Part shown: positions 1 to 64,000 of the stretch, one piece after another
How the letters are laid out: every line of letters begins with the position of its first letter
Numbering within the stretch: position 1 is the stretch's first letter
IMG/VR virus record: IMGVR_UViG_3300049215_000771
Location: 124,001-188,000 of that record
Reading direction: 5' to 3' (one strand)
Length of the DNA stretch: 64,000 nucleotides
Notes under the pieces: generated by a model
The model's input: only the letters and a program-made list of their open reading frames with translations
What the model was told of the DNA's origin: nothing
Databases searched by the model: none
Translations under genes and position numbers: made by a program

Positions 1-243
1 GAAGGAAAATTTCGGTTCTTCAATAACCAGGCTGCCTGGAGCGCCGGCCAACTCGAACGTGAGATTGAAGCGGGAGCGTGGGATGTAGTGGAAGCCGACA
101 TTGAGGCTGTCTTCGACCCGGCCAAGGCCGACAAAATCTGGTCTGAAAAATACAACTATCAGGCCAAAGATTTCATCAAGGACATGCTTCAAAATGACGA
201 CGACCTGCCCCCGTTCCGAATGCCGGAACCTTCTGACAATTGA
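1..243 (+). CDS. YqgE/AlgH (DUF179) family protein, C-terminal part (5' truncated by the window)
   Basis: Frame 1 translates to ...FRFFNNQAAWSAGQLEREIEAGAWDVVEAD..., matching the W-x-x-G-Q-L-E-x-E-x4-W motif of YqgE/AlgH; TGA at 241-243. Confidence 0.75.
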   Translation, partial: EGKFRFFNNQAAWSAGQLEREIEAGAWDVVEADIEAVFDPAKADKIWSEKYNYQAKDFIKDMLQNDDDLPPFRMPEPSDN

Positions 244-251
244 GGCGACCG

Positions 252-491
252 ATGACGATTGCTGAACTGGCTGATGCCTTGACTCGTCCGACCCTGCTGC
301 ATGAAATTTTGGGCGAGTACGAGGGCGACTTCTCGATTGGTGTGGCCGGTACTGTGGCGCAGCCGGCCATTTCTTTGCGTGTCCAGACAGGGAAACATTC
401 TTTCCCTGAAAGTGTGGAAATTGATGGTGAGATTTTCCCACTTCACGTTGAGGAAGGATTTGTCTCACCAACACCATTGGGGAAGTCATGA
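252..491 (+). CDS. hypothetical protein
   Basis: ORF coupled to neighbours; no recognisable motif. Confidence 0.6.
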   Translation: MTIAELADALTRPTLLHEILGEYEGDFSIGVAGTVAQPAISLRVQTGKHSFPESVEIDGEIFPLHVEEGFVSPTPLGKS

Positions 492-1606
492 GTCACGACA
501 CCATCATCAAGAATTTTGCCGAACAAAAGGTCAACAGCCGCCGCAAGGAAGTTGCCTGGGGCAGCGGCAACGTCTTCTGTGAAGATGGCTTGATCTACAG
601 CTACGGGACGCATTTCCCGATGGCGAAGTTTCTTGGCCAACAGAAGGGCGAAAACTTCTTCATCAAGAACGGCGACAAGTACAGTTGCAGCACGGCCAGC
701 CACCAAAGCAGTGTCCAACACGCCTGCAAGGGACCGACTGTTTCCCGTACTGCTATCGCCGCAGCCGGCTTCAGTTTCTTCGATCTGACGCTGGACGACA
801 TCGTGTGCTACCGCCCGGACTACACGCATCATTGCTACTACGACCGGGACACGAAACGATATTTCGAGGAGCGCCATTACCGCCGTGGTGAAGGCTGGAG
901 CAGCGACGACGCTCCCCGCACCGACAGTGAAGATGAGTTCTACGTCGGCGCTCTGGAAGGTGAACTGGTTGACGACCCCTGGACGCCGCCGAAGCAGGGC
1001 ATGTTCATCTCACACTACCGCCGTGAGGGGGACGCCAAGGAGCGTATCGTCAGCGGCTACTGGCACATCCTTGGGGCCGTCGTGTTGAGGAAACGACTCT
1101 ATCCGAACGGCAAGCCCCCGGAAGTCGAGCAACACTACCTTTGTTCCCTGGATGAAGGAAGCTACTTCGTTTCGCAACTTCCCATTCAGGTCAAAACTGT
1201 CGAGCAAGCCTTCAGGTGCCTCAAGCCGAAGGCTGTGCTGGCTGCCGAACGGAAGGGGATCGAAGTCAAGCGTCAGGGCGAATGGTTCTTCGTGCCGACT
1301 GGACTGAACAACACTGCAATGGCGAAGCTGGTCGGTTGCACCATCACCCAATTGAAGGCCAAGGCGTCGGAAAGTCCGCTGCCCCGGCCCACCAACCAGA
1401 ACAGCAACCTGCATATGTGTCGTCAGGTCACTGTCGGCGATGCCTTATACGCCAGGGGCAACGTCTACCACCGTTGGGCTTCGCAGATCGGTGGAAAGTT
1501 TCATTCCACCGGCCAGCACAAGACCATTCACTTGGGCGATGAGTGGCATACCGTTCATCGCAATACCGAAGTGGCAGCGTGGAGTCAGGGCGGGAGTTTC
1601 GACTGA
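488..1606 (+). CDS. hypothetical phage protein (372 aa)
   Basis: Long ORF, ATGA overlap with the upstream gene; no motif assigned. Confidence 0.8.
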   Translation: MSHDTIIKNFAEQKVNSRRKEVAWGSGNVFCEDGLIYSYGTHFPMAKFLGQQKGENFFIKNGDKYSCSTASHQSSVQHACKGPTVSRTAIAAAGFSFFDLTLDDIVCYRPDYTHHCYYDRDTKRYFEERHYRRGEGWSSDDAPRTDSEDEFYVGALEGELVDDPWTPPKQGMFISHYRREGDAKERIVSGYWHILGAVVLRKRLYPNGKPPEVEQHYLCSLDEGSYFVSQLPIQVKTVEQAFRCLKPKAVLAAERKGIEVKRQGEWFFVPTGLNNTAMAKLVGCTITQLKAKASESPLPRPTNQNSNLHMCRQVTVGDALYARGNVYHRWASQIGGKFHSTGQHKTIHLGDEWHTVHRNTEVAAWSQGGSFD

Positions 1607-1615
1607 GAGGGAGCG

Positions 1616-2836
1616 ATGAAGAAGGTTCTCGCATTACTGACCATGTTGATCTTGCCCGCCGTCACCTTGGCAGGGCAATTGACGCAGGATCAGGTTGATA
1701 GCCTGAAGGTCTACCAGGCCGGGATCAGGTCCATCAACCAACTTCAAAGTGATGGCCTGCTCAATGAAGAGCAGGCCAATCACTATCGTCAGGAACACCT
1801 GCAACTGGCCGGCGTGATCGCCAAACAGCCTGTGCCTTCGACCGATGTGTTGGATGAACTGATCCACCAGAACGATACCAGTCGGTTTTGGGGATTTTTT
1901 ACCTTCATCAACATCATGAAGGTGTTCGCTGGTATTTTGTTGGCAATTGCCATCACCTGGCTGTTCGTGATCTACATCGGCCCGATCCTGGTGAAGATGC
2001 CGATTAGTTTTTGGGAATTTGCCGCCTACATCTTCGTGTTGGCGGGCTTGTTCTCCGGGGCATTGTGGCCGGTGCTGGGCATCTGGCTCGTGTTTCCTGC
2101 TTGCCTCCTGCTGATTGGCGCACTGAGCCTGACAAAATTCTTGCACTTTGAGAAGTCTCACAACAAGGATGCCGCTGGCCTCAAGGCTGGCAAGCATATT
2201 GTCTGGTTCAGCTTCACGCAGTTTATCGCCGCAGCTTGTACCGTTGTGTGGGGCACAGCGGCGTTGTACTACGAAAGCTACTTGATTGGCTTCATGACCG
2301 TGGTGGCGTTGGACGCATTGTTGGGATTTTCCGTTCTGGTCATGCCAGGCTGTGTTGGCATCGGCTTCGAGGAAGATGACGCTGTGCCGAGGGCTACACT
2401 CGCTTCCTTCATCATCCTGGTTGTCTACATGCTGACAACCATCACGGGCGGATTCAACCCGACTTCGGGTGAAGTTTCGCCGCTGATCTACTTCAGAACA
2501 GGGGCAATCTTCATGGGGGCGTTTGTTTACTACCTGGGCTTGTTGATTCTGGCCAGCCGGTATTACAACGCCAAGCGTGGCAACTACATCTTGCTGCAAA
2601 TTCTCACCATCGTTTCCGGTGTGGCCGCTTTCTATTTTGGGGCGACCTTCGGCATCAATACCCTGTTGGGTATCGGCGGTACTTTCTTCGTGTTGTATCT
2701 TCTGGAGAAGTACACTGAACTGCCCTGGAGTGATATTGGTTGGGCCTGGGCGCTCCTGGGGGTTTCTGCCCTGCTGTATGGGGCGGGCTGGGTAGCGACT
2801 CAGTACCCGGAATACTTCTTGTTGGGATTGAAATGA
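1616..2836 (+). CDS. polytopic membrane protein with signal peptide (406 aa)
   Basis: GGGAG SD; N-terminal signal-like segment and about 10-12 hydrophobic helices. Confidence 0.8.
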   Translation: MKKVLALLTMLILPAVTLAGQLTQDQVDSLKVYQAGIRSINQLQSDGLLNEEQANHYRQEHLQLAGVIAKQPVPSTDVLDELIHQNDTSRFWGFFTFINIMKVFAGILLAIAITWLFVIYIGPILVKMPISFWEFAAYIFVLAGLFSGALWPVLGIWLVFPACLLLIGALSLTKFLHFEKSHNKDAAGLKAGKHIVWFSFTQFIAAACTVVWGTAALYYESYLIGFMTVVALDALLGFSVLVMPGCVGIGFEEDDAVPRATLASFIILVVYMLTTITGGFNPTSGEVSPLIYFRTGAIFMGAFVYYLGLLILASRYYNAKRGNYILLQILTIVSGVAAFYFGATFGINTLLGIGGTFFVLYLLEKYTELPWSDIGWAWALLGVSALLYGAGWVATQYPEYFLLGLK

Positions 2837-3036
2837 CCGATCTCGAACAAATCATCAGCATTTTGGACCGTGCCAAGCAGCCGCATTTCCGATACACTGA
2901 GATCGGCGAGGGCGGTAGCTTCACGGTCCTGGTGCTGGATGACCACCGTGATGGCGGCAGGGAAGTCGCCCTGATGTATTTCGACCTTGACACGAAGATG
3001 TTCGTTGAGGCCGGCACCAGATGGCTCGACCCATAA
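2833..3036 (+). CDS. hypothetical protein
   Basis: ATGA-coupled start at 2833. Confidence 0.6.
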   Translation: MTDLEQIISILDRAKQPHFRYTEIGEGGSFTVLVLDDHRDGGREVALMYFDLDTKMFVEAGTRWLDP

Positions 3037-3046
3037 GGAGACTGCG

Positions 3047-3241
3047 ATGCTGTTGAAGAATACTGCGATTGGCGATGTTGAAGTTCAAGATGGCGACGAG
3101 AAGGAAGCCAGAGCCTTCATCGAAAGCCTGGCGGCACGAGGCCAGATCGCTATCGAGGGCCAGGAAGAAGGACGCCACACTACCCACAAGATCGTGGTGG
3201 AAGATGGCGTCCGCAAGCTGGAGAGAGTGAGGTTCTTCTGA
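3047..3241 (+). CDS. hypothetical protein
   Basis: AAGGAG SD before ATG 3047. Confidence 0.7.
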   Translation: MLLKNTAIGDVEVQDGDEKEARAFIESLAARGQIAIEGQEEGRHTTHKIVVEDGVRKLERVRFF

Positions 3242-3537
3242 TGAAGATGATTTCTGAGCGAACCTACAAGTTCTTCCGTGAACAGTACGAACGGGTCGTT
3301 CACGACTGGTTTGACGACCCGGATGACCAGTTCACGGGCTGGACCCACGCCGATCTGTTGGATTGGTGGGAAACCCTTCAGGTTGCTGCCAAAGACCTGG
3401 ACCTGGACTTCTGGAAGATGGTCCGGGACGAAGAAGCGGCGGATTGCACCGAGTACGAGATCAACCGTGTCAAGGCCATGCTGAAGAAAGCGGGCCACCC
3501 GGAGTACATCAACTATGAGCCTGACCCCGATCAGTGA
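3241..3537 (+). CDS. hypothetical protein
   Basis: TGATG-coupled ORF. Confidence 0.7.
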   Translation: MKMISERTYKFFREQYERVVHDWFDDPDDQFTGWTHADLLDWWETLQVAAKDLDLDFWKMVRDEEAADCTEYEINRVKAMLKKAGHPEYINYEPDPDQ

Positions 3538-3877
3538 AGCCGAGGCCCGCCGCCTCATTATCAGTGGGACGGCGGGCTACTGGTCCATTCATCCTCGCTC
3601 GGTTCCTGTGCCGAACGAACATCAAACGATTTTACGGTTGCAGGGCCAGTTGTTCATTGTTCCTGCTTCTCGTTTGGAAGTTGCTTTCGCCGGCGCTCTT
3701 GGCGAAATTGGTGGACGGCAGAAAGGTGCTTTCTACATTAAGTGCAGTGATGAAGAAATCACCGCCCTCGCCAAGCAGGAAATGGAAACAAAAAGTGCCT
3801 ACCACGATGGCGTGATGTATCATTGCCCGGAGAAACAACAAGAACCGCCTGAGAAGTTTTTTCTGTTCGAGGACTGA
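3515..3877 (+). CDS. hypothetical protein
   Basis: ORF in operon. Confidence 0.65.
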   Translation: MSLTPISEAEARRLIISGTAGYWSIHPRSVPVPNEHQTILRLQGQLFIVPASRLEVAFAGALGEIGGRQKGAFYIKCSDEEITALAKQEMETKSAYHDGVMYHCPEKQQEPPEKFFLFED

Positions 3878-3878
3878 T

Positions 3879-4214
3879 ATGGAAGAAGAACAAGAACGGG
3901 CGTTGCTTTGCCTCCGTTGCGAGGATATGCCCGAACCGAATACGGACGGAACACTGAAGAATAAGTGTTCCGAATGCGGGGCTGCAATATGGGTCAGCGC
4001 CGCCGGCCAGAAGTTGATGGCCGATGGCGTCAAGCCCATCTGCAATCGCTGCGCTGAACCCGTTGTGAACGACGGCGAAACGAAGATGGAAGTGCCCGCC
4101 GAAGTCTTGAAGGAGATGTTCCAGCAAGTCGTTGTTGATGCTGGACGACACGGCGCAAAGCCCAAAGACATTTTCCGCATGGTCAAGGAAATTTACGAAC
4201 TTCCCAGGAAGTAG
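3879..4214 (+). CDS. putative zinc-binding protein
   Basis: Three CxxC pairs (CLRC, CSEC, CNRC). Confidence 0.65.
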   Translation: MEEEQERALLCLRCEDMPEPNTDGTLKNKCSECGAAIWVSAAGQKLMADGVKPICNRCAEPVVNDGETKMEVPAEVLKEMFQQVVVDAGRHGAKPKDIFRMVKEIYELPRK

Positions 4215-4222
4215 ACGGTCTT
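4197..4222 (+). promoter_or_regulatory. class-II promoter (GAACT-N16-GTCTT)
   Basis: Matches the ten-copy GAAC-N-GTCTT motif; 20 nt upstream of ORF 4242. Confidence 0.65.
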
Positions 4223-4241
4223 CCTTGCAGGAGGAAATACC

Positions 4242-4613
4242 ATGCAAGACTACCTGCAAGATCGTGTTGAAACGCTGCAATCCCTGTCCGGCCTTCGAGT
4301 TACGGTGAGGGAAGAGAAGGGACAAAACGTCTTCGAGTTTTTCCACGGCAAGGAATCCGTGAAAACTTGCTTCACCTACGACAAGGCCAAACTGTTCGCT
4401 GAGGGCATCGAATTCGTCCACCGGGTCAAATTCACGCAGGAAACCCTGTTCGTGAATATGCCGCTCCGGGAGCTTGGTTATGTCTTCGAGTTGCCGACCT
4501 TCATCTACATGAGCCGGGATTCGGCGGCGCAAGATTTACTCAAGGGCGAGGAAACGCTGACGTTGGCTGAAGCCGTTGCCCGTGTGATTTTATCTCACAG
4601 GCAAGATGCCTAG
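4242..4613 (+). CDS. hypothetical protein
   Basis: AGGAGG SD. Confidence 0.75.
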   Translation: MQDYLQDRVETLQSLSGLRVTVREEKGQNVFEFFHGKESVKTCFTYDKAKLFAEGIEFVHRVKFTQETLFVNMPLRELGYVFELPTFIYMSRDSAAQDLLKGEETLTLAEAVARVILSHRQDA

Positions 4614-4643
4614 TTTACAAAGCTGGGCGGCTCGTGGTATAAT
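4614..4643 (+). promoter_or_regulatory. sigma70-type promoter
   Basis: TTTACA-N18-TATAAT with extended TG. Confidence 0.75.
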
Positions 4644-4667
4644 CGGGCAGCCCGATAGGAGAATGGG

Positions 4668-5183
4668 ATGGCCCGGCACTACCTACCCTCGCTGAAGGAC
4701 ACCAAGGCTATCGCCCCTATGGGTGAGAAGCTGGCGGATATTTTCTTGAAGAGCGCCCTGATGGAACGACATCACGGCTTTCAGGAATGGACCACCAACG
4801 ACGCCAAAGAAATGGGGCCAGGCGCTCTGTTATTGTGGCGTCGAATGGCGATTTTTGGCGGGCATAACCCTGCCAAAGTCAGCATCGGTGCTGCCTTCGT
4901 TGTCGTAATGCAGATCGAGGTTCCTGGTGATGCTGTCCTGTGGGCTTTCACGCTCAACAGGTTGTGGAACCAGGGTGGGCCGGTTGATCTGGAAGCCTTG
5001 GCGACCGCTTTTCCTGATGGTTTCCCCACCGAGCGGGGTAAGGAAGAAATTTGGGACGCTCAGAAGTGTTCCGATTGGGGTGAAGAGCCAAGTAACGACA
5101 ATATGCTGGATCACCCCGAATTTTTGACCGATACGGAAAACTTCATCGAGAAGAAGGAATGGTGCAAATGGCTGGTAACTTGA
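4668..5183 (+). CDS. hypothetical protein
   Basis: AGGAG SD, follows promoter. Confidence 0.75.
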   Translation: MARHYLPSLKDTKAIAPMGEKLADIFLKSALMERHHGFQEWTTNDAKEMGPGALLLWRRMAIFGGHNPAKVSIGAAFVVVMQIEVPGDAVLWAFTLNRLWNQGGPVDLEALATAFPDGFPTERGKEEIWDAQKCSDWGEEPSNDNMLDHPEFLTDTENFIEKKEWCKWLVT

Positions 5184-5482
5184 CACACGCAACGGGAGAA
5201 ACTTTCAAGGCCGAGGTTTTGGACTCGGCTGAACCCGTCCTGGTTGATTTTTACGCCGACTGGTGTGGTCCTTGTCGGGCGCTCACTCCGACCCTGCAAG
5301 AACTTTCTGTCGAGGGCGTCAAGGTCGTGAAGGTGGACGCCGAGCAGGAGCGGGAATTGTGCAGCGAGTACGGTGTTAGCGCCCTGCCGACGCTGCTTGT
5401 GGTAAAGGGCGGCGAAGTAAAGGCGAAACTGGTCGGCCTCCAAAACAAGGCCCGGCTGGTGGAAGCCCTCAGTTTGGGATAA
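5168..5482 (+). CDS. trxA: thioredoxin
   Basis: VLVDFYADWCGPC active site, cis-Pro motif (ALPT), about 104 aa. Confidence 0.95.
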   Translation: MAGNLTHATGETFKAEVLDSAEPVLVDFYADWCGPCRALTPTLQELSVEGVKVVKVDAEQERELCSEYGVSALPTLLVVKGGEVKAKLVGLQNKARLVEALSLG

Positions 5483-5484
5483 CC

Positions 5485-5751
5485 ATGACCGATTTTTGGG
5501 ACGTACACGGCGTCTGGTTCATCATCTTCATGTGTTTCTTCCCCCGGCTGACCATGCTGTTTGCAACAGCCGGGGGCGGCGGCTTCTTCTACTGGTTGGG
5601 TTGGTTGTTCGCTCCGAGGCTTACCGTTGCTATTTTGGCAACGTACTTCTACGGACATACCAACACCGTCCTCGTTGTCTTCACCTGGCTTTGGGCTTTT
5701 GCCGGTGAAAGCACGGAAAAAACTGTTGTCAAGAAGGGGACCGTGGGATGA
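5485..5751 (+). CDS. small membrane protein
   Basis: Three hydrophobic segments. Confidence 0.7.
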   Translation: MTDFWDVHGVWFIIFMCFFPRLTMLFATAGGGGFFYWLGWLFAPRLTVAILATYFYGHTNTVLVVFTWLWAFAGESTEKTVVKKGTVG

Positions 5752-6005
5752 AACTCATCTACGTTTATACCGACGAACACGGGCGAGAGCGTGGCTTCGT
5801 CAACGAGAACGACGCCAGCCTCGCCAGGGGTTATGGCTCTGGTCTTGACCGACCTCCTGTTCGTGAGATCAAGGTGTTCGAGAACTACGGCGAATTTGCC
5901 GATGAACGCAACCAGGCCATTATCGACAATGCCCTCGCCAAACTGACGGCCCAGGAGAAGAAACTGCTGGGCTTGACGTTCCCGGAGAAGCCTGACGAAG
6001 AATAA
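5748..6005 (+). CDS. hypothetical protein
   Basis: ATGA-coupled ORF. Confidence 0.7.
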   Translation: MKLIYVYTDEHGRERGFVNENDASLARGYGSGLDRPPVREIKVFENYGEFADERNQAIIDNALAKLTAQEKKLLGLTFPEKPDEE

Positions 6006-6012
6006 CGTCTTG

Positions 6013-6310
6013 GTACGCAACTACTCGAACGTCGTCCCGCATGTAGGAGGCGGCGAGTGTGTACGGCCCAGGGCGGGAAGGAGTTGCAAATGCCTCGTGG
6101 ACCCCCGTAGGAACCAACAAGAACTTCATACTGAGGGGCATCTGATGGCTCTGTATTGCAATCGTGCCAGAGCCGCCCCATTTTCCGCATGACTGATTGA
6201 AGAAGGCTCTTGGTTCCAACCTGGAGGGCGTCATGCACGCACGAGAACCCCCGTAAGATCATACACCCATGCTGTGGGGCCAGGGACGGCTATCCCTGGC
6301 CCCTGTATTT
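6013..6310 (+). ncRNA. candidate structured ncRNA or cis-regulatory leader (about 300 nt)
   Basis: Gap without a credible ORF; several stems (6013-19/6058-64, 6031-36/6049-54, 6135-39/6175-79, 6147-52/6169-74, 6187-93/6230-36), an 8-bp long-range pair 6110-17/6210-17 and a terminal hairpin. Confidence 0.6.
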
Positions 6311-6311
6311 T
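6276..6311 (+). terminator. intrinsic terminator
   Basis: GGGGCCAGGGA-CGGCTA-TCCCTGGCCCC (11 bp) followed by TGTATTTTT. Confidence 0.75.
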
Positions 6312-6330
6312 TCACCTTCAGGAATTCAAC

Positions 6331-6624
6331 ATGGCTGAAATCATTGTCCGAGTCCATCATCACTGGAAAGACAACGAAGAAAGTTTGGTCAAGCGCATCG
6401 CCCGTGTCGTCTGCCATGACGATTCGATGTGTGAGCAGCAGAAAATGGGCTACAAGTGGGGGCTGAATACCAGCGGCAATGACTGGTGGGCCTCCGGGAT
6501 TGAGAAAAACGACAAACATTACTTCATCAAAGTGGCCTACCGTTACGGACACGGCGGGCGCAATGCCGCAATGATGGAGGCGCTGAAGATTTTCTTGGAG
6601 TGGGAACTTGGACCGCTCGAATAA
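6331..6624 (+). CDS. hypothetical protein
   Basis: AGGA SD before ATG 6331. Confidence 0.7.
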   Translation: MAEIIVRVHHHWKDNEESLVKRIARVVCHDDSMCEQQKMGYKWGLNTSGNDWWASGIEKNDKHYFIKVAYRYGHGGRNAAMMEALKIFLEWELGPLE

Positions 6625-7078
6625 CTTCTGGTTCGTGTACTACCGGAACGTCAACCTCATCAGCATAGATGAGATTACGAACGGCCTGGTGTGGAAACGT
6701 GTGCCTGAACTTCCGCATGGTTTCCTCACCAGGGAGGATGCGCTTGGCTGGCTCGAACTGCTGGCGGACGATAAGTTGGTGGAAATTCCACAACGCACAA
6801 CAACCTGGAGTGGAAGCCGGTATTCTTACAAGAAACCGGAGGAACCAATCTATCGTTTCGCCAAGTTCCCTGCGTATTTCTACAAGGTATTTCCAGCCGG
6901 GATCATATACACCGAAGTATCCGCTCCCGACACAAATAGCCCTTGGAACGTCGGGGTGCTGCGAGAAATGGTTGGACACCCCAGGCCGGAAAGCATTCAC
7001 CCGCCCAGGCGGTCCAAACTCCGAATCGCAATTGATTCTCCCTTAGCCAGTTGTGGCGGCGGCATCGTGGAAATTTGA
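6608..7078 (+). CDS. hypothetical protein
   Basis: TTG start with GGAG SD; start uncertain. Confidence 0.55.
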   Translation: MDRSNNFWFVYYRNVNLISIDEITNGLVWKRVPELPHGFLTREDALGWLELLADDKLVEIPQRTTTWSGSRYSYKKPEEPIYRFAKFPAYFYKVFPAGIIYTEVSAPDTNSPWNVGVLREMVGHPRPESIHPPRRSKLRIAIDSPLASCGGGIVEI

Positions 7079-7096
7079 TGATTCTTGCCTAACTAC

Positions 7097-7125
7097 TTGA
7101 CAACCGCCAAAAACCGAAGTAGTAT
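7097..7125 (+). promoter_or_regulatory. sigma70-type promoter
   Basis: TTGACA-N17-TAGTAT. Confidence 0.8.
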
Positions 7126-7164
7126 AGGCGTGTGGAAACGAGAAACCTCAAACCGGAGAAAACC

Positions 7165-7512
7165 ATGAGTCACTAGGGCACGCAAACTGAGAGTCACGTC
7201 TACATCTTTGTCCGCAAGGACTTGCCCTTCGAGCAGATCGTCGTCCAGACGGCGCACGCCGGCATGGAGATGATTCGCCGGGGTTTCCTCCCCACCCATC
7301 TCGATCATCCGAATCTCGTGGTTGTTGGTATCGACCACGAAGACAAACTTCACCGCACCCTGCACAAAATCAAGCAGAGTGGCGTGGAGTGTATCCCCTT
7401 TATCGAACCCGACCGCAACGACGAACTGACTGCCTTCGCCACGGAGCCGATCCAGGGCGAGCGCCGGCATCTGTTCCGTCGCTACAACTGCCTCCGGGTT
7501 CCCTTCCTCTAG
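7165..7512 (+). CDS. Pth2-like peptidyl-tRNA hydrolase with in-frame TAG at codon 4
   Basis: VYIFVRKDL...QTAHA...LVVVG...FIEPDRNDELTAFATEP motifs of the Pth2 fold; GGAG SD and ATG 7165 in frame, TAG at 7174-7176. Confidence 0.8.
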
Positions 7513-7542
7513 GGGAAATCTACAACTAACCCAATCACCGAA

Positions 7543-7570
7543 GGACCGGCTGTTTCGACAGTCGCCGTCC
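7543..7570 (+). other. UUCG-capped hairpin in intergenic leader
   Basis: GGAC-CGGCTGT-TTCG-ACAGTCG-CC-GTCC; no U-tract. Confidence 0.5.
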
Positions 7571-7598
7571 CCGGAGATACTACGCATATGGAGCAACA

Positions 7599-8147
7599 AT
7601 GTCTGAATACAAGCCAATGAATGTACGGTCTGAAGAAGACTTCAACACTGAAGAGCGCAAACACGATGAATGGTGTCAGCAGCATTGGGACGAGAAGACT
7701 CGCCAGGGCCGGCTCGAATCCCACAAGCGAAGGGAGGAAAAACGACAAGAACTCCGTGAGAAGTTCCCATTCACCTGCATTGTGCAGGGCAGCTACCCGG
7801 AAGTGGACAACGCCAATAGTTGGTGCTGGGATCACTTCGGGCCTCGTGATGGAAAGTGTGAGTATGAACATACCAGCGAATACCCTGGGTGTCCGCTGGT
7901 GAGGGCAACAATGTACATCCAGGAGGGTTCGTACAAGGACAAGGAAGGTAACGAACACCACTGGAAGGAGAAAGCCTACAAGGAAGTGCCTGCCCACGAA
8001 CATGAAGGTGTGTGGGCGGAATACTGGCTGGGTAAAACCGGCTATGACTATGGCAACGCAGAGTTTTATTTCAAGAATGAGGCCGACAGGGACGCTTTTG
8101 TGAGCGCTGTTCCCGCCATCGGCTTCGGTGACAGGTACGACAACTAG
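7599..8147 (+). CDS. hypothetical protein
   Basis: GGAG SD. Confidence 0.75.
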   Translation: MSEYKPMNVRSEEDFNTEERKHDEWCQQHWDEKTRQGRLESHKRREEKRQELREKFPFTCIVQGSYPEVDNANSWCWDHFGPRDGKCEYEHTSEYPGCPLVRATMYIQEGSYKDKEGNEHHWKEKAYKEVPAHEHEGVWAEYWLGKTGYDYGNAEFYFKNEADRDAFVSAVPAIGFGDRYDN

Positions 8148-8162
8148 AAGGAGAAATGTCCA

Positions 8163-8666
8163 ATGAACGCAACTGTGAATGTCGGCACGCTGCTTCCCGC
8201 CAACGTGTTCCAAAGCCGGTGGGGTTTCCATCCGGTCAGCCGGGAGATCGACAAGAAACTTCGCTTCCTCAACACTGTTTATCAGCGTGCCCTTCGCATG
8301 GCGGCGACGTGGCGGCGATGGGAACGGAAGGCTCCGCACAACCGGGTCACTCGGCCCAAGGTGAAGGATTCGTCCGGCCAGGTGATTGGCTACGGTGAGC
8401 CGACGCCGTGGAACGAGCCGGCGATCTGCCCGATCTTCACCAGCAAGATCACCAAGAAGGTGCAGTGGCACCCGACGCTGGGCTACCACAAGGATGGGAT
8501 TGACTACACCTACGTCGAGACGCATGGTGAGGAAATCCTGGCGGCGGCTCGACAGGCTCGGACGCCTTGCCCGACCCCGGAGGCGGTTCGCCCGCTTTCG
8601 CTCACTGTTGAGGAAATCAACAGCCTCTACGACCGTGCTGTGGAGTGGATGGCGACCAGGAAGTAA
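8163..8666 (+). CDS. hypothetical protein
   Basis: AAGGAG SD. Confidence 0.75.
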   Translation: MNATVNVGTLLPANVFQSRWGFHPVSREIDKKLRFLNTVYQRALRMAATWRRWERKAPHNRVTRPKVKDSSGQVIGYGEPTPWNEPAICPIFTSKITKKVQWHPTLGYHKDGIDYTYVETHGEEILAAARQARTPCPTPEAVRPLSLTVEEINSLYDRAVEWMATRK

Positions 8667-8673
8667 CCTAAAC

Positions 8674-8713
8674 AAAATGGGCCACTTGACTTTTTGTTCA
8701 AGTGGCCCATTTT
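8674..8713. terminator. bidirectional terminator between convergent genes
   Basis: Perfect 16-bp inverted repeat AAAATGGGCCACTTGA / TCAAGTGGCCCATTTT. Confidence 0.8.
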
Positions 8714-8720
8714 AGTCAGG

Positions 8721-9587
8721 TTAGTCTTGTCCCCGCAACTGTTCGTTGATGGCTTCATGTTCCGCCATCTTCTGCTCGAAAAACTCCTGCTCGCTGGGCA
8801 CGTCGGGCAGTTTTTTCTTCAACTTCCCAAGCAGTCCTTGCTTCATGAAGTTTTCCATGATTGGCTCGTCAGGCAATCCGGCTTTCTGGCGAACTTCCTT
8901 CTCAGAAGCAGTCGCCGCTGTTGCCGTTTTCCTCAGCTTCTCACACTCAATCGACAGGCGCATGTTCCTGGCTTCCAGGATTTTCATCTGTGCCTTGAGT
9001 TCGTCGATCTCATCTTGTTGTTTCTTGAACTTGGGCGTGGCGTTCTCGGCGGCGATGGCACGGGATTTCTCCCAATTGCCTTCGATGGCTTCTTCGACCA
9101 TATAGGTGCTGGGAATCATCAACCGCCAGCGTTCCAGCAGCTTCTCCGAGATGCCTCCTTCTTCGGCTTCATGGAGTTCCTGCCATTTGTGAGTGAGGTA
9201 CTGGTCCACCTTGTTGACGATGTATTCTTTGATTTCTTTCAGCTTGACTTCGTATTCTTCGTACAGCGTCACTTCCAAGGTGTTGTTCTTCTCACGCTCG
9301 GCCTGAAGCATCTGGTAGGCTTCTTCGTAGCCTTCTTCCAGCGTAGCCTCGAACTCTTGCTTCTGTGATTCGAGTCGGTTCCGAAGGTCCGTGATGATTT
9401 GATACGCTTCTTCGTAGCCCTGATATGCCACTTTCTCGTTGGCATTCAGTTCTTCAGACAGGGCAGCGTAGGCTTGTTCCAGTTTGGCGTTATATTCCGC
9501 CTCCAGTTCAGCCTTGATCTCGGCCCTCATTTGGTCGAGGTTGTTCTGCTCCCGCCTGTTTTTTCTATCGGTCCATTCATTTCTCAA
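8721..9587 (-). CDS. acidic coiled-coil protein resembling T4-like prohead core/scaffold (gp22-like)
   Basis: E-rich heptads, repeated GYEEAYQ, IVNKVDQYL..W reminiscent of gp22-type VDxYL; TTG start inferred from AAGGAG SD. Confidence 0.5.
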   Translation of the reverse strand: MRNEWTDRKNRREQNNLDQMRAEIKAELEAEYNAKLEQAYAALSEELNANEKVAYQGYEEAYQIITDLRNRLESQKQEFEATLEEGYEEAYQMLQAEREKNNTLEVTLYEEYEVKLKEIKEYIVNKVDQYLTHKWQELHEAEEGGISEKLLERWRLMIPSTYMVEEAIEGNWEKSRAIAAENATPKFKKQQDEIDELKAQMKILEARNMRLSIECEKLRKTATAATASEKEVRQKAGLPDEPIMENFMKQGLLGKLKKKLPDVPSEQEFFEQKMAEHEAINEQLRGQD

Positions 9588-9658
9588 GGCAATTCTCCTT
9601 CTTGCTAGGGACATATAGGAAGGATACCATTTTGGTCCCAGGAGAACAAGATTGCTTG

Positions 9659-9666
9659 CTATATAC
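9659..9666. promoter_or_regulatory. late-promoter-like CTATATAC (palindromic TATATA, between divergent genes)
   Basis: 4 nt upstream of ATG 9671; similar TAnATA boxes precede other F-x-x-(F/W)-x2-4-E genes. Confidence 0.5.
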
Positions 9667-9670
9667 AATC

Positions 9671-10216
9671 ATGGAAACAATGACATTCCGCAACTTTCTG
9701 TTGGAACAGGAGAGCGAGCAACAAGCGCAGCAGCTACAGGCCAAGGTCAAGGAATTGAGCCAGCCGCAGACCGTCCAGCGCATGATACAGATGGTGGGGG
9801 CCAAAAACCTCGACGATCTGATTGCCAAATTGCGTGTCAACCCAAAGGTCCAGGCTGTTATTCAACAATATCAGCAACTCAAAGTAAATGAGGCATATTC
9901 AGAAGGGATGATGGGCACCATATTCGGGGGTATATGGAAAGCCCTCACTGGTGTATTTCGTTGGGCTTTATCGTCAATAGGAAAGACTATTGCTCATGTT
10001 TTTGCCCCTTTCGGCGATAGCAGTGAGGGTGTAGGAGCCAAGATGGAATACGCATCCATGTTGCTTCTTACCTTCGGGTTGTCGGGAACCCTTCTTGCTG
10101 CCGGGGCACCTGTAGCTGTCGCCGCAGCCGCTATGCCCTTTACAGCAACAATGTGGGGGTTGATGTGGTTCGGAAAGAACTTCCTGGAGCCTGTATTGAA
10201 AATGACAGATGGATAA
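9671..10216 (+). CDS. putative virion protein with CTS-like N-terminus and C-terminal hydrophobic helices
   Basis: Starts METMTFRNFLLEQ; no SD. Confidence 0.65.
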   Translation: METMTFRNFLLEQESEQQAQQLQAKVKELSQPQTVQRMIQMVGAKNLDDLIAKLRVNPKVQAVIQQYQQLKVNEAYSEGMMGTIFGGIWKALTGVFRWALSSIGKTIAHVFAPFGDSSEGVGAKMEYASMLLLTFGLSGTLLAAGAPVAVAAAAMPFTATMWGLMWFGKNFLEPVLKMTDG

Positions 10217-10261
10217 TTGTTTCATATTGATCGACAGCCCCGTATAGGATATACATTCAGT

Positions 10262-10543
10262 ATGCCCTATATGGAGGTTCCAGCCTTGTACTTGCCAGTT
10301 GTAAATCCCGATGTCGGAAAATCTGTCGCTATCGCCGTTGAGCGTAGCGGCGATCAGATGCGATATACTGAAGACCAACTTGAACGACTCGACGAAGAAA
10401 ATCCAGCCGTGGCTTGCTTCATTAGGGAGTGGGCCGAGCGTTCAGAGGAGCCTTTGAGCGCCGTTGGAATGGTCTGTTTGTATAGAATACTAGAGAGTCA
10501 GGCCGAGGCCGACGCCATGATGGAAGAAATTCCGATTGGCTAA
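10262..10543 (+). CDS. hypothetical protein
   Basis: ORF; start uncertain. Confidence 0.6.
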   Translation: MPYMEVPALYLPVVNPDVGKSVAIAVERSGDQMRYTEDQLERLDEENPAVACFIREWAERSEEPLSAVGMVCLYRILESQAEADAMMEEIPIG

Positions 10544-10621
10544 AATCCTGCGGGCGGATTGGTTGTTGATGCCGTAAATACGGCATGTAAAACAACAACT
10601 TTTTCGCTTGTAGGAGGCCAG

Positions 10622-11053
10622 ATGGACACGGTGGATGAGCGCACATTTGGAGAAAGGGTAAGCGATGCCGTCGCTAAATTTGGTGGTTCCTGGAGATTTA
10701 TCTTCATTGGCATTGGAATCATCATCTTCTGGATGGGTTTGCAACTCCTACCCTTCGCCTGGGATCATTACCCGTACATCCTCCTCAACCTTGTCCTGTC
10801 ACTCGTCGCCGCCTTCCAAGCACCATTCATTATGATGTCGCAGCGGCGTTGCGAAATTAAACAAGACCTGATCTACCGCAGCCTTTTCCGGGAGATCAAG
10901 GAACTGATCGAAACCGATCTCAGTGTGGAACAAGAAGTTGTGGCACAAAACAAGCTACTTGCCGAGGAACTGGCCTCGCTAAAGAAAATCGTCCAGGAGT
11001 TAGTGGAGGAGAGAAAATCCCAGGCACTTTACAACCAAGGGGAAATGAAGTAG
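10622..11053 (+). CDS. DUF1003 membrane protein
   Basis: RTFGERVSDAVAKFGGSWRFI...YPYILLNLVLSLVAAFQAPFIMMSQ signature; AGGAGG SD. Confidence 0.9.
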   Translation: MDTVDERTFGERVSDAVAKFGGSWRFIFIGIGIIIFWMGLQLLPFAWDHYPYILLNLVLSLVAAFQAPFIMMSQRRCEIKQDLIYRSLFREIKELIETDLSVEQEVVAQNKLLAEELASLKKIVQELVEERKSQALYNQGEMK

Positions 11054-11056
11054 GAT
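11028..11056 (+). promoter_or_regulatory. sigma70-type promoter
   Basis: TTTACA-N17-TAGGAT, 4 nt before ATG 11061. Confidence 0.6.
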
Positions 11057-11060
11057 AGAC

Positions 11061-11975
11061 ATGACGAAATACCGAGCCACGGCGACTGTGGTGTGGGACT
11101 TTGAGTCCGACAAGCCGCAAGACCAGGCTCTCGAACAGGCTAAGGCGCAAATCGAAGCGCTTCCTCCGCAGCAGGGCATGGCGGACCTTCGCATGGTGGT
11201 CCGCCTTGACAAGTTGAAAGAGAAGGTGCAGAAAGTTCGACTTGGTGAGTTCGAGATTGCCGACGTGATGCCTTATATCACCAAGGACGACACGAAACGT
11301 GAGTATGAATATAACGGCGTTAAGCACGCCGTCAAGATGAACAGCCATCGCTATTTCCTGTTCCGGGAATGTATGCAGTGTGTGGCTTGCGGCCTGAAAG
11401 GGACGAAGATGCTGCTTGAGCATCACCCGGCTGACAAGTCGCCTCACTTCAACCTTTACGGTGAGGAAGATGGCAAGTTGATCTTGCTCACGAAAGATCA
11501 TATTCTTGCGAAATCGTGTGGTGGGGAGGATCGCCACTCCAACTACCAAACGATGTGTATAATCTGCAACAATCTCAAAGGCCATGCGAATTTGACGCTC
11601 GATGCCATTGCGGAATTGCGGCAGATATATGACGAGAATAAGAATCGAGTAACGAAGAAGAAACTGCACTTGCTGATCGAGGAGGCAAAGACTAGACTGG
11701 CGAAGCCTTGGCCGAAGATCAAAACTCCCAAGAAAATCAAAGTAAGTGCCGACGCCGTTCATACCGCCTGCGACCTTAACGTATGGAGGAATGGGAACGA
11801 TCTTGTTGCTCGCCCTGTATATGATCCGCTGGATGCGGCTCAGGAGCATATTGCCTGTATTCGCAAGGGAGTATGCCTAGAACCATTGATCGCCATCGGC
11901 AGCAAGCTGGTGTGCAAGTTGGAAGATGACGTGTTCACTGTCAACCAGGTTCATGTCCTTCCTAGAAAGACGTGA
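11061..11975 (+). CDS. HNH endonuclease with N- and C-terminal extensions
   Basis: CVAC...HFNLY...TKDHILAKSCGG...NYQTMCIICNNLKG. Confidence 0.85.
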   Translation: MTKYRATATVVWDFESDKPQDQALEQAKAQIEALPPQQGMADLRMVVRLDKLKEKVQKVRLGEFEIADVMPYITKDDTKREYEYNGVKHAVKMNSHRYFLFRECMQCVACGLKGTKMLLEHHPADKSPHFNLYGEEDGKLILLTKDHILAKSCGGEDRHSNYQTMCIICNNLKGHANLTLDAIAELRQIYDENKNRVTKKKLHLLIEEAKTRLAKPWPKIKTPKKIKVSADAVHTACDLNVWRNGNDLVARPVYDPLDAAQEHIACIRKGVCLEPLIAIGSKLVCKLEDDVFTVNQVHVLPRKT

Positions 11976-11976
11976 A

Positions 11977-12504
11977 ATGCTTCAACTCGAAGACTTGTTC
12001 GTGATGCAGGACGATCTTCGTCACTGGAGCAACCTCGCAGAAATGGTTGAATACGTCCAGGGCGGCGGGTTCTGGACGCCCACCTATCTTGTCGAATTTG
12101 CTGCCAGCAAGGGCTTGAAGGTTTCTCCTATCATTCAAATTTCGCACTTCGAGGACGACTTCCACTACCTCCACGACGGCCATCATCGCTGTGTTGCTAC
12201 ATGGCTCGGCGGAAGAAATTACCTCCGTGAAGACGAGTACCGGCTGAAGGAATGGAAATACGATCAGTATCTCGAAATCAGTCACGCCAACGGCTGGTAC
12301 ACGCCATTTGATCCACGACTGCATGTAAGGACAGCAGACTTTGCCGATTTCAAACGTAAAGCCAAGGAGCGTTTCCTGGCGGACCCGGTGAAGGCCGAGA
12401 AATGGGTTCGAGATCATGGTCGATGTTACCGGCGTGACAGAACCTTCGGCGTGGTGCCTGAATTAGCATCGGCGATAAGTTGTCGCCTTGCCCTGAAAAC
12501 GTGA
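11977..12504 (+). CDS. ParB/Srx-like nuclease-domain protein
   Basis: YLHDGHHRCVA motif. Confidence 0.6.
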   Translation: MLQLEDLFVMQDDLRHWSNLAEMVEYVQGGGFWTPTYLVEFAASKGLKVSPIIQISHFEDDFHYLHDGHHRCVATWLGGRNYLREDEYRLKEWKYDQYLEISHANGWYTPFDPRLHVRTADFADFKRKAKERFLADPVKAEKWVRDHGRCYRRDRTFGVVPELASAISCRLALKT

Positions 12505-12515
12505 AGGAGTTCAAC

Positions 12516-13490
12516 ATGGGAGTCTACTCGAACGTGCTGGCCCCGCCCAATCCGGGCTTCTGGTTCGTGGTCGTCGTGGGCGCATTGCTCACGTTCGGCC
12601 CGATCATCATTACCCTCATCAAAGAAGCAAACGAACACTCCAGCTATGGGGAAAAGTCCAAAAAGCGTGACAAGAAGGGAGCCATTTCCCTGGGTCTGTT
12701 CAGCGCTATCGCCACCATCCTCCTGATTCACTTCTTCGGTGACAGCCGGGTGCTGGGCTGGGTGTACGACACGCCGGATCGCTCCGACCCCCAGGGATTA
12801 CAAGCCCTCATCGTCCCGTTCGGCGTCGTGTTCTGGATGTTCGTGGTGATCGAAACTGTTGTTGCCTTCTGTGCCCTTCGCTACCGCAGCGGCGGCTGGG
12901 CGACGGTTTCCCTCATCGTGACCATCTTCCTCGTCCAGTTCGTGACGGGCGTTCCTGTCATTCCCTGGATAATCCATCACTATATTCTCACGCCGGTTTT
13001 GTTCGGTCTGTGGGTCGTTGTTGGCGTGGCCTGGTCCTTCTTCTACAAGTGGGACAGCCTCGTGTCCAAACACCGTGAATGGTACGATCCCATCCGGGCG
13101 GATTGGCTGAAGTCGAAGGGCTTCAACGAGCAAACCGACTTCAGCCTCGAAGACAAGGCCGATTGGGAACTCTACTTTGAGAGCCACAAGGTTCGTGAAG
13201 ATGGCGAGGTAATCGAGGCCCGCCCGAAGTACCGTCATCACAAGGCCGAACTGCTGGGCTGGGCAACGCTGTGGCCTCTCAGCATGTTCGAGACGTTCCT
13301 GTACGACTGGCTGGCCCAAGTCTTCGTCAAGTTGTATCATCGGCTCGGCTCGGTCCTCAACTGGATCATGGCCCGTCGCTGGAAGGGCACGGAAGGGCAC
13401 ATGCTCACGCAGGAAGAGCGTGACATTCTCGCTCAGGAGCGTGCTAAGAAGGGCCAAGAAGAAATGCCAGACCTTCGGGGTCGCCGCTAA
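12516..13490 (+). CDS. polytopic membrane protein
   Basis: AAGGAG SD; several transmembrane segments. Confidence 0.75.
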   Translation: MGVYSNVLAPPNPGFWFVVVVGALLTFGPIIITLIKEANEHSSYGEKSKKRDKKGAISLGLFSAIATILLIHFFGDSRVLGWVYDTPDRSDPQGLQALIVPFGVVFWMFVVIETVVAFCALRYRSGGWATVSLIVTIFLVQFVTGVPVIPWIIHHYILTPVLFGLWVVVGVAWSFFYKWDSLVSKHREWYDPIRADWLKSKGFNEQTDFSLEDKADWELYFESHKVREDGEVIEARPKYRHHKAELLGWATLWPLSMFETFLYDWLAQVFVKLYHRLGSVLNWIMARRWKGTEGHMLTQEERDILAQERAKKGQEEMPDLRGRR

Positions 13491-13500
13491 CCACAAACAC

Positions 13501-13529
13501 ACCATCAGGCGCTCGCCCCGCCTGGTGGT
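13501..13529 (+). terminator. hairpin, possible terminator
   Basis: ACCATCAGGCG / CGCCTGGTGGT 11-bp stem, weak U-tract. Confidence 0.45.
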
Positions 13530-13543
13530 TTGAGGGTTTCGCC

Positions 13544-13768
13544 ATGACTACAATGCTTGCAGGTTTCTCGAACCAAAAAATGGCGCAAGATTTGTTGGGT
13601 GTTCTCCAACAAACCTTCCCACAAAATGAATTCGTCCTTGACGGGAACAGCATCGGCATCAAGGCCCATGAAGTCCTTTGTCTCCCCATCAAGAATTTCG
13701 TCCTGGGCTACACCCTGGGAATGCAGAAAGGCATGTCGGTGATGTTGCATGAACCTTCGACCAATTAA
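13544..13768 (+). CDS. hypothetical protein
   Basis: GAGG SD; fills gap before argS. Confidence 0.5.
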   Translation: MTTMLAGFSNQKMAQDLLGVLQQTFPQNEFVLDGNSIGIKAHEVLCLPIKNFVLGYTLGMQKGMSVMLHEPSTN

Positions 13769-15044
13769 CCCGGCTCACGGTGTCGGCTTCTACTCGATGG
13801 AACAACTGCCGCAGTTTGCTGGCAAGTACGTTGAGAAGAACGTGGGCCGCTATTGGAATTATCTTTTCACACCCACCAACTACGATTGGCCCGAACCGTG
13901 GCTGGAAGTGGCGAAAGATCATATCAACGCCGAGTACATCATTGACGGTTTTAGCCCAAACCTCAACAAATCCCTTCATGTTGGGCATCTACGCCAGCTT
14001 GCCCTCGCAAAAAGCCTGTCGGCTATCTTTCGCAAGGCGAAGTTTGTGGCCTTCCTTGGCGCAAGCCTGGGTGTCTACAGCTATGCCATGAAGGAACTCA
14101 ACGAGTGGTTTGAGTTTGTTGGTTATAAGCCGGAACTCTACTACGACGTGCTGATGCCCCGTGACCTGGTGGAACATCACAAAGTCATCGAACACGAAGC
14201 CCATGTGTGGGATGGTCCCAATGGGCCGGTGATCGTTGTTCGCAGCGATGGTCGCCCTACCTACGCCTTCCACGATCTTGCCTTTGCCAAGATGGTCGGC
14301 CCCACTCATTACATCACTGGAGCCGAGCAGAAGGAACATTTCGAGCGCCTGGGCCTGGGTGACAAGCATCTCATCATGGGGCTTGTGCTGGGCAAAGATG
14401 GCAAGAAGATGAAGTCTCGTGAGAGTGATCTTGAAGATGCCAAGGCTGCTGCTGTCATGGATGAAATCATCAGCAAGCTGGACGATTCCTGTACCGAGAA
14501 GAAGAAATTGGCCTGGAACATCCTGGCCTGGAACTTTCTCGTGGCCGGTCGCCAGCAAAACGTCAAGTACAACCTGGAGGAATGGACCAACCCGGATCAG
14601 GCTGGCCTCTACATCACCTACACCTATGCCCGTGTTCGCAAGGCGTTGAAGGGCATTGAGTGGGCGCACATTCCTCCCGCCAACATGAAAGCCATCAAGA
14701 AGCACTTCCAGTGGGATGGGCTGGGCGCAGAACATTGGGATGAGGCGTGTGAGAAGTGGTCCCCAACCGACCCGGACCCGCAGTACGATCTCACCCAGGC
14801 TGATGTTGACCTGTTGGGTTTCTCGGAATACTACCGCTACTATCTGAAGCGTTGCACCGACACAATGGACCCGACGCATATGGCCAACTACGCCCACGAC
14901 CTGGCACGTCGCCTGGGCAAAGCCTACCACGCCGAGAAGATTCAGGGCGGTCGCTACGGGTTCCAATACGCTATGGAGCGAGCGAAAAGTATGCTTCGCC
15001 AGTGCATGTGGTATTTGGGCATGTTCGATTTGGAGCAGGTTTAA
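13749..15044 (+). CDS. argS: shortened arginyl-tRNA synthetase (class Ia)
   Basis: FSPNLNKSLHVGHLR (HIGH), RSDGRPTYAFHDLA, GAEQKEHF, GKKMKSRE (KMSKS), GLYITYTYAR (DALR domain). Confidence 0.85.
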   Translation: MNLRPINPAHGVGFYSMEQLPQFAGKYVEKNVGRYWNYLFTPTNYDWPEPWLEVAKDHINAEYIIDGFSPNLNKSLHVGHLRQLALAKSLSAIFRKAKFVAFLGASLGVYSYAMKELNEWFEFVGYKPELYYDVLMPRDLVEHHKVIEHEAHVWDGPNGPVIVVRSDGRPTYAFHDLAFAKMVGPTHYITGAEQKEHFERLGLGDKHLIMGLVLGKDGKKMKSRESDLEDAKAAAVMDEIISKLDDSCTEKKKLAWNILAWNFLVAGRQQNVKYNLEEWTNPDQAGLYITYTYARVRKALKGIEWAHIPPANMKAIKKHFQWDGLGAEHWDEACEKWSPTDPDPQYDLTQADVDLLGFSEYYRYYLKRCTDTMDPTHMANYAHDLARRLGKAYHAEKIQGGRYGFQYAMERAKSMLRQCMWYLGMFDLEQV

Positions 15045-15053
15045 GGAGTTGAA

Positions 15054-15419
15054 ATGAACGAGGAAGTTCAGTACGGCGATCATTCTGTCTCGATGAGGGT
15101 GAACATTAACCAACTCATCGCCAAGATGCAAGCGCCGAAGCCGGATGGTATCAGTTTCATCATGCGAAGCGATGGAACCTTCACTGCCATCTGCAAGCGT
15201 GACCAGATGAAGTTGTTGACCGGAAACACGACTTACGGCGATACCGATCTCATCTGGCATCGTTGTCCCAAGTGTGAGAGGGTTTCTTTCAGCGTCAGAC
15301 AGAACCTCGAACGGGATGCTCAGATCGCCGAGAGCATGGGTGGTATCTTCCCATCGGAATGCTACTTCATGAACCTGCCTGATGAAATTCCTCGCCCCGC
15401 TGAATGGAGAATGATATGA
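15054..15419 (+). CDS. hypothetical protein (CxxC)
   Basis: AAGGAG SD. Confidence 0.7.
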   Translation: MNEEVQYGDHSVSMRVNINQLIAKMQAPKPDGISFIMRSDGTFTAICKRDQMKLLTGNTTYGDTDLIWHRCPKCERVSFSVRQNLERDAQIAESMGGIFPSECYFMNLPDEIPRPAEWRMI

Positions 15420-15910
15420 TCGAACTCAAATGCCCCAATGAATGGAACCCGGCCTTGGTTGCCCAGCGTGGCTATGGGAACTTGTGGGATGTCGGCTCGT
15501 TGTTCCTGGGCGGCGGCATCACAAGCTGCCCGCAGTGGCAGCCTATTATGGTGGACTTGTTGAAAGACACTGAACTGGTTCTTGTCAACCCTCGCCGTGA
15601 TAACTTCGACGTGACGCAGAAAGGCATCCAGGAAGAACAGATCAGTTGGGAGTACAAATACCTTCGGGCTGTGACCGGGCGAATGTTCTGGTTCCCGAAG
15701 GAAACTTTGTGCCCCATCACGTTGTTCGAGTTGGGCAAGTACATCGAAAAAACCGATGCCTTGTTCGTTGGCTGTGACATCGACTACGGGCGGCGTGAAG
15801 ATTTGTTGATTCAGATGGGCCTGGCTCGACCCTGGGCACCACAAGTTCACTACACACTCGACGGCCTGGCTGAATCCATCAGGAATTGGGCAAAAAGAGT
15901 GTGTAGATAA
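15404..15910 (+). CDS. nucleoside 2-deoxyribosyltransferase-like protein
   Basis: SLFLGGGITSCPQWQ...VNPRR...QISWE...FWFPKETLCPITLFELG. Confidence 0.85.
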   Translation: MENDMIELKCPNEWNPALVAQRGYGNLWDVGSLFLGGGITSCPQWQPIMVDLLKDTELVLVNPRRDNFDVTQKGIQEEQISWEYKYLRAVTGRMFWFPKETLCPITLFELGKYIEKTDALFVGCDIDYGRREDLLIQMGLARPWAPQVHYTLDGLAESIRNWAKRVCR

Positions 15911-16008
15911 AATCTCACCAGACTACTATAACGGCACAGGAACACTTCTTGTGCCGTTTTTGTTTCCAGAGTTCTATATACCACGGAAGCCTTTTCAAAG
16001 GAGTGGCC

Positions 16009-16647
16009 GTGGCAAAACACCTTGAACAATGGGAAATTGATTTCAGACAACAACTGCAAGATGCGTCATATGACGTTCCCAAGGGAAAAACCTGGGAGGA
16101 CAAGTTGAGAGAAGAAATCAGCAACATTCAGCCGGCCCCGCCGAGGCCGCACCACCCACCCAAGCAAAACAACACCTGGATGTTCGCTGTTGTCATCATT
16201 TTGTTGTTGGGTGCTGTAGTGTTTGCTTACAACATGAAAACTGGTGCAATCAGCAATTGGTACAATAGCCATTTCCGTAGCGCACCAGCTTGTACAGAAC
16301 CGCCCTGCGACAACCCTTTCGAGGGACCATCAGGACCGACGCCACCGCATAATCCTCACAATGAGCTTGCAATGCAAGTTCATCAGCTTCGCATTGATCT
16401 CGACAAGATGAAGGCAGAAAACGCCACCAAGTACGAAGAAATGCAGAAGAAGCTGAAATGGAATGGCGACCGTATCACGTTACTTGGTATGCTAAACAAC
16501 GAGAACTGGTTGGTCATTCGTAACGAAGGGCCGAACAGCAGCAACTACATTTATTTCAACGCAGACTGGACTCTCTCCAGGCAGCCTCAGTATTTACAAC
16601 TGACGCAGGCCGACCGAGACTTCCTTGAAAGATTCAGAAAGAAGTAA
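16009..16647 (+). CDS. single-pass membrane protein with coiled coil
   Basis: GTG start with AAGGAG SD; central TM helix; CTATATAC box at 15974-81. Confidence 0.7.
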   Translation: MAKHLEQWEIDFRQQLQDASYDVPKGKTWEDKLREEISNIQPAPPRPHHPPKQNNTWMFAVVIILLLGAVVFAYNMKTGAISNWYNSHFRSAPACTEPPCDNPFEGPSGPTPPHNPHNELAMQVHQLRIDLDKMKAENATKYEEMQKKLKWNGDRITLLGMLNNENWLVIRNEGPNSSNYIYFNADWTLSRQPQYLQLTQADRDFLERFRKK

Positions 16648-16649
16648 CA

Positions 16650-17444
16650 ATGTACAAGAGCAGGTTCACGAAATTGAAACCCGTTTACCTTCCACCATTC
16701 AGCGGCACCAGGGTCTTGATGATGCCCTTCCTGCTCGAAGACATTGACTCTTTGCCTGATGCTCTTGCTCATTACAGACAAACTGTACAAGAGTTGGTTG
16801 CGATCTGCCCGCCATGTAGGTTGCGACTGTCTACAGATAAAAACAAGTACCGTAGCATTGATGCCCCGTGGAACAAGGAACCGCCACCCGAAGGTGTGGC
16901 ATACTTGACAATCGACGAGAAGGTTGTTGAAGAAGGAAAAACGCAACGCCAGCGTGGGCTGCATGTCGATGGAATTGGGGCTGATGGTCAGTTGGATACT
17001 GGTATTTGGGCCATTCACAGCTACAGGAATTTTGTTGCTTCTATGTGGCAGGAAGGCGCTCAAAAGTGGCAACACAGCGCTTCGGGTATCGGCGGGATGA
17101 TTACTGTTTCCAATCCGGCAGGTTGTCGGGCGTGGTACAAAGACTTTGAAGGAAAGATCGACAACAATGGCGATTGTGAAGCCCTGAGAGCTAAATTTCC
17201 TGAATCTGAATCTACTGTGTTCGAGGCTGGTGTGGCATACTGGTGTGGGGCGACCTGCGTTCACGAGTCCCTGCCAATGCAGGAAAACACACAAAGGACG
17301 TTCGTTCGTTTGTCAATGCCTTCAGATGCTCCTTGGCACGAAGGCTACACTCGTAATCCCAAAGGCATCAAGCCTACTGGCGTCATTATTCCTCGTGGCG
17401 CATGGGATCGGGTCAAAGAACCAGAGGTTATCTTGAAGGGGTAA
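16650..17444 (+). CDS. 2OG-Fe(II) oxygenase superfamily protein
   Basis: GLHVDG (HxD), CVHESLP (distal His), RTFVRLS (2OG-binding Arg); internal KYRSIDAPW peptide. Confidence 0.75.
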   Translation: MYKSRFTKLKPVYLPPFSGTRVLMMPFLLEDIDSLPDALAHYRQTVQELVAICPPCRLRLSTDKNKYRSIDAPWNKEPPPEGVAYLTIDEKVVEEGKTQRQRGLHVDGIGADGQLDTGIWAIHSYRNFVASMWQEGAQKWQHSASGIGGMITVSNPAGCRAWYKDFEGKIDNNGDCEALRAKFPESESTVFEAGVAYWCGATCVHESLPMQENTQRTFVRLSMPSDAPWHEGYTRNPKGIKPTGVIIPRGAWDRVKEPEVILKG

Positions 17445-17445
17445 T

Positions 17446-17769
17446 ATGAAATACACGATACTACTTGTCTTGTCAGGATTGCTGTTCTTTGCCGGGTGCA
17501 AACAACAGCCACCAGCAGCGGACCAGCCACCCCCTGCTCAAGTTCCCCCGGTTGCGCCCCCGCCTCAGATGGATGCACCGCCAGCAATTCCACAAACACC
17601 ACCACCCCCACCGCCAGTGGTCACGAATTCCTACTTGAAGGGATACCACGATGGGTATTTCGGAACATGGCTACGGCCTGCTGCGTGGGTTGTTGTAGGT
17701 GAATACCGACATGGTTGGAGTGCCGGCTCGTATGACCGTCAGCACGGTCTGCCAAATGCACATCCTTAG
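17446..17769 (+). CDS. proline-rich lipoprotein
   Basis: Lipobox LFFAGC followed by poly-Pro region. Confidence 0.75.
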   Translation: MKYTILLVLSGLLFFAGCKQQPPAADQPPPAQVPPVAPPPQMDAPPAIPQTPPPPPPVVTNSYLKGYHDGYFGTWLRPAAWVVVGEYRHGWSAGSYDRQHGLPNAHP

Positions 17770-18458
17770 TATTTCTTGCTGTTTGTCGGCCCATTGTACT
17801 TTGATTTGCCCAACATATCGTCCATCGCACTAGCGAGGTATTCGGCGGTAAGTTGGGCAATATCTTTGTCGGCCCGCAGTTCGTGAATGATTTCAATTTG
17901 CATGGATTGCACAGAAGGGTCGGCATACCATTTCCGCCATAGCTGGTTCATGTTTTGCCTGGCCCAGCCACTCATCGCCCCGCCTTTCTTCCCTTCGTAC
18001 ACGTTGATGCCCGCCTCGCCGAGCAGATGAATGAAACATTCCTTCCTCCAGGTGTCGCAGGTGAAGGAATCAGGCGAGCCGGCTCCGAAACCAATTACCA
18101 TGTCGAGTTTGGAATCGCCGCATAAGGTGCGATGTTTGTTCGACATGCCATGAATCATGTACATATAGAGCAGGGTGTGGTTCTTGCGCAGGCGATTGCG
18201 AAAGCGAATGATCGGGTCCAGGAATTCATCTTTCACTACATCTTCGTGGCAGTGTTCCACATTGTTGCAATCAGCTTTGTCGTTGAAAACATCTACTTTG
18301 TCGGCACGTTCCCAGCCACGATTGATGACAGCATAACAGCCGAGTATGTTGGCAATAGCTTCGGCAACGATGGAGGTATTTTCATCGTCGCCATCGTGTC
18401 CGTGCGGGGCTACGATGATAATAGGTTTCTTGCCTTCAATGATGCTGACTCGTTCCAT
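17766..18458 (-). CDS. N-formylglutamate amidohydrolase-like / Zn-exopeptidase-fold protein
   Basis: IIIVAPHG...D..N...IHG spacing. Confidence 0.5.
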   Translation of the reverse strand: MERVSIIEGKKPIIIVAPHGHDGDDENTSIVAEAIANILGCYAVINRGWERADKVDVFNDKADCNNVEHCHEDVVKDEFLDPIIRFRNRLRKNHTLLYMYMIHGMSNKHRTLCGDSKLDMVIGFGAGSPDSFTCDTWRKECFIHLLGEAGINVYEGKKGGAMSGWARQNMNQLWRKWYADPSVQSMQIEIIHELRADKDIAQLTAEYLASAMDDMLGKSKYNGPTNSKKY

Positions 18459-18459
18459 G

Positions 18460-18651
18460 CTATTCCTTCTTCCCCTTCTCGAAGTCGTTGAAAACCTGTT
18501 TCACAATAGTAGAGCTTGTATCAACCAAACAATTCGGAAACACAGCATGAATGACGAGGGCGATGCCTGCCATCAAAAGTTTCATGGCGTTGCGTAGGGC
18601 GAATGCCATGTGTTGACGGTACGTCATCCGAACATCTTTCAAGTGGTCCAT
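18460..18651 (-). CDS. DUF6356-like small protein
   Basis: HL...TYRQHMAFA...IHAVFP...TSS. Confidence 0.6.
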   Translation of the reverse strand: MDHLKDVRMTYRQHMAFALRNAMKLLMAGIALVIHAVFPNCLVDTSSTIVKQVFNDFEKGKKE

Positions 18652-18878
18652 TATGCTCCTATTGCAACATGATGGTTGCCATCCCATGTTGTTTTTCCCC
18701 AGCATAGAAAATGCCATTTCAAACCAGCACCGGGCACTTCTTCTTCATGCGTAGTGCAGGGAATGCTGATATGAACTTGATGGGCGAGAGTTTCTATTCC
18801 ATTTTCCAGGACTCGCCATTTGCGTTTTAGTTCGTCTTCTTGCCATTTTGTGTTGAAGCGAATCAGAATCCTATTCAT
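18651..18878 (-). CDS. hypothetical protein
   Basis: Coupled ORF with SD. Confidence 0.7.
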   Translation of the reverse strand: MNRILIRFNTKWQEDELKRKWRVLENGIETLAHQVHISIPCTTHEEEVPGAGLKWHFLCWGKTTWDGNHHVAIGA

Positions 18879-18895
18879 GGTGCCCTTTCATTCTA

Positions 18896-19294
18896 TCAAT
18901 CAGCCTCGATATTGGTATCTCGGATTGGATGCAATACTTCAATGCCATGTTCTTGGCAGGAGCGATGGTGTTCTGGTTTGTCGTCGTAGTGAAGGGAAGC
19001 GCCGATATTCCACAACACTGGACCTTTTAGTTCATGGTTTGTGAAATGGCATTGTTTGATGGGAAGATCGTAGTCTTTGACGAAATCTTTGACACGCACC
19101 CGCCCCGGTTGATTTTTTTGAATCCAACCGGGAGTCTCGTGGGACTTATTGCGGGCGGTGACAATGTAGCATTTACACCCTTCAGCCGCATGTTTGCGAA
19201 CCACGTCAAGCATGGCGTGATTAGGGGTTCCATCATGGTTGCAAAGGGTGTTGTCGAAATCAAACGTCACAATACGTTGCTTTCTACCCATACC
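18896..19294 (-). CDS. HAD-superfamily hydrolase
   Basis: FDFDNTL, IVTAR, HYDD motifs. Confidence 0.85.
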   Translation of the reverse strand, partial: GMGRKQRIVTFDFDNTLCNHDGTPNHAMLDVVRKHAAEGCKCYIVTARNKSHETPGWIQKNQPGRVRVKDFVKDYDLPIKQCHFTNHELKGPVLWNIGASLHYDDKPEHHRSCQEHGIEVLHPIRDTNIEAD

Positions 19295-19298
19295 TTCC

Positions 19299-19757
19299 TC
19301 ATATTTGTGCTTTTGTAGCACCAACCCCTGCGGCCTCCCGCTCGCCCGAATGGTCGCCCAGGGCTGGCTTTATCAGATTGTAGTCAGTATCCATCAGTTC
19401 GGCCCGCTCGAACCAGTAATCTGGTACTTGCGGGTAGCCTGTTGCTTTTGCTTTCTCTTCAAACATTACCTGCGCAGGCGGGTGTCCGCCATGATACACA
19501 AGGTATTGAGCCGGGACTCCATGCCCCGGCAACTTCGCAATGAACTTCGAGAAGTTGCCGAACCGATTGAATGGCGGGTCATAAGGTGGCGGTCCCTCGA
19601 ATCGCATGTCGATAGCGCCAATAATACCATCCTTACATGGCAAACCAGGGACACGAATCATGCCACAGGGCACCGCAGCCTTCTCTTGTGGAGGCACAGA
19701 AAAACTCGCCATCTCTGCGAGAATCAACCATTCTCGAAAATTCATCGAAGTCTTCAT
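19299..19757 (-). CDS. putative virion internal protein with CTS-like N-terminus
   Basis: MKTSMNFREWLILAE; GTACATAC box 4 nt upstream, no SD. Confidence 0.6.
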   Translation of the reverse strand: MKTSMNFREWLILAEMASFSVPPQEKAAVPCGMIRVPGLPCKDGIIGAIDMRFEGPPPYDPPFNRFGNFSKFIAKLPGHGVPAQYLVYHGGHPPAQVMFEEKAKATGYPQVPDYWFERAELMDTDYNLIKPALGDHSGEREAAGVGATKAQI

Positions 19758-19839
19758 GTCGGTATGTACTGGTAATAGTTACAGAAAACCATCACCCTCT
19801 CTCTAAATAATGGACCTTACCCCTAATAACTGAGGCTTG

Positions 19840-20016
19840 ATGAAAAAAGATGTTCTCTCCATAGACCTGTCGAAAAAAACCCCGCAAGAAATAGCGGAGT
19901 TCCTGTCCGCCCTTCTATATGCCAAGCGCATATTGTTCCACCAGCATGGACTCAATATCCGCCTCCTCCCCAAGACCAGAAAAATATCTCTGAACAAGAG
20001 TACAGTAGAAAACTGA
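19840..20016 (+). CDS. small hypothetical protein (58 aa)
   Basis: Read by hand: MKKDVLSIDLSKKTPQEIAEFL...; GAGG SD; below the ORF-track cut-off. Confidence 0.5.
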   Translation: MKKDVLSIDLSKKTPQEIAEFLSALLYAKRILFHQHGLNIRLLPKTRKISLNKSTVEN

Positions 20017-20017
20017 C

Positions 20018-20046
20018 TTTACAACCTCAAACTATCGTGGTAAAAT
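20018..20046 (+). promoter_or_regulatory. sigma70-type promoter
   Basis: TTTACA-N17-TAAAAT with extended TG. Confidence 0.75.
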
Positions 20047-20107
20047 CCGACCAGGCTTTCAGTCGCCGTCTTCATGCGTGAGGTTTGGGAAAATCCGAGA
20101 AAGTTCC

Positions 20108-20133
20108 GAACCTCTTCCAGAATCGTGGGTCTT
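20108..20133 (+). promoter_or_regulatory. class-II promoter (GAACC-N16-GTCTT)
   Basis: Ten-copy motif, upstream of parB-like gene. Confidence 0.75.
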
Positions 20134-20176
20134 CCTGTTGTAGCGAAGAACCACAACCCCCTGTAAGGAGTCGGAG

Positions 20177-21322
20177 ATGGCACGAGTTGTCAACTACAGC
20201 CAGGGCGAGAAGCTGGAGCAGCAGATCGAACTCTCGCTCATCACGAAGTCCCACAACCCCCGGCACAGCCACCGGCACCTGCTGACCCTGTTTCACGAGA
20301 AGGGCAGCCACATTCACCCGCCCGAAGTCCGGGCCGAGTATATCCGAGAGATCGACGCCAACTTCCCGCATATCCGTCAGCGGGCCGAGAGTATCAAGAC
20401 GCTCGGTCAGCTTGAGGCCGTGACGCTTCGCTACTTCAACGCCAAGATCGCCGGCTCCGACGAATATACGCAGCGCTACGGCATCTGCCAGGGCGAATGC
20501 CGCACCCTCGCCTGGGCGCTTATCGAGGCCGAGACGGGCGAGCCGCAGACCGTTCGTGCCGTTATCGAGCGGCTGACGGTGGACCAGGCGTTCGAGCGGG
20601 CGCTGGCCGAGAATATCGAGCGTGAGGATATGTCGCCGAACGACCTGGCGGCATCCTTCAATGAGATGCTGACCGTCCGCATCAATCCCCGGACCACCGA
20701 CCCGACCCTGGAAGACGGCCAGCCCAACCCGTTGTACGATCCGGCCCACCCGAAGGGTCGTCCTTACACCCTGAAGGAAGTCGCCGAGAAGGTCAAGAAG
20801 GACTACCATTGGGTCCGCAGCCGGGCCAGCCTCGTCTACCTCCCGGAGAAGGACAAGGCGCAGATCGAGGCCGACCACCGGGCCGGCAAGCGTGACCTGA
20901 CCCGCTACTGCAAGAAGGCGGGCAAGCTGGCGACCCAACTCAAGGCCAAGGCCAAGGAAACCGGCCAGCCCGTCGAGGCTCTGCTTGAGCAGTGTGCCGC
21001 CCCGGAAAATTCCCCGGCTTCCGGGACGAATATCTCTGGACAAGCCGTTGCCGATCAGGTACAACCTGATATTCTGACTGTACAGCCAGAGCAGCGCCGG
21101 CGAGTCAAGAGCCTCAAGGAAGTCGTGGCGCTGTTCGACGCCACGTCCCTGGACAATTTGGCCCGACTCCAGGCGTTGGCCGAGGTCATGAACCTGGCTG
21201 ATGACCCTGCAACGTCGCTTCGACTTGCTTTGGATGAGCGAGAGAAGCGGGCAACGGAGGCCGAGCTTCGGTCTGGCCGGGAAGCCGACCGTGAAGCCCG
21301 CCGCAGTCAAAAGTCTGCCTGA
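20177..21322 (+). CDS. ParB-family protein (ParBc + HTH)
   Basis: NPR...SIKTLGQL...GECRTLA...ALAENIEREDMSP...TLKEVAEKVKKDYHWV. Confidence 0.8.
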   Translation: MARVVNYSQGEKLEQQIELSLITKSHNPRHSHRHLLTLFHEKGSHIHPPEVRAEYIREIDANFPHIRQRAESIKTLGQLEAVTLRYFNAKIAGSDEYTQRYGICQGECRTLAWALIEAETGEPQTVRAVIERLTVDQAFERALAENIEREDMSPNDLAASFNEMLTVRINPRTTDPTLEDGQPNPLYDPAHPKGRPYTLKEVAEKVKKDYHWVRSRASLVYLPEKDKAQIEADHRAGKRDLTRYCKKAGKLATQLKAKAKETGQPVEALLEQCAAPENSPASGTNISGQAVADQVQPDILTVQPEQRRRVKSLKEVVALFDATSLDNLARLQALAEVMNLADDPATSLRLALDEREKRATEAELRSGREADREARRSQKSA

Positions 21323-21327
21323 CATTC

Positions 21328-21372
21328 CGCCAACCACAGCGTATTCTTAGCGAACCTTCGCTGTGGTTGGCG
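21328..21372. repeat. 14-bp inverted repeat overlapping the sigma-gene promoter
   Basis: CGCCAACCACAGCG (21328-41) / CGCTGTGGTTGGCG (21359-72). Confidence 0.85.
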
Positions 21373-21378
21373 TGTCTT
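21352..21378 (+). promoter_or_regulatory. class-II promoter (GAACC-N17-GTCTT)
   Basis: Ten-copy motif, upstream of the sigma gene. Confidence 0.65.
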
Positions 21379-21440
21379 CTCAGCGAGGGCAGCAAACGTG
21401 CGTCGGAAAACCCTGTACGGGCCTGGTATGGAGTCTAGTT

Positions 21441-22442
21441 ATGACGGACACGGTTCCCTACATCAAGCTGACCAAGAAGGCTGAGGAGAAGTGCCTGGAC
21501 CTGTTGGTTCAGGCGAACGTGCTGCTCAAGAAGTGGGCGGAATGCTTCGGCGCTCGCAAAAGCCGAGAGTTTCGCAAGCTGTTGTTCAAGGGGCATCGAG
21601 ACAAGGCAGCGATGGCGGAAGTGGAGCAATCCATCCCGGTCACGCTACTCGACGAGTTCCGCCAGGAACGGCAGTTCATCATCGCCATTCACGTCACCAA
21701 GTACCCCGATCTCGACAACAGGACGGTCGAATTCGCCATGCTGTGTGGCTACAGCGGGCTGGGTCGCAAGCACGCCAAGCGCTGGTTCGCTCAGAACGGC
21801 GAAGGCAACGGCATGTCGCTGGATGACTACAAGAACGAGGCATACCTCGCCATCTTGGACAGCATCTACGGCTACACCGACCGTACCATCAGCTTCTCCA
21901 GCTTCGCCTGGGCCTCGCTGAAGAACCGGATGATCGCCTGCACCAACAAGTGCAACCTGTTGTGCCCGCTCACCAACCCCGACCTGGAGTTGCTGGCCCG
22001 GTACGAAGACACTCGGAAGACCTTCAACGATCACGTCACCTTCGATCAGGTGGTGGCGGCGATGGGTCTGGACGAGGAACAGTACAAGGCGCTCGGTGCC
22101 ATCATGACGAAGGTGTACGCCGAGTCGCAGATCGCCGTGGACCACACTGGCCACGACGACACGCCCAACGACTACACGTCGCTCCGCAGCGGCATCGACA
22201 ACGACGGCGAGGATCGCATCATTCGCCTCCAGGTCCGCCAGGCTATCGACGAGGCGGACCTGACCGACTTCGAGCGTATTGTGTTGGAAACTTCCATGAA
22301 TCCGTACTACGGATGGCAGTCGGACGTGGCCCGGAACAACATCAATCCGTCAACCAAGAAACCGTACACCCGCATGTGGGTCGGCCTGGCGCTCAAGAAC
22401 GCCCATGAGAAGGTTCGCCAGGCCATTCAGCGGGTCGCATGA
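21441..22442 (+). CDS. phage-encoded sigma70-family RNA polymerase sigma factor
   Basis: Region 2 (DDYKNEAYLAILDSIYGY...FSSFAWASLKNRM), region 3-like (TFDQVVAAMGL), region 4 (LTDFERIVLE...QSDVA...TRMWVGLALKNAHEKVR). Confidence 0.8.
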   Translation: MTDTVPYIKLTKKAEEKCLDLLVQANVLLKKWAECFGARKSREFRKLLFKGHRDKAAMAEVEQSIPVTLLDEFRQERQFIIAIHVTKYPDLDNRTVEFAMLCGYSGLGRKHAKRWFAQNGEGNGMSLDDYKNEAYLAILDSIYGYTDRTISFSSFAWASLKNRMIACTNKCNLLCPLTNPDLELLARYEDTRKTFNDHVTFDQVVAAMGLDEEQYKALGAIMTKVYAESQIAVDHTGHDDTPNDYTSLRSGIDNDGEDRIIRLQVRQAIDEADLTDFERIVLETSMNPYYGWQSDVARNNINPSTKKPYTRMWVGLALKNAHEKVRQAIQRVA

Positions 22443-22453
22443 AGGGATGAATC

Positions 22454-22801
22454 ATGAAGGCACAAGCACCGCCAATCGGTTCAGTTGAACTGTTCGATTT
22501 CGCCCGCATCATCGGGGCGCATATCTGTGGCAGTTTCAGCTACAGCCCCGACAACACCTATGCCAACGCATACCTCAAGCTGGGGTATCACGACATTGGC
22601 CCCCGGTCCTTGTTCGGAAGAAGCGACAAGGCCGATCTCGACGAGGCTTTGGCCGACCTGGTAGCTGGGTTGGTGGATCGTGGTCAGATTAGCTTCATGG
22701 ACGACAAGCGGACTACGTTCCATGTTCCGCCCCTCAAGCACACGCCAGGCTACAGGGGCAAGAAGATCAAGAAGAAACCCGTGATGAGGGCGACAGCCTG
22801 A
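22454..22801 (+). CDS. hypothetical protein
   Basis: ORF in operon. Confidence 0.7.
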   Translation: MKAQAPPIGSVELFDFARIIGAHICGSFSYSPDNTYANAYLKLGYHDIGPRSLFGRSDKADLDEALADLVAGLVDRGQISFMDDKRTTFHVPPLKHTPGYRGKKIKKKPVMRATA

Positions 22802-22802
22802 C

Positions 22803-23108
22803 ATGGCGAGCATCGAACAACTTGAAGCTGTCACTGAGGCGTGGGACAGGGTGGGGCAGCAAGCCGCTTCATCGCAAGCCGCACTGAGGCGGAAGGCAGA
22901 AGCAGTGCTGTTGTTTCGCAAAATGGCGGATTCCTTCAAGGGCGTACTGGATGCAATTGAACCGAAATACTGGAAGACTGACGGGGAAGGCATGATGCGC
23001 CTTGCTGCGGATTTTGACGAGTTGACGAGTAAAATCCGTCAAGCCATCCGTATTTCGGGAGAACAGTTCGATGGACCCGCTGCAACTGAAGGAAGTTACC
23101 AAACCTAA
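22803..23108 (+). CDS. hypothetical protein
   Basis: Coupled ORF. Confidence 0.7.
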   Translation: MASIEQLEAVTEAWDRVGQQAASSQAALRRKAEAVLLFRKMADSFKGVLDAIEPKYWKTDGEGMMRLAADFDELTSKIRQAIRISGEQFDGPAATEGSYQT

Positions 23109-23490
23109 CGATCAAGTTCCCTACACGGACATACTTGATCCGAACGGCAAGCCATATCTCGTTCTCGACCAGAACAGCGGTACATATTACATCTTGTACT
23201 GGAAGGCGTGGTTCAACAACCGCACGCCGAAGCCGGGCCTTTGGTCCGGTTCTGACTGGTACGATCACCCCAAAGCCAAACGATACGAAAAACCCGCACG
23301 CACGGCCAATTCCTGGCCGAAGCGTATTCGTGTTTGGGAACTGCCTGGCATCAAGTACGCCAAACCCAAAGTCTACACACACTTGGAGGAAGAAGATGGG
23401 ATTCAACACGACGGTCGTGGTTCTCAACGACGCCCTGGGGGAGATCGAAAACGATCCAAAATTCGGACAACGGCTCGCAAGCGCCGTTAA
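23071..23490 (+). CDS. hypothetical protein
   Basis: ORF; tail overlaps the next gene by 95 nt. Confidence 0.55.
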   Translation: MDPLQLKEVTKPNDQVPYTDILDPNGKPYLVLDQNSGTYYILYWKAWFNNRTPKPGLWSGSDWYDHPKAKRYEKPARTANSWPKRIRVWELPGIKYAKPKVYTHLEEEDGIQHDGRGSQRRPGGDRKRSKIRTTARKRR

Positions 23491-23770
23491 AGAACTGAGT
23501 GTTCGCAAGGGACGCATCGACGTGCCGGCTGGCAACCACGCCAACGCTGCCAGTGTCGTTGAAACCCATCACGCCAGCGAGAACGCTGTTGTGGTTGTCG
23601 GCGGCAACTTCGGGAGTGTCCTGGGCAATGTGTACGCAGGCAACAGCATCGTTGTCGCCCGGCATCATGAGGAAGCCGGCCAGGTGGAAATCCTGAAGTC
23701 GCTGGCCGAGAAATTCGGCTACAGGTTGTCGAAAATTCCGAACAAGAAACCCGAACGGCGGTCTTCCTGA
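23396..23770 (+). CDS. hypothetical phage protein
   Basis: GGAGG SD before ATG 23396 (MGFNTTVVVLNDAL...). Confidence 0.75.
   Translation: MGFNTTVVVLNDALGEIENDPKFGQRLASAVKELSVRKGRIDVPAGNHANAASVVETHHASENAVVVVGGNFGSVLGNVYAGNSIVVARHHEEAGQVEILKSLAEKFGYRLSKIPNKKPERRSS
23740..23765 (+). promoter_or_regulatory. class-II promoter (TTCCGAACA-N16-GTCTT)
   Basis: Ten-copy motif at the gene end, before ORF 23770. Confidence 0.65.
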
Positions 23771-24030
23771 TGTCAGATGGTTTCGCTGAAAATGGTATTT
23801 TCTACTACGGGGCCAGGGAGCCGAAATCCTTCCCCGATGTCGAGGAAGTGAAGCCGGAAATTGGCAGTTACGATCCCGATGAGTCGGATAGCATCAACGC
23901 CCGGCGATATTTCGGGTTCACGGACTACGAGGAAATTGACATCTTCGTGCTTCGCTCCAGGCGACATGATCGCCGTGGACAGTGGCGCACGGAGTTTTAC
24001 TTCCGAGTTCTTGTGTTGGAGGCAAAGTGA
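23770..24030 (+). CDS. hypothetical protein
   Basis: TGATG-coupled ORF. Confidence 0.6.
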   Translation: MSDGFAENGIFYYGAREPKSFPDVEEVKPEIGSYDPDESDSINARRYFGFTDYEEIDIFVLRSRRHDRRGQWRTEFYFRVLVLEAK

Positions 24031-24650
24031 ACATTCATATCACCAACTTCGTTCGCCGGCAGACCAAGGAAAGTGGCTACTCCCATTGGGAGATTCCCGA
24101 CTCCTCGCTGCTGGAACGGGTGCATCGTAACTTCCATCGCCAGAAGCCTGGCTACAGGGAAGGCGTCATCCTCGTCCCGGTCGAGCCTGAAGGTTTCTTC
24201 AGCAGCATCGTGGAGTTGAAGGAAGGCGACGTGTTGGTGGGCGAATACAAGGCCCGCCGACCGGGTGAGACGCCAAGAAAGTCTACCGGCGCACTGGCGG
24301 GCCAGAAAATCCCTGCCAAAAGCGTGGACATCGTTCTGTACGCCCATCACGTCCTGGCCGAAAAGAACGAGCAGGAGTCCGATGCCGATTGGGAGATCGT
24401 CAGCGTCAACGCCTCCCCGACCAAGGAAGAAACGCCGATCCCGACCGGGGCGCTAATCGCCAACCACCTGGAGTTGTCGGGCGGCACGGCCACGAAGATG
24501 ACGGACGAGCAATTCGTACAATTGCTCAGGAAGTCGGTTCTCTTCTGGTCAAACAAGGCGAACATCGCCCCGGACCATCTTCGCAATTTGTACGTCCTGG
24601 ATGACCAGGGTGATGCCCACAAATTGTCCAACATCGCCCCGCTGGAGTGA
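24027..24650 (+). CDS. DUF3228-family protein
   Basis: FVRRQ...GYR...YKARRPGETP...AKSVDIVLY...DWEIVSVNA...NHL..SGG pattern; GGAGG SD with GTG. Confidence 0.65.
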   Translation: MNIHITNFVRRQTKESGYSHWEIPDSSLLERVHRNFHRQKPGYREGVILVPVEPEGFFSSIVELKEGDVLVGEYKARRPGETPRKSTGALAGQKIPAKSVDIVLYAHHVLAEKNEQESDADWEIVSVNASPTKEETPIPTGALIANHLELSGGTATKMTDEQFVQLLRKSVLFWSNKANIAPDHLRNLYVLDDQGDAHKLSNIAPLE

Positions 24651-24653
24651 TGT

Positions 24654-24947
24654 ATGGCCGGCAAACAAACCAGGACTGTGACCTACGATACCTACAAGAT
24701 TTCGATAGGTCACTATCCCCTGCTCCATGCCGAGCGTGACGAACAAGGGAACATTCGCATTCTGGTATTTCCGAAGCTGTTGACCATCGAGAACGTGATG
24801 GAATTCAACGAGTGGGTCCAATCACCACCACTGCCGCCCGAACCTGCCATTGGTGCTGGCTGGGTCGGTAAATGGAACCCCAAGGTCAAGACGTTCACCC
24901 ATGTACGAACCGGCAAGGTGTTCGAGTTGAAGGAAGAAGAAACATGA
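24654..24947 (+). CDS. hypothetical protein
   Basis: GGAG SD. Confidence 0.7.
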   Translation: MAGKQTRTVTYDTYKISIGHYPLLHAERDEQGNIRILVFPKLLTIENVMEFNEWVQSPPLPPEPAIGAGWVGKWNPKVKTFTHVRTGKVFELKEEET

Positions 24948-25150
24948 CCTTCTACGACGTATTTTTCAACGACGGCGGCAAAGAACGCATCACTGTTGCC
25001 GCCATGTCCACCGAACAGTTCCGCCTGGCAAACGGCGGCAAGTCCAACGCTGACCTGGCGCTGGACCAGGTGAGGGAGAAGTTCCCAAATCGTTACCCGG
25101 TCAAGATCGTCCGTGTCACGACGGGAGCGGTCGTTTGGGAAAAACGCTGA
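24944..25150 (+). CDS. hypothetical protein
   Basis: ATGA-coupled ORF. Confidence 0.65.
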   Translation: MTFYDVFFNDGGKERITVAAMSTEQFRLANGGKSNADLALDQVREKFPNRYPVKIVRVTTGAVVWEKR

Positions 25151-25151
25151 C

Positions 25152-25180
25152 TTTACAACCCGACAAAATCGTAGTACCAT
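25152..25180 (+). promoter_or_regulatory. sigma70-type promoter
   Basis: TTTACA-N17-TACCAT. Confidence 0.7.
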
Positions 25181-25185
25181 TGGGT

Positions 25186-25351
25186 AGGCCAACAGTAGCG
25201 ATACCAGCCAGTGACGGTGTACAACGGCAGGGGCCAGGTCGCTGCTGGCGAGCGGGAGAATATCCGTCCGCAAGGGGAAAGTTGCTCGTTCGCATGGAGG
25301 GCGAGGCCAAAAGCCTCGCCCTTCGCCTTCCTATGTTTTGGAGGAACGGAA
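25186..25351 (+). ncRNA. structured RNA or long 5' leader
   Basis: Stems 25193-202/25238-47, 25248-55/25282-89 (with a CC-GCAA-GG tetraloop) and 25297-307/25313-23. Confidence 0.55.
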
Positions 25352-25444
25352 ATTAAAATTCATGGTTTGTGGGCGGTTTACATCAGCGCCATCGGCATGG
25401 CGATTTGCTACACGCTGCATATTGTTCGCCATGCCCACCCCTGA
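25352..25444 (+). CDS. candidate 30-aa hydrophobic peptide with ATT start
   Basis: GGAGG at 25340-44, ATT 7 nt downstream, (M)KIHGLWAVYISAIGMAICYTLHIVRHAHP. Confidence 0.4.
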   Translation: MKIHGLWAVYISAIGMAICYTLHIVRHAHP

Positions 25445-25645
25445 TTACCAGCCCTCCGGGTTGTCTTCGGCGTCAGGGTCTTCGTAAGCCCCGGAGACGG
25501 CTTCCCAGCCTGGCATCCGGGCCTCAGCCCAATTGCAGGCATAGATGAAACCCATCTCCGTGGGCAGGATGAAGGTAATCCAGCTATCCGTGGAAGCACG
25601 TTCCATCCGAAGGTAGCGGACCATGTACAATCGCTTGTTCTTCAT
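25445..25645 (-). CDS. hypothetical protein
   Basis: ATGA-coupled to the upstream minus-strand gene. Confidence 0.65.
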   Translation of the reverse strand: MKNKRLYMVRYLRMERASTDSWITFILPTEMGFIYACNWAEARMPGWEAVSGAYEDPDAEDNPEGW

Positions 25646-25944
25646 ACGTCGTCAATGCTCCTGTAGCGTCGGGTACGGCGAAGGCGGCGTTCTTCGTCTT
25701 GCTTCGCCCACTGTGCCAGCTTCCGGGTTTCAGCGGCTTTACGAGCCGCCTCACGGCGTTTCTTCGCCTTACGCTCACGGCGGCGATCTTCCTGATATTC
25801 CTTGTGGGTTTTTTCGAGTTCTTCCTTCCACTCGAATTCCATCAGGCTCATATCAGGGCCATCGTCGTACCCCTGATCGGCACTTTGTTCGAGAGGCGGG
25901 TCGTCATGATCGTCGTAGAACCAGTCGTCGCCCATGTCGTTCAT
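25642..25944 (-). CDS. acidic/basic bipartite protein ending RRYRSIDDV
   Basis: GGAGG SD; C-terminal YRSID tag. Confidence 0.7.
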   Translation of the reverse strand: MNDMGDDWFYDDHDDPPLEQSADQGYDDGPDMSLMEFEWKEELEKTHKEYQEDRRRERKAKKRREAARKAAETRKLAQWAKQDEERRLRRTRRYRSIDDV

Positions 25945-26021
25945 GGTTGCCTCCGTTGTCGTATCGTCCAGGCGTCTGTTCTCACTTAACTGTGCTACGG
26001 CGGTTTTGTCCGGTTTTTTCC

Positions 26022-26047
26022 GAACCCAAGCAAAAAATCCCGGTCTT
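26022..26047 (+). promoter_or_regulatory. class-II promoter (GAACC-N16-GTCTT)
   Basis: Ten-copy motif. Confidence 0.75.
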
Positions 26048-26080
26048 CCTGACGTAACAAAGGCACACAGGAGATAAGAC

Positions 26081-26686
26081 ATGAGTTTTCGGACGCAACG
26101 TGGCCGGCGCAAGACCAGGAAGCCCGACCAGATCATCGTGGGCGCTGTCCAGTTGGATTACGACCACTTCCACGAGGAACCGGAGCGGGGCCGGCAGGAC
26201 CATTACTACAAGGGCCAGGTGTACGTCAACAACAAGCTGCTGCCCTTCGAGTTGCACCTGATGCACCACCCCGAATACGACAAGAAGGCGCTCCAGGACG
26301 GCAACAAGCTGTACACTGCCATCATCGAGATCAACGGCGGCGGCATCTACGACGGTCACAAGCTGGTGAAGCACGACTGCAATCGTTGCACCGGCAATAC
26401 GGGCGGCAATGGTGATGCTGACGGCCCCCTGGCCCTGGCTCTGTGGCAGCCCATCATCAACATGGTCTGCCTGGACGTGTGCAAGCGGGACGGCGTGAAG
26501 CTGTTCCCTGCCGTCTACAAGTCCAACAAGGAAAGCGGCTGGTATTCCTTCTACCACTACGTTCCCATCGTGGGCGAGGAAACCCGCAAGCCGGCTCGCC
26601 AGCACTTCTACCACAAAAGCCTGGTCCCTGTGGACTGCCCGATCCACGGCCAGGTCGTGAACGAGGATGTCGAAACGGATTTGTAA
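26081..26686 (+). CDS. hypothetical protein (Cys/His-containing)
   Basis: AGGAG SD. Confidence 0.75.
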   Translation: MSFRTQRGRRKTRKPDQIIVGAVQLDYDHFHEEPERGRQDHYYKGQVYVNNKLLPFELHLMHHPEYDKKALQDGNKLYTAIIEINGGGIYDGHKLVKHDCNRCTGNTGGNGDADGPLALALWQPIINMVCLDVCKRDGVKLFPAVYKSNKESGWYSFYHYVPIVGEETRKPARQHFYHKSLVPVDCPIHGQVVNEDVETDL

Positions 26687-26695
26687 AAAGTTTCC

Positions 26696-26721
26696 GAACC
26701 TCGCCCGCCCAGCGAGGTCTT
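26696..26721 (+). promoter_or_regulatory. class-II promoter (GAACC-N16-GTCTT)
   Basis: Ten-copy motif. Confidence 0.75.
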
Positions 26722-26759
26722 CTATGCGGAGATCGAACAACCCATAAGGGAGCAGAACA

Positions 26760-27590
26760 ATGGCTCATCTGACCAAGGAATTCGTGACCGCTGGCCGGGC
26801 TGTCTTCACCCTCGAAGTCCCGGACACCTTCAAGACCAAGTACGAGGCCGACCACCGTGGCGCTGTGGTCAAGCCGCACTACACCTTCCGTGTCAACTTC
26901 AAGAAGGGCGAGGGCAACTACAAGGACACCTACTTCCTCCAGTTGCTCACCGGCCCCGACAACACCCGTTCCTACAGCTACCTGGGCATTCTCAACAAGG
27001 ACGAGGGGACGATCCGCCTCACGGCCAAGTCGTGCCGGGGCGAGGGCGATGTCGCCGTCCTGCTGGTTCGCCGGGCACTGGCCCGTGTGTGGCGCAACGA
27101 AGTCGCCGAGATCGAGAAGGCCGGCTTCCAACTGCACCACGAGGGTCGCTGTGGGCGCTGTGGGCGGGCGCTGACCGTCCCGGAGTCCATCGAGTGTGGC
27201 ATCGGCCCGGAGTGCATCAAGCAGATGGGCGGGGGCAACTACCCCCACCTGGTCGCCCAGGACGAGATCGACAAGGCCGAGGCTCGTCGGGAGCAGGCCG
27301 GGGCTGTCATCAAGCCCAACAACCTGAAGGATGCCGCTGCCGAGGCGATGGAACTGGCACGCCTTCAGAAGAAGGGGCTTCTGAGTGACGACGACCTGGA
27401 ACTGGAGCGGGCCATCGCCGAGTCCGAGGCGGCTGATGCCCGTGATGATTTCGAGGACGAGGAGCCGGAACCCGACGAGCCGGACCCCGCCAACGAAGCA
27501 GAAGATCGTGCCCTCCTGGGCATCTACCGGGGCAATCACGACCTGTTCGGGCGTCGGCCTGGCTATGGTCCCTACAGCGAGGGGTACTAA
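26760..27590 (+). CDS. DUF6011-domain protein
   Basis: HEGRCGRCGRALTVPESIECGIGPEC; N-terminal LLTGPDN...YSYLG domain; acidic tail. Confidence 0.8.
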   Translation: MAHLTKEFVTAGRAVFTLEVPDTFKTKYEADHRGAVVKPHYTFRVNFKKGEGNYKDTYFLQLLTGPDNTRSYSYLGILNKDEGTIRLTAKSCRGEGDVAVLLVRRALARVWRNEVAEIEKAGFQLHHEGRCGRCGRALTVPESIECGIGPECIKQMGGGNYPHLVAQDEIDKAEARREQAGAVIKPNNLKDAAAEAMELARLQKKGLLSDDDLELERAIAESEAADARDDFEDEEPEPDEPDPANEAEDRALLGIYRGNHDLFGRRPGYGPYSEGY

Positions 27591-27769
27591 TGTCGGAAGA
27601 AAGCCGCAAACGCCTGATGGAAGAGATCGCAGGGCGGGCCGAAAACTTGGCCCGCCTTATGAGGGAGCCACAAGAAGGTTTGGCGTCCTGGTCTGACCTG
27701 GTTGCCGAGAACGCCAGGTTTCTTTCTGACTGGTGGGGCGGGAAGTTCGCCGGGAAGGAATTTCCATGA
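27590..27769 (+). CDS. small hypothetical protein (59 aa)
   Basis: Read by hand (MSEESRKRLMEEI...); TAATG and ATGA coupling at both ends. Confidence 0.6.
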   Translation: MSEESRKRLMEEIAGRAENLARLMREPQEGLASWSDLVAENARFLSDWWGGKFAGKEFP

Positions 27770-28080
27770 GCATGGCCAAACGAGCGCTCGACGAAGCGCT
27801 GTGTCGTCAATATCCTGAACCACCGGAGGATTTCATGCTTTTTCGCAATTTGCCAACTGACAAGTTTGCTGTGATCTTCCGTGATCCCAACGGTGGGACG
27901 TGGACTGTGACCAGCAACTACGACACGCCCGAACGGGCGCTGGAGGCGCAGGAAGCCTTCAAGAAGAACTACAACACCGAGGCTTACGCCGTCAACCTTC
28001 GCCTGCTGATCGAGAACGTCCCCAGCTTCGTTCTCAGCCAGGTGGAGCGGTCAGTGCAACCCGCAAAGGAACCAACATGA
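27766..28080 (+). CDS. hypothetical protein
   Basis: Coupled ORF. Confidence 0.65.
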   Translation: MSMAKRALDEALCRQYPEPPEDFMLFRNLPTDKFAVIFRDPNGGTWTVTSNYDTPERALEAQEAFKKNYNTEAYAVNLRLLIENVPSFVLSQVERSVQPAKEPT

Positions 28081-28322
28081 CCTTCGAGTACACCCTGAAG
28101 CGTGAAGGTGGCGAAATCGAAGTCACCGTCCACGGTGATTACCATCGTGCCAGTCGTGGCTACCGGGACAGCCTGGGCGTCCCGGAAGAGCCTGACGAGC
28201 CTTCCTGTTTCGAGATCGACACCGTGACCGACTCCGATGGGAACGAAGTGGAAGTTTCCGACCACGAACTCGACATCCTGGCCGAGCGGGGCGTGGCTGT
28301 GTGTGAGAGCGGCTGGGATTAA
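28077..28322 (+). CDS. acidic hypothetical protein
   Basis: AAGGA SD, ATGA coupling. Confidence 0.7.
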   Translation: MTFEYTLKREGGEIEVTVHGDYHRASRGYRDSLGVPEEPDEPSCFEIDTVTDSDGNEVEVSDHELDILAERGVAVCESGWD

Positions 28323-28335
28323 CGAGGATTCCTTC

Positions 28336-28590
28336 ATGTTCGTCGCAGAGTATTGGTGGCTGTTCTTGATCCTTGGTGTTGTGTTCGTCGGCATGGCTTT
28401 CTACCGGCAGGTTCGGGCCATGAACGACTTGACAGGCGGCAACACCTTCGACCCTCGACTGGAGGGCAAGGCTGACCCACGGGGCGGCTTCTTCGCCGGG
28501 TTCGCCTTGACCGCAGTGCTGGCCCTCCTGGGAGCTATCGGATTGCTCTTGGGTTTCATCGGGCTGATTGTTACACTGGTGAGAGGATAA
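28336..28590 (+). CDS. two-TM membrane protein
   Basis: GAGG SD; two hydrophobic helices. Confidence 0.7.
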   Translation: MFVAEYWWLFLILGVVFVGMAFYRQVRAMNDLTGGNTFDPRLEGKADPRGGFFAGFALTAVLALLGAIGLLLGFIGLIVTLVRG

Positions 28591-28596
28591 AATTCC

Positions 28597-28623
28597 GAAC
28601 CGGGGGACCGCCAACCCGGTCTT
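28597..28623 (+). promoter_or_regulatory. class-II promoter (GAACC-N17-GTCTT)
   Basis: Ten-copy motif. Confidence 0.7.
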
Positions 28624-28665
28624 TCTTGCGAAGCGTTTGAAACCTGACCATGAAGGGAGATTACC

Positions 28666-28899
28666 ATGAGGGATGAATCGTTCGTCCGCAAGCCGTATCA
28701 GGCCACTGACTTCGCCGCTGCTGTGGCCCAGGTGAATCGCCAGCGCTGCCAGCGTTGTGAGGGCAAGGTCCGGTTCAATAACCAGACCAGCAAGCCCGAC
28801 AACGAAGGTATCGTGACGCTGGCCGGCATCTGCACCGAATGCCATCAGACCCACAGCATCATCTTCAACATCAACAACTTCGTGGTCCGGGAAGTCTAA
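28666..28899 (+). CDS. zinc-ribbon protein
   Basis: CQRC...CTEC; GGGAG SD. Confidence 0.7.
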   Translation: MRDESFVRKPYQATDFAAAVAQVNRQRCQRCEGKVRFNNQTSKPDNEGIVTLAGICTECHQTHSIIFNINNFVVREV

Positions 28900-28901
28900 C
28901 T

Positions 28902-29120
28902 ATGAATGAAGAAGTCGTCATCAACCTGCCCGTCGATCAGGCCAAGCTGCTTGTTGTCAGCATCCGGGCGGCGGCGGCACTGAGCCGCAATCACCGGCAC
29001 AACAAGCAGGCTGATGAATTCAGCGAATTGGCTGACATCATCCAGCGCCAGGTGGATGACCACGAAGAAGCAGAAGCGTTCGATGATCCCGGCGAGAATC
29101 GAACCTTCCTGGACGATTAA
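28902..29120 (+). CDS. hypothetical protein
   Basis: Coupled ORF. Confidence 0.65.
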   Translation: MNEEVVINLPVDQAKLLVVSIRAAAALSRNHRHNKQADEFSELADIIQRQVDDHEEAEAFDDPGENRTFLDD

Positions 29121-29122
29121 CC

Positions 29123-29971
29123 ATGAGCAGGATCAAGCAAACGAGCGACGTAATCGGCAACGCCATGAGGGAGGGGACTCCCCCGTGGCGTATGCCGTTT
29201 GTTGCCCACAAAAACAGCGGATTCCCCACCAACGCCTATACAAACCGGCAATATGGTGGTATAAATCCATTACTGCTCAATATCGCCGCCCTCAAGAATG
29301 GACACACCAGCAAGTATTGGGCGACGTACAAGCAGTGGGCCGGCATGGGCTGCCAGGTCAAGCGCCGTCCCGACGACGTGCCAGAAGGCGAATGGGCTGC
29401 CAAGATTGTCCGCCGAACCTACAACGAGGAAGATGACAAGGTTTCGTGGTCGCCGATCTTGGTTTTCAACGCCTCCCAGGTGTTTGGAAATTTCCATGTC
29501 GTTCCGGCGACGGCGTACCAGGTGTTGAAGGCAGAGATTTCCGACACCCCACCTGACTATAGTAACACGGATCGTTTGCTGGCCCAGGCGGTTTTCAAGG
29601 AAGGTGGCTACAGCAGGCCACGCTACGAGCGCCCGCCCAAAGACTTCATCTGTATGCCTTGGCGGAAGCGGTTTGTTGATGATGCTCACTGGTATGGTTC
29701 GTGTCTGCATGAGCTAATCCATTGGGCTGAATGGCGCACGGGATGGAAAGGCAGTGAAGAACAAGGCGAATTGATCGCTGAGATCGGCCAGGCGTATCTG
29801 GAAACACTTCTCGGCGTGCCGCATTGCAACGACTTGACCAACTACAACAAATGGTTGGACGACTGGCTCCGGGCGATGGACGAAGACCCACGATACATCT
29901 ACGAAGCCACCGCACAGGCCGAAAAAGCAGTCGATTTTGTCATGGGTCGTCGCCCCAACCGTGACGAATAG
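29123..29971 (+). CDS. ardC: ArdC-family antirestriction / ssDNA-binding protein
   Basis: TPPWRMPF...PTN...YGGINPLLL...WATYKQW...G..V N-domain plus zincin LHELIHW...GELIAEIG. Confidence 0.85.
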   Translation: MSRIKQTSDVIGNAMREGTPPWRMPFVAHKNSGFPTNAYTNRQYGGINPLLLNIAALKNGHTSKYWATYKQWAGMGCQVKRRPDDVPEGEWAAKIVRRTYNEEDDKVSWSPILVFNASQVFGNFHVVPATAYQVLKAEISDTPPDYSNTDRLLAQAVFKEGGYSRPRYERPPKDFICMPWRKRFVDDAHWYGSCLHELIHWAEWRTGWKGSEEQGELIAEIGQAYLETLLGVPHCNDLTNYNKWLDDWLRAMDEDPRYIYEATAQAEKAVDFVMGRRPNRDE

Positions 29972-29991
29972 GCTGGGGCAGGAGGAATATC

Positions 29992-30378
29992 ATGTGCCTG
30001 AAATGCACACACGCTCACCTGGAACAACTCCGGTGGGAACTTCTGATCCAAGAACACGAACTCCAGGGCATCAAGCCCAGCCCGGAAATCATCGACACGG
30101 TGAAGGATCGCATCAAGGAAAGCGGCGGCAAGGCCATGTTGCCTCGCATCAAGTTGCAGCGCACGGATGACATGAACGACCAGCAGTACGGCGAAGCAGT
30201 CTATCTGTTCAAGGAAGGAATGCTACAGCGCCGACGCATGGAAATCATGGCAATCGACATCGTACAAAACCTCCTGACCAGTGAGGTTTTCCAACCCTAT
30301 CAGGTTCTCACCGTGCCGGCCAACGTCGTCCTCAACGGCGATGACGACGAAACCGACTCCATCGGAGATTCACCATGA
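29992..30378 (+). CDS. hypothetical protein
   Basis: AGGAGG SD. Confidence 0.7.
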   Translation: MCLKCTHAHLEQLRWELLIQEHELQGIKPSPEIIDTVKDRIKESGGKAMLPRIKLQRTDDMNDQQYGEAVYLFKEGMLQRRRMEIMAIDIVQNLLTSEVFQPYQVLTVPANVVLNGDDDETDSIGDSP

Positions 30379-30644
30379 TCCGGTTTCTTGCAGTGCTGGT
30401 GTTGGCCCTCGTCGCCTCGACAGCGCAGGCTCAATACCCGAATCCCTACAACCCGTATTACCACCCGAACGCCTACTACTACCAACGGCTGGCCCAGCAG
30501 CGACAACTGGCGGTCCAGCAATGGAATTACCGCCAGGCAATTGCCCAACAGCGAGCCTATCAGAACTGGCTGGCCCAGCAGCGGTTCTACGGCTACCAGA
30601 ACTTCCTCGCCCAGCGGCGACTCATGATGCTGGGCCACCCGTAA
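30375..30644 (+). CDS. secreted Q/Y/N-rich low-complexity protein
   Basis: Signal peptide ending AQA, then YxxQ/AQQR repeats. Confidence 0.7.
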   Translation: MIRFLAVLVLALVASTAQAQYPNPYNPYYHPNAYYYQRLAQQRQLAVQQWNYRQAIAQQRAYQNWLAQQRFYGYQNFLAQRRLMMLGHP

Positions 30645-30663
30645 ATCCAACAAGGGAGAAGCG

Positions 30664-31164
30664 ATGGATATTGCCGAGCATCCTATCTTCGATGAAGTCC
30701 TCAAAGCCTACGCCGATTGTGGGCCTGTGGACGAGCAATTCGAGCGTGGCGAGGGCGATACCAGCCTCAGCGATGAGGCCAGGTTTGAAGCCCTGGTCGA
30801 TGAGGCCATGACGCATCGCAACCTTTCCTTCCGGGCCAGCCAAGCGGTTGACCCAAAAACAGCACAAGCCATCATGGAGAAGGCTTGTCCGGGCTATAAC
30901 GCCTTCAGGCCGAAGTTCCTGGGCCTGCTCCCGGATGATTGCCAGGTGACGCTGGCCCGTGAAGGAAGTGTGTGCATCTACGTCAGGCCGGGCAAGTCGA
31001 AAATTCCCACCAGGAGCAAGCTGAAGGCTGACGAGTACAGCGTGTTGAAGGAAGACACTTTCGCCATTGGCTATCACAAGGGCGACCCCAGCCGGGCCGG
31101 TTGTGACCACGGCAGCACGGATTACGGCGGCTACAAGGGCGAAATTCGCATCTGGTGGGACTAA
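30664..31164 (+). CDS. hypothetical protein
   Basis: GGGAG SD. Confidence 0.75.
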   Translation: MDIAEHPIFDEVLKAYADCGPVDEQFERGEGDTSLSDEARFEALVDEAMTHRNLSFRASQAVDPKTAQAIMEKACPGYNAFRPKFLGLLPDDCQVTLAREGSVCIYVRPGKSKIPTRSKLKADEYSVLKEDTFAIGYHKGDPSRAGCDHGSTDYGGYKGEIRIWWD

Positions 31165-31169
31165 TTTCC

Positions 31170-31195
31170 GAACCTTACACCTTCATGGCGGTCTT
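31170..31195 (+). promoter_or_regulatory. class-II promoter (GAACC-N16-GTCTT)
   Basis: Ten-copy motif. Confidence 0.75.
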
Positions 31196-31216
31196 CCTGG
31201 TAGAAGGGAGATTACC

Positions 31217-31441
31217 ATGAAGGTTCGTGTTGGTTCCAAGTACGTTTACAACCCGGCAGGGTTCGACATTTTCGACCCCAAGTGCCACATCGAGCCGGGA
31301 ACCATCGTCAAAGTCGGCAATCTGCCGAGCGCCCCACCCGCAAACACAATGGGTCAGTGCTACGTTTTCGACGTGGCAAGTGGCAAGTTCATCGGCATGG
31401 TTTCGACGGCCAGCCTCACGCCAGCCCCGAAGGGAAAGTGA
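31217..31441 (+). CDS. hypothetical protein
   Basis: GGGAG SD. Confidence 0.7.
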   Translation: MKVRVGSKYVYNPAGFDIFDPKCHIEPGTIVKVGNLPSAPPANTMGQCYVFDVASGKFIGMVSTASLTPAPKGK

Positions 31442-31881
31442 TGAAACTTACTCTGCTGCAACAGAAGAACAGGCCGATCCACAAGCTACGGCCTCGTGGC
31501 AAGTCGGTGGTCGCATTCACCTACTGTGGCGTGGAACCCTGTCGCAAGGGCGTCCGCACCGAGGGTGTGAACGTCGGCCAGATGAAGGCCACCTGCAAAC
31601 ACTGCCTCGCTATCGAGGCGAAGGAGAAACCCAAGATGAAAGTTACACTCGCTGGCCCGGACGACCTGGGCGTGTGGGTGTTGCACGATGAGAACGGCAA
31701 CGCCTTCGAGATCGTCAACGACCCCCACAACTTCGTGTCGCAAGTCCTCAAGGCCGCTTCGTTGTTCGGCTACAAGGGCAACGACCCCGACGCCGCCCTG
31801 GGCGTGTTGATGGAAAACCGTGGTGAAGAAATCGACGCCCCGGCTGATGCCGAGGCGTACTTCAAGGAACTGGACGAGTAA
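31441..31881 (+). CDS. hypothetical protein
   Basis: TGATG-coupled ORF. Confidence 0.7.
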   Translation: MKLTLLQQKNRPIHKLRPRGKSVVAFTYCGVEPCRKGVRTEGVNVGQMKATCKHCLAIEAKEKPKMKVTLAGPDDLGVWVLHDENGNAFEIVNDPHNFVSQVLKAASLFGYKGNDPDAALGVLMENRGEEIDAPADAEAYFKELDE

Positions 31882-33336
31882 TTACGCCACACCGCCGAAG
31901 AGATCGGGCTGCATGGCCGCTTGCCTTGCAGCCCTTGCTTTTTTGCCACCCCCACCAGCAAGCCTCGACTTGATGATCGACTTGATATGTTCGGGGTCCA
32001 CTTCTCCACCAGAAACAGCCGGGCCGAAATAGTGTAGAGATGTAGGTTCGTGGCCCAAGTTCTGGTCCAAGCGCTTGCCCCTATCATCTGTACGGAACGC
32101 AACGGCTCTCGCTGCGTCCGATCCTCGCTTGCCCTGCCTGTAGATTTGATGGAATTGCTTCAAAGCATCATCCGGGTCCATTGGCAAGTGCGTGGCCGAT
32201 GCACCCATGCCGAGCCTGCCCTGGGCCAGCGGGACCATCACGCCGCCCTTGTCCTTGCCGATACCGACCTTTGGAATGGATTTGCCTTGCAGGGCATCGT
32301 ATTCAGGAGCCTTGGGGTCCAAAGCGCCGCCCTGGAAGTCGTAGTAACCCTTGCCATGCGATGTAATCATAACGTACATCGTTTCAACAAAGTCTACCCA
32401 TACATCCCATAGCTGCTGGGTGCCGATTCCACGACTCTTCAGTTTGTCGAGTGTGGCGACATATTTCTCAGCGCCGCCCTTCTTCCGGCCCCACTGTTTC
32501 TCCTCGAAATCGCCAGCTTTGTCCATGTCCGGGAATACTTTGGAATAAATGTCGATGTTGTGCGTGTCAATACACCCAGCACGGCCCCACAACAATTGAG
32601 CAATAAAACCAGCCTTGACCGGCTGCACACCTTTAATTTGTGACAAACGCTTGATGATTTGTACGTCATCGCCGCCTTTCGCCAGACCATTCAATTCGTG
32701 GAACAATCCTTCCTTGTTGGACCAAATATCAGCAATCGTGTCCAGCTTGAAGCCGCCGATGGAGTGGGCCAGGGCGTGATATTTGTCGCCGAATGAATCT
32801 ACGGCATGTTCGAGTTCTTGCCTAGTGACTTTGTTGGGGTAATAGTGCTTCAATATCGCCATCAATGCTTGATAATTGTCCCAATGCTTGGCGAAGGGCA
32901 CGTTGGCCGAGAGGGGGCTGAACATCAAAACCTGAGCAAAGTTTTGAGGCGAGGACTTGGCGAACGCTTGAATTGCACCGATATGGTTGGCATATCCCGA
33001 CAAAGGAGTAACAGCGCAGGAATCCCCACCCTTCATTGGTTGCCCATCAGGACCGAGGACTTGTGGTCCGCCACGTTTCTCTAGGCCGGGTTTCTCCGAG
33101 GAGATGAAGCGGTCGAGTTTGCCGGCTGGGTCTTCGCCAACTTCTACGTCGCCGAACAAGGTTTTATCTACTTTCGGCTTGTAGGTGAAGTCGGAGCCGG
33201 CCAGTTTCCTACGGTCTTTACGACCCTCGCTGACAGGTTCATCATTCAGCCATGCAGATACCTCAGTCATCACAGAAGATAGAACATATCCGCTGTACGC
33301 TTCGTCCAGGTCTACGAATTCTTTGAAATTGCTCAT
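31882..33336 (-). CDS. HhH-GPD/Ogg-like DNA glycosylase-fold protein with CTS-like N-terminus (484 aa)
   Basis: LSQIKGVQPVKAGFIAQLLWGRAGCIDTHNI keeps the helix-hairpin-helix, catalytic-position Lys and Asp; starts MSNFKEFVDLDE. Confidence 0.6.
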   Translation of the reverse strand: MSNFKEFVDLDEAYSGYVLSSVMTEVSAWLNDEPVSEGRKDRRKLAGSDFTYKPKVDKTLFGDVEVGEDPAGKLDRFISSEKPGLEKRGGPQVLGPDGQPMKGGDSCAVTPLSGYANHIGAIQAFAKSSPQNFAQVLMFSPLSANVPFAKHWDNYQALMAILKHYYPNKVTRQELEHAVDSFGDKYHALAHSIGGFKLDTIADIWSNKEGLFHELNGLAKGGDDVQIIKRLSQIKGVQPVKAGFIAQLLWGRAGCIDTHNIDIYSKVFPDMDKAGDFEEKQWGRKKGGAEKYVATLDKLKSRGIGTQQLWDVWVDFVETMYVMITSHGKGYYDFQGGALDPKAPEYDALQGKSIPKVGIGKDKGGVMVPLAQGRLGMGASATHLPMDPDDALKQFHQIYRQGKRGSDAARAVAFRTDDRGKRLDQNLGHEPTSLHYFGPAVSGGEVDPEHIKSIIKSRLAGGGGKKARAARQAAMQPDLFGGVA

Positions 33337-33340
33337 GTTG

Positions 33341-33757
33341 TTATTTAGCCAGCACTGCGGCAATCTCCTTTGCAACATATGGAACAAATTGGTAATGGTT
33401 TAATTCTGATTTCGACACCCAGGCGAAAGCATCATTTTCATGGTCCAGTCGTGGTGTTTTCTGGTTAGCCCGGCCAGTGAATAAGTACAAGGTGAAGGAA
33501 GGATCGCTGATTTTCTTATGGAATTTGATGTCGGCGGGAGCGATTCCTGTTTCTTCCATACATTCTCGTCTCATTGCTTCCTGTGGGTTTTCTCCTTCAT
33601 CTATCAAGCCGCCTGGTAAATTCCAAGCACCAGGCATCCAGGGCGCACTCATGCCACGGCGAAGGATTAGGGCTTTTCCTTCATCATTGACGATGATTAT
33701 GGCGGCGGTTGGGTGGGGTTCAGTCGCCTCCAGCCATTCTCTAAAACTGCTTGTCAT
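33341..33757 (-). CDS. NUDIX hydrolase with CTS-like N-terminus
   Basis: Nudix box GLIDEGENPQEAMRRECMEETGI preceded by WNLPGG; starts MTSSFREWLE. Confidence 0.92.
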   Translation of the reverse strand: MTSSFREWLEATEPHPTAAIIIVNDEGKALILRRGMSAPWMPGAWNLPGGLIDEGENPQEAMRRECMEETGIAPADIKFHKKISDPSFTLYLFTGRANQKTPRLDHENDAFAWVSKSELNHYQFVPYVAKEIAAVLAK

Positions 33758-33772
33758 GGTTGATTATCTAGC

Positions 33773-33801
33773 TTTACGTTGGGGCATTTTTGGGGTAGTA
33801 T
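33773..33801 (+). promoter_or_regulatory. sigma70-type promoter
   Basis: TTTACG-N17-TAGTAT. Confidence 0.65.
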
Positions 33802-33821
33802 AGCCACAAAGGGAGCGAGCG

Positions 33822-34358
33822 ATGAAAAGGGCGATGAAAAAAGCTGTCTACGCTGGAACCTTCGACATTTTTACCAGCGGTCATTGGTGGATGGTAGAGC
33901 AGGGTTTAATGCTATTCGACCACCTGGACATCGCCATCGGTGTGAATGCCGGCAAACGTGAACCTTACTTTACAACCGAAGAGCGCCGTGGTATGATCCA
34001 GGGTTGCCTGGACTTCTATTTGGTGCCGCCGCACAGGGCATCGGTGGGGGTTTTCGAGTCCCAATACCTGGTCAATTACGCCCGCTCGGTAGGGGCGAAC
34101 TACCTCATTCGTGGCCTCCGTAGCGAGGCTGATTTCGATTATGAGCGTGTGCTTCGCAATATCAACGGCGACATCGACAAGGGCATCACCACGGTTTTCT
34201 TGATGCCTCCCAGGGAGATCGCAGAAGTCAGTTCCAGCGTCGTGAAAAGTTTGATCGGGCCAGATGGCTGGGAAGATATTGTGTACAAGTACCTTCCTGG
34301 GCCGGTTTTGGAACGAGTTCTGGAGAAAGAACGTGGCAAACGAAGACCTGATGGCTAA
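33822..34358 (+). CDS. coaD: pantetheine-phosphate adenylyltransferase
   Basis: AVYAGTFDIFTSGH, YLIRGLRSEADFDYE, VSSSVVK. Confidence 0.92.
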   Translation: MKRAMKKAVYAGTFDIFTSGHWWMVEQGLMLFDHLDIAIGVNAGKREPYFTTEERRGMIQGCLDFYLVPPHRASVGVFESQYLVNYARSVGANYLIRGLRSEADFDYERVLRNINGDIDKGITTVFLMPPREIAEVSSSVVKSLIGPDGWEDIVYKYLPGPVLERVLEKERGKRRPDG

Positions 34359-34596
34359 AAGCCAACAACTCATCAATAACCTGGGGCTGAAACAACCTGA
34401 TTCTGACGGCCCAACGGTCGCCACCATCGAGGCCACGTTGAAAGAAGCGGCACGGCAATATACGGAAGAAACCATCAATAACCCGTCCCCTTCTGACCAT
34501 CTCCTGATTCACAACGCCATGTTGAAGGGATGGGAAATGGGGATTAGGCACGCCATCGCCCATATGAGGGAGAAGGGGATTACCTTTTCTGGTTGA
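34333..34596 (+). CDS. hypothetical protein
   Basis: GTG start, GGAG SD. Confidence 0.6.
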   Translation: MANEDLMAKSQQLINNLGLKQPDSDGPTVATIEATLKEAARQYTEETINNPSPSDHLLIHNAMLKGWEMGIRHAIAHMREKGITFSG

Positions 34597-34890
34597 ATGG
34601 ACAAAACTTTGCTTGCGATTATTCAATGGGTGGGGATTGGTTTTTCTGGCTTGTTTGTTTACCTTTCCTTCAAAGCGGTAGCAAGAAGTCAGAAGTACCT
34701 TGCCGAATCGAAAGCCTCACTGGAGAAGATGAAGCAAATCAACAAAGAACTCAGCAACCTGAACGCTGGGATTTGTTGTAAATGTAAACTTCCCAAGGAA
34801 CTGGTTTGCAACGATTGCTTGGGCGTTGGCGAACCACAACCAGTACCACCCAAGTATCGTTCCATCGACGAACCGTGGGAGAAAAAATGA
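34597..34890 (+). CDS. membrane-anchored coiled-coil/Cys protein ending KYRSIDEPWEKK
   Basis: N-terminal TM, CCKC...CNDC, YRSID tag. Confidence 0.7.
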   Translation: MDKTLLAIIQWVGIGFSGLFVYLSFKAVARSQKYLAESKASLEKMKQINKELSNLNAGICCKCKLPKELVCNDCLGVGEPQPVPPKYRSIDEPWEKK

Positions 34891-36305
34891 ACGAGTACAT
34901 CAGCCCCGACAACCCCAACATTGAAAGTGACAAGCCCATCGACCAGATGACCAACTTCGAGAAGGTCGTCGAGATCGCCAAGAAGGTCAAGCTGGATTGG
35001 GTCGAGAAAACCGACCGGGGCGACATGCCTCCCACTGTATTCGTTGAGCGTGGCAACGACGTTGTTGCCATCGTCATGGCCCCACAAGTGGACAGGGACG
35101 CCGCCCTTATCGCCGCTGCTCACTGTCGGAAGGGATTCAAGGCTACTGCCATGACCCTCATCATGGACGCCCATGTTCGCATGGAGAAGATGCCGGAAGG
35201 CGTCAAGGACTTGGAGGAAGCCGAAAAAATGAGCGACTTCCTCAAGAAGTACAAGCACGGCGACATGCAGAAGGCGTGTGACGAGGAGGGAGCCTGTGAG
35301 CGTGGCGACATCGCCGACTGCCTCATCTGCACCCGTATCGACGACCAGGACAACAAGAAGTGCTGGATCATGCCGTATTCCTACCACGGCAAGAAGGAAG
35401 GCAAGCCGGTTGGCGGTCCCTTCAAGTGGATGCCCGAACATCCGGCCACTGAACTCTACAACAAGGATGACGGCAAATCTCAATGGAGCGGCTACGTTTT
35501 CGAGTCTCTACAAGAGATCATGAAGATGCCGGCGCTCCTGGACGAAGATCACCAACTCATCAACCTGCTCAAGAAGGCCGGCGAAGACCTGGGAGGCGAC
35601 AAGCAGCAGTACCATGTTGGTCGGGCTATTCTTCGTGTCCTCCAGGAGAAAGGGTACTCCGTCCTGGATTTGCAGAAGCACCCGGACACCGGAGAAGTCG
35701 AGCCAATCATGCCTCTCGAACCTACTGTCTCGCTTCGTGACCTGATCCCGGAGGACGCCGGGCGTGCCATCGGCAAACTCCTCAAGGAAATCGACGAACC
35801 GGAAGAACTGAAGGTGAAGATCGTCGAAGTCCTCAAGCCGCATCAAGAAGCCATCAACGCCGCCGCCGAGAAGCATGAGATCGACCTGAAATCGGTCGAT
35901 GCCGACTTCATCGCCGAGCAAATCGCCGCCTCGCTGAAAGCCTTCAAGAAGCACAAGGCCGGGCGTCCGAAGCCGCCATTCAAGGTGAAGGTCTGGAACG
36001 GCGACCAAAGCAAGTACCTGGGTGAAGGAACCTACGTCGGCGACGTGCCGGTGTATTTCATCGCCATGCCGGATGGCTCGATTCGCTCCGCTGCCAATGC
36101 CGAGGAACGCCCCAGCGACCAGATGATCGCCGAAATGGGCGGCGAACTGATTGAGGCCGGCGACAACCCCAAGATCGTCATGGACGAACCCATCGACGAA
36201 GATGGCCGCAATGTCGTCTACGGCTGCCAGGTGTGGTGGCAACCCGCTGACGAGCCGGCCCATCACGAACATCACGAGGGCTGTGGCTGTGGGCACGACC
36301 ACTAA
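34887..36305 (+). CDS. multidomain hypothetical protein with His/Cys-rich tail (472 aa)
   Basis: ATGA coupling; C-terminus HHEHHEGCGCGHDH. Confidence 0.8.
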   Translation: MNEYISPDNPNIESDKPIDQMTNFEKVVEIAKKVKLDWVEKTDRGDMPPTVFVERGNDVVAIVMAPQVDRDAALIAAAHCRKGFKATAMTLIMDAHVRMEKMPEGVKDLEEAEKMSDFLKKYKHGDMQKACDEEGACERGDIADCLICTRIDDQDNKKCWIMPYSYHGKKEGKPVGGPFKWMPEHPATELYNKDDGKSQWSGYVFESLQEIMKMPALLDEDHQLINLLKKAGEDLGGDKQQYHVGRAILRVLQEKGYSVLDLQKHPDTGEVEPIMPLEPTVSLRDLIPEDAGRAIGKLLKEIDEPEELKVKIVEVLKPHQEAINAAAEKHEIDLKSVDADFIAEQIAASLKAFKKHKAGRPKPPFKVKVWNGDQSKYLGEGTYVGDVPVYFIAMPDGSIRSAANAEERPSDQMIAEMGGELIEAGDNPKIVMDEPIDEDGRNVVYGCQVWWQPADEPAHHEHHEGCGCGHDH

Positions 36306-36573
36306 GAAGAAGGTGTGGGTGAAGGAAACCCCACTGGAAGAAGGCTTGTACTGGATCAAGTACAAGAAAGGCGGCAACCGTGGCATTTGTGTTACGGTTG
36401 CCGATGTCACCCGTGTCAAACAGGAAGTGTTGGTCAAAACCTTCCGCAATGATGAGTTCTTCGAGGGGCCAGGTCACGGCGGACCTGGCCTCAAATGGGT
36501 GGATCGTTACTCTGGTAAGGTGAAGTATGACCGTTCCATCAGGTTCGGTCCCAAACTGGAGCCGCCAGAATGA
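36289..36573 (+). CDS. hypothetical protein
   Basis: Start uncertain (GTG). Confidence 0.55.
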   Translation: MGTTTKKKVWVKETPLEEGLYWIKYKKGGNRGICVTVADVTRVKQEVLVKTFRNDEFFEGPGHGGPGLKWVDRYSGKVKYDRSIRFGPKLEPPE

Positions 36574-36806
36574 CGAGAAAGACCGATCAGGAGATACTGA
36601 GGGAGTATCTGGAACTTTACGAGCGCCCGTATCCAACCGACAAAGGGATTGAGCAGGCACTTCTTAGTTTGGTTGAAGGGTGTCGGAAAGACGAGCCGAG
36701 GATTAACTGCGGTGCCCATCTTATCGACTACACAATGATTTGTGACGAGGACGATACGATGGACACATTCTATGGCCCCGACTACTTCGAGAAGTATCCA
36801 TGTTGA
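36570..36806 (+). CDS. hypothetical protein
   Basis: ATGA coupling. Confidence 0.65.
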   Translation: MTRKTDQEILREYLELYERPYPTDKGIEQALLSLVEGCRKDEPRINCGAHLIDYTMICDEDDTMDTFYGPDYFEKYPC

Positions 36807-37129
36807 TGAACAGTGCAATCATCGGTAAAGACCCCAACGGTCGATACTGGTTCAAGTCCGACCACGCCCTCACCGACATCACCGACGCCAAGGATTTCTA
36901 CGTTGAGCAGGAGGGTATCTGGCGATGGAAACGCTGGCGGCTTACTGCCGTGTTCGTCAAGCGAGAATCCTACTACCGTGATGCCGACAATCAGCGTGGG
37001 TATGTTCCCGCCATCGAGGAGCATGAAGTGTTGGGATATTACGACCGGCCCAACGCTGCAAGCATGGCCCTCGAACAACTCATGAGGATCAGGGAAATCC
37101 ACGAAATCGACCCCCTGACAGGCAAATGA
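36800..37129 (+). CDS. hypothetical protein
   Basis: ORF in operon. Confidence 0.7.
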   Translation: MLMNSAIIGKDPNGRYWFKSDHALTDITDAKDFYVEQEGIWRWKRWRLTAVFVKRESYYRDADNQRGYVPAIEEHEVLGYYDRPNAASMALEQLMRIREIHEIDPLTGK

Positions 37130-37368
37130 ATCAGCCATGCAACTTCGACCACAATGGCGAATGCCTGATTTGTGATTGCTGGATCGGTCAATGTGCTTGG
37201 GAGAGGTTGCTGAAAGCGGATTACACCTACGAGTCATATCGTGAACTATTGGAAATGTTCCAATATCATATGGCTCGTGCTGACATGCAACAACTTGTGG
37301 ATGCTCGTGACAATAAAGGCAATCCCAAGTTGTGGCGGTCAATAGATGCTGATTGGGACATGACATGA
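37126..37368 (+). CDS. hypothetical protein
   Basis: ATGA coupling. Confidence 0.65.
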   Translation: MNQPCNFDHNGECLICDCWIGQCAWERLLKADYTYESYRELLEMFQYHMARADMQQLVDARDNKGNPKLWRSIDADWDMT

Positions 37369-37649
37369 AAATCACCCCCAAACCTTCGCACATCACCGAG
37401 CGGGCGGCTGTGGACCCCGCCGTTGCCGAACAGGTGTGGCTGAAGGTTCTGCACGAGGAAGGTGAGATGCCGCCGATTCCCTGGGCGGCAGAAACCGACA
37501 TCCTGGGCCAGCGTTTCGTTGTTGGAATGGGCGTGCCTGAGTTTTACACTGTTTTCCCCTTGCCCTTTAGCGGACATATGGAAGAATGGCAGGTTATTCC
37601 GCCCATCAACTCGGCGGCAGATTTGCTCAAGGTGCTGAAGGGTGAATAA
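37365..37649 (+). CDS. hypothetical protein
   Basis: Coupled ORF. Confidence 0.65.
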   Translation: MKITPKPSHITERAAVDPAVAEQVWLKVLHEEGEMPPIPWAAETDILGQRFVVGMGVPEFYTVFPLPFSGHMEEWQVIPPINSAADLLKVLKGE

Positions 37650-37866
37650 AACATTAAAACAATACGCCATTTACGACCATCCCAAGGATCACCCCCATTT
37701 CTTTGTGGTGCGTGAATGGATCATTGGACCTGGTACTTGCACGCCTGGTCCAATGATTGCGCTGTGTGATACGCTTGAACAAGCACGTCGCAAAGTCCCG
37801 GAAGGATATTCATGTTTGCCTCGTTTCACCGAGGATGACCCGGTGATTGTGGAAGTTTGGATATAG
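37642..37866 (+). CDS. hypothetical phage protein
   Basis: YAIYDHPKDHP...DDPVIVEVWI. Confidence 0.7.
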   Translation: MNKTLKQYAIYDHPKDHPHFFVVREWIIGPGTCTPGPMIALCDTLEQARRKVPEGYSCLPRFTEDDPVIVEVWI

Positions 37867-37876
37867 GAGAGCTACC

Positions 37877-38140
37877 ATGAAAGTTTCAAAGGATTTGATC
37901 TGGCCCAGGGTGCTGAGGATCATGGAGGAAGGACTCGGTATCGACGAAGTGAACATGCACGGGGACATGACTCAAAATGGCATGGATTCTCTCGACGTGA
38001 TTGACTTGCAGTTTCGGGTCGAGAGGGAATTTGGCGTCACTATTCCCGATGAGGCCATGATGGAAATGAGGACGCCTGCCGATCTGGTGGACTGGCTGGA
38101 GAAATCTGAAAAAAAATCACCGGATTACTTTACAAATTAG
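37877..38140 (+). CDS. acpP: acyl carrier protein
   Basis: GMDSLDVIDL...EREFGVTIPDE...T..DLVDWL; phosphopantetheine Ser motif DSL; AGGAG SD. Confidence 0.9.
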   Translation: MKVSKDLIWPRVLRIMEEGLGIDEVNMHGDMTQNGMDSLDVIDLQFRVEREFGVTIPDEAMMEMRTPADLVDWLEKSEKKSPDYFTN

Positions 38141-38157
38141 GTTCGGCGACGTATTAT
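38129..38157 (+). promoter_or_regulatory. sigma70-type promoter
   Basis: TTTACA-N17-TATTAT. Confidence 0.75.
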
Positions 38158-38236
38158 ACCTGTGACGGCATGGCGCTGCCGGGTCAACGTGACCGAAAGC
38201 ACCGAAGATAGAAGTTTAGAAGAAGGAAGGTGTCAA

Positions 38237-39238
38237 GTGACCTACCAAGACCGTGTTGATGCTGCGCTCGCAGTCATCAGCGAACACAATGAAGCCCTGG
38301 GCGGCAAAGACAAGCCTGGTTTCATTGATCCCGATCAGTTCATCTCCTGCGTGAAGGCCAGTGGCGGAACCTCCGCTGACCGGCTGTCTCAACTGTCCCA
38401 CGAAGACATTCTCGAATGTCTGCCTGCTGTTCCTGGGCCTGGTGGCGCACAGGTGAAGCCTCGCATTCTGGCGAAGGCTATCGCTGGCGTGTTCCGTGCC
38501 AAGGAAAACGACCCCGAAGACCCCACCAAGAAGGAAGAGAAGCGCCCTGTGTCGGCGAAGAAAGCCGACCGCATGACGCCTCGTGAACTCGTTGAAGCCT
38601 TCGACCCCGAAGACTTCAACAACGCTGTGGGAACCCGTTTGGCCGTCGTCAGCAAGGGCGAACCCTTCATCGTCTACGCCAACGCTCGTGCCGTGGACGT
38701 GGAGACGACCCTGAAGCTGCTGATGGAAGTCAAGCAGGGCTACAAGGGCCGTGAAGACGTGGACGTGGGTGGGGCCGTGAAGAAGGTGTACAAGATCGGG
38801 CAACTCCCTGAGAACTACGCCGACGAGAACCCGCTCTACCGTGGCCGTCCGCTCCGTCCTGACGGAACGTGCGACCAACTCGGTCGTAGCTGGGAAGGTG
38901 TCGATCTCAACGTCCGGCAACTCATCCGTGTGGCGATGGACGAGGGCGAACTGCACGTCACGCACGAGCAGGCGCACAACATCCTCGACATGGTGATGGA
39001 GCCGAACGCCCTCGACAAGCTGCGCAAGCGCTATCGCAAGTCTGCCATCAAGTTCGACGAACTGGCGAAGACTGGCGACCTTCCGACGCTCAAGATCGAG
39101 TTGGGAGGAAGCGAAGGCAACGGCCCTTTCGCCGAGGGTAAGCGTGTGGTGTGGGCGCAGTCCCCTGCGGTCCCCAACGCTTACCTGAACCGTCCGCAGC
39201 GTCCGGGTGGAACGATGTCGTGGCACATCGCCAAGTAA
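38237..39238 (+). CDS. hypothetical protein (333 aa)
   Basis: GTG start after AAGGAAGG; strong codon bias. Confidence 0.8.
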   Translation: MTYQDRVDAALAVISEHNEALGGKDKPGFIDPDQFISCVKASGGTSADRLSQLSHEDILECLPAVPGPGGAQVKPRILAKAIAGVFRAKENDPEDPTKKEEKRPVSAKKADRMTPRELVEAFDPEDFNNAVGTRLAVVSKGEPFIVYANARAVDVETTLKLLMEVKQGYKGREDVDVGGAVKKVYKIGQLPENYADENPLYRGRPLRPDGTCDQLGRSWEGVDLNVRQLIRVAMDEGELHVTHEQAHNILDMVMEPNALDKLRKRYRKSAIKFDELAKTGDLPTLKIELGGSEGNGPFAEGKRVVWAQSPAVPNAYLNRPQRPGGTMSWHIAK

Positions 39239-39247
39239 ACACCCAAC

Positions 39248-39286
39248 AAATCCCAGCCGGTCAATCGTGTTGCCGGCTGGGATTTT
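39248..39286 (+). terminator. intrinsic terminator
   Basis: AAATCCCAGCCGG / CCGGCTGGGATTT 13-bp stem plus T-run. Confidence 0.8.
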
Positions 39287-39334
39287 CTTCCCATCAGGCG
39301 TAGAATTCAACAGTCTCAGAGAGGAATAACGGAA

Positions 39335-40384
39335 ATGAGCAAGCCGAAGACCAGAATCGCCATCATTCTCGACAAGTCGGGTTCGATGGCTGGAACGAAG
39401 CAACAGACCATCGAGGGGCTGAACGAGCAGATTCAGCAAGCCAAGCAGCGTGCCAAAGACCAAGACCTGCGCTGCTGTCTCGTCACCTTCGACGGTGAAG
39501 TGTACGAACATCTGTGGGACGTGCCCGCCGAGAAGCTGGTTGAAGCCAGCCCGGAAGACTACATCCCCAACGGCAGCACCAACTGGCACGATGCTGTCGG
39601 CTACACCATCCAGAAGTTGTTGGCTACGGCCACTCCCGACGACAAGGACACCGCCTACCTGGTGTATGTCATCTCGGATGGGCAGGCCAATGTTTTCACC
39701 GGCCATTGCACGCCGGATGCTGTGTCGGAACTGATCGAAGGAACCCAGGGCACCGGCAAGTGGACCTACACCTACATGGGCCACAACAAGGCATACCTGG
39801 AGCAACTGGCCCGCCAGACTGGTGTTCCTGTCAGCAATACCGCTGCCTGGGAGAACAAAACCAGGGGCGGCACGAAGCGAGCCTTCCAGCATCAGAACAT
39901 GCGTCTCAACAAGTTCCTGGATGAACGGGCGCTGGGCAAGGCTCAGTCGGCCAGCTACTCGGCCCCTGTGGGCGCTGCGTGTGCCGACTACACTGATGCC
40001 GCTGCTGCCCCGCCGTTGGAGGCTGCGGCTCCCGACTTGGCGGAAGTCAAGATCGGCAACGCCGCCATCAACCTGTGCGATGTTGTCAGCAAGATGGCGA
40101 AATACCAAAACGTCAACATTGAGGGTCGCACGCAACAGTACGACCCCAGCATGGGCGAAGTGGCGCTGTTCTCGAACACGGTCGGTGTCAAGTGGGGAGG
40201 CCAGGATGAACCTGCCGTCGCTGGCCTGGGTGTTCAGAACATGATGTTCGCCCAAGGCGCTCCCGCTGTCACTCCCACCCGCAATGTGGTCGGACTGACG
40301 CAAGCGCCCGCCGTGACGCCCACTGTGAAGCGTGGGAACCGTGGCAAGGTCACGCACAAGGTTACTCCACGCAAGAAGAAGTAA
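39335..40384 (+). CDS. von Willebrand factor A domain protein with low-complexity tail
   Basis: MIDAS motif ILDKSGSM...GSTNWHDA...ISDG; tail repeat APAVTPT twice. Confidence 0.9.
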   Translation: MSKPKTRIAIILDKSGSMAGTKQQTIEGLNEQIQQAKQRAKDQDLRCCLVTFDGEVYEHLWDVPAEKLVEASPEDYIPNGSTNWHDAVGYTIQKLLATATPDDKDTAYLVYVISDGQANVFTGHCTPDAVSELIEGTQGTGKWTYTYMGHNKAYLEQLARQTGVPVSNTAAWENKTRGGTKRAFQHQNMRLNKFLDERALGKAQSASYSAPVGAACADYTDAAAAPPLEAAAPDLAEVKIGNAAINLCDVVSKMAKYQNVNIEGRTQQYDPSMGEVALFSNTVGVKWGGQDEPAVAGLGVQNMMFAQGAPAVTPTRNVVGLTQAPAVTPTVKRGNRGKVTHKVTPRKKK

Positions 40385-40403
40385 CCTACCGCATTCCCCA
40401 ATG

Positions 40404-40439
40404 AGGGCTTGATGGGAAATTCCCATCAAGCCCTTTTTT
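40404..40439 (+). terminator. intrinsic terminator
   Basis: AGGGCTTGATGGGA-AAT-TCCCATCAAGCCCT followed by TTTTT. Confidence 0.9.
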
Positions 40440-40494
40440 GTTGCGAATTGCGTAGATAGTGTAGGATTACCAACAAGTCCAAGAATGGAGGAAA

Positions 40495-41220
40495 ATGTAC
40501 GCTCGACTCATCACAATAGCAACGTGCCTTATGTTGTTTCCCTTCCTGATTTTGACAGGATGTACAAACAAGGCACCCGAATGTAAACAACCCGGATGCA
40601 AGTACGTTTTTGAGCGTAAGGTGGAAAGTAATATCCCACCTGCACCGGAGCGGGTCGATTACGTTATGTTGTTGATTTCAGCAACAAGTCGCAATGACTC
40701 GCACTGTGCCGCCTTGTTTTGCAAAGTGAAGAATGACAAGGCAATCGAGTCCACTGCCATCAGTTGGATGCCAGCTACAAGAAGGACGGCAACTGGATTC
40801 AGGGCCGGCAATGTAGTTGAAGATGGTGTGAATCTCGATATTGCCTCAACAATGGCCTGGGCCAAGTCGAAAAATTGCACGATTGAACGGCATGGACCAT
40901 ATTACATCAAGGAAGAATTGTATACCCGTGCCAAGAAGCAAGAACAAAAACTGTGTCAGGGCAGCGTAAAATTCAAAAGCGCCGATACACCACAATCTCG
41001 CCAGGCTAACGCAGTCAACAATATCCACGCCATCAGCGATATGCTGTGCAATGGCGATCAGTTCGACAAGTATCTTGTTACCGGCAGAAGCCGGGGCCGG
41101 GACGCATCAGCCATCCTCAAGGTGTATTTCGACAAACGGGGTTATATCGAGGGCAAGTACAACAACGAGGCAGAACTGCTACGGGAATTTGATCTTACAG
41201 CAGTTCGCCGGCTCGATTAA
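40495..41220 (+). CDS. lipoprotein of unknown function
   Basis: Lipobox ILTGC; GGAGG SD. Confidence 0.75.
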   Translation: MYARLITIATCLMLFPFLILTGCTNKAPECKQPGCKYVFERKVESNIPPAPERVDYVMLLISATSRNDSHCAALFCKVKNDKAIESTAISWMPATRRTATGFRAGNVVEDGVNLDIASTMAWAKSKNCTIERHGPYYIKEELYTRAKKQEQKLCQGSVKFKSADTPQSRQANAVNNIHAISDMLCNGDQFDKYLVTGRSRGRDASAILKVYFDKRGYIEGKYNNEAELLREFDLTAVRRLD

Positions 41221-41232
41221 CCAATCACTTTC

Positions 41233-41264
41233 AGAAGGCAGCATCTCGCTGCCTTCTTTACTTT
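41233..41264 (+). terminator. intrinsic terminator
   Basis: AGAAGGCAGC-ATCTC-GCTGCCTTCT plus T-rich tail. Confidence 0.7.
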
Positions 41265-41290
41265 ACAGCCTCAAAGAAACGTGGTATCAT
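41262..41290 (+). promoter_or_regulatory. sigma70-type promoter
   Basis: TTTACA-N17-TATCAT with extended TG. Confidence 0.8.
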
Positions 41291-41310
41291 CGTAGGCACG
41301 GAGGTTATCC

Positions 41311-41814
41311 ATGCCCGTGTCGTTTACGAAAGTGAAGCTGCCTTTTGGCTGGCTCGGCAATATGGCCGGGTTCAAGCTGGAGTACGGCGGCAAGGAATGG
41401 CGCACTTCCGAGGCTCTTTTTCAAGCTCTTCGATTCGCTGATGAGGCGATCCGTGAGGAGATTCGCCTTGCAATCTCGCCCATGACGGCTAAGATGATTG
41501 CCAAGAAGCACGCCGATAAAATGGCGATTACGCCTATGTCGGCTGGCGATGTGGCGATCATGGAGCTAGTGCTTCGTCTCAAGCTGGATCAACACCCGCA
41601 CCTGAAGGCTGAACTCCTGGCAACTGGCGATGAAGTCATCATTGAAGATGTTACTAATCGTCCGAGCGGAGGTCGCCATATTTTTTGGGGGATGTCCAAA
41701 GCGTCTGGCGAGTGGGTCGGAGACAACACGCTGGGCAAACTGTGGATGAAAATAAGGAAGGAGTTGCAAGATGGAATCCGGTCTGATACTGGTTCCTCAG
41801 CCGGCGCAGTATAG
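41311..41814 (+). CDS. NADAR (YbiA/DUF1768) family protein
   Basis: FGWLGNM...WRTSEALFQA...SPMTAK...LRLKLDQHPHLKAELLATGDEVIIE...FWG...GDNTLGKLWMKIR. Confidence 0.92.
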   Translation: MPVSFTKVKLPFGWLGNMAGFKLEYGGKEWRTSEALFQALRFADEAIREEIRLAISPMTAKMIAKKHADKMAITPMSAGDVAIMELVLRLKLDQHPHLKAELLATGDEVIIEDVTNRPSGGRHIFWGMSKASGEWVGDNTLGKLWMKIRKELQDGIRSDTGSSAGAV

Positions 41815-42322
41815 GACTGTGTTCCTGGGGACGAAGCGACGCAGGCTTTTCTTTCCGCACAGCCTTTTCGCCATTCATTACATCAAGGGGGCGGGTCGGC
41901 GATACACTATGCAGCGCCTCCAGGTTGCCTTCTCGCAACAGCCGATTACCGGCAAGAACGATAAGGCTAAGTTGTACGGAATCCCTCTCAGCAATGCGGA
42001 CGGTGGATTCAACATCTGCCTTTATACCGGAGCAGAAGCCGACAGCCTGAAGGAATTGGCCCGTGAAGCGATCAAGGTTTACTGGTCCACTTCCTTCCAG
42101 AAGTGCTACGACGACTACTACTATTGGGTTCGCCGGTATACCAGGTCCGGCGTGGCGAAGAAGTGGTACGCCGATCCAGAATTCATCATGACCGCTGAGT
42201 TGCGACAGGCCGATTACATCATGGATGTCGGCAAATTGAAGTCTGCGGTCAGGGCCAAGGTCACAGTAATACCAAGCGTGACTGAGAAGGTCAAGTTGAA
42301 GCTACCCAAGGTCAAGAAGTGA
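41771..42322 (+). CDS. Prok-E2_D-like (E2-fold) protein, paralog 1
   Basis: FPHSLF...LYGIPLSNADGGFNICL...YWSTSF. Confidence 0.5.
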   Translation: MESGLILVPQPAQYRTVFLGTKRRRLFFPHSLFAIHYIKGAGRRYTMQRLQVAFSQQPITGKNDKAKLYGIPLSNADGGFNICLYTGAEADSLKELAREAIKVYWSTSFQKCYDDYYYWVRRYTRSGVAKKWYADPEFIMTAELRQADYIMDVGKLKSAVRAKVTVIPSVTEKVKLKLPKVKK

Positions 42323-42612
42323 AAGTTCACATAATTCAACTTCTGTGCCCTCAACGCCATGCGATCTTTGCTGTCGCTTACGAACACCCTGACTTGAGCG
42401 ACGAAGATGGCATGAAATCGGCTGAGGCAACATGGAAGTTGATGTTGGAATCGGGGTTCAATCCCTGGTGTGCGTTGTGTGATAGCAGGGAGTTGAAGTT
42501 TGAGATAGGGATCAGTAAGTTTGTCACGATGAAGGAAGCGTTCCCTCATCTGAAGCAAACCGAAATCGACAACATGCGGACCCGAATGCGTCTTCTGGCA
42601 GAGAGGAACTAG
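42319..42612 (+). CDS. hypothetical protein
   Basis: GTGA coupling. Confidence 0.65.
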   Translation: MKVHIIQLLCPQRHAIFAVAYEHPDLSDEDGMKSAEATWKLMLESGFNPWCALCDSRELKFEIGISKFVTMKEAFPHLKQTEIDNMRTRMRLLAERN

Positions 42613-42614
42613 CA

Positions 42615-43352
42615 ATGGGCGGACTTCGTTCCAATTTCCAACACCACGGCAAGGTCATTGCCTCCACGCCGCCGCAGGTGCGGACAATCTTCTGGAATGG
42701 CAACAGCAGGGGAGAGCAGTTCATCTTCCCGCACACACTGTTCGTGGCGTACTACACCCGCAATGAAGGCGGGCATAAAGCCAAATACTGGCTCAACCGG
42801 CTGCATGTCGGTTTCAGCCTCAATCCCATCGACCTGAAGAACGATCAGCAGCCCATTTACGGGTTGCCGCTCGCCAACACCGATGTCGGAAACGCCATCT
42901 GTTTCTACCAGTGGCCGGTCAGCGAAGACCCCCTGGACTTCATGAAACAGGTGATCTCGCAATACTGGCTCTCTCCGTTCACCGACTACGGAGACAGCTT
43001 CTCGCACTGGCTCAACACCTACAACGTCACTTCCGACAGGGTGAGTCGTCCCGGCACTTTCCGGGAAGACTGGAAGCGGGCTACGGCCCGTCGTGACTGG
43101 CAGTGGTTGTGGAAACAGAACCTCTACCAAGCACCCTACTGCGTCAACCTGCGTCAGACGTTGCTTTCCAACAAGACGCAAACGGACGAGACGGATTGGT
43201 TCCCGAACCTGGGCGTGCCAGTGCCGAGGGAACTGATCCAACGGCTCGCCGAGCAGAAGTGGAACGAGGCCGGCTGTCCCGATGGCGACGACAATCGTTT
43301 TTGGCTCGCTGCCGAGAAGGAGTTGAAAGAACAACTCCACGCCTTCAAATGA
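42615..43352 (+). CDS. Prok-E2_D-like protein, paralog 2, with C-terminal DUF2934-like domain
   Basis: FPHTLF...IYGLPLANTDVGNAICF...YWLSPF; tail IQRLAEQKWNEAGCPDGDDNRFWLAAEKEL. Confidence 0.55.
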   Translation: MGGLRSNFQHHGKVIASTPPQVRTIFWNGNSRGEQFIFPHTLFVAYYTRNEGGHKAKYWLNRLHVGFSLNPIDLKNDQQPIYGLPLANTDVGNAICFYQWPVSEDPLDFMKQVISQYWLSPFTDYGDSFSHWLNTYNVTSDRVSRPGTFREDWKRATARRDWQWLWKQNLYQAPYCVNLRQTLLSNKTQTDETDWFPNLGVPVPRELIQRLAEQKWNEAGCPDGDDNRFWLAAEKELKEQLHAFK

Positions 43353-43359
43353 GGGTCCA

Positions 43360-43686
43360 ATGAAAACCAAAGTCCCGGATGATGTTGTCCACCTGGAACT
43401 GTATGCCTGGGTGGGCGAGGATGAACATGGGTCTGGCAAGATCGGTCTGAAGCAGGCTGTTGTGCCGGCTGGTTGTGTGCCCCTGGTCGCTGTTGATGAT
43501 TTCAAGATCGACCAGGAATACGTCAAGCAAGCGTTGCAACATCAAGCCAACGTGTACGGCAAAACCATCAGGCTGTGCCGGTTCGTTTTCGTCCAGGAGT
43601 TGGTGAAGATCGACCCGGAACCACCTGAGAAAAATCCGTTTGCCCCCAAAGAGCCGGCTCATGAAGACGCAGATGAGCGTTCTTGA
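43360..43686 (+). CDS. hypothetical phage protein
   Basis: GAGG SD. Confidence 0.7.
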   Translation: MKTKVPDDVVHLELYAWVGEDEHGSGKIGLKQAVVPAGCVPLVAVDDFKIDQEYVKQALQHQANVYGKTIRLCRFVFVQELVKIDPEPPEKNPFAPKEPAHEDADERS

Positions 43687-43855
43687 ATCCATCAACCTCG
43701 CCGTCGAGCAACAATTGTTGGATCGCAACAAGGAAGTTGTCGAGTATGTGCAAACCCATCGGTACAAAGACACCGATGGGTTTGCCGTCAATGATGTGGT
43801 ATTTTACGAGGAAAGTGACGACTGGTTCGACAACCTCATCTGGCAAAGGGAGTGA
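43661..43855 (+). CDS. hypothetical protein
   Basis: Start uncertain (43661 or 43673). Confidence 0.55.
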   Translation: MKTQMSVLESINLAVEQQLLDRNKEVVEYVQTHRYKDTDGFAVNDVVFYEESDDWFDNLIWQRE

Positions 43856-44217
43856 ACATGCTTCGTGAACCTGTTACCGGCGAGATCGAGCGAGAAGCAC
43901 AAACTCTCGCCAATAGCGACCCGGAGGGTGTTCGTCAAAAAATCATCAGGGCCAGGGCTGATGAAATTATCGCTCAACGTAAAGCCCTGGGTCTGCAAGC
44001 CATCGCCAAGATCGAAACTTACCAAAAGAACCTGGCCGGCATCAAACAAGCTGCCATGTTCGATGCTGACGGTAAGCCCATCGTCGTCGGTTTCACCGAG
44101 GGGCAGAACGCCCAGCGACAACAACTGAAAGACAACATCAGCAAACTCGAAGATGCTCTCCGGGAGGCTTTCGGCGAGAAGGCAAACTGGAAAGCCCTCG
44201 AAGACGCTATGGCGTGA
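43852..44217 (+). CDS. coiled-coil hypothetical protein
   Basis: GTGA coupling. Confidence 0.7.
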   Translation: MNMLREPVTGEIEREAQTLANSDPEGVRQKIIRARADEIIAQRKALGLQAIAKIETYQKNLAGIKQAAMFDADGKPIVVGFTEGQNAQRQQLKDNISKLEDALREAFGEKANWKALEDAMA

Positions 44218-44828
44218 GGCGCACGATGATCGTCACACTTGTCCGCATCAAAGATAACTTCTCCCCTTATGGGGGCCAGAAATATGGCAAATCCCCTGTG
44301 GGCGAGGTTGGCTATTTGATTGATGGGTTTGGGCGATTGTCGGGCCATCTGATGAGTCAGAATGGTGAAGTCGCCATCGAAACCTTCAAGTTGGATGGCG
44401 CTATCGGCGCAACCTACTACCACGTTCCCGCAACCTGCATCGAGATCGTGCAAGACCGGGACTGGTACAGTGCATTCGAGCGATATTATGACAAGCATCC
44501 CTACATCGAGATCAACTGTGAGTTTGTGGTCAACGATCCGATGTTTGGCGTGTGGTTGCATGTCGGCAAGCCAGGCAGTGGTGGTTGGCTGAACTACAAA
44601 CATCGTCTGCTGGGGTCGGAAGACGTGAAAGACCCCAACGATCTCGTCAAGTATTGGGAGACAGTGTGCAATCGCTTCGGCGGCACCCTGTTGTTGGTTG
44701 ATCCCTACGTTCAGGCGTTGTGTCTGGACTTTGACGAAGGCGACAAGAAGTTCACTCATTACCATACCATGTGGGCCAAAAATGTCCACAAGGCAATGGA
44801 GCAGAATCGTGCCACGAAGCCGCAATGA
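44214..44828 (+). CDS. hypothetical protein
   Basis: ORF in operon. Confidence 0.7.
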   Translation: MRRTMIVTLVRIKDNFSPYGGQKYGKSPVGEVGYLIDGFGRLSGHLMSQNGEVAIETFKLDGAIGATYYHVPATCIEIVQDRDWYSAFERYYDKHPYIEINCEFVVNDPMFGVWLHVGKPGSGGWLNYKHRLLGSEDVKDPNDLVKYWETVCNRFGGTLLLVDPYVQALCLDFDEGDKKFTHYHTMWAKNVHKAMEQNRATKPQ

Positions 44829-44849
44829 CCTGGGCAAACAGAGAACCAT

Positions 44850-45155
44850 ATGAAGGAACCACTGAGCAACATCGGGATGGTGTGTCCTGAACACTCGGCC
44901 AAACCCGATCCGCAATACTTCGAGAAACCCTATTGTTGGTTTTTCGGCAAGAACTGCAAACTGCGGTTCCCCACCGGCCTGCCTGAAGGGAAGCCGCAAT
45001 ATGAAGCCATGTGGGTTTATGTGCAAGGAATCCGGGAGATCGACGGCACAACCTGGTTGGTTGGCGTTTTGAACAACGATCCCATCATCGTGACCGAATA
45101 CAAGGATGGCGATGGTGTGGCATTTGAGCGAAATGAGATTTGTGCTGTATCATGA
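44850..45155 (+). CDS. DUF2314-like protein
   Basis: EAMWVYV...LVGVLNNDP...KDGDGVAFERNEI. Confidence 0.55.
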   Translation: MKEPLSNIGMVCPEHSAKPDPQYFEKPYCWFFGKNCKLRFPTGLPEGKPQYEAMWVYVQGIREIDGTTWLVGVLNNDPIIVTEYKDGDGVAFERNEICAVS

Positions 45156-45916
45156 AACTGACACTCTCGAACATGCTGGGTGAAGAAGGCAAACGTCTGG
45201 ATGCAGCGCTGGCATCCAAGGGCGATAGTCCCGTGTTGCGTGGCCTTGGCACGCCGGAAAACACGCTTCGCTTCATGAAGGCGTGCTTGCGTGGATCGTA
45301 CTTGTTTGGGCGACATCTGGTGCCTTCCTACGTTGCTCACGCATTCACCTGGCTGACCACACAAGGTCCGGTCGATGACAACATGGGGCCAGTGCTTCGC
45401 AAGGTCGTCGAGTTGTGCATTGGAGAACTTTGCACCAACAACATTTACAACAGGGATTGGCAATGCCACGCCCACTGGCACGATCTGTGGGAGGCATATG
45501 TTGAAACTGCTGGGGATGTAGCGTGCAACGAGTTTGCCAAATTCAACAACGATGCCCACGGTTACAGCACCATTTGTGCCATCGAGAACAATCGCAACCT
45601 GTGGAGTCCTGGGTCTGCTCGCTATGCCGGTCAGTTGTTGATTTGTTGTGATGATCCGTTGGCAACATTTATTGTCATGACATGCAATGAAATGTTGACA
45701 ACCATCATCTATCCCGTCGCCCTCAAATATCTTTGCACTGATGCAAAGTTTGACAAGTTCCGTCGCTTCTTGGAAGTTCATGTTCAACTCGATGGCGACG
45801 ACCACGGCTATGCTGCGCTGGAATGGCTGGAGTTGTACCTGCTGAAGAAGCATTTGCCAGAACAGCGTGTACAATCCGCTACCTCGATGGTACGGGCGCT
45901 CTACGAAAGGGACTGA
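45152..45916 (+). CDS. heme-oxygenase-like diiron enzyme (DUF3050-like)
   Basis: FLEVHVQLDGDDHG resembles the ExHxxxDxxxH metal-binding motif of this superfamily. Confidence 0.55.
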   Translation: MKLTLSNMLGEEGKRLDAALASKGDSPVLRGLGTPENTLRFMKACLRGSYLFGRHLVPSYVAHAFTWLTTQGPVDDNMGPVLRKVVELCIGELCTNNIYNRDWQCHAHWHDLWEAYVETAGDVACNEFAKFNNDAHGYSTICAIENNRNLWSPGSARYAGQLLICCDDPLATFIVMTCNEMLTTIIYPVALKYLCTDAKFDKFRRFLEVHVQLDGDDHGYAALEWLELYLLKKHLPEQRVQSATSMVRALYERD

Positions 45917-45917
45917 C

Positions 45918-46568
45918 ATGAAAGCCTGGTTGCTGCCCAACGCCGACGTGAGCTACCTCGACGACATCCTTCTTGACGACAAAGGTTTGCTGAAGGTTTT
46001 GCCACACTCGATCTACACCAAGATCGACCTGGCCCATTTGCAAGCCTGGGCCGGCAAGAAGGGCGTGTATACATTTCCCACCACGGAACTGATCGACTGG
46101 ATTCATCAGCGCATCGCCGGGCGCAAGGCTATCGAAATTTGTGCCGGTATGGGTGTGATCGGTCGTGCCCTCAAAATCATCACCACAGATTCCTACAACC
46201 AGTGTATGCCTGAAATGAAGGCATATTACAAGGCGCTGGGACAGGAATGCACCGACCCGCCCGCTGACGTGTATCAATTCGAGGCCAATGAAGCTGTCAA
46301 TACGCTCAAGCCCAAGGTCGTAGTTGCTTCTTACGCCACACAGAAATACCAGCCTGGTGATGAGGGACCGCCACCCATTGGGTCTTCGGTGTATGGTGTG
46401 GATGAATTGGAGATGTTGCCGAAAATCCAAACCTATATCTTCATCGGCAGCGATATGAGCCACGGCGATAAGCGGATTCTCAAATTCCCACACGAGACAA
46501 TTCGGGAGCCGTGGATCGTCACACGAGGGTTGTACCAGGAGCAAAATTTCATCAAAGTTTGGGGTTGA
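45918..46568 (+). CDS. class I SAM-dependent methyltransferase-like protein
   Basis: FPTTELIDWI...AIEICAGMGVIGRAL glycine-rich motif I. Confidence 0.65.
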   Translation: MKAWLLPNADVSYLDDILLDDKGLLKVLPHSIYTKIDLAHLQAWAGKKGVYTFPTTELIDWIHQRIAGRKAIEICAGMGVIGRALKIITTDSYNQCMPEMKAYYKALGQECTDPPADVYQFEANEAVNTLKPKVVVASYATQKYQPGDEGPPPIGSSVYGVDELEMLPKIQTYIFIGSDMSHGDKRILKFPHETIREPWIVTRGLYQEQNFIKVWG

Positions 46569-46620
46569 TGTCATGGGAGAAATCCCTTACGCTGGGTCAT
46601 CGTCCTTAAAGGAGGAAGGT

Positions 46621-46830
46621 ATGAGAATGAACCCGCTTGCTGAGATCGCCCAACACCTGACCGAGCAAGAATTCGGCACAGGAGTCTACAAAGAAGGTTG
46701 GCATCAAGGCGATGATCCCCTTCTTCCGAGGCGATGGACGACCATTGCCTGTTCCCAATGTGGCAACCAAGTGTACTTCGACAAGGTGATGTACCGCCAC
46801 CGATGTTGTGAGTGTGGGCATGGATTCTGA
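46621..46830 (+). CDS. zinc-ribbon protein
   Basis: CSQC...CCEC; AAGGAGG SD. Confidence 0.65.
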   Translation: MRMNPLAEIAQHLTEQEFGTGVYKEGWHQGDDPLLPRRWTTIACSQCGNQVYFDKVMYRHRCCECGHGF

Positions 46831-46842
46831 TAGGAGAGTGAC

Positions 46843-47523
46843 ATGGGCTGGTGGGGATATGGACTTTTTTCTGGAGACTCGCCCGCTGATTTCATCGGGA
46901 ACACCGAACACTGGTTCCGGCAGCAGATCGAAGAAGCGATGAAGGATGGCTGGAGGTTCGAGGACGTTCCAGCCATCATCTACCTCTACGCCGATTTCTG
47001 CCGGCGCTTTGGCTACCGCAGCAAGGATATGAACAAGTACGTCGAATGGCTCCGGGCCTACGACGCAAGCAAGAATGGCTGGAAAAGCGAGAAAGAACGC
47101 CAGGAAGCCATTGTTCGCCTTGGCAATGAACTCGAACAACTCTTCACCATGAAGGAGAAGGAAGGCTACAGACTCGATCCCAGCGAATACCCACGAGTCA
47201 ACGGCCTGTCTGGTGTCGAGGTTTACCATCTCACCAGGCGGGAGAACGTCACCAACATTCAGAAGGAAGGGTTGTTGCCCAAGAAGTGTTATGCGGGCTG
47301 GGCTGGTGAGAACAAGGAAGGTGTGTTCGTGTCCCGCTCAATGCTGGGTTGTTTGAAGTGGCAGCATCATGTTCTTGGGCACACTTTGATTGGTGAGCCG
47401 GCCATTGTGAAGTTTGCCATCAACGACGAGGATGAAGTCTACCAGGACCAGCGGGTTGACTTCCGTGACGACTTGATTGTTTGTAATCGCATCCGGCCTG
47501 GACGTTGTTGGATTCTGTCATGA
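46843..47523 (+). CDS. DUF4259-like N-domain fused to an ART/Tpt1-like (ADP-ribosyltransferase-fold) domain
   Basis: MGWWGYGLFSGDSPADFI N-terminus; C-half VYHLT...NIQKEGLLP...GVFVS...D...IRP. Confidence 0.55.
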   Translation: MGWWGYGLFSGDSPADFIGNTEHWFRQQIEEAMKDGWRFEDVPAIIYLYADFCRRFGYRSKDMNKYVEWLRAYDASKNGWKSEKERQEAIVRLGNELEQLFTMKEKEGYRLDPSEYPRVNGLSGVEVYHLTRRENVTNIQKEGLLPKKCYAGWAGENKEGVFVSRSMLGCLKWQHHVLGHTLIGEPAIVKFAINDEDEVYQDQRVDFRDDLIVCNRIRPGRCWILS

Positions 47524-47762
47524 ACGAAGAAAAATACTGCGTTTATGCCAAATGGGGTGGGCTGTTTGGACTGTTCTTCCCCTGGGTTCTCATTGGCATC
47601 AGTGATGAAAATGTCGGCTTCGATGCCGGCTATGGCCCCGATGCTTACTACATGGGCTACAAGCTGATGTTGGTGAAGATGGAGATTCCGCTGGTGCGTG
47701 AGTTCTTCTTCGTTCCCAAGAAGGCGAAAGTAATCGGGCCTGTGATTCAGAGGTCGCAATGA
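47520..47762 (+). CDS. hypothetical protein
   Basis: ATGA coupling. Confidence 0.6.
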   Translation: MNEEKYCVYAKWGGLFGLFFPWVLIGISDENVGFDAGYGPDAYYMGYKLMLVKMEIPLVREFFFVPKKAKVIGPVIQRSQ

Positions 47763-48205
47763 TCGAATACGTCCAACAACAGAACGTCCTCGATTCCGAC
47801 TGTGAGGCTATTGTCAACACAGTTAATTGCTACGGCAAGATGGGCAAAGGGCTGGCTTTGTTGTACAAACGCAAGTTCCCTCAGATGTTCCTTGCCTACA
47901 AACGTGCTTGCGACGAAGGCAAGGTAAAAACGGGAACGATGCACTTGTGGAAGAATCCCAATGGCGGTTGGGTCATTAACTTCCCAACGAAAGATCACTG
48001 GCGCAATCCATCACAAATGGAATGGATCGTTCTCGGCCTCCAGAACCTTGTTGAAGTCATCAAGGACAAAGACATCAAATCTATCGCCATTCCACCACTC
48101 GGCTGTGGCCTGGGTGGGCTGGAATGGTACAGGGTGCGTGGCGAGATCAAACGAGTCCACGACCATCATTGGAAAGACATCAGGGTGGTGGTGTACGAGC
48201 CATGA
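47759..48205 (+). CDS. DarG-type macrodomain (ADP-ribose hydrolase)
   Basis: AIVNTVNCYGKMGKGLA...INFPTKDHWR...SIAIPPLGCGLGGLEW. Confidence 0.92.
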   Translation: MIEYVQQQNVLDSDCEAIVNTVNCYGKMGKGLALLYKRKFPQMFLAYKRACDEGKVKTGTMHLWKNPNGGWVINFPTKDHWRNPSQMEWIVLGLQNLVEVIKDKDIKSIAIPPLGCGLGGLEWYRVRGEIKRVHDHHWKDIRVVVYEP

Positions 48206-48591
48206 CTATCGAAGACCTGGCTGCCGAATTTACCCCAATGCCGAAGGGATTTCGGACTATCGGCGACAACGAAGTTGTGGTGAAGGGCGATATGTGTTGT
48301 TTGGTAGGTCAAGGCAATCAATGGACTGTCATCGACTCTCAGGAATGCTTGGGCATGACTGGCGAGGCGGCGAAGAAAAAATGGGCGAATTATATGTTCG
48401 CTACACCACGCCAGTCGCCAATCTTCAACACACGCATTCTGCCTCCCGACAAAATTGAAGAACTCTGCGACCCCTGGCCCGAAGTCCATGAGAGCTACTA
48501 TGGAGTAGAGATTAGCAGGGGCGAGGCGGCTATTCTCTACTACGACGCAGAAAAAAGACAACTGAAAATCGAGATTTTGGTGTCATACTGA
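48202..48591 (+). CDS. hypothetical protein
   Basis: ATGA coupling. Confidence 0.65.
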   Translation: MTIEDLAAEFTPMPKGFRTIGDNEVVVKGDMCCLVGQGNQWTVIDSQECLGMTGEAAKKKWANYMFATPRQSPIFNTRILPPDKIEELCDPWPEVHESYYGVEISRGEAAILYYDAEKRQLKIEILVSY

Positions 48592-48905
48592 TGCTTCCTG
48601 ATTGGGCTAAAGAGTCACTGTTGACAAAGCCAGTCAAGCCTGGGCCAATCCCAACAGTTCTCCCTTCAACCTACAGGTTGTTGGGAAATAACGAAGAAAT
48701 CCAGCCTGGCGATCTTTCGTACTGCTGGAATGAGAAGCACACAGAAACAGCCTGGTATCCCGTTTTCAACGAGATTTATTTTGGTGAAACCGTGGAGGTC
48801 ATGAATCGCTATCGTGGCGTGGTGTTTTTCTTTGCCCGCTACGACCCGTTCAAGATCACGCCTATTTTGAGCAGGCAAGTCATTGAGTCCTTGCTTGACA
48901 AGTGA
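48591..48905 (+). CDS. hypothetical protein
   Basis: TGATG coupling. Confidence 0.65.
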   Translation: MLPDWAKESLLTKPVKPGPIPTVLPSTYRLLGNNEEIQPGDLSYCWNEKHTETAWYPVFNEIYFGETVEVMNRYRGVVFFFARYDPFKITPILSRQVIESLLDK

Positions 48906-48906
48906 C

Positions 48907-48935
48907 TTTACATCCAGACTCACTCGTGGTACTAT
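48907..48935 (+). promoter_or_regulatory. sigma70-type promoter
   Basis: TTTACA-N17-TACTAT with extended TG. Confidence 0.8.
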
Positions 48936-48956
48936 CCAAACCAAGGGGGAATTGAC

Positions 48957-49232
48957 ATGGCTTTTACGAATCTCTTCCGCTGCAAGTGGCTGGGCGATGG
49001 CAGCCGGACCCTGCCTGAAATGGCAGACAAACTGGAAGAAGCTGCCAAACGTCTGCGGGAGATGTCTGAGGCCGGCGTGCGGCTCGACGGCAAGGTGGAG
49101 GACGATTACGCCGAACTCATTTGCGATGATCCCCAGGTCGCCGAAAAGTACGGCCTCAAAGATGCTGAGGAAGACGAGGCCGGTGAGTATGACGAAGAAG
49201 ATTTCGACGACGAAGATGAAGGTTTTCAGTAA
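48957..49232 (+). CDS. small protein with highly acidic tail
   Basis: GGGG SD; tail EEDEAGEYDEEDFDDEDEGFQ. Confidence 0.75.
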   Translation: MAFTNLFRCKWLGDGSRTLPEMADKLEEAAKRLREMSEAGVRLDGKVEDDYAELICDDPQVAEKYGLKDAEEDEAGEYDEEDFDDEDEGFQ

Positions 49233-49233
49233 C

Positions 49234-49482
49234 ATGGCAACAACCAAAGACGACATTCGGGGATGGTTCGAGGCTGGCGTCGAACAAGGTGCTACGCACA
49301 TGCTCGTCGTATGCGACACCTTCAGCTACGAAGATTATCCAGTGTATGTTCGGCCTGACCAGATCATGCAGGTCGTGTACGAAGAACACGATGGACCGAA
49401 CATGCAAAGGGTCATGGAAGTTTACGACCTTCGAGATGACATGGAGAGTCAGTTGAAGGAACGTCGAGCATTCTCGGTGTAA
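49234..49482 (+). CDS. hypothetical phage protein
   Basis: Coupled ORF (GATHMLVVCDTFSYEDYPVYV). Confidence 0.75.
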   Translation: MATTKDDIRGWFEAGVEQGATHMLVVCDTFSYEDYPVYVRPDQIMQVVYEEHDGPNMQRVMEVYDLRDDMESQLKERRAFSV

Positions 49483-49483
49483 C

Positions 49484-49792
49484 ATGGCGTGGTTCTACTA
49501 CGGCGACCAACCTGTTCGCAGATACCGCAAAGGCATATGGCTGCGAATCGCCAGCTTGCCCGAAGCCCTGGCCCAGCAGATCAAGGGCCGGATGAAGGAA
49601 GGCGAGTTGCTGGCCTGGGTGGTAGTGAAGGAACTTCATCCCGCCAACCGGGTGTTGCTTGAAGTTTGGTGCTACCAGGGTGTTTTCGACAAAGACACGA
49701 TGGAACGCTACACGGTGTTTCATGTGTTGGCGGACGAGAATCCCAAATGGGTTTGTGAGAGCGACGTGGGCCGAGGGCTAGTAAAGAAATGA
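49484..49792 (+). CDS. hypothetical protein
   Basis: Coupled ORF. Confidence 0.7.
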   Translation: MAWFYYGDQPVRRYRKGIWLRIASLPEALAQQIKGRMKEGELLAWVVVKELHPANRVLLEVWCYQGVFDKDTMERYTVFHVLADENPKWVCESDVGRGLVKK

Positions 49793-49989
49793 TCTACTGG
49801 CGCTTGGGCGTGTCGAGCAAGAAGCTGTGGGGCTACAACGTCTACTTCAAAACCAACAACCGATTCATCCCGGCGATGGTTGTTGATCTTGCTGTGCGGT
49901 CGGGTGACTTGCTTGATGTATTCGCTGAGGATGTCGATGAAGTAGTCGAAATATCCGAAGAGGAATACTTCAAGCATATGTGGGAGTGA
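49789..49989 (+). CDS. hypothetical protein
   Basis: ATGA coupling. Confidence 0.65.
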   Translation: MIYWRLGVSSKKLWGYNVYFKTNNRFIPAMVVDLAVRSGDLLDVFAEDVDEVVEISEEEYFKHMWE

Positions 49990-50141
49990 TATAATGATTC
50001 AACTGCCGAGGCGAGGCTGAAAGCCACGCTACACGTCGGTCGGCGTGAACGATCTGCTTGACAGACTCGATAAGCTGGGCAAGCAAGCCCAGGGAGAACA
50101 ATGCGAACTGGATCAACCTTTACCCAACCTGGAGAACGAAC

Positions 50142-50327
50142 ATGGACCCGAACAAACCGGGCTGTCTGCCGGGATATTCGTCGAAGGGGGTGTGGAACCT
50201 CCTCGACAAACTGGACCATCGGGTGAACAACCCTCCACCGAAAAACGAGGATGAAGAACAACCTCAAGTGAGCCTGCCTGGTGGGTGTGCCGCCACAAAC
50301 ACCCCGCCACCGGACGAAGTGAAGTAA
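50142..50327 (+). CDS. small hypothetical protein
   Basis: GGAG SD before ATG 50142; overlapping alternative ORF 50045-50254 exists. Confidence 0.45.
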   Translation: MDPNKPGCLPGYSSKGVWNLLDKLDHRVNNPPPKNEDEEQPQVSLPGGCAATNTPPPDEVK

Positions 50328-50402
50328 GGAATGGCCGCAGGCGCTCTCGACGAGCTACCTGCGGCATTCTCGTTGATGGAGAAATTTTCTTGTAGCGATT
50401 CC

Positions 50403-50428
50403 GAACCTTGCCTGGCCTGGACGGTCTT
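50403..50428 (+). promoter_or_regulatory. class-II promoter (GAACC-N16-GTCTT)
   Basis: Ten-copy motif, upstream of the helicase. Confidence 0.75.
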
Positions 50429-50476
50429 CATGGTGGAGATACGGATCACATAGGCTACGAGAGAAGGAAGCGATTC

Positions 50477-52792
50477 ATGGCTACCTCGAACAAGTTTGCT
50501 GGTCGCTGCAACAATCCCGCCTGCCCCCTGGGTAAGAACCGCTACAACGGCGTTGCTGTGGGCGAGGGCTACATCACCAAGATCAACGACAAGTGGGTAA
50601 CGTGGTGCAAGGAGTGTGTCCCCGTCCAGAAGAGCGCCGGCGAAGCCGAGCGCCGTGTCCTGACGGCGGACGGCAAGATTTTCACGCCCTACGAGCCGCA
50701 GAACCTTCCGCTCATCAAGTCCCTGAAGGGGCCGGGCGGCGTTTTCGGCCCCCGCTGGAACAAGGAAGGCAAGTTTTGGGAGATTTCTCTCGAACAGGCC
50801 GACCGCCAGCGCCTCCTCGAAGTCGCCGAGCGCCTCCGCTTGGAAGTCGCCCCGCAGCTTCGTGAGGGCAATCTCGTCACCGAACAGGCGCAGAACGCCA
50901 CCCACGCCGGCTTGTATCCGTTCCAGGTCGTCGGCGTCAACTGGATGGCGAAGCGCAAGAAGGCGCTCCTGGCCGACGAGATGGGTCTTGGCAAGACGAT
51001 CCAAGCGCTCATCAGCATCCCAGCCCACGGCAAGGCGCTGGTGGTCTGCCCGGCCACGCTGAAGCTGAACTGGCGTAACGAGGCGTCCGTCTGGCGTCCC
51101 GACCTGAAGGTTGTCGTCCTGAAGGGCGGCGATTCCTTCCGGTTCCCCCAGGCCGGCGAAATCGTCATCACCAACTACGACATCCTCGCCGACTACCTCG
51201 ACCCCACACCGAAGGTGAAGGGCGCTCGCAAGGCTCCCAAGATCACCTGGGAAGCGCTGAAGGCGTGGCGTGTCAAGCTGAAGGAACAACACCCGGAAGC
51301 TGAAGGCACGACCGTCATCTTCGACGAGGCACACAAGGTCAAGAACTACAAGACCGAGCGTAGCCGCAAGGTCCGGGAACTGTCCCGCCTCAGCAGCAGC
51401 GTTTGGGGTCTGACCGGCACGCCGCTCGACAACGAGCCGAGCGACTTGTACGGCGTCCTGGACAGCCTGGACATGGCGTTCGACGTGTTCACGCCCCGCA
51501 AGGGCCAGTCGTCGTTCCGTCGCTTCCAGGAGTTGTTCGCCGTGTCGGAAGATCGCTGGGGCGCTTGTCGCTACGGCACGCCCGACCCGATGGTTCCCGA
51601 ACTGCTCCGTCGTGTCATGCTCCGTCGCACCCGTGGCGAAGTCATGCCCGACCTGCCGACGAAGACCTACACCAACCTCATTGTTGGTGACATGCCGGAA
51701 CGCATTCGTCAGCAGCTTGACGAGATGTGGGAAAGCGACGGCACGGCGCTGGAAGTCGATGGTTCGCTGCCCCCGTTCGAGCGGTTCAGCGAAATCCGGG
51801 CGGCGCTGGCGAAGTCCAACATCCCGGCGATGTTGGAATACATCGAGGAACAGGAAGAACAGGGCGTCCCGCTCGTCGTGTTCTCCAGCCACCTGGCCCC
51901 GCTGGACGAACTGCTCGGTCGTCCGGGTTGGGCGGTGATTTCTGGCGACACGAAGCTGGAGAAGCGCCAGGAGATCGTCGATGCTTTCCAGGCCGGACAC
52001 CTGAAGGGCATCGCCCTCACCATCCGTGCTGGTGGTGTTGGTTTGACCTTGACCCACGCCTGGAAGGTGCTGTTCGTGGACCTGGATTGGGTTCCGGGTT
52101 GGAACAGCCAGGCCGAGGATCGTGTTTGCCGTATCGGGCAGACTTCCAACAAGGTCGAGATCGTCCGCATGGTGAACGATCACCCGCTCACCCTGCATAT
52201 TCTCAACATCCTGGCCGAGAAGACCCGGCTGATTGAGAACGCCGTCATCAAGACGATGCCGGTCGCTGTCAGCGCTCCCGTCACCCCGTCGAAGGAAACC
52301 GAAACGGAGGAACAGTACCAGGCTCGCATGGCCCGCATCCAGCAGGCCCAGGAGGAACTGGAGAAGGCCAAGGCCGAATCCGATGCTTCCCAGGCCAAGG
52401 CCAAGGCCAAAAGCAAGGTGGACCTGATCCACAGCCGGGAGAAGGGTCGCAACCAGCGCCCGATCCTCCCGCTGACCGACAAGCGGGTTGCCGTGGTTCG
52501 GGAAGCCTTCAAGTTCATGCTGTCCGTTTGTGACGGAGCGCATCAGCGTGACGCCCAGGGTTTCAACAAGCCCGACGCCGTGATCGCCCACTACCTGCTC
52601 ACGGCGGGCCTGGAGACGCCGAAGGAAGTGGAAGCGGCCTACTACATGCTGGTCCGCTACCATCGCCAGTTGAGCAAGAGCTACCCGCTCCTGTTCAACG
52701 GTAGCCCGGAAGATCGGGCAGCCATCATCGCTGAGGCGCAGGCCGGCGAAGATTCGATCTACAGTATGGACCCGGATCGCCATACCATCTAA
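50477..52792 (+). CDS. SNF2/SWI2-family (HARP-like) helicase
   Basis: LLADEMGLGKT, IFDEAH, LTGTP, MLRRT, VVFS, GGVGLTL, QAEDRVCRIGQ. Confidence 0.95.
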   Translation: MATSNKFAGRCNNPACPLGKNRYNGVAVGEGYITKINDKWVTWCKECVPVQKSAGEAERRVLTADGKIFTPYEPQNLPLIKSLKGPGGVFGPRWNKEGKFWEISLEQADRQRLLEVAERLRLEVAPQLREGNLVTEQAQNATHAGLYPFQVVGVNWMAKRKKALLADEMGLGKTIQALISIPAHGKALVVCPATLKLNWRNEASVWRPDLKVVVLKGGDSFRFPQAGEIVITNYDILADYLDPTPKVKGARKAPKITWEALKAWRVKLKEQHPEAEGTTVIFDEAHKVKNYKTERSRKVRELSRLSSSVWGLTGTPLDNEPSDLYGVLDSLDMAFDVFTPRKGQSSFRRFQELFAVSEDRWGACRYGTPDPMVPELLRRVMLRRTRGEVMPDLPTKTYTNLIVGDMPERIRQQLDEMWESDGTALEVDGSLPPFERFSEIRAALAKSNIPAMLEYIEEQEEQGVPLVVFSSHLAPLDELLGRPGWAVISGDTKLEKRQEIVDAFQAGHLKGIALTIRAGGVGLTLTHAWKVLFVDLDWVPGWNSQAEDRVCRIGQTSNKVEIVRMVNDHPLTLHILNILAEKTRLIENAVIKTMPVAVSAPVTPSKETETEEQYQARMARIQQAQEELEKAKAESDASQAKAKAKSKVDLIHSREKGRNQRPILPLTDKRVAVVREAFKFMLSVCDGAHQRDAQGFNKPDAVIAHYLLTAGLETPKEVEAAYYMLVRYHRQLSKSYPLLFNGSPEDRAAIIAEAQAGEDSIYSMDPDRHTI

Positions 52793-52801
52793 TCAACAAC
52801 G

Positions 52802-52827
52802 CCCACCAGGTTCGCCTGGTGGGTTTT
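52802..52827 (+). terminator. intrinsic terminator with UUCG loop
   Basis: CCCACCAGG-TTCG-CCTGGTGGG-TTTT. Confidence 0.9.
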
Positions 52828-52834
52828 ATGCGTA

Positions 52835-52905
52835 CAGGTCGTCCCACCGGGGGATGATGGCGGGAGCCATCCAATTAGCAGAAGGTTCGACTCCTTCCGG
52901 CCTGG
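52835..52905 (+). ncRNA. tRNA-like element lacking a canonical anticodon arm
   Basis: Acceptor CAGGTCG/CGGCCTG (7 bp), T-arm GAAGG-TTCGACT-CCTTC; no 7-nt anticodon loop on a 5-bp stem, no CCA. Confidence 0.55.
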
Positions 52906-52932
52906 CTGGACAACATTCAACAGGAGAACAAC

Positions 52933-53361
52933 ATGGCTGGGAAAGTTACCATCAATGGCCACACCTACAAAATCGGCCCGAACGATGTCGTGTTCGTCAT
53001 CGGCAAGAAGGTGCATTTCAACTACCAGGTTGTCGATGAAGGTCAACAGAACATTCCCGAAGTGAAGGTTGAAGGCGATGTTCTCGACCTTCACAGTGTC
53101 GGTGCTGTCAGCGTCACCGGCAACGTCCAAGGCAGCGTGGACACCACTGGCGCTGTCAAGTGTGGCAACGTCGGCAAGGATGTCAACACCAACGGCAAGG
53201 TCGAGTGTGGCACGGTCGGCGGCAACGTCGATACCAACGGCAGTGTCGAGGTTAGCGGTGACTGTGGCAAGATCAACACGATGGGCAGCGTCACCGTCAA
53301 GGGTAACTGCAAGGGCAGCATCGACACGATGGGCAGCGTCAAGGTGGGGAGCAGGGGATGA
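52933..53361 (+). CDS. beta-solenoid repeat protein (bactofilin/polymer-forming-like)
   Basis: Repeated G-x-V-x-T-x-G-x-V-x-x units over the C-terminal 100 aa; AGGAG SD. Confidence 0.7.
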   Translation: MAGKVTINGHTYKIGPNDVVFVIGKKVHFNYQVVDEGQQNIPEVKVEGDVLDLHSVGAVSVTGNVQGSVDTTGAVKCGNVGKDVNTNGKVECGTVGGNVDTNGSVEVSGDCGKINTMGSVTVKGNCKGSIDTMGSVKVGSRG

Positions 53362-53813
53362 TCGAACAATTTGGTCGCAAAGTCTACCTGGATGTCTGAA
53401 GGGACGGCACACTCAGCATCCGGTCGGATGACAACACGAAGGAAAGAGAAGCCGCTCTCCCTGTGTTCACGACGGATACCAGGGAGGAAGCGGAACACCT
53501 GCAAACACTGTTCACTTGCCTGGTGCATTCCGGCGCATTGAAGGGCAAGCATGTTGTTCGGGCCATCAACCAGGCCAAGAATGACCACGAAGCGTACAAC
53601 GAAATGACCCGCCTGGGCCGGCTGATGGCACTGGCCTACGAAACCTACAAAGAACGCAAAGGCGGCGTGCAGTCCCATCGCTGTGAGGAAATGACTTCGG
53701 AGTGGTATTATTCGTTCAAGGACGGCCAGCGCCGCCTATTCAAAGGCGATTACGAAGTGCAGGGCGTCCACAACTTCTGCATGTTCTGTGGGTCGGACCT
53801 ACGAGAGATTTGA
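53358..53813 (+). CDS. hypothetical protein with in-frame TGA at codon 14 (candidate selenoprotein or pseudogene)
   Basis: ATGA-coupled start 53358; MIEQFGRKVYLDV*RDGTLSIRS... is continuous with ORF 53463-53813. Confidence 0.55.
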
Positions 53814-53821
53814 GAAGTTCC

Positions 53822-53848
53822 GAACCTGACAGTTAGTTCACGGGTCTT
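53822..53848 (+). promoter_or_regulatory. class-II promoter (GAACC-N17-GTCTT)
   Basis: Ten-copy motif, 6 nt before ATG 53855. Confidence 0.7.
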
Positions 53849-53854
53849 CTTTCC

Positions 53855-54136
53855 ATGAGCAAGGTAATTCTCAACAACGACGGCAGGCCGGATTCGATCA
53901 TCCCGAATTCGTACTACCCTCGTCTCCAGGTCAACGAGCGTGGTGAGATCGTGCTGGCAACGTACAAGCACGGCGTCCTCACCACTGGCATTCTCGTCGG
54001 CAAGCTGCCCCATTGCCAGTCGCCGTTCGAGATCGGCAAGAAGTTCAGCGATTGGGAAGTCGGCGGCGAGTTGAAAGACTACGACGGCGAAGTGACCATC
54101 ACGCTGACCAACAAGGTGAAGGGAAAATGGTCATGA
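53855..54136 (+). CDS. hypothetical protein
   Basis: ORF directly after promoter. Confidence 0.7.
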   Translation: MSKVILNNDGRPDSIIPNSYYPRLQVNERGEIVLATYKHGVLTTGILVGKLPHCQSPFEIGKKFSDWEVGGELKDYDGEVTITLTNKVKGKWS

Positions 54137-54327
54137 CGCCAGAACAAGTCGCCGACCTGCAATGGCTTGTTGGGATGGCTTTCAGCGCCTATCCCGGCAT
54201 GTACAAGAAGGGCGATGGCAAGCGGTTCGACCGCATCCAGGAACTCTTCAACGAGTTGAGCAACGGCCAGTACCAACGTGTTCCGTCCCGGTTCGAGCAA
54301 CGCAGGCGTAAGGAAGTCCAGTCGTGA
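54127..54327 (+). CDS. hypothetical protein
   Basis: AAGGG SD. Confidence 0.65.
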   Translation: MVMTPEQVADLQWLVGMAFSAYPGMYKKGDGKRFDRIQELFNELSNGQYQRVPSRFEQRRRKEVQS

Positions 54328-54833
54328 CCAAGAAGAAAAACCCTTCCGAACTCAAGCGACGTGGCGACATCGCTGGCGGCTACTACACCTACGCCGAGGC
54401 GAAGGTCATCGTCCAAGGTCTTGGCATTCGTGGCATCGCCGCCTACCGTGAGTACACTCGCCAGGAGGGGCGTGACGCCAAGTTGCCCACCGACCCCGCT
54501 CGCACCTACAAGGACGAGTTTGAGGGCTGGCCTGCCTTCTGTGGCAAAACGGCCCACGCCGGCCTGTCTGTTGACAAGTACGCCACGTTCATTGAGGCGA
54601 GCGAGGCGGCGCAGCGGCTCGGTATTACCGACAAGGCCGACTACGAAGCACGGCATCACCTGGACCCGAAGCTGCCGGCTGTTCCTTCACGCATCTACCC
54701 GGACTGGCCCGCCGACAAGCCCTGGTTCAAGTTCCTGGGCAAGTTGGTTCAGTACACCACGCTGGCCCAGGCGTCGGAATGGAGATCGACGCAGCCGGCC
54801 AGGTCATCGAATATGTCGATAACAAGCCGGTGA
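54324..54833 (+). CDS. integrase-repeat-unit-like repeat protein, third repeat truncated
   Basis: Two copies of Y.T..EA....Q.LGI.....Y.......D.KLP..P.R.Y..W....F.G; the third breaks after TTLAQASE. Confidence 0.6.
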   Translation: MTKKKNPSELKRRGDIAGGYYTYAEAKVIVQGLGIRGIAAYREYTRQEGRDAKLPTDPARTYKDEFEGWPAFCGKTAHAGLSVDKYATFIEASEAAQRLGITDKADYEARHHLDPKLPAVPSRIYPDWPADKPWFKFLGKLVQYTTLAQASEWRSTQPARSSNMSITSR

Positions 54834-54899
54834 TTCACCAGCTTCAGGAGTACGTCATTCCATGCCTCAAATGACCGATGCCTTCATTTGCCATGATTA

Positions 54900-55088
54900 T
54901 TGTGGCTTGATACGCTCGTTTGCCAGGGGTGGATGGGCCAGCGGGATTGGGACAAGGCCCAGCTTGAATACTTCAGGAAATACCCCGGCCTCGTTGTCTA
55001 CAAATGCCCCACTGGTCCCTACCGTCGCACCGAGGAAACCTTCGGCACGACGGAGGAAATTTGCCAACGCCTGGAAGCGAGGTTGTGA
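54900..55088 (+). CDS. hypothetical protein (start unclear, possible frameshift from ATG 54871)
   Basis: Plausible C-terminal portion; no SD at TTG. Confidence 0.4.
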   Translation: MWLDTLVCQGWMGQRDWDKAQLEYFRKYPGLVVYKCPTGPYRRTEETFGTTEEICQRLEARL

Positions 55089-55288
55089 TGTTCAACTGGT
55101 TCTGGAAGCTGTTCAGGAAGAAGCCCAAGACATTGGTTTTGCTTTGCATCAGACAGTGTGATACTTTCTGGTGGCCCCCGCACCTTGACGAGAAGGTGTC
55201 GGGGTACTGCGATGAGTGTGGGGGAGCAATCTTCTACGAGAAGAAGAACGCTTTCTTCCCTCGCAAGATATGCAATAGGTGTGGTTGA
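55088..55288 (+). CDS. zinc-ribbon protein
   Basis: CDEC...CNRC; TGATG coupling. Confidence 0.6.
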   Translation: MFNWFWKLFRKKPKTLVLLCIRQCDTFWWPPHLDEKVSGYCDECGGAIFYEKKNAFFPRKICNRCG

Positions 55289-55650
55289 TGATTCACGAAG
55301 AAAAAAAGATCACGATCTCGATGTCCCCTGAAGTGTATCGTGACCTTCGGAACATTGCCATCATTCGCTACATGACCGGGGCGATGGCGAATAGCGTTGG
55401 CGATGAGTTTCTGGTCAAATTGCTTCGTGTTATGGACAAGGGCGAGCAGGAATTCGTTTTTCGCTACAAAGACCCCAATTACGACGCATCCCTTCCTGAT
55501 GGGAAGGGCATCTCGATGAAGAAGGACAACACCGATGGGCAAACCCAAGGTGATCCAGTCAAGGTGGAAATTGAAGAAGTCTCCCGACCCGAAACCGATT
55601 GTTGCCCGCTTCCTGGACGATCTGGTGAAGCGAGCGGCGCAGTCGCCTGA
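55288..55650 (+). CDS. hypothetical protein
   Basis: TGATG coupling; tail overlaps the next ORF. Confidence 0.6.
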   Translation: MIHEEKKITISMSPEVYRDLRNIAIIRYMTGAMANSVGDEFLVKLLRVMDKGEQEFVFRYKDPNYDASLPDGKGISMKKDNTDGQTQGDPVKVEIEEVSRPETDCCPLPGRSGEASGAVA

Positions 55651-55813
55651 AGATGTTCCCAACGTCTACCGTGACGTGTGCCTGGCGCTGCTTGAGTCGC
55701 TGGGACCGGGAGGCATGAAGAAGGCGATTTGTGATTTGGCTCAGTTGTATAAGCAGGACGTGCCAGAAATCAAACTGCCCGGCTGGGAGAAGGACGACGA
55801 GATTCCGTTCTAG
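55535..55813 (+). CDS. small protein ending in an SSB-Ct-like DDEIPF
   Basis: AAGG SD; C-terminus WEKDDEIPF. Confidence 0.65.
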   Translation: MGKPKVIQSRWKLKKSPDPKPIVARFLDDLVKRAAQSPEDVPNVYRDVCLALLESLGPGGMKKAICDLAQLYKQDVPEIKLPGWEKDDEIPF

Positions 55814-55842
55814 TTTACAAATCGCCCCACCTGTGGTATTAT
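55814..55842 (+). promoter_or_regulatory. sigma70-type promoter
   Basis: TTTACA-N17-TATTAT with extended TG. Confidence 0.8.
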
Positions 55843-55861
55843 CCGAGCAACGGAGACGAAC

Positions 55862-56251
55862 ATGGTTATGCCTGAGTTTCTGGAAGAAGCCTTGTTGAAG
55901 ACCCTGGCCGACCGGATGAAGGTTCAGGCCCACGAACACCCTTGCGACCCTCGACAGGTTGCTGCGGCAATGATGGAAGGAAAAATTCTTCCCTTCCCCG
56001 ACAACCTGAAGGGATTCATCGTCCTGGATGACGTGAAACATCAACTTCAGTTCAGCCATGATAGGCTTTCGGAAGGCAAGACGCTGATTCATCTTTCGTG
56101 TGCCAGGGAAGATCAGGCAGCAGTGACCGATAGCGTGAAGAACAAGCTAATTGCTGCGTTTTTTGGTGGCGAAGAAACTTTCGAGTTCCCTGGCAACGAA
56201 ATGATCGCCAGGCAATACGTCACACATATTGCTGCACTTAGGGTGGAGTAG
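55862..56251 (+). CDS. hypothetical protein
   Basis: GGAG SD. Confidence 0.7.
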   Translation: MVMPEFLEEALLKTLADRMKVQAHEHPCDPRQVAAAMMEGKILPFPDNLKGFIVLDDVKHQLQFSHDRLSEGKTLIHLSCAREDQAAVTDSVKNKLIAAFFGGEETFEFPGNEMIARQYVTHIAALRVE

Positions 56252-56253
56252 TC

Positions 56254-56889
56254 GTGAACAAGCAACTGTTTGGCGGCAATCCGAAGTCAACTCATGAACT
56301 CTCCCAGGAATACCACACCTGGGTTGAGGAAACCGCAAAGAAAATCGTCCGTTCCTACGGAGAGGACACTGCCTGGGAGAAAATACCGGACCTGGAAAAA
56401 AAAGCCCAGCAGGAAGCTGAGTGGAGTAGCTGGGTCGTTTCGGCCTCCCGGCGCAACTTCGCCTGGCATTGTGCTTGCCACGCCGTCAATCCAAACCACA
56501 CAATGGGCGGCATTCGTCCGACCGCAACCACGGCGACCATTGCCATTGCCAAGCATGTTGTTCAGCGTGCCCATGAGTTGTACGAGAAGGTGAAGTGTTC
56601 ATTGTTCCGTCTTCGCTTCAAGCTGAATCAGCGTTTCCTGACCATCAGTGATGTTGATCCCAGGAGCGACGATGAAACGACGACATACCAGGCAACTGAC
56701 CGCCGCCAGGCCATGACCACCGTAAGCGATTTCTACCAGTCGTATCTCAAAATGCAGATCGACCCGCCCGTAATCGAACTGGTGGGCTACGACGACCAGC
56801 ATCGCATCCTGGAGGAAGCGGCGATTAGCTGCTCCATTTGCAACATTCAACTGCCAAAGGTTGGCATCAAGTCCGAGTATCAACAATGA
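56254..56889 (+). CDS. hypothetical protein
   Basis: GTG with GGAG SD. Confidence 0.7.
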   Translation: MNKQLFGGNPKSTHELSQEYHTWVEETAKKIVRSYGEDTAWEKIPDLEKKAQQEAEWSSWVVSASRRNFAWHCACHAVNPNHTMGGIRPTATTATIAIAKHVVQRAHELYEKVKCSLFRLRFKLNQRFLTISDVDPRSDDETTTYQATDRRQAMTTVSDFYQSYLKMQIDPPVIELVGYDDQHRILEEAAISCSICNIQLPKVGIKSEYQQ

Positions 56890-57476
56890 ACACTTACCAA
56901 CAAAGTGTGTGGGATAATTATCGGAAGAAGCGAACCCTCCGTACCAGGTTGAGGCATTTTGCTTTCCAAACCATTGTCCTGGCAATCGCTGCCGGGCTTT
57001 ATTTCAACGTGTTGTTTGACTTCGCCTGGTGGTTGACGGTGCTTTACAACATCTGGAACTGGTTCGGTTTGTTTTGTGTCACCGGATTCTGGATTGCCAT
57101 AGTCGTCATCAAGGACGAATATCTGAAAACTCAACAGATTTCGCCCAAGCAGCAAAGCGCAATGGATACCGGCCTGGAGGCCGCTATCTCGGCTTATTCC
57201 AACAAATTCTTCATGGTCTACGACATCGCCACTGACTGGTGTTTGTTCGGCGCTTTGTACCATGCCGGATATACGACGTTCGCAACATTCCAAGGCATAT
57301 GCCTCCTTGGGCAATACGGCGTGATGTATGGCATGAAGCAGACGGCGAGGGAATATATTTCCAGCCTGAAACCAGTTGCAGGCCAGCCCGTTCCTGGCAG
57401 TAACGGTGATGACGACGGCGAAGAACAACAACCACAGGGAAAGAAACCAAAATACAGGTCGATTGACGACCAGTGA
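56886..57476 (+). CDS. membrane protein ending KKPKYRSIDDQ
   Basis: 3-4 TM helices; YRSID tag. Confidence 0.75.
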   Translation: MNTYQQSVWDNYRKKRTLRTRLRHFAFQTIVLAIAAGLYFNVLFDFAWWLTVLYNIWNWFGLFCVTGFWIAIVVIKDEYLKTQQISPKQQSAMDTGLEAAISAYSNKFFMVYDIATDWCLFGALYHAGYTTFATFQGICLLGQYGVMYGMKQTAREYISSLKPVAGQPVPGSNGDDDGEEQQPQGKKPKYRSIDDQ

Positions 57477-57483
57477 GGAACGA

Positions 57484-58368
57484 ATGCCGCACATGAACCC
57501 CGAATGGACCCGTTGGGCCAAGAATACGATCCGGTTGATCCGGGATGGCGGATTCATGGTATATCCGCTGGACGGCAAGGGCGTGGCCTACAAGGTGGAC
57601 AAGACCAACCACAAGCTGATTACCCTGGCCGAGCATCCCGAATACAACGACAGCGACACTGCCCGCACCAACGTCGCTGTGTTCGAGGCCATCGGCTATG
57701 AAGTGGTGAGAGACGAGCCGGTTTCTTACGACCTGGCCGAAGTTTGTCGGCGCATCCATGCTGAATCCGAAACTTCGCTCATCACTGGCGATGTCATCAT
57801 TGGCCTGAGCAAGTTGTTCAAGGTTGAGAAAACCGTGGTGGAAGACATGATCCACAAAGCCACAACGGGCAACAAGGAACCCATCAACCCCATCACCATT
57901 CGTGGGACTAATGGCGTCGGCGACCAGCCCAGGGCGCTCGCCATTGGCCGCATTTGGCTCTCCAGCACGGATGTCGGCGAGGGCCAGCACAAGTTCGACC
58001 CGCAGAAGCCAGGCCATGAGATGGACAAAACGATGCAATTCATCTCGTTCGACGAGCCGAACGTCCACGTTCATTGCTTCATGGTGGGCGACGAGAACGA
58101 TTTCATCAAGGGCATCAGGGAATTACGCCAGGAAGGGCAGCGTGCCTTCAAGATGACTGGCACGCCGAAGCGTGGTGATGCCGAGCAGCGTGACCTGATC
58201 TTCAGCAAGGCCAAGCGGGGCGATGATTGGGTGCTGATCGTCAATTTCTACAACAAAACCGTGGACGGCCCGGTGGCTTCGACTGTCATGTTGGACTACG
58301 CCAAGTTCAACAAGGGGCTGGACCATTTGTTCACCAGGGGCGAGTTGGTCTTCCCGGAGAATAACTGA
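57484..58368 (+). CDS. hypothetical protein (294 aa)
   Basis: GAGGA SD. Confidence 0.8.
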   Translation: MPHMNPEWTRWAKNTIRLIRDGGFMVYPLDGKGVAYKVDKTNHKLITLAEHPEYNDSDTARTNVAVFEAIGYEVVRDEPVSYDLAEVCRRIHAESETSLITGDVIIGLSKLFKVEKTVVEDMIHKATTGNKEPINPITIRGTNGVGDQPRALAIGRIWLSSTDVGEGQHKFDPQKPGHEMDKTMQFISFDEPNVHVHCFMVGDENDFIKGIRELRQEGQRAFKMTGTPKRGDAEQRDLIFSKAKRGDDWVLIVNFYNKTVDGPVASTVMLDYAKFNKGLDHLFTRGELVFPENN

Positions 58369-58538
58369 TGGATCAGATTAGCAGCATCGAGAACAACCTG
58401 GAATTACTCCGTGGGTGCATCAGCCGGATGGATACCAGTGAAGACCTACGGGGTCCGTCTCAAGAATACGAGCAGGCCAATGCCCTTTGTGACAGGATTC
58501 AGGAGTCATTGGACCAACTCAAGGCAATGAAACAATGA
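58368..58538 (+). CDS. small coiled-coil protein (56 aa)
   Basis: Read by hand; TGATG and ATGA coupling at both ends. Confidence 0.6.
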   Translation: MDQISSIENNLELLRGCISRMDTSEDLRGPSQEYEQANALCDRIQESLDQLKAMKQ

Positions 58539-58987
58539 AATATCAGGTGAAGGATATTGTACGAACGGTCCTCGAATATGGGGACCGTTTGTTTGCTATT
58601 GTTCGCCTTGATGTTGGTAGGTATTACGCCGTCGCTCTCACCAACAAGAAGCGCTATTGGTTGGAAGAATCCCAAATCAAATGCAAGGAAGGGACAATCC
58701 CGGACAATAGCCCTTTGTTGCTCCTTGATGACGCATACGATCACGCCGATGGAGCGTATTTTGCTCAACAGAAGGCGCTGTTCACTGCCAATGATACGGC
58801 AAAACGATGGAGCATATTGGCCGCTTTGAAGCCTGGCGATAAGGTGGATGTTGTGGTCAACAAATTCATTCATTCTGCCGAATTCATGCAGATAAACACC
58901 AGGAAACCTGTTAAGGTGTTTCGAGCGAGAGTCTTGGGGCGGGCGCTTGACTTGCCCCTGGAAGCGGTCTACCTTGGGGAAAAGTAG
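58535..58987 (+). CDS. hypothetical protein
   Basis: ATGA coupling. Confidence 0.7.
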   Translation: MKYQVKDIVRTVLEYGDRLFAIVRLDVGRYYAVALTNKKRYWLEESQIKCKEGTIPDNSPLLLLDDAYDHADGAYFAQQKALFTANDTAKRWSILAALKPGDKVDVVVNKFIHSAEFMQINTRKPVKVFRARVLGRALDLPLEAVYLGEK

Positions 58988-58994
58988 ACCTGGG

Positions 58995-59023
58995 TTTACA
59001 ACCAGAGCAAATCGGGGTATCAT
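58995..59023 (+). promoter_or_regulatory. sigma70-type promoter
   Basis: TTTACA-N17-TATCAT. Confidence 0.75.
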
Positions 59024-59051
59024 AAAGGCCGATGACGAAAGGGGAATCCTC

Positions 59052-59459
59052 ATGCCTATCGAATTTGAAGATGGCGGCGTGATTGACGCCAGTGATTGGC
59101 TTCAAATCAAGCGCCTGCTGGCCGAAAAAAGCCGTCAAGCCGCCGCCACTGGCGAAGAAATGCCCAAGATCAAAGAAATTCGCTCCAGTGATGGAGTGAC
59201 GATCAAGCTGGGCAACCTCGAACTTCGCAAGAAGGCAAAGATGCCTTTGGCGCAGCCCGATTATATCGAGGGCAGCTACAAGGGCTGGAGCATTCGGGTG
59301 TGGCGGCAGCGCCGGGAGGAAATCTACGGCTGCAACTACTTCCGCCCTGGCAGCGAGGATATTCGATATTTCGAGGTTCGCTGCATCGACGTGGCCGATG
59401 AGAACGCTGTGTTCAAAACGGCCAAGGCTTACATTGACGAGGCTATCTCCAATGAGTAG
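59052..59459 (+). CDS. hypothetical protein
   Basis: GGGG SD. Confidence 0.7.
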   Translation: MPIEFEDGGVIDASDWLQIKRLLAEKSRQAAATGEEMPKIKEIRSSDGVTIKLGNLELRKKAKMPLAQPDYIEGSYKGWSIRVWRQRREEIYGCNYFRPGSEDIRYFEVRCIDVADENAVFKTAKAYIDEAISNE

Positions 59460-59772
59460 CACTGTCTATCATGACAAAAAGCCACAATTCGGCTTCGCTG
59501 CTGAAGACCGTGTGTGGCCTGATGATTTCGACGTGGTTGCTACTGTTGAGAGTGAAGACCCCGACATCGTGTACGAAGCAACCAACACCATTGACCACCC
59601 CTGGTGGGACAATGAGATCGTCAGGTGTCTTGTGCCCGGAGGCACCCGTTCTACGTCGGTCGGCGACGTTGTGGTAAATTCCAACGATGAAGTTTTCATC
59701 GTCCGACCCGTTGGGTGGAAACAGATCGGAAAGGCCGACAGCAAGATCGTCATCCACCCCAACATGGAGTAG
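59452..59772 (+). CDS. hypothetical phage protein
   Basis: RSTSVGDVV motif; GAGG SD. Confidence 0.7.
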   Translation: MSSTVYHDKKPQFGFAAEDRVWPDDFDVVATVESEDPDIVYEATNTIDHPWWDNEIVRCLVPGGTRSTSVGDVVVNSNDEVFIVRPVGWKQIGKADSKIVIHPNME

Positions 59773-59774
59773 GA

Positions 59775-60314
59775 ATGGCCGCTGAAAACAAACGACCGAA
59801 GTGGCACAAGCGCTTCTCTGAATTGGTGGAGTCGTGCTGGCAACATCACGGCCCGTGTGCCCATTTGACCTTCAAATGGGCCTGGGAGCCTGACAACAAC
59901 ACCTGGATGATCCTCGTTGCCCCGGTCTTCCAGGAAGTGCTGGGTGGCGAGGATGACGGCAAGCAAGTGTGGACCGGCTTCGTGTTCCACTCCGACAGGT
60001 TCGTTGCCGAAGAAGATGTCTTCGTGCAACATTTCGCAGCCAGCAGCGTTTGCAACGAATGTTCTCCCGTCCCCAGGATGATGTTCGTGGGCAAATACAG
60101 GGGTAAGAAATTCTACCTTCAGGTTTATCTGGAGCCGATCCCGGAAAGCCCGGTGGTGGAAATCATCGACACTCTCAACGCCAAGATCATTGATAAGGAG
60201 CAAGACGATGACGATGTTGGAACAAGTGAGAAGCCGCCTCAAGGAAGCGATGAAGAACCGCAGCCCGGAGAAAGACATTCTCCGGGTCTTCCTGGCGAAA
60301 CTCCAACAGATTGA
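59775..60314 (+). CDS. hypothetical protein
   Basis: GGAG SD; tail overlaps the next gene. Confidence 0.7.
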   Translation: MAAENKRPKWHKRFSELVESCWQHHGPCAHLTFKWAWEPDNNTWMILVAPVFQEVLGGEDDGKQVWTGFVFHSDRFVAEEDVFVQHFAASSVCNECSPVPRMMFVGKYRGKKFYLQVYLEPIPESPVVEIIDTLNAKIIDKEQDDDDVGTSEKPPQGSDEEPQPGERHSPGLPGETPTD

Positions 60315-60852
60315 AGCTGACGAGGGCACGGCCAAAGTCAACGACGACCGCTGTGCCTCCGTCGCCAAAAGTGTCATCAAGGGCAACAACGACGCCATCG
60401 CTGTTGTCAACAAGCAATTCGCCCTGGTGCAAGTCCGTCGCTGGGACGACAGCTTTGAAATGACCATCGACGGCAGCCAAACCCTCAACCGTGAGGCGGC
60501 GCTGAAAGAATTGGCGGCTGAGGAGATCACTCCGCTCGGCAAGAAGCTGATCGAGATTACGCTGAGGGAACACCCGCTGCCAAACGACCTGGCCGTGACG
60601 GAAGCCAAGCTGAAAGCCGAGAACGCCATCATGGAGTCGTTCCTGCCGACGTATCTCACGCCGGAACAGGTGACGGTGGCGCTGTCCGAGAACGCCGAGA
60701 CGCTGGAGAAGATCAAGAAGGCGAACAACGACGGGGCGGCAACGGGCGTGGCGATGAAATACCTGAAGGGACAAAACCTTCAGGTTGAAGGAAACATCGT
60801 CAAGGATGTTGTCAAAGCGATCTGGACCGAGGCCCGTACTGGAGGCCAATAA
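60208..60852 (+). CDS. GatB/YqeY-domain protein with internal insertion
   Basis: LKEAMKNR...ILRVFLAKLQ...ENAIMESFLPTYLTPEQV...GVAMKYLKG...G..VKDVVK. Confidence 0.75.
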   Translation: MTMLEQVRSRLKEAMKNRSPEKDILRVFLAKLQQIEADEGTAKVNDDRCASVAKSVIKGNNDAIAVVNKQFALVQVRRWDDSFEMTIDGSQTLNREAALKELAAEEITPLGKKLIEITLREHPLPNDLAVTEAKLKAENAIMESFLPTYLTPEQVTVALSENAETLEKIKKANNDGAATGVAMKYLKGQNLQVEGNIVKDVVKAIWTEARTGGQ

Positions 60853-61518
60853 ATGGGAGAGATTGACCCCAGGGTATCGAACTACAACGACTACGACCAT
60901 CTTCAGGCCGCTGCCGAAGACAAAAACAAGGTGTTCTTTGTCGTTCAGACTGAACGGCTCGGCAGTCGCCTGTTCTGTGTCAAGCTGGAGTACACCTACT
61001 ACCGGCCCCGTAGTGGCAGGAACAAGCTGTTCGACTTCCATATGATCCAATGGCCTTACATCGACGGCAAACCCGTCATGATGTGGTTTGCCGTTGGCAT
61101 CCCGAAGGAAGAAATGGAGTACGCCGAAACGGTCTGCAAGGAAGTCGGCCTGGAAATGGTGAACGATCCCCAGGTCATGTGGACGCCTGGACAAGATGTT
61201 GAAGTCTTCCCGATGAAGGGAGATAATGTCTTCTTCCTGAAGAACAACCCCAACAGTGTCCAGTACACTCATGATGTTGAGGAAATTGAAACCAAACCAA
61301 ACATCATCGCCCAGCGCCGTGAGGCCGAGTTGAAGCAATGTGACGAGATCATCAAGGACGATGAGCGGCGCATGAGAGAGGAATTCCGAGCCAAGGGCTA
61401 CCACGACGAACAGATCGACCGCATTCTCGCCCATTGGAACCAGGGCAACGAGTGGTACATGGAAGAACCCCACTGTGAAATCACGGACGGGCAACACAGG
61501 ATGAAGAAGGAAGAATGA
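60853..61518 (+). CDS. hypothetical protein
   Basis: GGAGG SD. Confidence 0.75.
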   Translation: MGEIDPRVSNYNDYDHLQAAAEDKNKVFFVVQTERLGSRLFCVKLEYTYYRPRSGRNKLFDFHMIQWPYIDGKPVMMWFAVGIPKEEMEYAETVCKEVGLEMVNDPQVMWTPGQDVEVFPMKGDNVFFLKNNPNSVQYTHDVEEIETKPNIIAQRREAELKQCDEIIKDDERRMREEFRAKGYHDEQIDRILAHWNQGNEWYMEEPHCEITDGQHRMKKEE

Positions 61519-61733
61519 AAACCATCATCTTCAAAGGCCCGTTCTCCGACCAGGACGTGAAGGAACTCATGCAGGCATTGCGTGTCTGCGAGCAACGTCA
61601 ACCGGAACACAACTTCTCGATGTTGGTGGAGAGCCACGACGAAGAACAAGAAGTGGACCTGAAGCAGAAGTTGCTGGATATGTTTCCGGCGCTGAAAGAT
61701 GTCCCGGTCGAAGTCCGGGTGTTGAAGAAGTAA
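61515..61733 (+). CDS. hypothetical protein
   Basis: ATGA coupling. Confidence 0.7.
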   Translation: MKTIIFKGPFSDQDVKELMQALRVCEQRQPEHNFSMLVESHDEEQEVDLKQKLLDMFPALKDVPVEVRVLKK

Positions 61734-61744
61734 AGGAGAAGAAC

Positions 61745-62212
61745 ATGGAACCCAAAACGCAAACGGATGGCGGCGGGGATAAGGCTGGTGGCGTTGCTAT
61801 TGCTACTGGAACGCCCGACGAGTGGAGCAATGATATTGTCGAGATTGGTGACGCCATCGCCAATCTGACGCTGGCTCAGGCCGTGCAACTTTCTACCTAC
61901 CTGGAAGAAGCACACGGCATCAAGCCAGCCACTTCCGGCTATGTCATGCCCGACCAAGGCCCGCAGCCACCGAAGGAAGAGAAGCCCCCGGAGCAGACCG
62001 AGTTCACGGTTGTCCTGGAAGGCGTGCCTGACGCTACGAAGAAGCTGGGCGTGGTCAAGCTGTGGCGGGAAGTCACGTCCCAGGGCTTGAAGGAATCGAA
62101 GGATTCGGTCGATCAAGCGCCCAAGGTGTTGAAGGAAAACATCCCGCTCGCCGAGGCCAATGCCTTGAAGGAAAAATTCGAGGCGGCTGGGGCGAAGATC
62201 ACGATCAAGTGA
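61745..62212 (+). CDS. rplL: 50S ribosomal protein bL12 (L7/L12) with N-terminal extension
   Basis: IGDAIANLTLAQAVQL...GI; EQTEFTVVLE...KKLGVVK..REVT..GLKESKD.VD.AP.VLKE...EA..LK.KFEAAGA.I.IK. Confidence 0.95.
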   Translation: MEPKTQTDGGGDKAGGVAIATGTPDEWSNDIVEIGDAIANLTLAQAVQLSTYLEEAHGIKPATSGYVMPDQGPQPPKEEKPPEQTEFTVVLEGVPDATKKLGVVKLWREVTSQGLKESKDSVDQAPKVLKENIPLAEANALKEKFEAAGAKITIK

Positions 62213-62222
62213 AGCCATTGAT

Positions 62223-62767
62223 GGGGGCGGCGACTGCCTGTTGGCAACGAAAGTCGTTGGTTTGGTATGCACCACTTAGGAAGTTACACGGATAGCAACC
62301 GAGTAACGACTGATAGACGCATAACCCGTTCTGACATGCAGGGCAAGTATGTCCGGGTAAGGCTGGCCCGTTAGACCCGCAAGGTCGGCCCGCACCAACA
62401 GCGCAAAATGGCCCGTCCTTTGTAGGGAATACGAGGGCGACTAGCACAGGTCGAAAACGCCGTCCGTAGTTGACGCTAAACGACTCTTCTTGATACCGAA
62501 GTAAAACCCTATCGGCCTGGATACCGGCCTTAAACCGTATCGGTCCTGGTTTGACCTTAAACTAACCCTGTTTTAACCAAGTTTGTCGGTACAAACTGTA
62601 TCTTTCAGCAGGTTGAGGTTTCAACCGCCGTTTCTTGCCGAAGTCCCCGTGAAGGGAATCGGTCGTCTGGTAGAAGGCCGTGAAGCCGGGTTGCTAACCA
62701 CTCGTCCTGCGTGTGGTTCGCCATTGCAGGGAGATGCAACCCCTTGATATTGATCGGTCCATATCAG
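62223..62767 (+). ncRNA. candidate large ornate ncRNA (about 545 nt)
   Basis: 585-nt gap in an otherwise gap-free genome; more than 12 predicted hairpins, GNRA/UUCG loops, duplicated hairpins with a compensatory change, long-range pairs. Confidence 0.7.
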
Positions 62768-62797
62768 TCGCAATCATTCGTGGAGGGGAGGATAGCT

Positions 62798-63085
62798 GTG
62801 ACCGAGTTTCGCAAAGATGATGAAGGCTATCCTCCCCTTCCACGTTCCTGGATTCACCCTTTGGACGCCGCCCGCTATCACCGGGCCGCAAGAATGATCG
62901 AGGATGATGCCGAGCAAGCCTACTTCACGGTTAGAAGGTTGTTCGGCCCCGACGTGGCTGGCGTATTGTTGGTTATGTACATGCGGCAAAAACTCAACAA
63001 GCATCCCGACCAGTGGCCCCCGCCCGAAGACTTGATTGAAGAAGTCAACAACTTCCTTCGAGAGAAAGGACTGATGGAATCATGA
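62798..63085 (+). CDS. hypothetical protein
   Basis: GTG with GGAGG SD. Confidence 0.7.
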   Translation: MTEFRKDDEGYPPLPRSWIHPLDAARYHRAARMIEDDAEQAYFTVRRLFGPDVAGVLLVMYMRQKLNKHPDQWPPPEDLIEEVNNFLREKGLMES

Positions 63086-63522
63086 TTAACCAAGCACCCG
63101 AAGTGACTTCTTTCGTAATTTGCGACAACGCCTTCCGTTGTTGCACGAGTGGTAAGTACATGCTCCAGGGCATCTACAACGGATTCATGCTCCCCTGCAT
63201 TCCGTTCACCATCCCCGTTCCCGTCGTCATGTACATCGCCGTGACCGATGGACGGGGACAGATGACCTTCACCGTCAAGATCGTCGATGATGATGAGGAA
63301 ACCACACTCGTCGAATCCAACTGCCCCGCCGAGTTCGATAACCCCATGAACGTCGGCGAAATGATTTGTGCCATCGGCCCTATTACTTTTCAGCACGAAG
63401 GCGTCTACCGCTTCGAGTTGTGGGCCGGCGACGAACTGCTGAAGGTGCGGCGCATCCAGGCCAGTTTCTACAAACAGCCCAAGAACATCAACGACGAAGG
63501 CGAGGAGTGGAAGAAGAAATGA
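63082..63522 (+). CDS. DUF6941-like protein
   Basis: VICDNAFR...SGKYMLQGIY...VMYIAVTDGRG...F...G.YRFEL.....LL. Confidence 0.65.
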   Translation: MINQAPEVTSFVICDNAFRCCTSGKYMLQGIYNGFMLPCIPFTIPVPVVMYIAVTDGRGQMTFTVKIVDDDEETTLVESNCPAEFDNPMNVGEMICAIGPITFQHEGVYRFELWAGDELLKVRRIQASFYKQPKNINDEGEEWKKK

Positions 63523-63980
63523 GCATCTTCGGCGAACAACAACCTGAAAAAACCGACTTCGAGAAGCTGGGCGTGAACGTGGTCCGGCCCTACAAGAAGG
63601 ACGGCAAGTGGTTGTTCAACAAGAACGGTGCTGCCTGGCCGATGGCCCCGGCTGGCATCACCGATGTTGCCCTCTCGCCCGTTGTTGTTGGTGCTGACCG
63701 TGCTATCAACATCGCCTGCCAGATGAAAGGAATCAGCAACCCGGAAGATGGTTTTTGTTTGTTGTTTTCCGAAACCTACTTCCCGACCTGCGACGTGAAA
63801 TTCACCTACCGGGAAAACAAATTCGATGGTTGGGTGTACGACGTGCATGAGGAAAACCTCAAGGGTTTGATGACCGACCAGCAGGCGTGGGTTTGTCCTT
63901 ACTTGGGGTTTTATTTCGACAAGCCGCCTCAGACACTCTATCTAAAGGTGGAACCCCATGACGGAAGAAGTGATTCCTGA
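63519..63980 (+). CDS. DUF6717-like protein
   Basis: NVVRPYK..GKWLF...GAD...GF.LLFS..YFP...WVCPYL..YF..PP..LY. Confidence 0.7.
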   Translation: MSIFGEQQPEKTDFEKLGVNVVRPYKKDGKWLFNKNGAAWPMAPAGITDVALSPVVVGADRAINIACQMKGISNPEDGFCLLFSETYFPTCDVKFTYRENKFDGWVYDVHEENLKGLMTDQQAWVCPYLGFYFDKPPQTLYLKVEPHDGRSDS

Positions 63981-64000
63981 TGGACAAACCCGGCACGAGC

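What the first reader, a model, noticed from the sequence alone, without database searches (positions are those of the whole stretch)
31882..33757. A NUDIX and HhH-glycosylase pair, both with targeting peptides: an injected DNA-protection kit?
Two adjacent minus-strand genes inside a plus-strand region. The NUDIX box is intact. The 484-aa neighbour keeps the HhH hairpin with Lys and Asp at the positions used by Ogg/EndoIII-type glycosylase-lyases, plus long unexplained flanks. MutT plus Ogg/MutM is the canonical 8-oxoG defence pair (established), and HhH-fold enzymes also act in phage base hypermodification (established). Inference: co-injected enzymes that sanitise nucleotides, degrade defence signalling nucleotides, or attack or repair modified DNA in the first minutes of infection.
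Basis: partly seen in the sequence, partly recalled or inferred. Interest (0 to 1): 0.6.

Follow-up and report, generated by a model that had tools for sequence, protein, structure and literature searches.

The report
Capsid-tagged glycosylase and NUDIX in megaphage
A 0.53-Mb phage from moss metagenomes encodes an unannotated Ogg-like DNA glycosylase-fold protein and a MutT-like NUDIX hydrolase, and both start with a leader peptide like the one phage T4 uses to load proteins into its head, so they are probably packed in the virion and delivered with the DNA.

Summary
The observation mostly holds. Two minus-strand genes lie 4 nt apart in a plus-strand region. One is a 138-aa NUDIX hydrolase with an intact box, closest to MutT/NudI. 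The other is a 484-aa protein with no Pfam, PHROG, NCBIfam or PDB sequence match.

Its AlphaFold model (pLDDT 88) is an HhH-GPD glycosylase fold. The best match is Ogg2 (Z 11.7), and the next 23 matches are all HhH-GPD enzymes. Asp257 aligns with the EndoIII catalytic Asp. The invariant Lys241 sits one residue after the canonical lyase lysine, so lyase chemistry is open.

Both proteins start like T4 capsid-targeting sequences (MSNFKEFVDLDE|A against T4 IPI MKTFKEF...). The genome has a T4-type head module: Gp23 capsid protein, Gp20 portal and an S77 prohead protease. About 25 genes share this leader together with a TAnATA-N5-ATG signal (odds ratio 35).

The NUDIX–glycosylase pairing is not conserved. 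It occurs only here and in one close relative. Elsewhere the glycosylase sits beside other leader-bearing genes, and the NUDIX keeps a CoaD-like neighbour.

Packaging, injection, substrate and any 8-oxoG role are inferred. I found no sign of DNA hypermodification. Verdict: a virus-only HhH-GPD clade adapted as a probable ejected head protein.

The parts
31882..33336 (-). Gene for the 484-aa protein (stop codon 31882-31884). It is a virus-only member of the HhH-GPD glycosylase superfamily.
   Evidence: ORF. 95 homologues, all unnamed. No Pfam, PHROG, NCBIfam or PDB sequence hit. AF2 model pLDDT 88.1, pTM 0.84.
33226..33336 (-). Predicted propeptide, residues 1-37. The CTS-like leader is M-S-N-F4-K-E-F7-V8. 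Two putative prohead-protease sites follow: L10-D11-E12|A13 and V35-S36-E37|G38-R39.
   Evidence: T4 ipI/ipII/ipIII N-termini. gp21 specificity and CTS residues 4, 7, 8 and 10 (PMC9026906). Family conservation: 79/88 have the CTS-like start, 80/88 have hxE[AGS] in the first 40 residues, 72/88 have hxE[GA][RK] in the first 75. pLDDT 47-65 and disorder at 27-38. Cleavage itself is inferred.
32188..33009 (-). HhH-GPD catalytic core, residues 110-383.
   Evidence: VIA-align: 3n0u (Tm1821 Ogg2) Z 11.7, rmsd 3.0, 189 residues over model 110-383. The next 23 hits are all HhH-GPD enzymes. The Foldseek top hits are also Ogg2. ESM Atlas: virus-only clusters of about 205 aa, then a PF00730 cluster.
32536..32667 (-). 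Helix-hairpin-helix plus catalytic loop, residues 224-267: IKGVQPV-K241-AGFIAQLLWGRAGC-I-D257-T-H259-N260. K241 codon 32614-32616; D257 codon 32566-32568.
   Evidence: K241, D257, H259, N260, C255 and Q247 are invariant in 52 long forms and also in short 186-200-aa forms. hhalign to E. coli Nth: D257=D138, K241=T121. DSSP: H224-231, loop, H239-250, H258-267.
31885..31956 (-). C-terminal tail, residues 461-484: a Gly/Lys/Arg-rich linker ending in Q476-P-D-L479-F480-GGVA. It resembles a sliding-clamp-binding motif.
   Evidence: 36/88 homologues have Q-x1-3-[LMF][FW] in the last 14 residues, against 5.6% of internal windows. 54/88 have [LMF][FWY] in the last 12. Binding is not shown.
33342..33348 (-). 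CTAAATA motif, 5 nt before the ATG of the glycosylase gene. It overlaps the NUDIX stop codon.
   Evidence: Sequence. Genome-wide class TAnATA-N3-6-ATG with mode N5. The T4 late promoter TATAAATA lies at -13..-6 (PMC1524935). Promoter function is inferred.
33341..33757 (-). Gene for the 138-aa NUDIX hydrolase, MutT/NudI-like. NUDIX box residues 50-72 = 33542-33610.
   Evidence: PF00293 77.7 bits. The MutT equivalogs score below their cut-offs. Nearest PDB relatives are MutT-related, NudI, MutT and NudG. 13 orthologues.
33719..33757 (-). NUDIX N-terminal extension, residues 1-13: M-T-S-S-F5-R-E-W8-L9-E10|A-T-E13|P. It is a CTS-like leader lying outside the NUDIX domain.
   Evidence: The Pfam match starts at residue 14. 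The F..WLE..EP motif is kept in 8 of 11 orthologues that have an N-terminus.
33765..33771 (-). CTAGATA motif, 7 nt before the NUDIX ATG.
   Evidence: The close relative L016 has CTAAATA-N6-ATG.
33822..34358 (+). Divergently transcribed CoaD-like phosphopantetheine adenylyltransferase gene. It is the conserved neighbour of the NUDIX, not of the glycosylase.
   Evidence: TIGR01510 130.3 bits against a cut-off of 103.3. The same neighbourhood occurs in L014 and L016. It has an SD-type start.

Best explanation
The 484-aa gene encodes a head-internal (ejection) protein of a T4-type megaphage. Its working part is a DNA glycosylase of the HhH-GPD superfamily.

Proposed mechanism:
1. The gene belongs to a set of at least 25 genes with a T4-late-promoter-like TAnATA box placed so that transcription would start at the A of the ATG. 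[inferred]
2. The N-terminal leader (F4, F7, V8) docks the precursor on the scaffolding core of the prohead, as the T4 CTS does. [inferred by similarity]
3. The S77 prohead protease removes the leader at L-D-E12|A and V-S-E37|G. [inferred]
4. The mature enzyme (about residues 38-484) stays in the head with the DNA and enters the cell with it. [inferred]
5. There the Ogg2-like core flips out a damaged or otherwise marked base. It cleaves the N-glycosidic bond using Asp257, which is shown to be invariant and aligned with the EndoIII catalytic Asp. Chemistry and substrate are not shown.
6. The basic C-terminal tail ending in Q-P-D-L-F may tether the enzyme to DNA or to a sliding clamp. [a lead only]

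The upstream NUDIX is a MutT/NudI-like nucleotide pyrophosphohydrolase with its own leader, and would be delivered the same way.

The most economical role is early repair or sanitation of a 0.5-Mb genome that has collected oxidative damage outside the cell. This would parallel the MutT/Ogg arms of the 8-oxoG system. The two genes are neighbours by lineage-specific chance rather than as a conserved operon.
For: Fold:
- AF2 model pLDDT 88.
- Ogg2 Z 11.7, rmsd 3.0 Å, 189 residues aligned. The top 24 matches are all HhH-GPD enzymes. The Foldseek top hits are also Ogg2.

Active-site conservation:
- D257, H259, N260, K241, C255 and Q247 are invariant in long and short forms.
- The DTH motif aligns with EndoIII D138.

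Leader:
- T4 ipII/ipIII start MKTYQEFIAE|A and ipI starts MKTFKEFT...ITE|A. Here the starts are MSNFKEFVDLDE|A and MTSSFREWLE|A.
- T4 CTS residues 4 and 7 target the protein; residues 8 and 10 direct processing. gp21 cuts after L/I-x-E (PMC9026906).

T4-type head module in the same genome:
- Gp23 289 bits, with the match starting at residue 56.
- Portal_T4 253 bits.
- Peptidase_S77 99.6 bits.
- The scaffold candidate has 2.3 hxE[AGS] sites per 100 aa, against a genome mean of 0.38. The capsid-protein N-terminus has FLNE|A, ELE|GR and LLE|G.

The leader-bearing gene set:
- 26 of 55 ATG-ORFs behind TAnATA-N3-7 carry the leader, against 148 of 5986 others. Odds ratio 35, p = 2e-26.
- Members include SAM-lyase-like, C39-protease-like and PolyA-pol-type nucleotidyltransferase proteins.
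- The leader and the TAnATA box are kept on the glycosylase gene in 15 or more related megaphage loci, and flanking genes carry them too.

Short forms:
- Leader-less 186-aa forms with an SD occur in small phages. The one complete such genome (47.9 kb) lacks S77.

NUDIX:
- Nearest solved relatives are MutT/NudI/NudG.

Expression:
- RNA-library contigs identical to parts of the glycosylase gene occur in two moss or plant metatranscriptome runs of one study.
Against: - No virion proteome, no cleavage data and no enzymology exist for this protein or its relatives.
- Lys241 is offset by +1 from the canonical Schiff-base lysine. The second hairpin glycine is missing. AP-lyase activity may therefore be absent.
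- The Pfam HhH-GPD model does not detect the protein.
- 8-oxoG specificity rests only on the best structural neighbour at 12% identity.
- The portal, protease and capsid genes do not carry the TAnATA-N5-ATG signal. They use SD-type starts instead. 'Late' timing of the leader-bearing set is therefore not shown.
- A C-terminal clamp-binding-like motif would fit a replication-fork enzyme as well as an ejected one.
- The RNA-library contigs could derive from contaminating DNA. They give no strand or 5' end.
- NUDIX adjacency occurs only in this lineage.
Confidence: 0.5

Rival explanations
1. The protein is a cytoplasmic base-excision-repair glycosylase linked to replication and is not packaged. 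It would be made in the infected cell and tethered by its C-terminal Q-x-x-L-F tail to a sliding clamp, where it scans newly made or incoming phage DNA. On this reading the N-terminal motif serves something else, for example efficient translation of leaderless mRNAs or assembly into a cytoplasmic complex.
For: - A C-terminal basic linker plus Q-x1-3-[LMF][FW] occurs in 36/88 homologues, against 5.6% of internal windows.
- Short homologues sit in replication and nucleotide-metabolism modules: after RNR genes in DSS3_VP1, and between DnaB and a polymerase region in ParKuw1.
- The N-terminal motif is tightly linked to the TAnATA-N5-ATG signal. The link could reflect an expression constraint.
Against: - The leader matches the T4 CTS in the very positions shown to matter there (4, 7, 8 and the Glu site).
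- Its offset from Met varies (1-5 residues) and its codons vary. This argues for selection on the peptide.
- A second conserved hxE|GR site lies in a disordered linker.
- No clamp gene was found in the genome (PF02768, PF02916, TIGR00663).
- The short replication-module forms lack both the leader and the tail.
Confidence: 0.2
2. The protein is an ejected offensive or counter-defence enzyme rather than a repair enzyme. It would excise a normal or host-specific modified base from host DNA to start chromosome breakdown or to disarm a modification-dependent system. It would act together with other leader-bearing proteins, among them the ~420-aa family that is its commonest neighbour in relatives.
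For: - The glycosylase gene lies next to the ~420-aa leader-bearing family in 8 or more related loci.
- The leader-bearing set includes takeover-type enzymes: SAM-lyase-like, a C39-like protease and a nucleotidyltransferase.
- An ArdC-like anti-restriction gene is nearby.
- The family is virus-only.
- Distant short homologues occur in roseophages that replace dT by dU (PMC8323127, title listed).
Against: - Nothing indicates that this phage's own DNA is modified, so self-protection is unexplained. No ThyA-like hydroxymethylase and no TGT/DpdA were found.
- The ~420-aa partner has no assignable fold (pLDDT 60; best Z 5.8, to helical transporters).
- The nearest structures are repair glycosylases.
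Confidence: 0.17
3. The protein is a DNA hypermodification transferase with a glycosylase-like fold, of the aGPT-Pplase or 5-PmdU glycinyltransferase type, acting on phage DNA after replication.
For: The phage PaMx11 gp46 transferase appears in the structural hit list (8z2m, Z 4.5). Short homologues lie near nucleotide-metabolism genes in small phages.
Against: - Z 4.5 ranks 25th, far below Ogg2 (11.7) and all classical glycosylases.
- No Pfam hit to any family.
- No hydroxymethylase of the thymidylate-synthase family is present to make 5-hmdU or 5-hmdC.
- An enzyme that is packaged and ejected would be oddly placed for post-replicative modification.
Confidence: 0.05
4. The protein is a non-catalytic DNA-binding internal protein. 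The HhH fold would serve only to bind and organise packaged DNA, like the T4 IPs or inner-body proteins.
For: The canonical lysine position is hydrophobic and the second hairpin Gly is lost. The tail is basic.
Against: Asp257, His259, Asn260, Cys255 and Gln247 are strictly invariant across forms with only 24-27% identity. These include short forms in small phages that lack the leader. This is typical of an active site.
Confidence: 0.08

Closest known systems
Ogg2-type 8-oxoguanine DNA glycosylases (Thermotoga maritima Tm1821, PDB 3n0u; Methanocaldococcus jannaschii MjOgg, 3knt/3fhf)
   Same: Best structural match: Z 11.7, rmsd 3.0 Å, 189 of 209 residues. Both are compact, cluster-free HhH-GPD cores of about 200 aa. 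Both have an Asp at the N-cap of the helix after the HhH.
   Different: Sequence identity is 12%. The Pfam HhH-GPD model does not detect this protein. The lysine is offset by one residue. This protein adds a 109-aa N-terminal region (leader, linker, small beta-hairpin and helix) and a 100-aa C-terminal helical extension with a basic tail. The family is virus-only. The substrate is unknown.
Endonuclease III (Nth) / MutY family
   Same: HhH followed by a Gly-rich loop and an identical D-T-H catalytic motif. Same fold, Z 7.5-8.3.
   Different: No [4Fe-4S] cysteine cluster. No Lys at the position of K120.
T4 internal proteins IPI/IPII/IPIII and Alt (CTS-directed, gp21-processed, ejected head proteins)
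   Same: An N-terminal 10-20-aa leader with aromatic residues at about positions 4 and 7, an aliphatic residue at 8, and an (L/I)-x-E|A cleavage site. The genome encodes Gp23-, Gp20- and gp21-type head proteins. The cargo domains are diverse and unrelated to each other.
   Different: The cargo here is a set of enzymes: a glycosylase fold, NUDIX, SAM-lyase-like, protease and nucleotidyltransferase. The genome is 0.53 Mb. The genes carry a TAnATA box that abuts the ATG. Packaging has not been shown experimentally.
E. coli MutT / NudI / NudG NUDIX (d)NTP pyrophosphohydrolases; T4 NudE
   Same: Single-domain protein of about 130 aa with an intact NUDIX box. Full-length profile matches to MutT, NudI and NudG structures (E 1e-15 to 1e-11).
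   Different: Scores fall below the MutT equivalog cut-offs (54-56 bits against 98-148). It has a 13-aa CTS-like N-terminal extension. The substrate is untested.
Phage thymidine-hypermodification transferases with a glycosylase-like fold (PaMx11 gp46, PDB 8z2m)
   Same: A phage-encoded HhH-GPD-like fold that acts on DNA.
   Different: Only Z 4.5. No 5-hmdU pathway genes were found. No sequence relationship was detected.

Membership tests
HhH-GPD DNA glycosylase superfamily | Two-lobed all-alpha fold with a helix-hairpin-helix | tested here: met
   AF2 model pLDDT 88. The top 24 VIA-align hits are all HhH-GPD enzymes, the best at Z 11.7. Foldseek's top hits are Ogg2.
HhH-GPD DNA glycosylase superfamily | Gly/Pro-rich loop followed by an invariant catalytic Asp about 16-20 residues after the HhH | tested here: met
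   G251, G254 and D257 are invariant. D257-T-H aligns with EndoIII D138-T-H.
HhH-GPD DNA glycosylase superfamily | Canonical hairpin h-P-G-h-G | tested here: inconclusive
   I-K-G236-V-Q238 here. The family consensus is IPGVxP. The second Gly is kept only in some short forms (ParKuw1 LPGLG).
HhH-GPD DNA glycosylase superfamily | Match to Pfam PF00730 at the gathering score | tested here: not met
   No Pfam family at E<=1. PF00730 finds nothing in the 532-kb genome at E<=10.
Bifunctional glycosylase/AP-lyases (Nth, Ogg1, Ogg2) | Nucleophilic Lys at the start of HhH helix 2 (EndoIII K120) | tested here: inconclusive
   Invariant K241 aligns with T121, and V240 with K120, in a gap-free hhalign. 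That alignment is weak (E 0.05). No coordinates were available for a superposition.
Nth/MutY subfamily | C-terminal [4Fe-4S] cluster loop (Cys-x6-Cys-x2-Cys-x5-Cys) | tested here: not met
   Only C107 and C255 are conserved cysteines.
Ogg2 (8-oxoG-specific) | 8-oxoG recognition and activity | not testable with these tools
   Only fold similarity at 12% identity.
NUDIX hydrolase superfamily | NUDIX box GX5EX7REUXEEXGU and PF00293 above its cut-off | tested here: met
   Residues 50-72. 77.7 bits against 21.1. R64, E65, E68 and E69 are invariant.
MutT (8-oxo-dGTP diphosphatase) equivalog | Score above the NCBIfam TIGR00586 / NF008044 cut-off | tested here: not met
   54.3 and 56.2 bits against cut-offs of 97.9 and 148.
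T4-type CTS-bearing internal head proteins | N-terminal leader with targeting residues at about positions 4 and 7, and a processing site (L/I)-x-E | tested here: met
   MSNFKEFVDLDE|A and MTSSFREWLE|A against T4 MKTYQEFIAE|A and MKTFKEF.... Rules from PMC9026906. The NUDIX P3 residue is Trp rather than L/I.
T4-type CTS-bearing internal head proteins | gp21-type prohead protease and a T4-type core/shell in the same genome | tested here: met
   Peptidase_S77 99.6 bits, Gp23 289.5 bits, Portal_T4 252.9 bits. The scaffold candidate is rich in hxE sites.
T4-type CTS-bearing internal head proteins | Physical presence in the virion, N-terminal processing, ejection | not testable with these tools
   The phage is uncultured and no proteome exists.
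aGPT-Pplase-type DNA hypermodification transferases | Close fold or sequence match, plus a 5-hmdU/5-hmdC supply pathway | tested here: not met
   8z2m Z 4.5, rank 25. No PF00303 member in the genome.
Sliding-clamp-binding proteins | Terminal QL[SD]LF-like peptide that binds the clamp | tested here: inconclusive
   The pattern Q476-P-D-L-F480 is present and enriched in the family. Binding was not assessed: the complex job gave no verdict. No clamp gene was found.

The most novel reading that the evidence does not exclude
Half-megabase T4-type megaphages carry a dedicated, co-regulated set of 25 or more enzymes. The set would be written with leaderless mRNAs from TAnATA late-type promoters and tagged with a T4-like capsid-targeting propeptide. 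The enzymes would be loaded into the head and shot into the cell. Among them would be a virus-only Ogg-like glycosylase and a MutT-like NUDIX that repair or sanitise the incoming giant genome before it is expressed. That would be a phage counterpart of the base-excision-repair enzymes reported in giant eukaryotic virus particles (that comparison is from memory and was not checked here).
Probability: 0.3. Interest if true: 0.75.

Novelty: new variant of a known kind. Interest (0 to 1): 0.55.

Why it matters
- It assigns a fold and a probable activity to a virus-only protein family that no library names. The family has at least 95 members at 90% clustering, plus short forms.
- It suggests how very large phages may extend the T4 trick of loading arbitrary cargo into the head with a short leader. 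This gives a simple sequence rule for predicting the ejected proteome of uncultured megaphages from genomes alone: M-x1-5-[FY]-x-x-[FWY]-[LIVM]...hxE|[AGS], often behind TAnATA-N5-ATG.
- If the glycosylase is delivered with the DNA, it would be the first phage example I know of a repair-type glycosylase used as a virion component.
- The finding also corrects the idea of a conserved NUDIX/glycosylase operon.

Tried and rejected
- **Sequence-family searches on the 484-aa protein.** Pfam, PHROGs and NCBIfam found nothing. phmmer and a family profile against PDB sequences gave no meaningful hit; one chance EmrA row appeared.
- **Complex prediction.** The C-terminal 45 residues with E. coli DnaN gave no verdict (score 0.14, mark 0.34). 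This is not evidence either way.
- **Phage-encoded clamp.** PF02768, PF02916 and TIGR00663 found none.
- **Cellular homologues.** A pattern scan of 185,579 species genomes found none. The method is limited by its patterns.
- **NUDIX as conserved partner.** Rejected after 15 or more loci.
- **The ~420-aa conserved neighbour family.** No Pfam or PHROG match. The AF2 model is poor (pLDDT 60). The only fold matches are low-Z helical-bundle rows. My reading of its RSDPADL...SLK...E motif as a PD-(D/E)xK nuclease is untested.
- **Hypermodification.** No PF00303 or PF01702 member.
- **Literature.** I found no paper linking capsid-targeting sequences to megaphages, and no mention of this gene in the dU-roseophage enzyme paper.
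- **RNA evidence.** Only assembled contigs were available, so they give no 5' ends or strand.
- **Searches not run.** I did not run the large representative-protein search or the third word search. The fold was already assigned, and those libraries carry no taxonomy.
Full report
**Where the window lies.** The window is bases 124001-188000 of a 532,729-bp IMG/VR virus record with CheckV completeness 100%. Runs that hold the locus are moss metagenomes. The genome has a T4-type head module:
- a Gp23-family major capsid protein (289.5 bits; the match starts at residue 56, leaving an N-terminal propeptide-sized extension);
- a Gp20-type portal (252.9 bits, with an intein-like insert);
- a Peptidase_S77 (gp21-like) prohead protease (99.6 bits);
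- between protease and capsid gene, a 299-aa scaffold candidate with 2.3 hxE[AGS] sites per 100 aa, against a genome mean of 0.38.

**Observation.** ORFs 33341..33757(-) (138 aa) and 31882..33336(-) (484 aa from ATG) are real. They are separated by 4 nt and flanked by plus-strand ORFs.

The small protein is a NUDIX hydrolase. PF00293 scores 77.7 bits and the box spans residues 50-72. The MutT equivalog models score below their cut-offs. Its nearest solved relatives are MutT-related, NudI, MutT and NudG enzymes over the full length.

The 484-aa protein matches nothing in Pfam, PHROGs, NCBIfam or PDB sequences. It has 95 unnamed homologues, many on contigs of 200-670 kb.

**Fold.** With a 52-sequence alignment, AlphaFold2 gives pLDDT 88.1 and pTM 0.84.
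- A Foldseek-independent scan of 48,161 PDB chains puts the Ogg2 enzyme Tm1821 first (Z 11.7, rmsd 3.0 Å, 189 residues, model 110-383).
- The next 23 matches are all HhH-GPD superfamily members: hOGG1, EndoIII, Mag1, ROS1, AlkA, MagIII, MutY, Qng1, AGOG and TAG.
- The phage hypermodification transferase gp46 scores only Z 4.5.
- Foldseek also ranks Ogg2 first.
- BFVD and the ESM Atlas show virus-only clusters of about 190-205-aa proteins with the same core, followed by a bacterial PF00730 cluster.

**Active site.** K241, D257, H259, N260, C255 and Q247 are invariant in the long forms. They are also invariant in short forms of 186-200 aa that share only 24-27% identity. A profile alignment to E. 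coli Nth is weak statistically (E 0.05). It aligns D257-T-H with D138-T-H. It places K241 on T121, one residue after the Schiff-base lysine K120, whose position holds V240. The helix-2 register (A/A, hydrophobic pairs, W/F, G/G) favours this gap-free alignment. There is no Fe-S cysteine cluster. I conclude a catalytically competent glycosylase-type site. Whether it also has lyase activity is open.

**Leaders.** I read the T4 genome directly. ipII and ipIII begin MKTYQEFIAE|A, and ipI begins MKTFKEFTSTTTPVSTITE|A. In T4 the first 10 residues suffice for head targeting. Residues 4 and 7 govern targeting and residues 8 and 10 govern processing. gp21 cuts after L/I-x-E (PMC9026906).
- The glycosylase begins MSNF4KEF7V8DL10DE12|A. 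A second conserved site, V35-S-E37|G-R, lies in a disordered stretch (pLDDT < 50 at 27-38).
- Of 88 near-full-length homologues, 79 keep the leader, 80 have an hxE[AGS] site in the first 40 residues, and 72 have an hxE[GA][RK] site in the first 75.
- The capsid protein's own N-terminus contains FLNE|A, ELE|GR and LLE|G.
- The NUDIX begins MTSSF5REW8L9E10|ATE13|P. This lies outside the Pfam domain, which starts at residue 14. Eight of the 11 orthologues that have an N-terminus keep F..WLE..EP.

**A set of leader-bearing genes with a shared upstream signal.** Many leader-bearing genes have (C/G)TAnATA 3-6 nt before the ATG. The mode is 5 nt (33 cases) and 4 nt comes next (13 cases); the class holds 52 ORFs in all.
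- Among 6041 ATG-initiated frames of at least 60 codons, 26 of 55 behind the box carry the leader, against 148 of 5986 others (odds ratio 35, p = 2e-26).
- The T4 late promoter TATAAATA lies at -13 to -6 (PMC1524935). A box followed by N5 would therefore put +1 on the A of the ATG, which means leaderless mRNAs. This is inference.
- The glycosylase gene has CTAAATA-ACAAC-ATG, and the box overlaps the NUDIX stop codon. The NUDIX has CTAGATA-N7-ATG.
- Portal, protease and capsid genes instead have SD-type starts, so timing is not settled.
- Members of the set with recognisable domains are SAM-lyase-like proteins, a C39-like cysteine protease and a PolyA-pol-type nucleotidyltransferase.

**Synteny.**
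- The glycosylase homologue has no NUDIX neighbour in L004, L005/6, L007-9, L010, L011, L012 or in the IMG/VR loci L039-L052.
- Only the closest relative, L016, keeps CoaD | NUDIX | glycosylase | ... | ArdC.
- In L014 a 73%-identical NUDIX sits in the same CoaD...ArdC slot without the glycosylase.
- The NUDIX's steady neighbour is therefore the CoaD-like gene (TIGR01510, 130 bits against a cut-off of 103).
- The glycosylase's commonest neighbour is a ~420-aa leader-bearing family. It is adjacent in L010, L011, L012, L040, L043, L044/45, L051 and L052. The copy in this genome lies 80 kb away, at 235982-237232. That family could not be assigned a fold.
- In nearly all megaphage loci the glycosylase gene keeps both the leader and the TAnATA box.
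- Short forms have an SD and no leader. The one complete short-form genome (47.9 kb) lacks an S77 protease.
- S77 was found in 2 of 5 large but incomplete relatives.

**C-terminus.** Most homologues end in a Gly/Lys/Arg-rich linker followed by Q-x-x-L-F, here Q476-P-D-L-F480-GGVA. Of 88 homologues, 36 fit the strict pattern, against 5.6% of internal windows. This looks like a sliding-clamp-binding peptide. No clamp gene was found and the complex job gave no verdict. It stays a lead.

**Other checks.**
- No relative was found in 185,579 prokaryotic species genomes by pattern scan.
- No ThyA-like hydroxymethylase or TGT/DpdA was found in the genome.
- Distant short homologues occur in DSS3_VP1, a roseophage with dT-to-dU substitution (PMC8323127). 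There the gene follows the RNR genes. They also occur in Paracoccus phage ParKuw1, next to DnaB.
- Contigs from two RNA libraries are 100% identical to 32066-32432, 32133-32283, 32430-32757 and 32975-33190, all inside the glycosylase gene. None covers the NUDIX. Contigs give no strand or 5' end, and DNA carry-over is possible.

**Conclusion.**
- Shown: the genes, the NUDIX box, the HhH-GPD fold, the invariant Asp-centred site, the T4-like leaders, the T4-type head module with its protease, the statistical link between leader and TAnATA box, and the lack of conserved pairing.
- Inferred: head targeting, cleavage at E12 and E37, ejection, glycosylase activity, leaderless late transcription and clamp binding.
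- Best reading (about 0.5): an ejected head protein with an Ogg-like glycosylase core, next to a similarly tagged MutT-like NUDIX. They belong to a larger tagged enzyme set, and the adjacency is a lineage accident.
- Rivals: a non-packaged, clamp-tethered repair enzyme (0.2); an ejected offensive or counter-defence glycosylase (0.17); a non-catalytic DNA binder (0.08); a hypermodification transferase (0.05).

Noticed in passing
window 9653-9673 (+), 19755-19774 (-), 33334-33348 (-), 33755-33771 (-); genome-wide list: About 52 ORFs in the genome have (C/G)TAnATA 3-6 nt (mode 5) before the ATG, with no room for a Shine-Dalgarno. 41% of all CTAnATA occurrences are followed by an ATG at N3-7. The box equals the 3' part of the T4 late promoter at -13..-6, so these may be leaderless mRNAs. 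The main head genes use SD starts instead.
   Followed up: partly
G000 235982-237232 (-) (outside the window); L010 9338-10651, L011 7359-8576, L012 7547-8803, L043 2667-3980, L044 2398-3723, L051 5200-6468, L052 2514-3779: A ~420-aa family with the same N-terminal leader is the commonest immediate neighbour of the glycosylase gene in relatives. It has no Pfam or PHROG match, a poor AF2 model and no fold match. Its conserved RSDPADL..CS...LGxSLK..E motif recalls PD-(D/E)xK nucleases. That reading is untested.
   Followed up: partly
window 33822-34358 (+): A CoaD-type phosphopantetheine adenylyltransferase (TIGR01510 above its cut-off) is encoded by a phage. It is the conserved divergent neighbour of the NUDIX in three genomes. 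A CoA- or dephospho-CoA-related role for the NUDIX was not examined.
   Followed up: no
window 29123-29971 (+): An ArdC-N plus MPTase-PolyVal (zincin) protein of anti-restriction type. In relative L016 its gene is split by a LAGLIDADG ORF.
   Followed up: no
G000 28798-29505, 459469-459861, 352827-353429, 256320-258047 (outside the window): Other leader-bearing proteins carry SAM-lyase-like/DUF3293, Peptidase_C39-like and PolyA_pol nucleotidyltransferase domains. This looks like a set of takeover enzymes.
   Followed up: partly
G000 330903-333470 (outside the window): The T4-type portal gene is 855 aa. It has an intein-like insert (Intein_splicing 33.7 bits, just under its cut-off, residues 157-335) with HTH-like hits.
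   Followed up: no
L013 (T4 NC_000866 64939-67490): T4 itself clusters denV (a glycosylase), ipII, ipIII, e and nudE (a NUDIX) within 2.6 kb. This is a curious parallel to the neighbourhood here and is probably coincidental.
   Followed up: no
L017 5773-6342 (DSS3_VP1), L018 4839-5441 (ParKuw1), L054 3998-4558: Short 186-200-aa stand-alone forms of the same HhH-GPD clade sit in replication or nucleotide-metabolism modules of small phages. One of these is a phage family whose DNA has dU in place of dT.
   Followed up: partly
window 34806-36305 (+): A 499-aa ORF with no family match. It ends in a His/Cys-rich tail (HHEHHEGCGCGHDH), which may bind metal.
   Followed up: no
window 31500-34500: The locus occurs in moss metagenomes from several studies. 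RNA-library contigs identical to four parts of the glycosylase gene were found in two runs of one study. None covers the NUDIX.
   Followed up: partly

What the first reader, a model, noticed from the sequence alone, without database searches (positions are those of the whole stretch)
53358..53813. In-frame UGA followed by a SECIS-like hairpin: possible phage selenoprotein
ATG 53358 overlaps the upstream stop (ATGA), the coupling used throughout this genome. It reads MIEQFGRKVYLDV-TGA(53397-99)-RDGTLSIRS... and continues without further stops to 53813. A hairpin CATCC-GGTC-GGATG (53417-53430) has its loop starting 22 nt after the UGA. The loop GGUC is the same as the apical loop of the E. coli fdhF SECIS (GCA-GGUC-UGC), and the spacing and apical G fit the bacterial SECIS model (established). 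Inference: Sec insertion using host SelB, which would make this gene's expression selenium-dependent. A simple nonsense mutation or assembly error is equally possible.
Basis: partly seen in the sequence, partly recalled or inferred. Interest (0 to 1): 0.68.

Follow-up and report, generated by a model that had tools for sequence, protein, structure and literature searches.

The report
Selenoprotein gene in a huge phage
A small gene of unknown function in a 533-kb phage very probably reads its in-frame UGA as selenocysteine, and the same phage carries its own selenocysteine tRNA, so this looks like the first phage selenoprotein family backed by comparative evidence.

Summary
ATG 53358, TGA 53397-99, the open frame to 53813 and the hairpin CATCC-GGTC-GGATG (53417-30) are all there.

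On its own the hairpin is weak: 45 of 500 shuffles fold as well. The comparative evidence decides the case.
- The read-through protein has more than 100 metagenomic, phage-borne relatives, with no Pfam, PHROG or PDB match.
- About 109 of 146 aligned sequences have Cys exactly at the UGA column.
- Eleven diverged loci, mostly 35-55% identical to the window protein, have TGA at that column.
- All eleven have a hairpin whose loop starts 18-25 nt after the UGA. Eight have a GGUC loop.
- The stems covary, and GGUC sits in two different codon phases.
- Cys-type loci lack such a hairpin.
- Every "short" gene call in the family is an artefact of starting after the TGA.

The 532,729-bp phage also encodes a proper bacterial-type tRNA-Sec (Rfam 76.5 bits, 8/5 stems) but no SelA, SelB or SelD, so it must rely on its unknown host for these.

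The product's function is unknown. Sec14 sits at a beta-hairpin tip of a small alpha/beta domain. Raw reads could not be checked, and no experiment supports selenium insertion yet.

The parts
52933..53361 (+). Upstream gene (142 aa, repeat-rich, bactofilin-like). Its TGA stop overlaps the start of the selenoprotein gene (ATGA).
   Evidence: ORF list. PHROG phrog_3163 at E = 1.6e-16. Weak Pfam Bactofilin hit at 2e-4. The same gene order (SNF2 helicase, small gene, this gene) is seen in L014.
53346..53351 (+). Shine-Dalgarno-like GGGGAG, 6 nt upstream of ATG 53358.
   Evidence: Read directly from the sequence. Comparable SD-like motifs precede the equivalent start codons in L012, L014, L017, L018 and L019.
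53358..53813 (+). Full selenoprotein gene: 151 codons including Sec14, ending in stop TGA 53811-13. Public gene calls give only the 116-aa part that starts at GTG 53463.
   Evidence: Translation. Homologues align from residue 3 onwards, across the TGA. P0001 and P0002 are gene calls cut at the Val of the conserved LPVF motif.
53358..53396 (+). The 13 codons before the UGA (MIEQFGRKVYLDV), forming beta-strand 1 of the predicted fold.
   Evidence: The peptide motif (L-S/G-R-x-hydrophobic-x-L-D-V/I) is conserved between TGA-type and Cys-type homologues. AF2 places strand 9-13 here with pLDDT above 90.
53397..53399 (+). In-frame UGA, predicted selenocysteine codon (residue 14).
   Evidence: The column holds Cys in about 109 of 146 aligned family members and TGA in 11 loci. 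The TGA is identical in L010 and L011.
53417..53430 (+). SECIS-like hairpin CAUCC-GGUC-GGAUG, with its loop starting 22 nt after the UGA.
   Evidence: Equivalent hairpins are found in all 11 TGA loci, 8 of them with a GGUC loop. Covariation: 93.8% of cells paired and 6 of 6 pairs with double changes, with 0 of 500 shuffles reaching the score. No GGUC-loop hairpin, and at most a weak one, in the five TGC (Cys) loci tested.
53463..53465 (+). GTG used as the start by automatic gene callers. In the full protein it is Val36 of the conserved A-L-P-V-F motif, not a real start.
   Evidence: In full-length homologues the motif ALPVF lies inside the protein.
53676..53789 (+). C-terminal zinc-ribbon-like stretch (H107, C109 ... 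C141-x-x-C144), present only in the window/L014/P0002 subgroup.
   Evidence: Weak Pfam Zn_Ribbon_1 hit (E = 0.1). The stretch is conserved in P0002 and P0003/L014. AF2 confidence is low here.

Best explanation
Window 53358-53813 is one gene for a 151-residue selenoprotein of a new, uncharacterised family carried on phage contigs.

Proposed mechanism:
- Translation starts at ATG 53358. This start is SD-assisted and coupled to the upstream gene through the ATGA overlap.
- At UGA 53397-99, a SelB-type elongation factor carrying Sec-tRNA(Sec) is recruited by the hairpin at 53417-30 (GGUC loop) and inserts selenocysteine at position 14.
- The tRNA(Sec) can be supplied by the phage's own gene (record position 80837-80930).
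- Seryl-tRNA synthetase, SelA, SelD and SelB must come from the host.
- Without selenium or that machinery, translation should stop after 13 residues, so expression depends on selenium and on the host's Sec system.

In the AlphaFold model, Sec14 lies at the tip of the first beta-hairpin of a compact alpha/beta domain. Most relatives have Cys there. I infer that the residue acts as a redox-active or nucleophilic centre, possibly together with the semi-conserved Cys at the end of helix 1 (C54 here).

What is shown: the gene structure, the Cys/TGA pairing, the conserved and covarying hairpin, the phage tRNA-Sec, and the absence of SelA/B/D from the phage.

What is inferred: actual Sec insertion, use of the phage tRNA for this codon, selenium dependence, and the protein's chemistry.
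For: 1. phmmer of the read-through protein against 1.84 billion representatives gave 21 hits. Nine of them align across the TGA.
2. Of the nine hits that reach the column, eight have Cys and one has Arg. In 146 family sequences the column is about 109 Cys, 13 Asp, 3 Thr and 1 Arg.
3. TGA sits at the same column in window, L012, L013, L014, L017, L018 (=L020), L019, L021, L024, L033 and L034.
4. Each TGA locus whose upstream DNA is held has a start codon upstream of the TGA, 9-18 codons away at the likeliest start, most with an SD-like motif (L033). L013 and L034 are open at the 5' end.
5. The peptide before the TGA is conserved with Cys-type relatives.
6. All 11 loci have a hairpin whose loop starts 18-25 nt after the UGA. 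Eight loops are GGUC(U). The five TGC loci have none with a GGUC loop and mostly none at all.
7. GGUC is encoded as CGG-TCN / AGG-TCT in one clade and as GGT-CGT in the other, which points to selection on the RNA rather than the protein.
8. Covariation: 6 of 6 pairs have compensatory changes and 93.8% of cells are paired, against 27-46% in slid controls.
9. The Sec forms fill two whole clades, and every N-truncated gene call falls inside Sec clade A.
10. The phage has a tRNA-Sec: Rfam RF01852 at 76.5 bits (cut-off 47), 8-bp acceptor stem, 5-bp T stem, long variable arm, anticodon UCA, G at the discriminator position.
11. The record is a phage. It has a terminase large subunit, no 16S rRNA and several PHROG hits.
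12. TGA is otherwise the commonest stop codon (305 of 609 model genes), and in-frame TGA is not enriched genome-wide.
Against: - There is no experimental evidence of selenium incorporation.
- Raw reads could not be checked.
- The window's own hairpin is short (5 bp, -4.8 kcal/mol), is not significant alone and is not part of the MFE fold.
- The phage lacks SelA, SelB and SelD, and the host is unknown, so the presence of the machinery is only inferred.
- The other five IMG/VR contigs searched lack a tRNA-Sec, though they are only 31-52% complete. Three of them carry the TGA form and two carry the Cys or Thr form.
- Three of the 11 hairpins have loops other than GGUC (GUA, GAAA, GGA).
- The D-stem of the phage tRNA-Sec has two non-canonical pairs.
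- The hairpin alignment was anchored on hairpins I had already picked in each sequence, so it leans towards pairing.
- The protein has no known fold or family, so no chemistry can be checked.
Confidence: 0.85

Rival explanations
1. The UGA is translated, but not as selenocysteine. It could be read as Cys by a tRNA-Sec-like cysteine tRNA delivered through SelB, as Ser from unconverted Ser-tRNA(Sec), or as Trp or another residue by near-cognate read-through.
For: - Cys is the ancestral residue at the column.
- tRNA-Sec-like Cys tRNAs that may act as opal suppressors have been described in deltaproteobacteria (PMC5389517).
- The phage brings a UCA-anticodon tRNA but no SelA or SelD.
Against: - The phage tRNA has the Ser/Sec-type long variable arm and G at the discriminator position, not the U73 of Cys tRNAs (the identity rule is recalled from established knowledge).
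- It scores well above the Rfam tRNA-Sec cut-off.
- A conserved SelB-type GGUC hairpin is not needed for plain suppression.
- If Cys were inserted, a TGC codon would do the same job more cheaply, yet TGA is kept across two clades.
Confidence: 0.07
2. The UGA is a real stop. A 13-codon leader ORF is followed by a separate 116-aa gene starting at GTG 53463, as public gene calls have it. The hairpin would then serve some regulatory role such as attenuation or reinitiation.
For: - All automatic gene calls use GTG 53463 or its equivalent.
- A purine-rich stretch lies upstream of the GTG.
Against: - The 21 codons between the TGA and the GTG are conserved as protein. They carry RDGT-hydrophobic-S and ALP motifs and align to the interior of Cys-type proteins.
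- The called starts fall at different, arbitrary positions after the TGA in different loci: 1, 8, 22 residues and more.
- The GTG is simply the Val of the conserved LPVF motif.
- AF2 builds strands 1 and 2 across the TGA with pLDDT above 90.
Confidence: 0.04
3. A nonsense mutation (TGC or TGT to TGA) or an assembly error has made a pseudogene in this phage.
For: - A single third-position change converts TGC to TGA.
- Reads could not be checked.
Against: - The TGA is identical in three assemblies.
- TGA is found at the same column in ten further loci, mostly 35-55% identical to the window protein, which form whole clades.
- The frame stays open and conserved downstream in all of them.
- The hairpin co-occurs with TGA and not with TGC.
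Confidence: 0.01
4. The phage uses a genetic code in which TGA is a sense codon throughout (code 4 or 25).
For: - The genome carries suppressor-type tRNAs: one with anticodon UCA and three with CUA.
Against: - TGA ends 305 of 609 model genes.
- In-frame TGA with coding signal on both sides is no more frequent than TAA or TAG (41, 41 and 36).
- Homologues have Cys, not Trp or Gly, at the column.
Confidence: 0.01

Closest known systems
Bacterial selenoprotein genes with a coding-region SECIS (prototype: E. coli fdhF; SelB / tRNA-Sec / SelA / SelD system)
   Same: - In-frame UGA followed directly by a stem-loop whose apical loop is GGUC.
- The loop starts 18-25 nt after the UGA. From my recollection of the fdhF sequence, its loop starts 18 nt after.
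- Cys-containing homologues and TGA-containing orthologues both exist. These are the criteria the field uses (deep-Sep paper PMC12013277).
   Different: - The gene sits in a phage genome, and all relatives found are on phage-like or metagenomic contigs.
- The protein family is not among described selenoprotein families as far as I could check. It has no Pfam, PHROG or PDB match, and BSepDB, with 111 families, does not mention phages.
- The window's hairpin is shorter than the fdhF element and has no obvious bulged U.
tRNA genes 'for selenocysteine' annotated in huge wastewater phages (Viruses 2023;15:2330, PMC10747093)
   Same: A huge phage with a very large tRNA set that includes a tRNA annotated as Sec. 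The authors speculated that such phages might encode selenoproteins.
   Different: - That paper names no selenoprotein gene or SECIS and gives no structural check of the tRNA.
- Here the tRNA passes the Rfam tRNA-Sec model with 8/5 stems.
- Here a specific UGA/SECIS gene with Cys/Sec homologues is identified.
- Those genomes are 204-304 kb, whereas this one is 533 kb (673 kb as the ENA scaffold).
Stop-codon recoding in phages with suppressor tRNAs (TAG to Gln, TGA to Trp; Lak and crAss-like phages)
   Same: The phage encodes tRNAs that read stop codons, and a stop codon is read as sense inside a phage gene.
   Different: - Here the recoding is site-specific, depends on a local RNA hairpin and affects one gene.
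- The genome otherwise uses TGA as its main stop.
Selenoproteins of eukaryotic viruses (glutathione peroxidase homologues of molluscum contagiosum virus and fowlpox virus; recalled from general knowledge)
   Same: A virus-encoded selenoprotein that depends on the host's Sec machinery.
   Different: - Those use the eukaryotic 3'-UTR SECIS and are captured host GPx genes.
- This is a bacterial-type coding-region SECIS in a family with no cellular counterpart found, and the virus brings its own tRNA-Sec.

Membership tests
Bacterial-type selenoprotein gene (Sec-UGA + SECIS) | In-frame UGA inside a single coding region, with protein-level conservation on both sides | tested here: met
   Homologues align from residue 3 to beyond residue 100, across the UGA. 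Coding score is positive on both sides. AF2 builds a hairpin across the site with pLDDT above 90.
Bacterial-type selenoprotein gene (Sec-UGA + SECIS) | Cys at the aligned position in homologues (Sec/Cys pair) | tested here: met
   About 109 of 146 aligned sequences have Cys. The motif is [LI]-D/H-[VIC]-C-[KR]-D-G-T.
Bacterial-type selenoprotein gene (Sec-UGA + SECIS) | TGA conserved at the same position in orthologues from other genomes | tested here: met
   Eleven loci from different samples and assemblies, in two clades.
Bacterial-type selenoprotein gene (Sec-UGA + SECIS) | Stem-loop immediately downstream, with the apical loop at a fixed short distance and a G (GGUC / GpU) in the loop | tested here: met
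   Loop start is 18-25 nt after the UGA in 11 of 11 loci. The loop is GGUC(U) in 8 of 11 and begins with G in all. The window's own hairpin is weak when taken alone.
Bacterial-type selenoprotein gene (Sec-UGA + SECIS) | The structure is maintained by compensatory changes and is absent from Cys forms | tested here: met
   Six of 6 pairs show double changes and 0 of 500 shuffles reach the score (the alignment is anchored on the hairpins, so it is somewhat biased). The five TGC loci have no GGUC hairpin. One Asp-type locus (L022) does have a strong hairpin.
Bacterial-type selenoprotein gene (Sec-UGA + SECIS) | Sec machinery available: tRNA-Sec, SelA, SelB, SelD | tested here: inconclusive
   tRNA-Sec is present in the phage. 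SelA, SelB and SelD are absent from the phage. The host is unknown, so its machinery could not be checked.
Bacterial-type selenoprotein gene (Sec-UGA + SECIS) | Selenium actually incorporated at the UGA | not testable with these tools
   This needs 75Se labelling, mass spectrometry or a reporter assay.
Bacterial tRNA-Sec (selC) | 13-bp acceptor/T branch in the 8/5 arrangement, long variable arm, UCA anticodon, G73, and a match to the Rfam model | tested here: met
   ARAGORN drawing: 8-bp acceptor, 5-bp T stem, 94 nt, G at the discriminator position. RF01852 scores 76.5 bits against a cut-off of 47. The D-stem has two non-canonical pairs.
Genome-wide TGA reassignment (codes 4 / 25) | TGA rarely or never used as a stop, and many in-frame TGAs in conserved genes | tested here: not met
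   TGA ends 305 of 609 model genes. There is no excess of in-frame TGA.
Any described protein family for the product | Significant match to Pfam, PHROGs, PDB sequences or a solved fold | tested here: not met
   No Pfam match, and none in PHROGs at E <= 0.001, for any of 29 members. The PDB profile search gave no match better than E 0.3. Foldseek against the PDB found nothing at E <= 0.001. The best VIA-align Z was 4.9 (MbtH-like), below the noise level the tool states.

The most novel reading that the evidence does not exclude
A family of small phage proteins has switched its key Cys to selenocysteine at least twice. A 533-kb phage carries its own tRNA-Sec to secure decoding of its single Sec codon. 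This would be the first phage selenoprotein family and the first case of a virus supplying part of the bacterial Sec-decoding apparatus for its own gene. It would also make expression of a phage gene dependent on the host's selenium status.
Probability: 0.6. Interest if true: 0.85.

Novelty: new variant of a known kind. Interest (0 to 1): 0.8.

Why it matters
- Selenoproteins are catalogued for bacteria, archaea, eukaryotes and a few eukaryotic viruses, but I found no phage selenoprotein in the literature library. The nearest is speculation based on tRNA annotation.
- If confirmed, Sec decoding is also used by phages, and a phage can bring its own tRNA-Sec.
- Automatic gene callers systematically truncate this family at the UGA. 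At least 12 public entries are cut this way.
- The family offers natural Sec/Cys pairs in a roughly 100-residue domain of unknown function, which is convenient for testing what the selenol contributes.
- The phage tRNA-Sec and its short SECIS could also interest people who engineer Sec insertion.

Tried and rejected
- **Direct family scans of the ORF.** Pfam and PHROGs gave nothing.
- **Single-protein scan of viral contigs.** It found no relatives. Alignment A2 was too loose for genome contigs and metagenome contigs. Tighter alignments gave 4 metagenome loci, no genome locus and then one MAG contig (L031), which does not identify a host.
- **GenBank phages.** tblastn of the Sec form and of a Cys form (P0017) against 50,697 phage records found no match. 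The SNF2 helicase has only distant hits (under 31% identity). blastn of the tRNA-Sec gave one weak, unannotated hit.
- **Other selenoprotein genes in the 533-kb genome.** Of 16 TGA-plus-GGUC-hairpin sites, only this one is coding on both sides. With any G-first loop, only 3 of 41 sites qualify, and the other two look like shadow or repeat frames. No second selenoprotein gene was found.
- **Genome-wide recoding.** Rejected.
- **tRNA-Sec in five other IMG/VR contigs of the family.** None found, but these are fragments.
- **Fold and feature searches.**
  - Foldseek against the PDB and VIA-align wide gave nothing meaningful.
  - The atlas feature search gave no usable hit.
- **RNAalifold on the raw downstream regions.** It gave only a weak consensus because the loops differ in length and offset. 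The hairpin-anchored alignment is the informative one.
Full report
**1. The observation**

- The upstream ORF 52933-53361 ends in TGA, which overlaps ATG 53358 as ATGA.
- GGGGAG lies 6 nt upstream of that ATG.
- The frame reads MIEQFGRKVYLDV, then TGA at 53397-99, and stays open for 137 more codons to TGA 53811-13.
- CATCC-GGTC-GGATG occupies 53417-30, so the loop begins 22 nt after the UGA.

Taken alone this is not impressive.
- The hairpin has 5 bp and -4.8 kcal/mol.
- 45 of 500 shuffles of the downstream 63 nt give one as good in the allowed position range.
- The MFE fold of 53390-53470 pairs CAUCC with an upstream GGAUG instead (z = -0.66).
- Public gene callers ignore the first 35 codons and start the gene at GTG 53463 (116 aa).

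**2. What the genome is**

- The window is positions 124001-188000 of a 532,729-bp IMG/VR record (GC 52.7%), labelled 'provirus' and 100% complete.
- A near-identical sequence lies on a 673-kb ENA scaffold.
- The record has a terminase large subunit, no 16S rRNA and several PHROG-only proteins.
- Its nearest helicase relatives among isolated phages are under 31% identical. It is therefore a huge, uncultivated phage with an unknown host.
- ARAGORN finds 56 tRNA genes. One, at 80837-80930, is a tRNA with anticodon UCA, 94 nt long, with an 8-bp acceptor stem, a 5-bp T stem, a long variable arm and G at the discriminator position.
- That tRNA scores 76.5 bits on Rfam's tRNA-Sec model, whose cut-off is 47. 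The next best tRNA in the genome scores 43.
- The genome has no SelA, SelB or SelD. The one SelB-like hit is a complete EF-Tu.
- TGA is the commonest stop (305 of 609 model genes).
- In-frame stops with coding signal on both sides number 41 TGA, 41 TAA and 36 TAG, so the genome as a whole uses the standard code.

**3. Homologues decide the question**

A word-based search found only the truncated gene call and a 70%-identical relative.

An exhaustive phmmer search with the read-through translation (UGA as U) found 21 representatives. Nine of them align to residues 3-68, across the UGA.

In the alignment, of the nine hits that reach the column, eight have Cys and one has Arg exactly at the UGA position. 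The shared motif is [LI]-D-[VI]-C-[KR]-D-G-T.

The other hits are 'short' proteins whose called N-termini begin at assorted places just after that column. I fetched their DNA. In every case the frame continues upstream through a TGA at that very column, to a start codon 9-18 codons further up. This holds for:
- L012, L013 and L014;
- L017, L018/L020 and L019;
- L021 and L024;
- L033 and L034.

Most of these starts have an SD-like motif, and several overlap the preceding gene's stop.

That makes eleven distinct loci, from ENA, Logan, IMG/VR and JGI assemblies, with an in-frame TGA where relatives have Cys.

A profile search raised the family to 116 clusters, all unnamed and without Pfam domains. 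In a 146-sequence alignment the column is:
- about 109 Cys;
- 13 Asp (a separate DVDAAG sub-family);
- 3 Thr;
- 1 Arg;
- the TGA forms, plus 12 N-truncated calls.

A quick tree places the Sec forms in two clades. Every N-truncated call falls inside the larger Sec clade. I have not assessed branch support in that tree, and the proteins are short, so 'two clades' is indicative only.

**4. The hairpin**

- All eleven TGA loci have a hairpin of 5-9 bp whose loop starts 18-25 nt after the UGA.
- Eight loops are GGUC(U). The other three are GUA, GAAA and GGA, and all begin with G.
- Stem sequences differ (CAUCC, UCACCC, UUGUCUUC, GCUAC, UGCGUCC, GGCUUC, UCGUCC, ACGAUCA), but pairing is kept.
- On a hairpin-anchored alignment of eight sequences, 93.8% of cells pair and all six pairs show double changes. 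The covariation score is 0.90 against 0.30 +/- 0.085 in shuffles (0 of 500 reach it), and slid controls pair at 27-46%.
- Caveat: the segments were chosen because they form hairpins, which favours pairing. However, seven of the eight are anchored simply on GGTC.
- In clade A the GGUC is spelled CGG-TCN or AGG-TCT (Arg-Ser). In clade B it is GGT-CGT (Gly-Arg). The tetranucleotide is thus kept in different codon phases and for different amino acids.
- The five Cys (TGC) loci have no GGUC hairpin and mostly none at all. The Thr locus has none. One Asp locus (L022) has a strong GAGC-loop hairpin that I cannot explain.
- From established knowledge (recalled, not tested here), the E. coli fdhF and Moorella SECIS loops are GGUC(U), with the G and U contacted by SelB. 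In fdhF the loop starts 18 nt after the UGA.

The three criteria the field uses are a Cys/TGA pair with conserved flanks, TGA-containing orthologues, and a SECIS-like structure right after the UGA (PMC12013277). All three are met.

**5. Mechanism**

The best explanation is ordinary bacterial Sec insertion, used by a phage gene.
- Initiation is at ATG 53358.
- SelB with Sec-tRNA(Sec) is recruited by the hairpin at 53417-30.
- Sec is inserted at residue 14.

The phage's own tRNA-Sec can provide the tRNA. Serylation, conversion to Sec, selenophosphate synthesis and delivery need host SerRS, SelA, SelD and SelB. These steps are inferred.

I found no second convincing Sec codon in the 533 kb, so this gene is the only candidate client for the phage tRNA-Sec that I could identify. 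Three other phage contigs that carry TGA forms have no tRNA-Sec, but they are 31-52% complete.

**6. The protein**

- The AlphaFold2 model built on a 29-sequence alignment has pLDDT 82 and pTM 0.72. Residues 8-100 are above 90.
- The fold runs: strand 9-13, turn with U14-R-D-G, strand 18-22, strand 34-39 (ALPVF), helix 42-52, a long helix 76-101, then a low-confidence C-terminal zinc-ribbon-like tail (H107, C109, C141, C144). The tail is found only in the window/L014/P0002 subgroup.
- A second Cys at the end of helix 1 (the LF-C motif; C54 here) is present in most members.
- No family or fold match was found.
- Neighbouring genes are those of early or DNA-metabolism regions of phages: SNF2 helicase, ERF recombinase, DUF932, DUF3846, GP88 and CsrA.
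- I infer a redox or nucleophilic role for the Sec/Cys residue. This is a guess from position and conservation only.

**7. Rivals**

- A nonsense mutation or assembly error is excluded by recurrence in eleven loci and three assemblies.
- A leader ORF plus a separate gene is contradicted by protein-level conservation and confident structure across the UGA, and by the arbitrary positions of the called starts.
- Genome-wide TGA reassignment is contradicted by stop usage.
- Insertion of Cys, Ser or another residue at the UGA cannot be excluded without chemistry. It is less likely given the tRNA's features and the SelB-type hairpin.

**8. Novelty**

- In the paper library I found no phage selenoprotein gene.
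- The bacterial selenoprotein database paper does not mention phages.
- One paper annotated tRNA genes 'for selenocysteine' in three huge wastewater phages and speculated about selenoproteins, without naming a gene (PMC10747093).
- Mukai et al. reported 8/4 allo-tRNAs for Ser and His in phages, not an 8/5 tRNA-Sec (PMC5389517).

So the mechanism is known. The family, the phage setting and the phage-borne tRNA-Sec linked to a specific client gene appear to be new. The library is not the whole literature.

**9. Limits**

- No reads were examined.
- The host is unknown.
- There is no experiment.
- Some steps rest on my own scripts: the coding model, the hairpin scan, the column counts and the tree.
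- The UGA was read as U only for this gene family. That is justified by the genome's own tRNA-Sec and by the hypothesis under test.

Noticed in passing
outside the window: record G000 80837-80930 (L002:1501-1594, + strand): Phage-encoded tRNA-Sec (UCA, 94 nt, 8/5 stems, Rfam 76.5 bits). It stands apart from the two large tRNA clusters. Next to it are an endonuclease VII gene, a glyoxalase-like gene and a family-2 glycosyltransferase gene.
   Followed up: yes
outside the window: G000 121393-121464, 121467-121540, 491736-491826 (- strand): Three tRNA genes with the amber-reading anticodon CUA. Two are about 73 nt and one is 91 nt with a long variable arm. Yet TAG is not enriched in frame and is simply the rarest stop (85 of 609). 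Their role is unexplained.
   Followed up: partly
outside the window: G000 13184-13278 and 55504-55586: Two tRNA-like genes that ARAGORN draws with 8-nt anticodon loops (four-base 'anticodons' cttg and aagg). They could be frameshift-suppressor-like tRNAs, intron-containing tRNAs or mis-folds.
   Followed up: no
outside the window: L032:1249-2427 (- strand; G000 about 489874-491052): A complete EF-Tu gene (393 aa; 615 bits on NF009372, above the cut-off) lies inside the second tRNA cluster of the phage. No SelB is present.
   Followed up: partly
window 50264-52783 (- strand): An 839-codon open frame lies antisense to the SNF2 helicase gene (50477-52792, + strand). This is a shadow ORF typical of this GC3-rich genome, not a gene.
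   Followed up: no
window 50018-50060 (+ strand; G000 174018): Another TGA is followed 17 nt later by a GGUC-loop hairpin (CACGUC-GGUC-GGCGUG, -6.6 kcal/mol), with 77 open codons downstream. The upstream side has no coding signal, so this is probably chance.
   Followed up: partly
L033:559-564: In this orthologue a Cys codon directly precedes the UGA (KIFC-U-RDGT), giving an adjacent Cys-Sec pair.
   Followed up: no
L022:1522-1575: An Asp-type family member (FIDV-D-AAG) keeps a strong 8-bp hairpin with a GAGC loop 24 nt after the column (-13.3 kcal/mol; 10 of 500 shuffles as good). It could be a relic of a SECIS, or it could be unrelated.
   Followed up: no
window 52933-53361 (+ strand): The upstream neighbour is a 142-aa protein made of G-x-V / G-N-V repeats. 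It matches phrog_3163 and has a weak bactofilin-like hit. A small gene in the same position is kept in the related phage contig L014.
   Followed up: partly
L010 (ENA ERZ12294693 scaffold_68_c1): The same phage sequence sits on a 673,178-bp scaffold, about 140 kb longer than the IMG/VR 'provirus' record. Either the phage is larger than 533 kb or the scaffold includes host DNA. That extra stretch could reveal the host.
   Followed up: no
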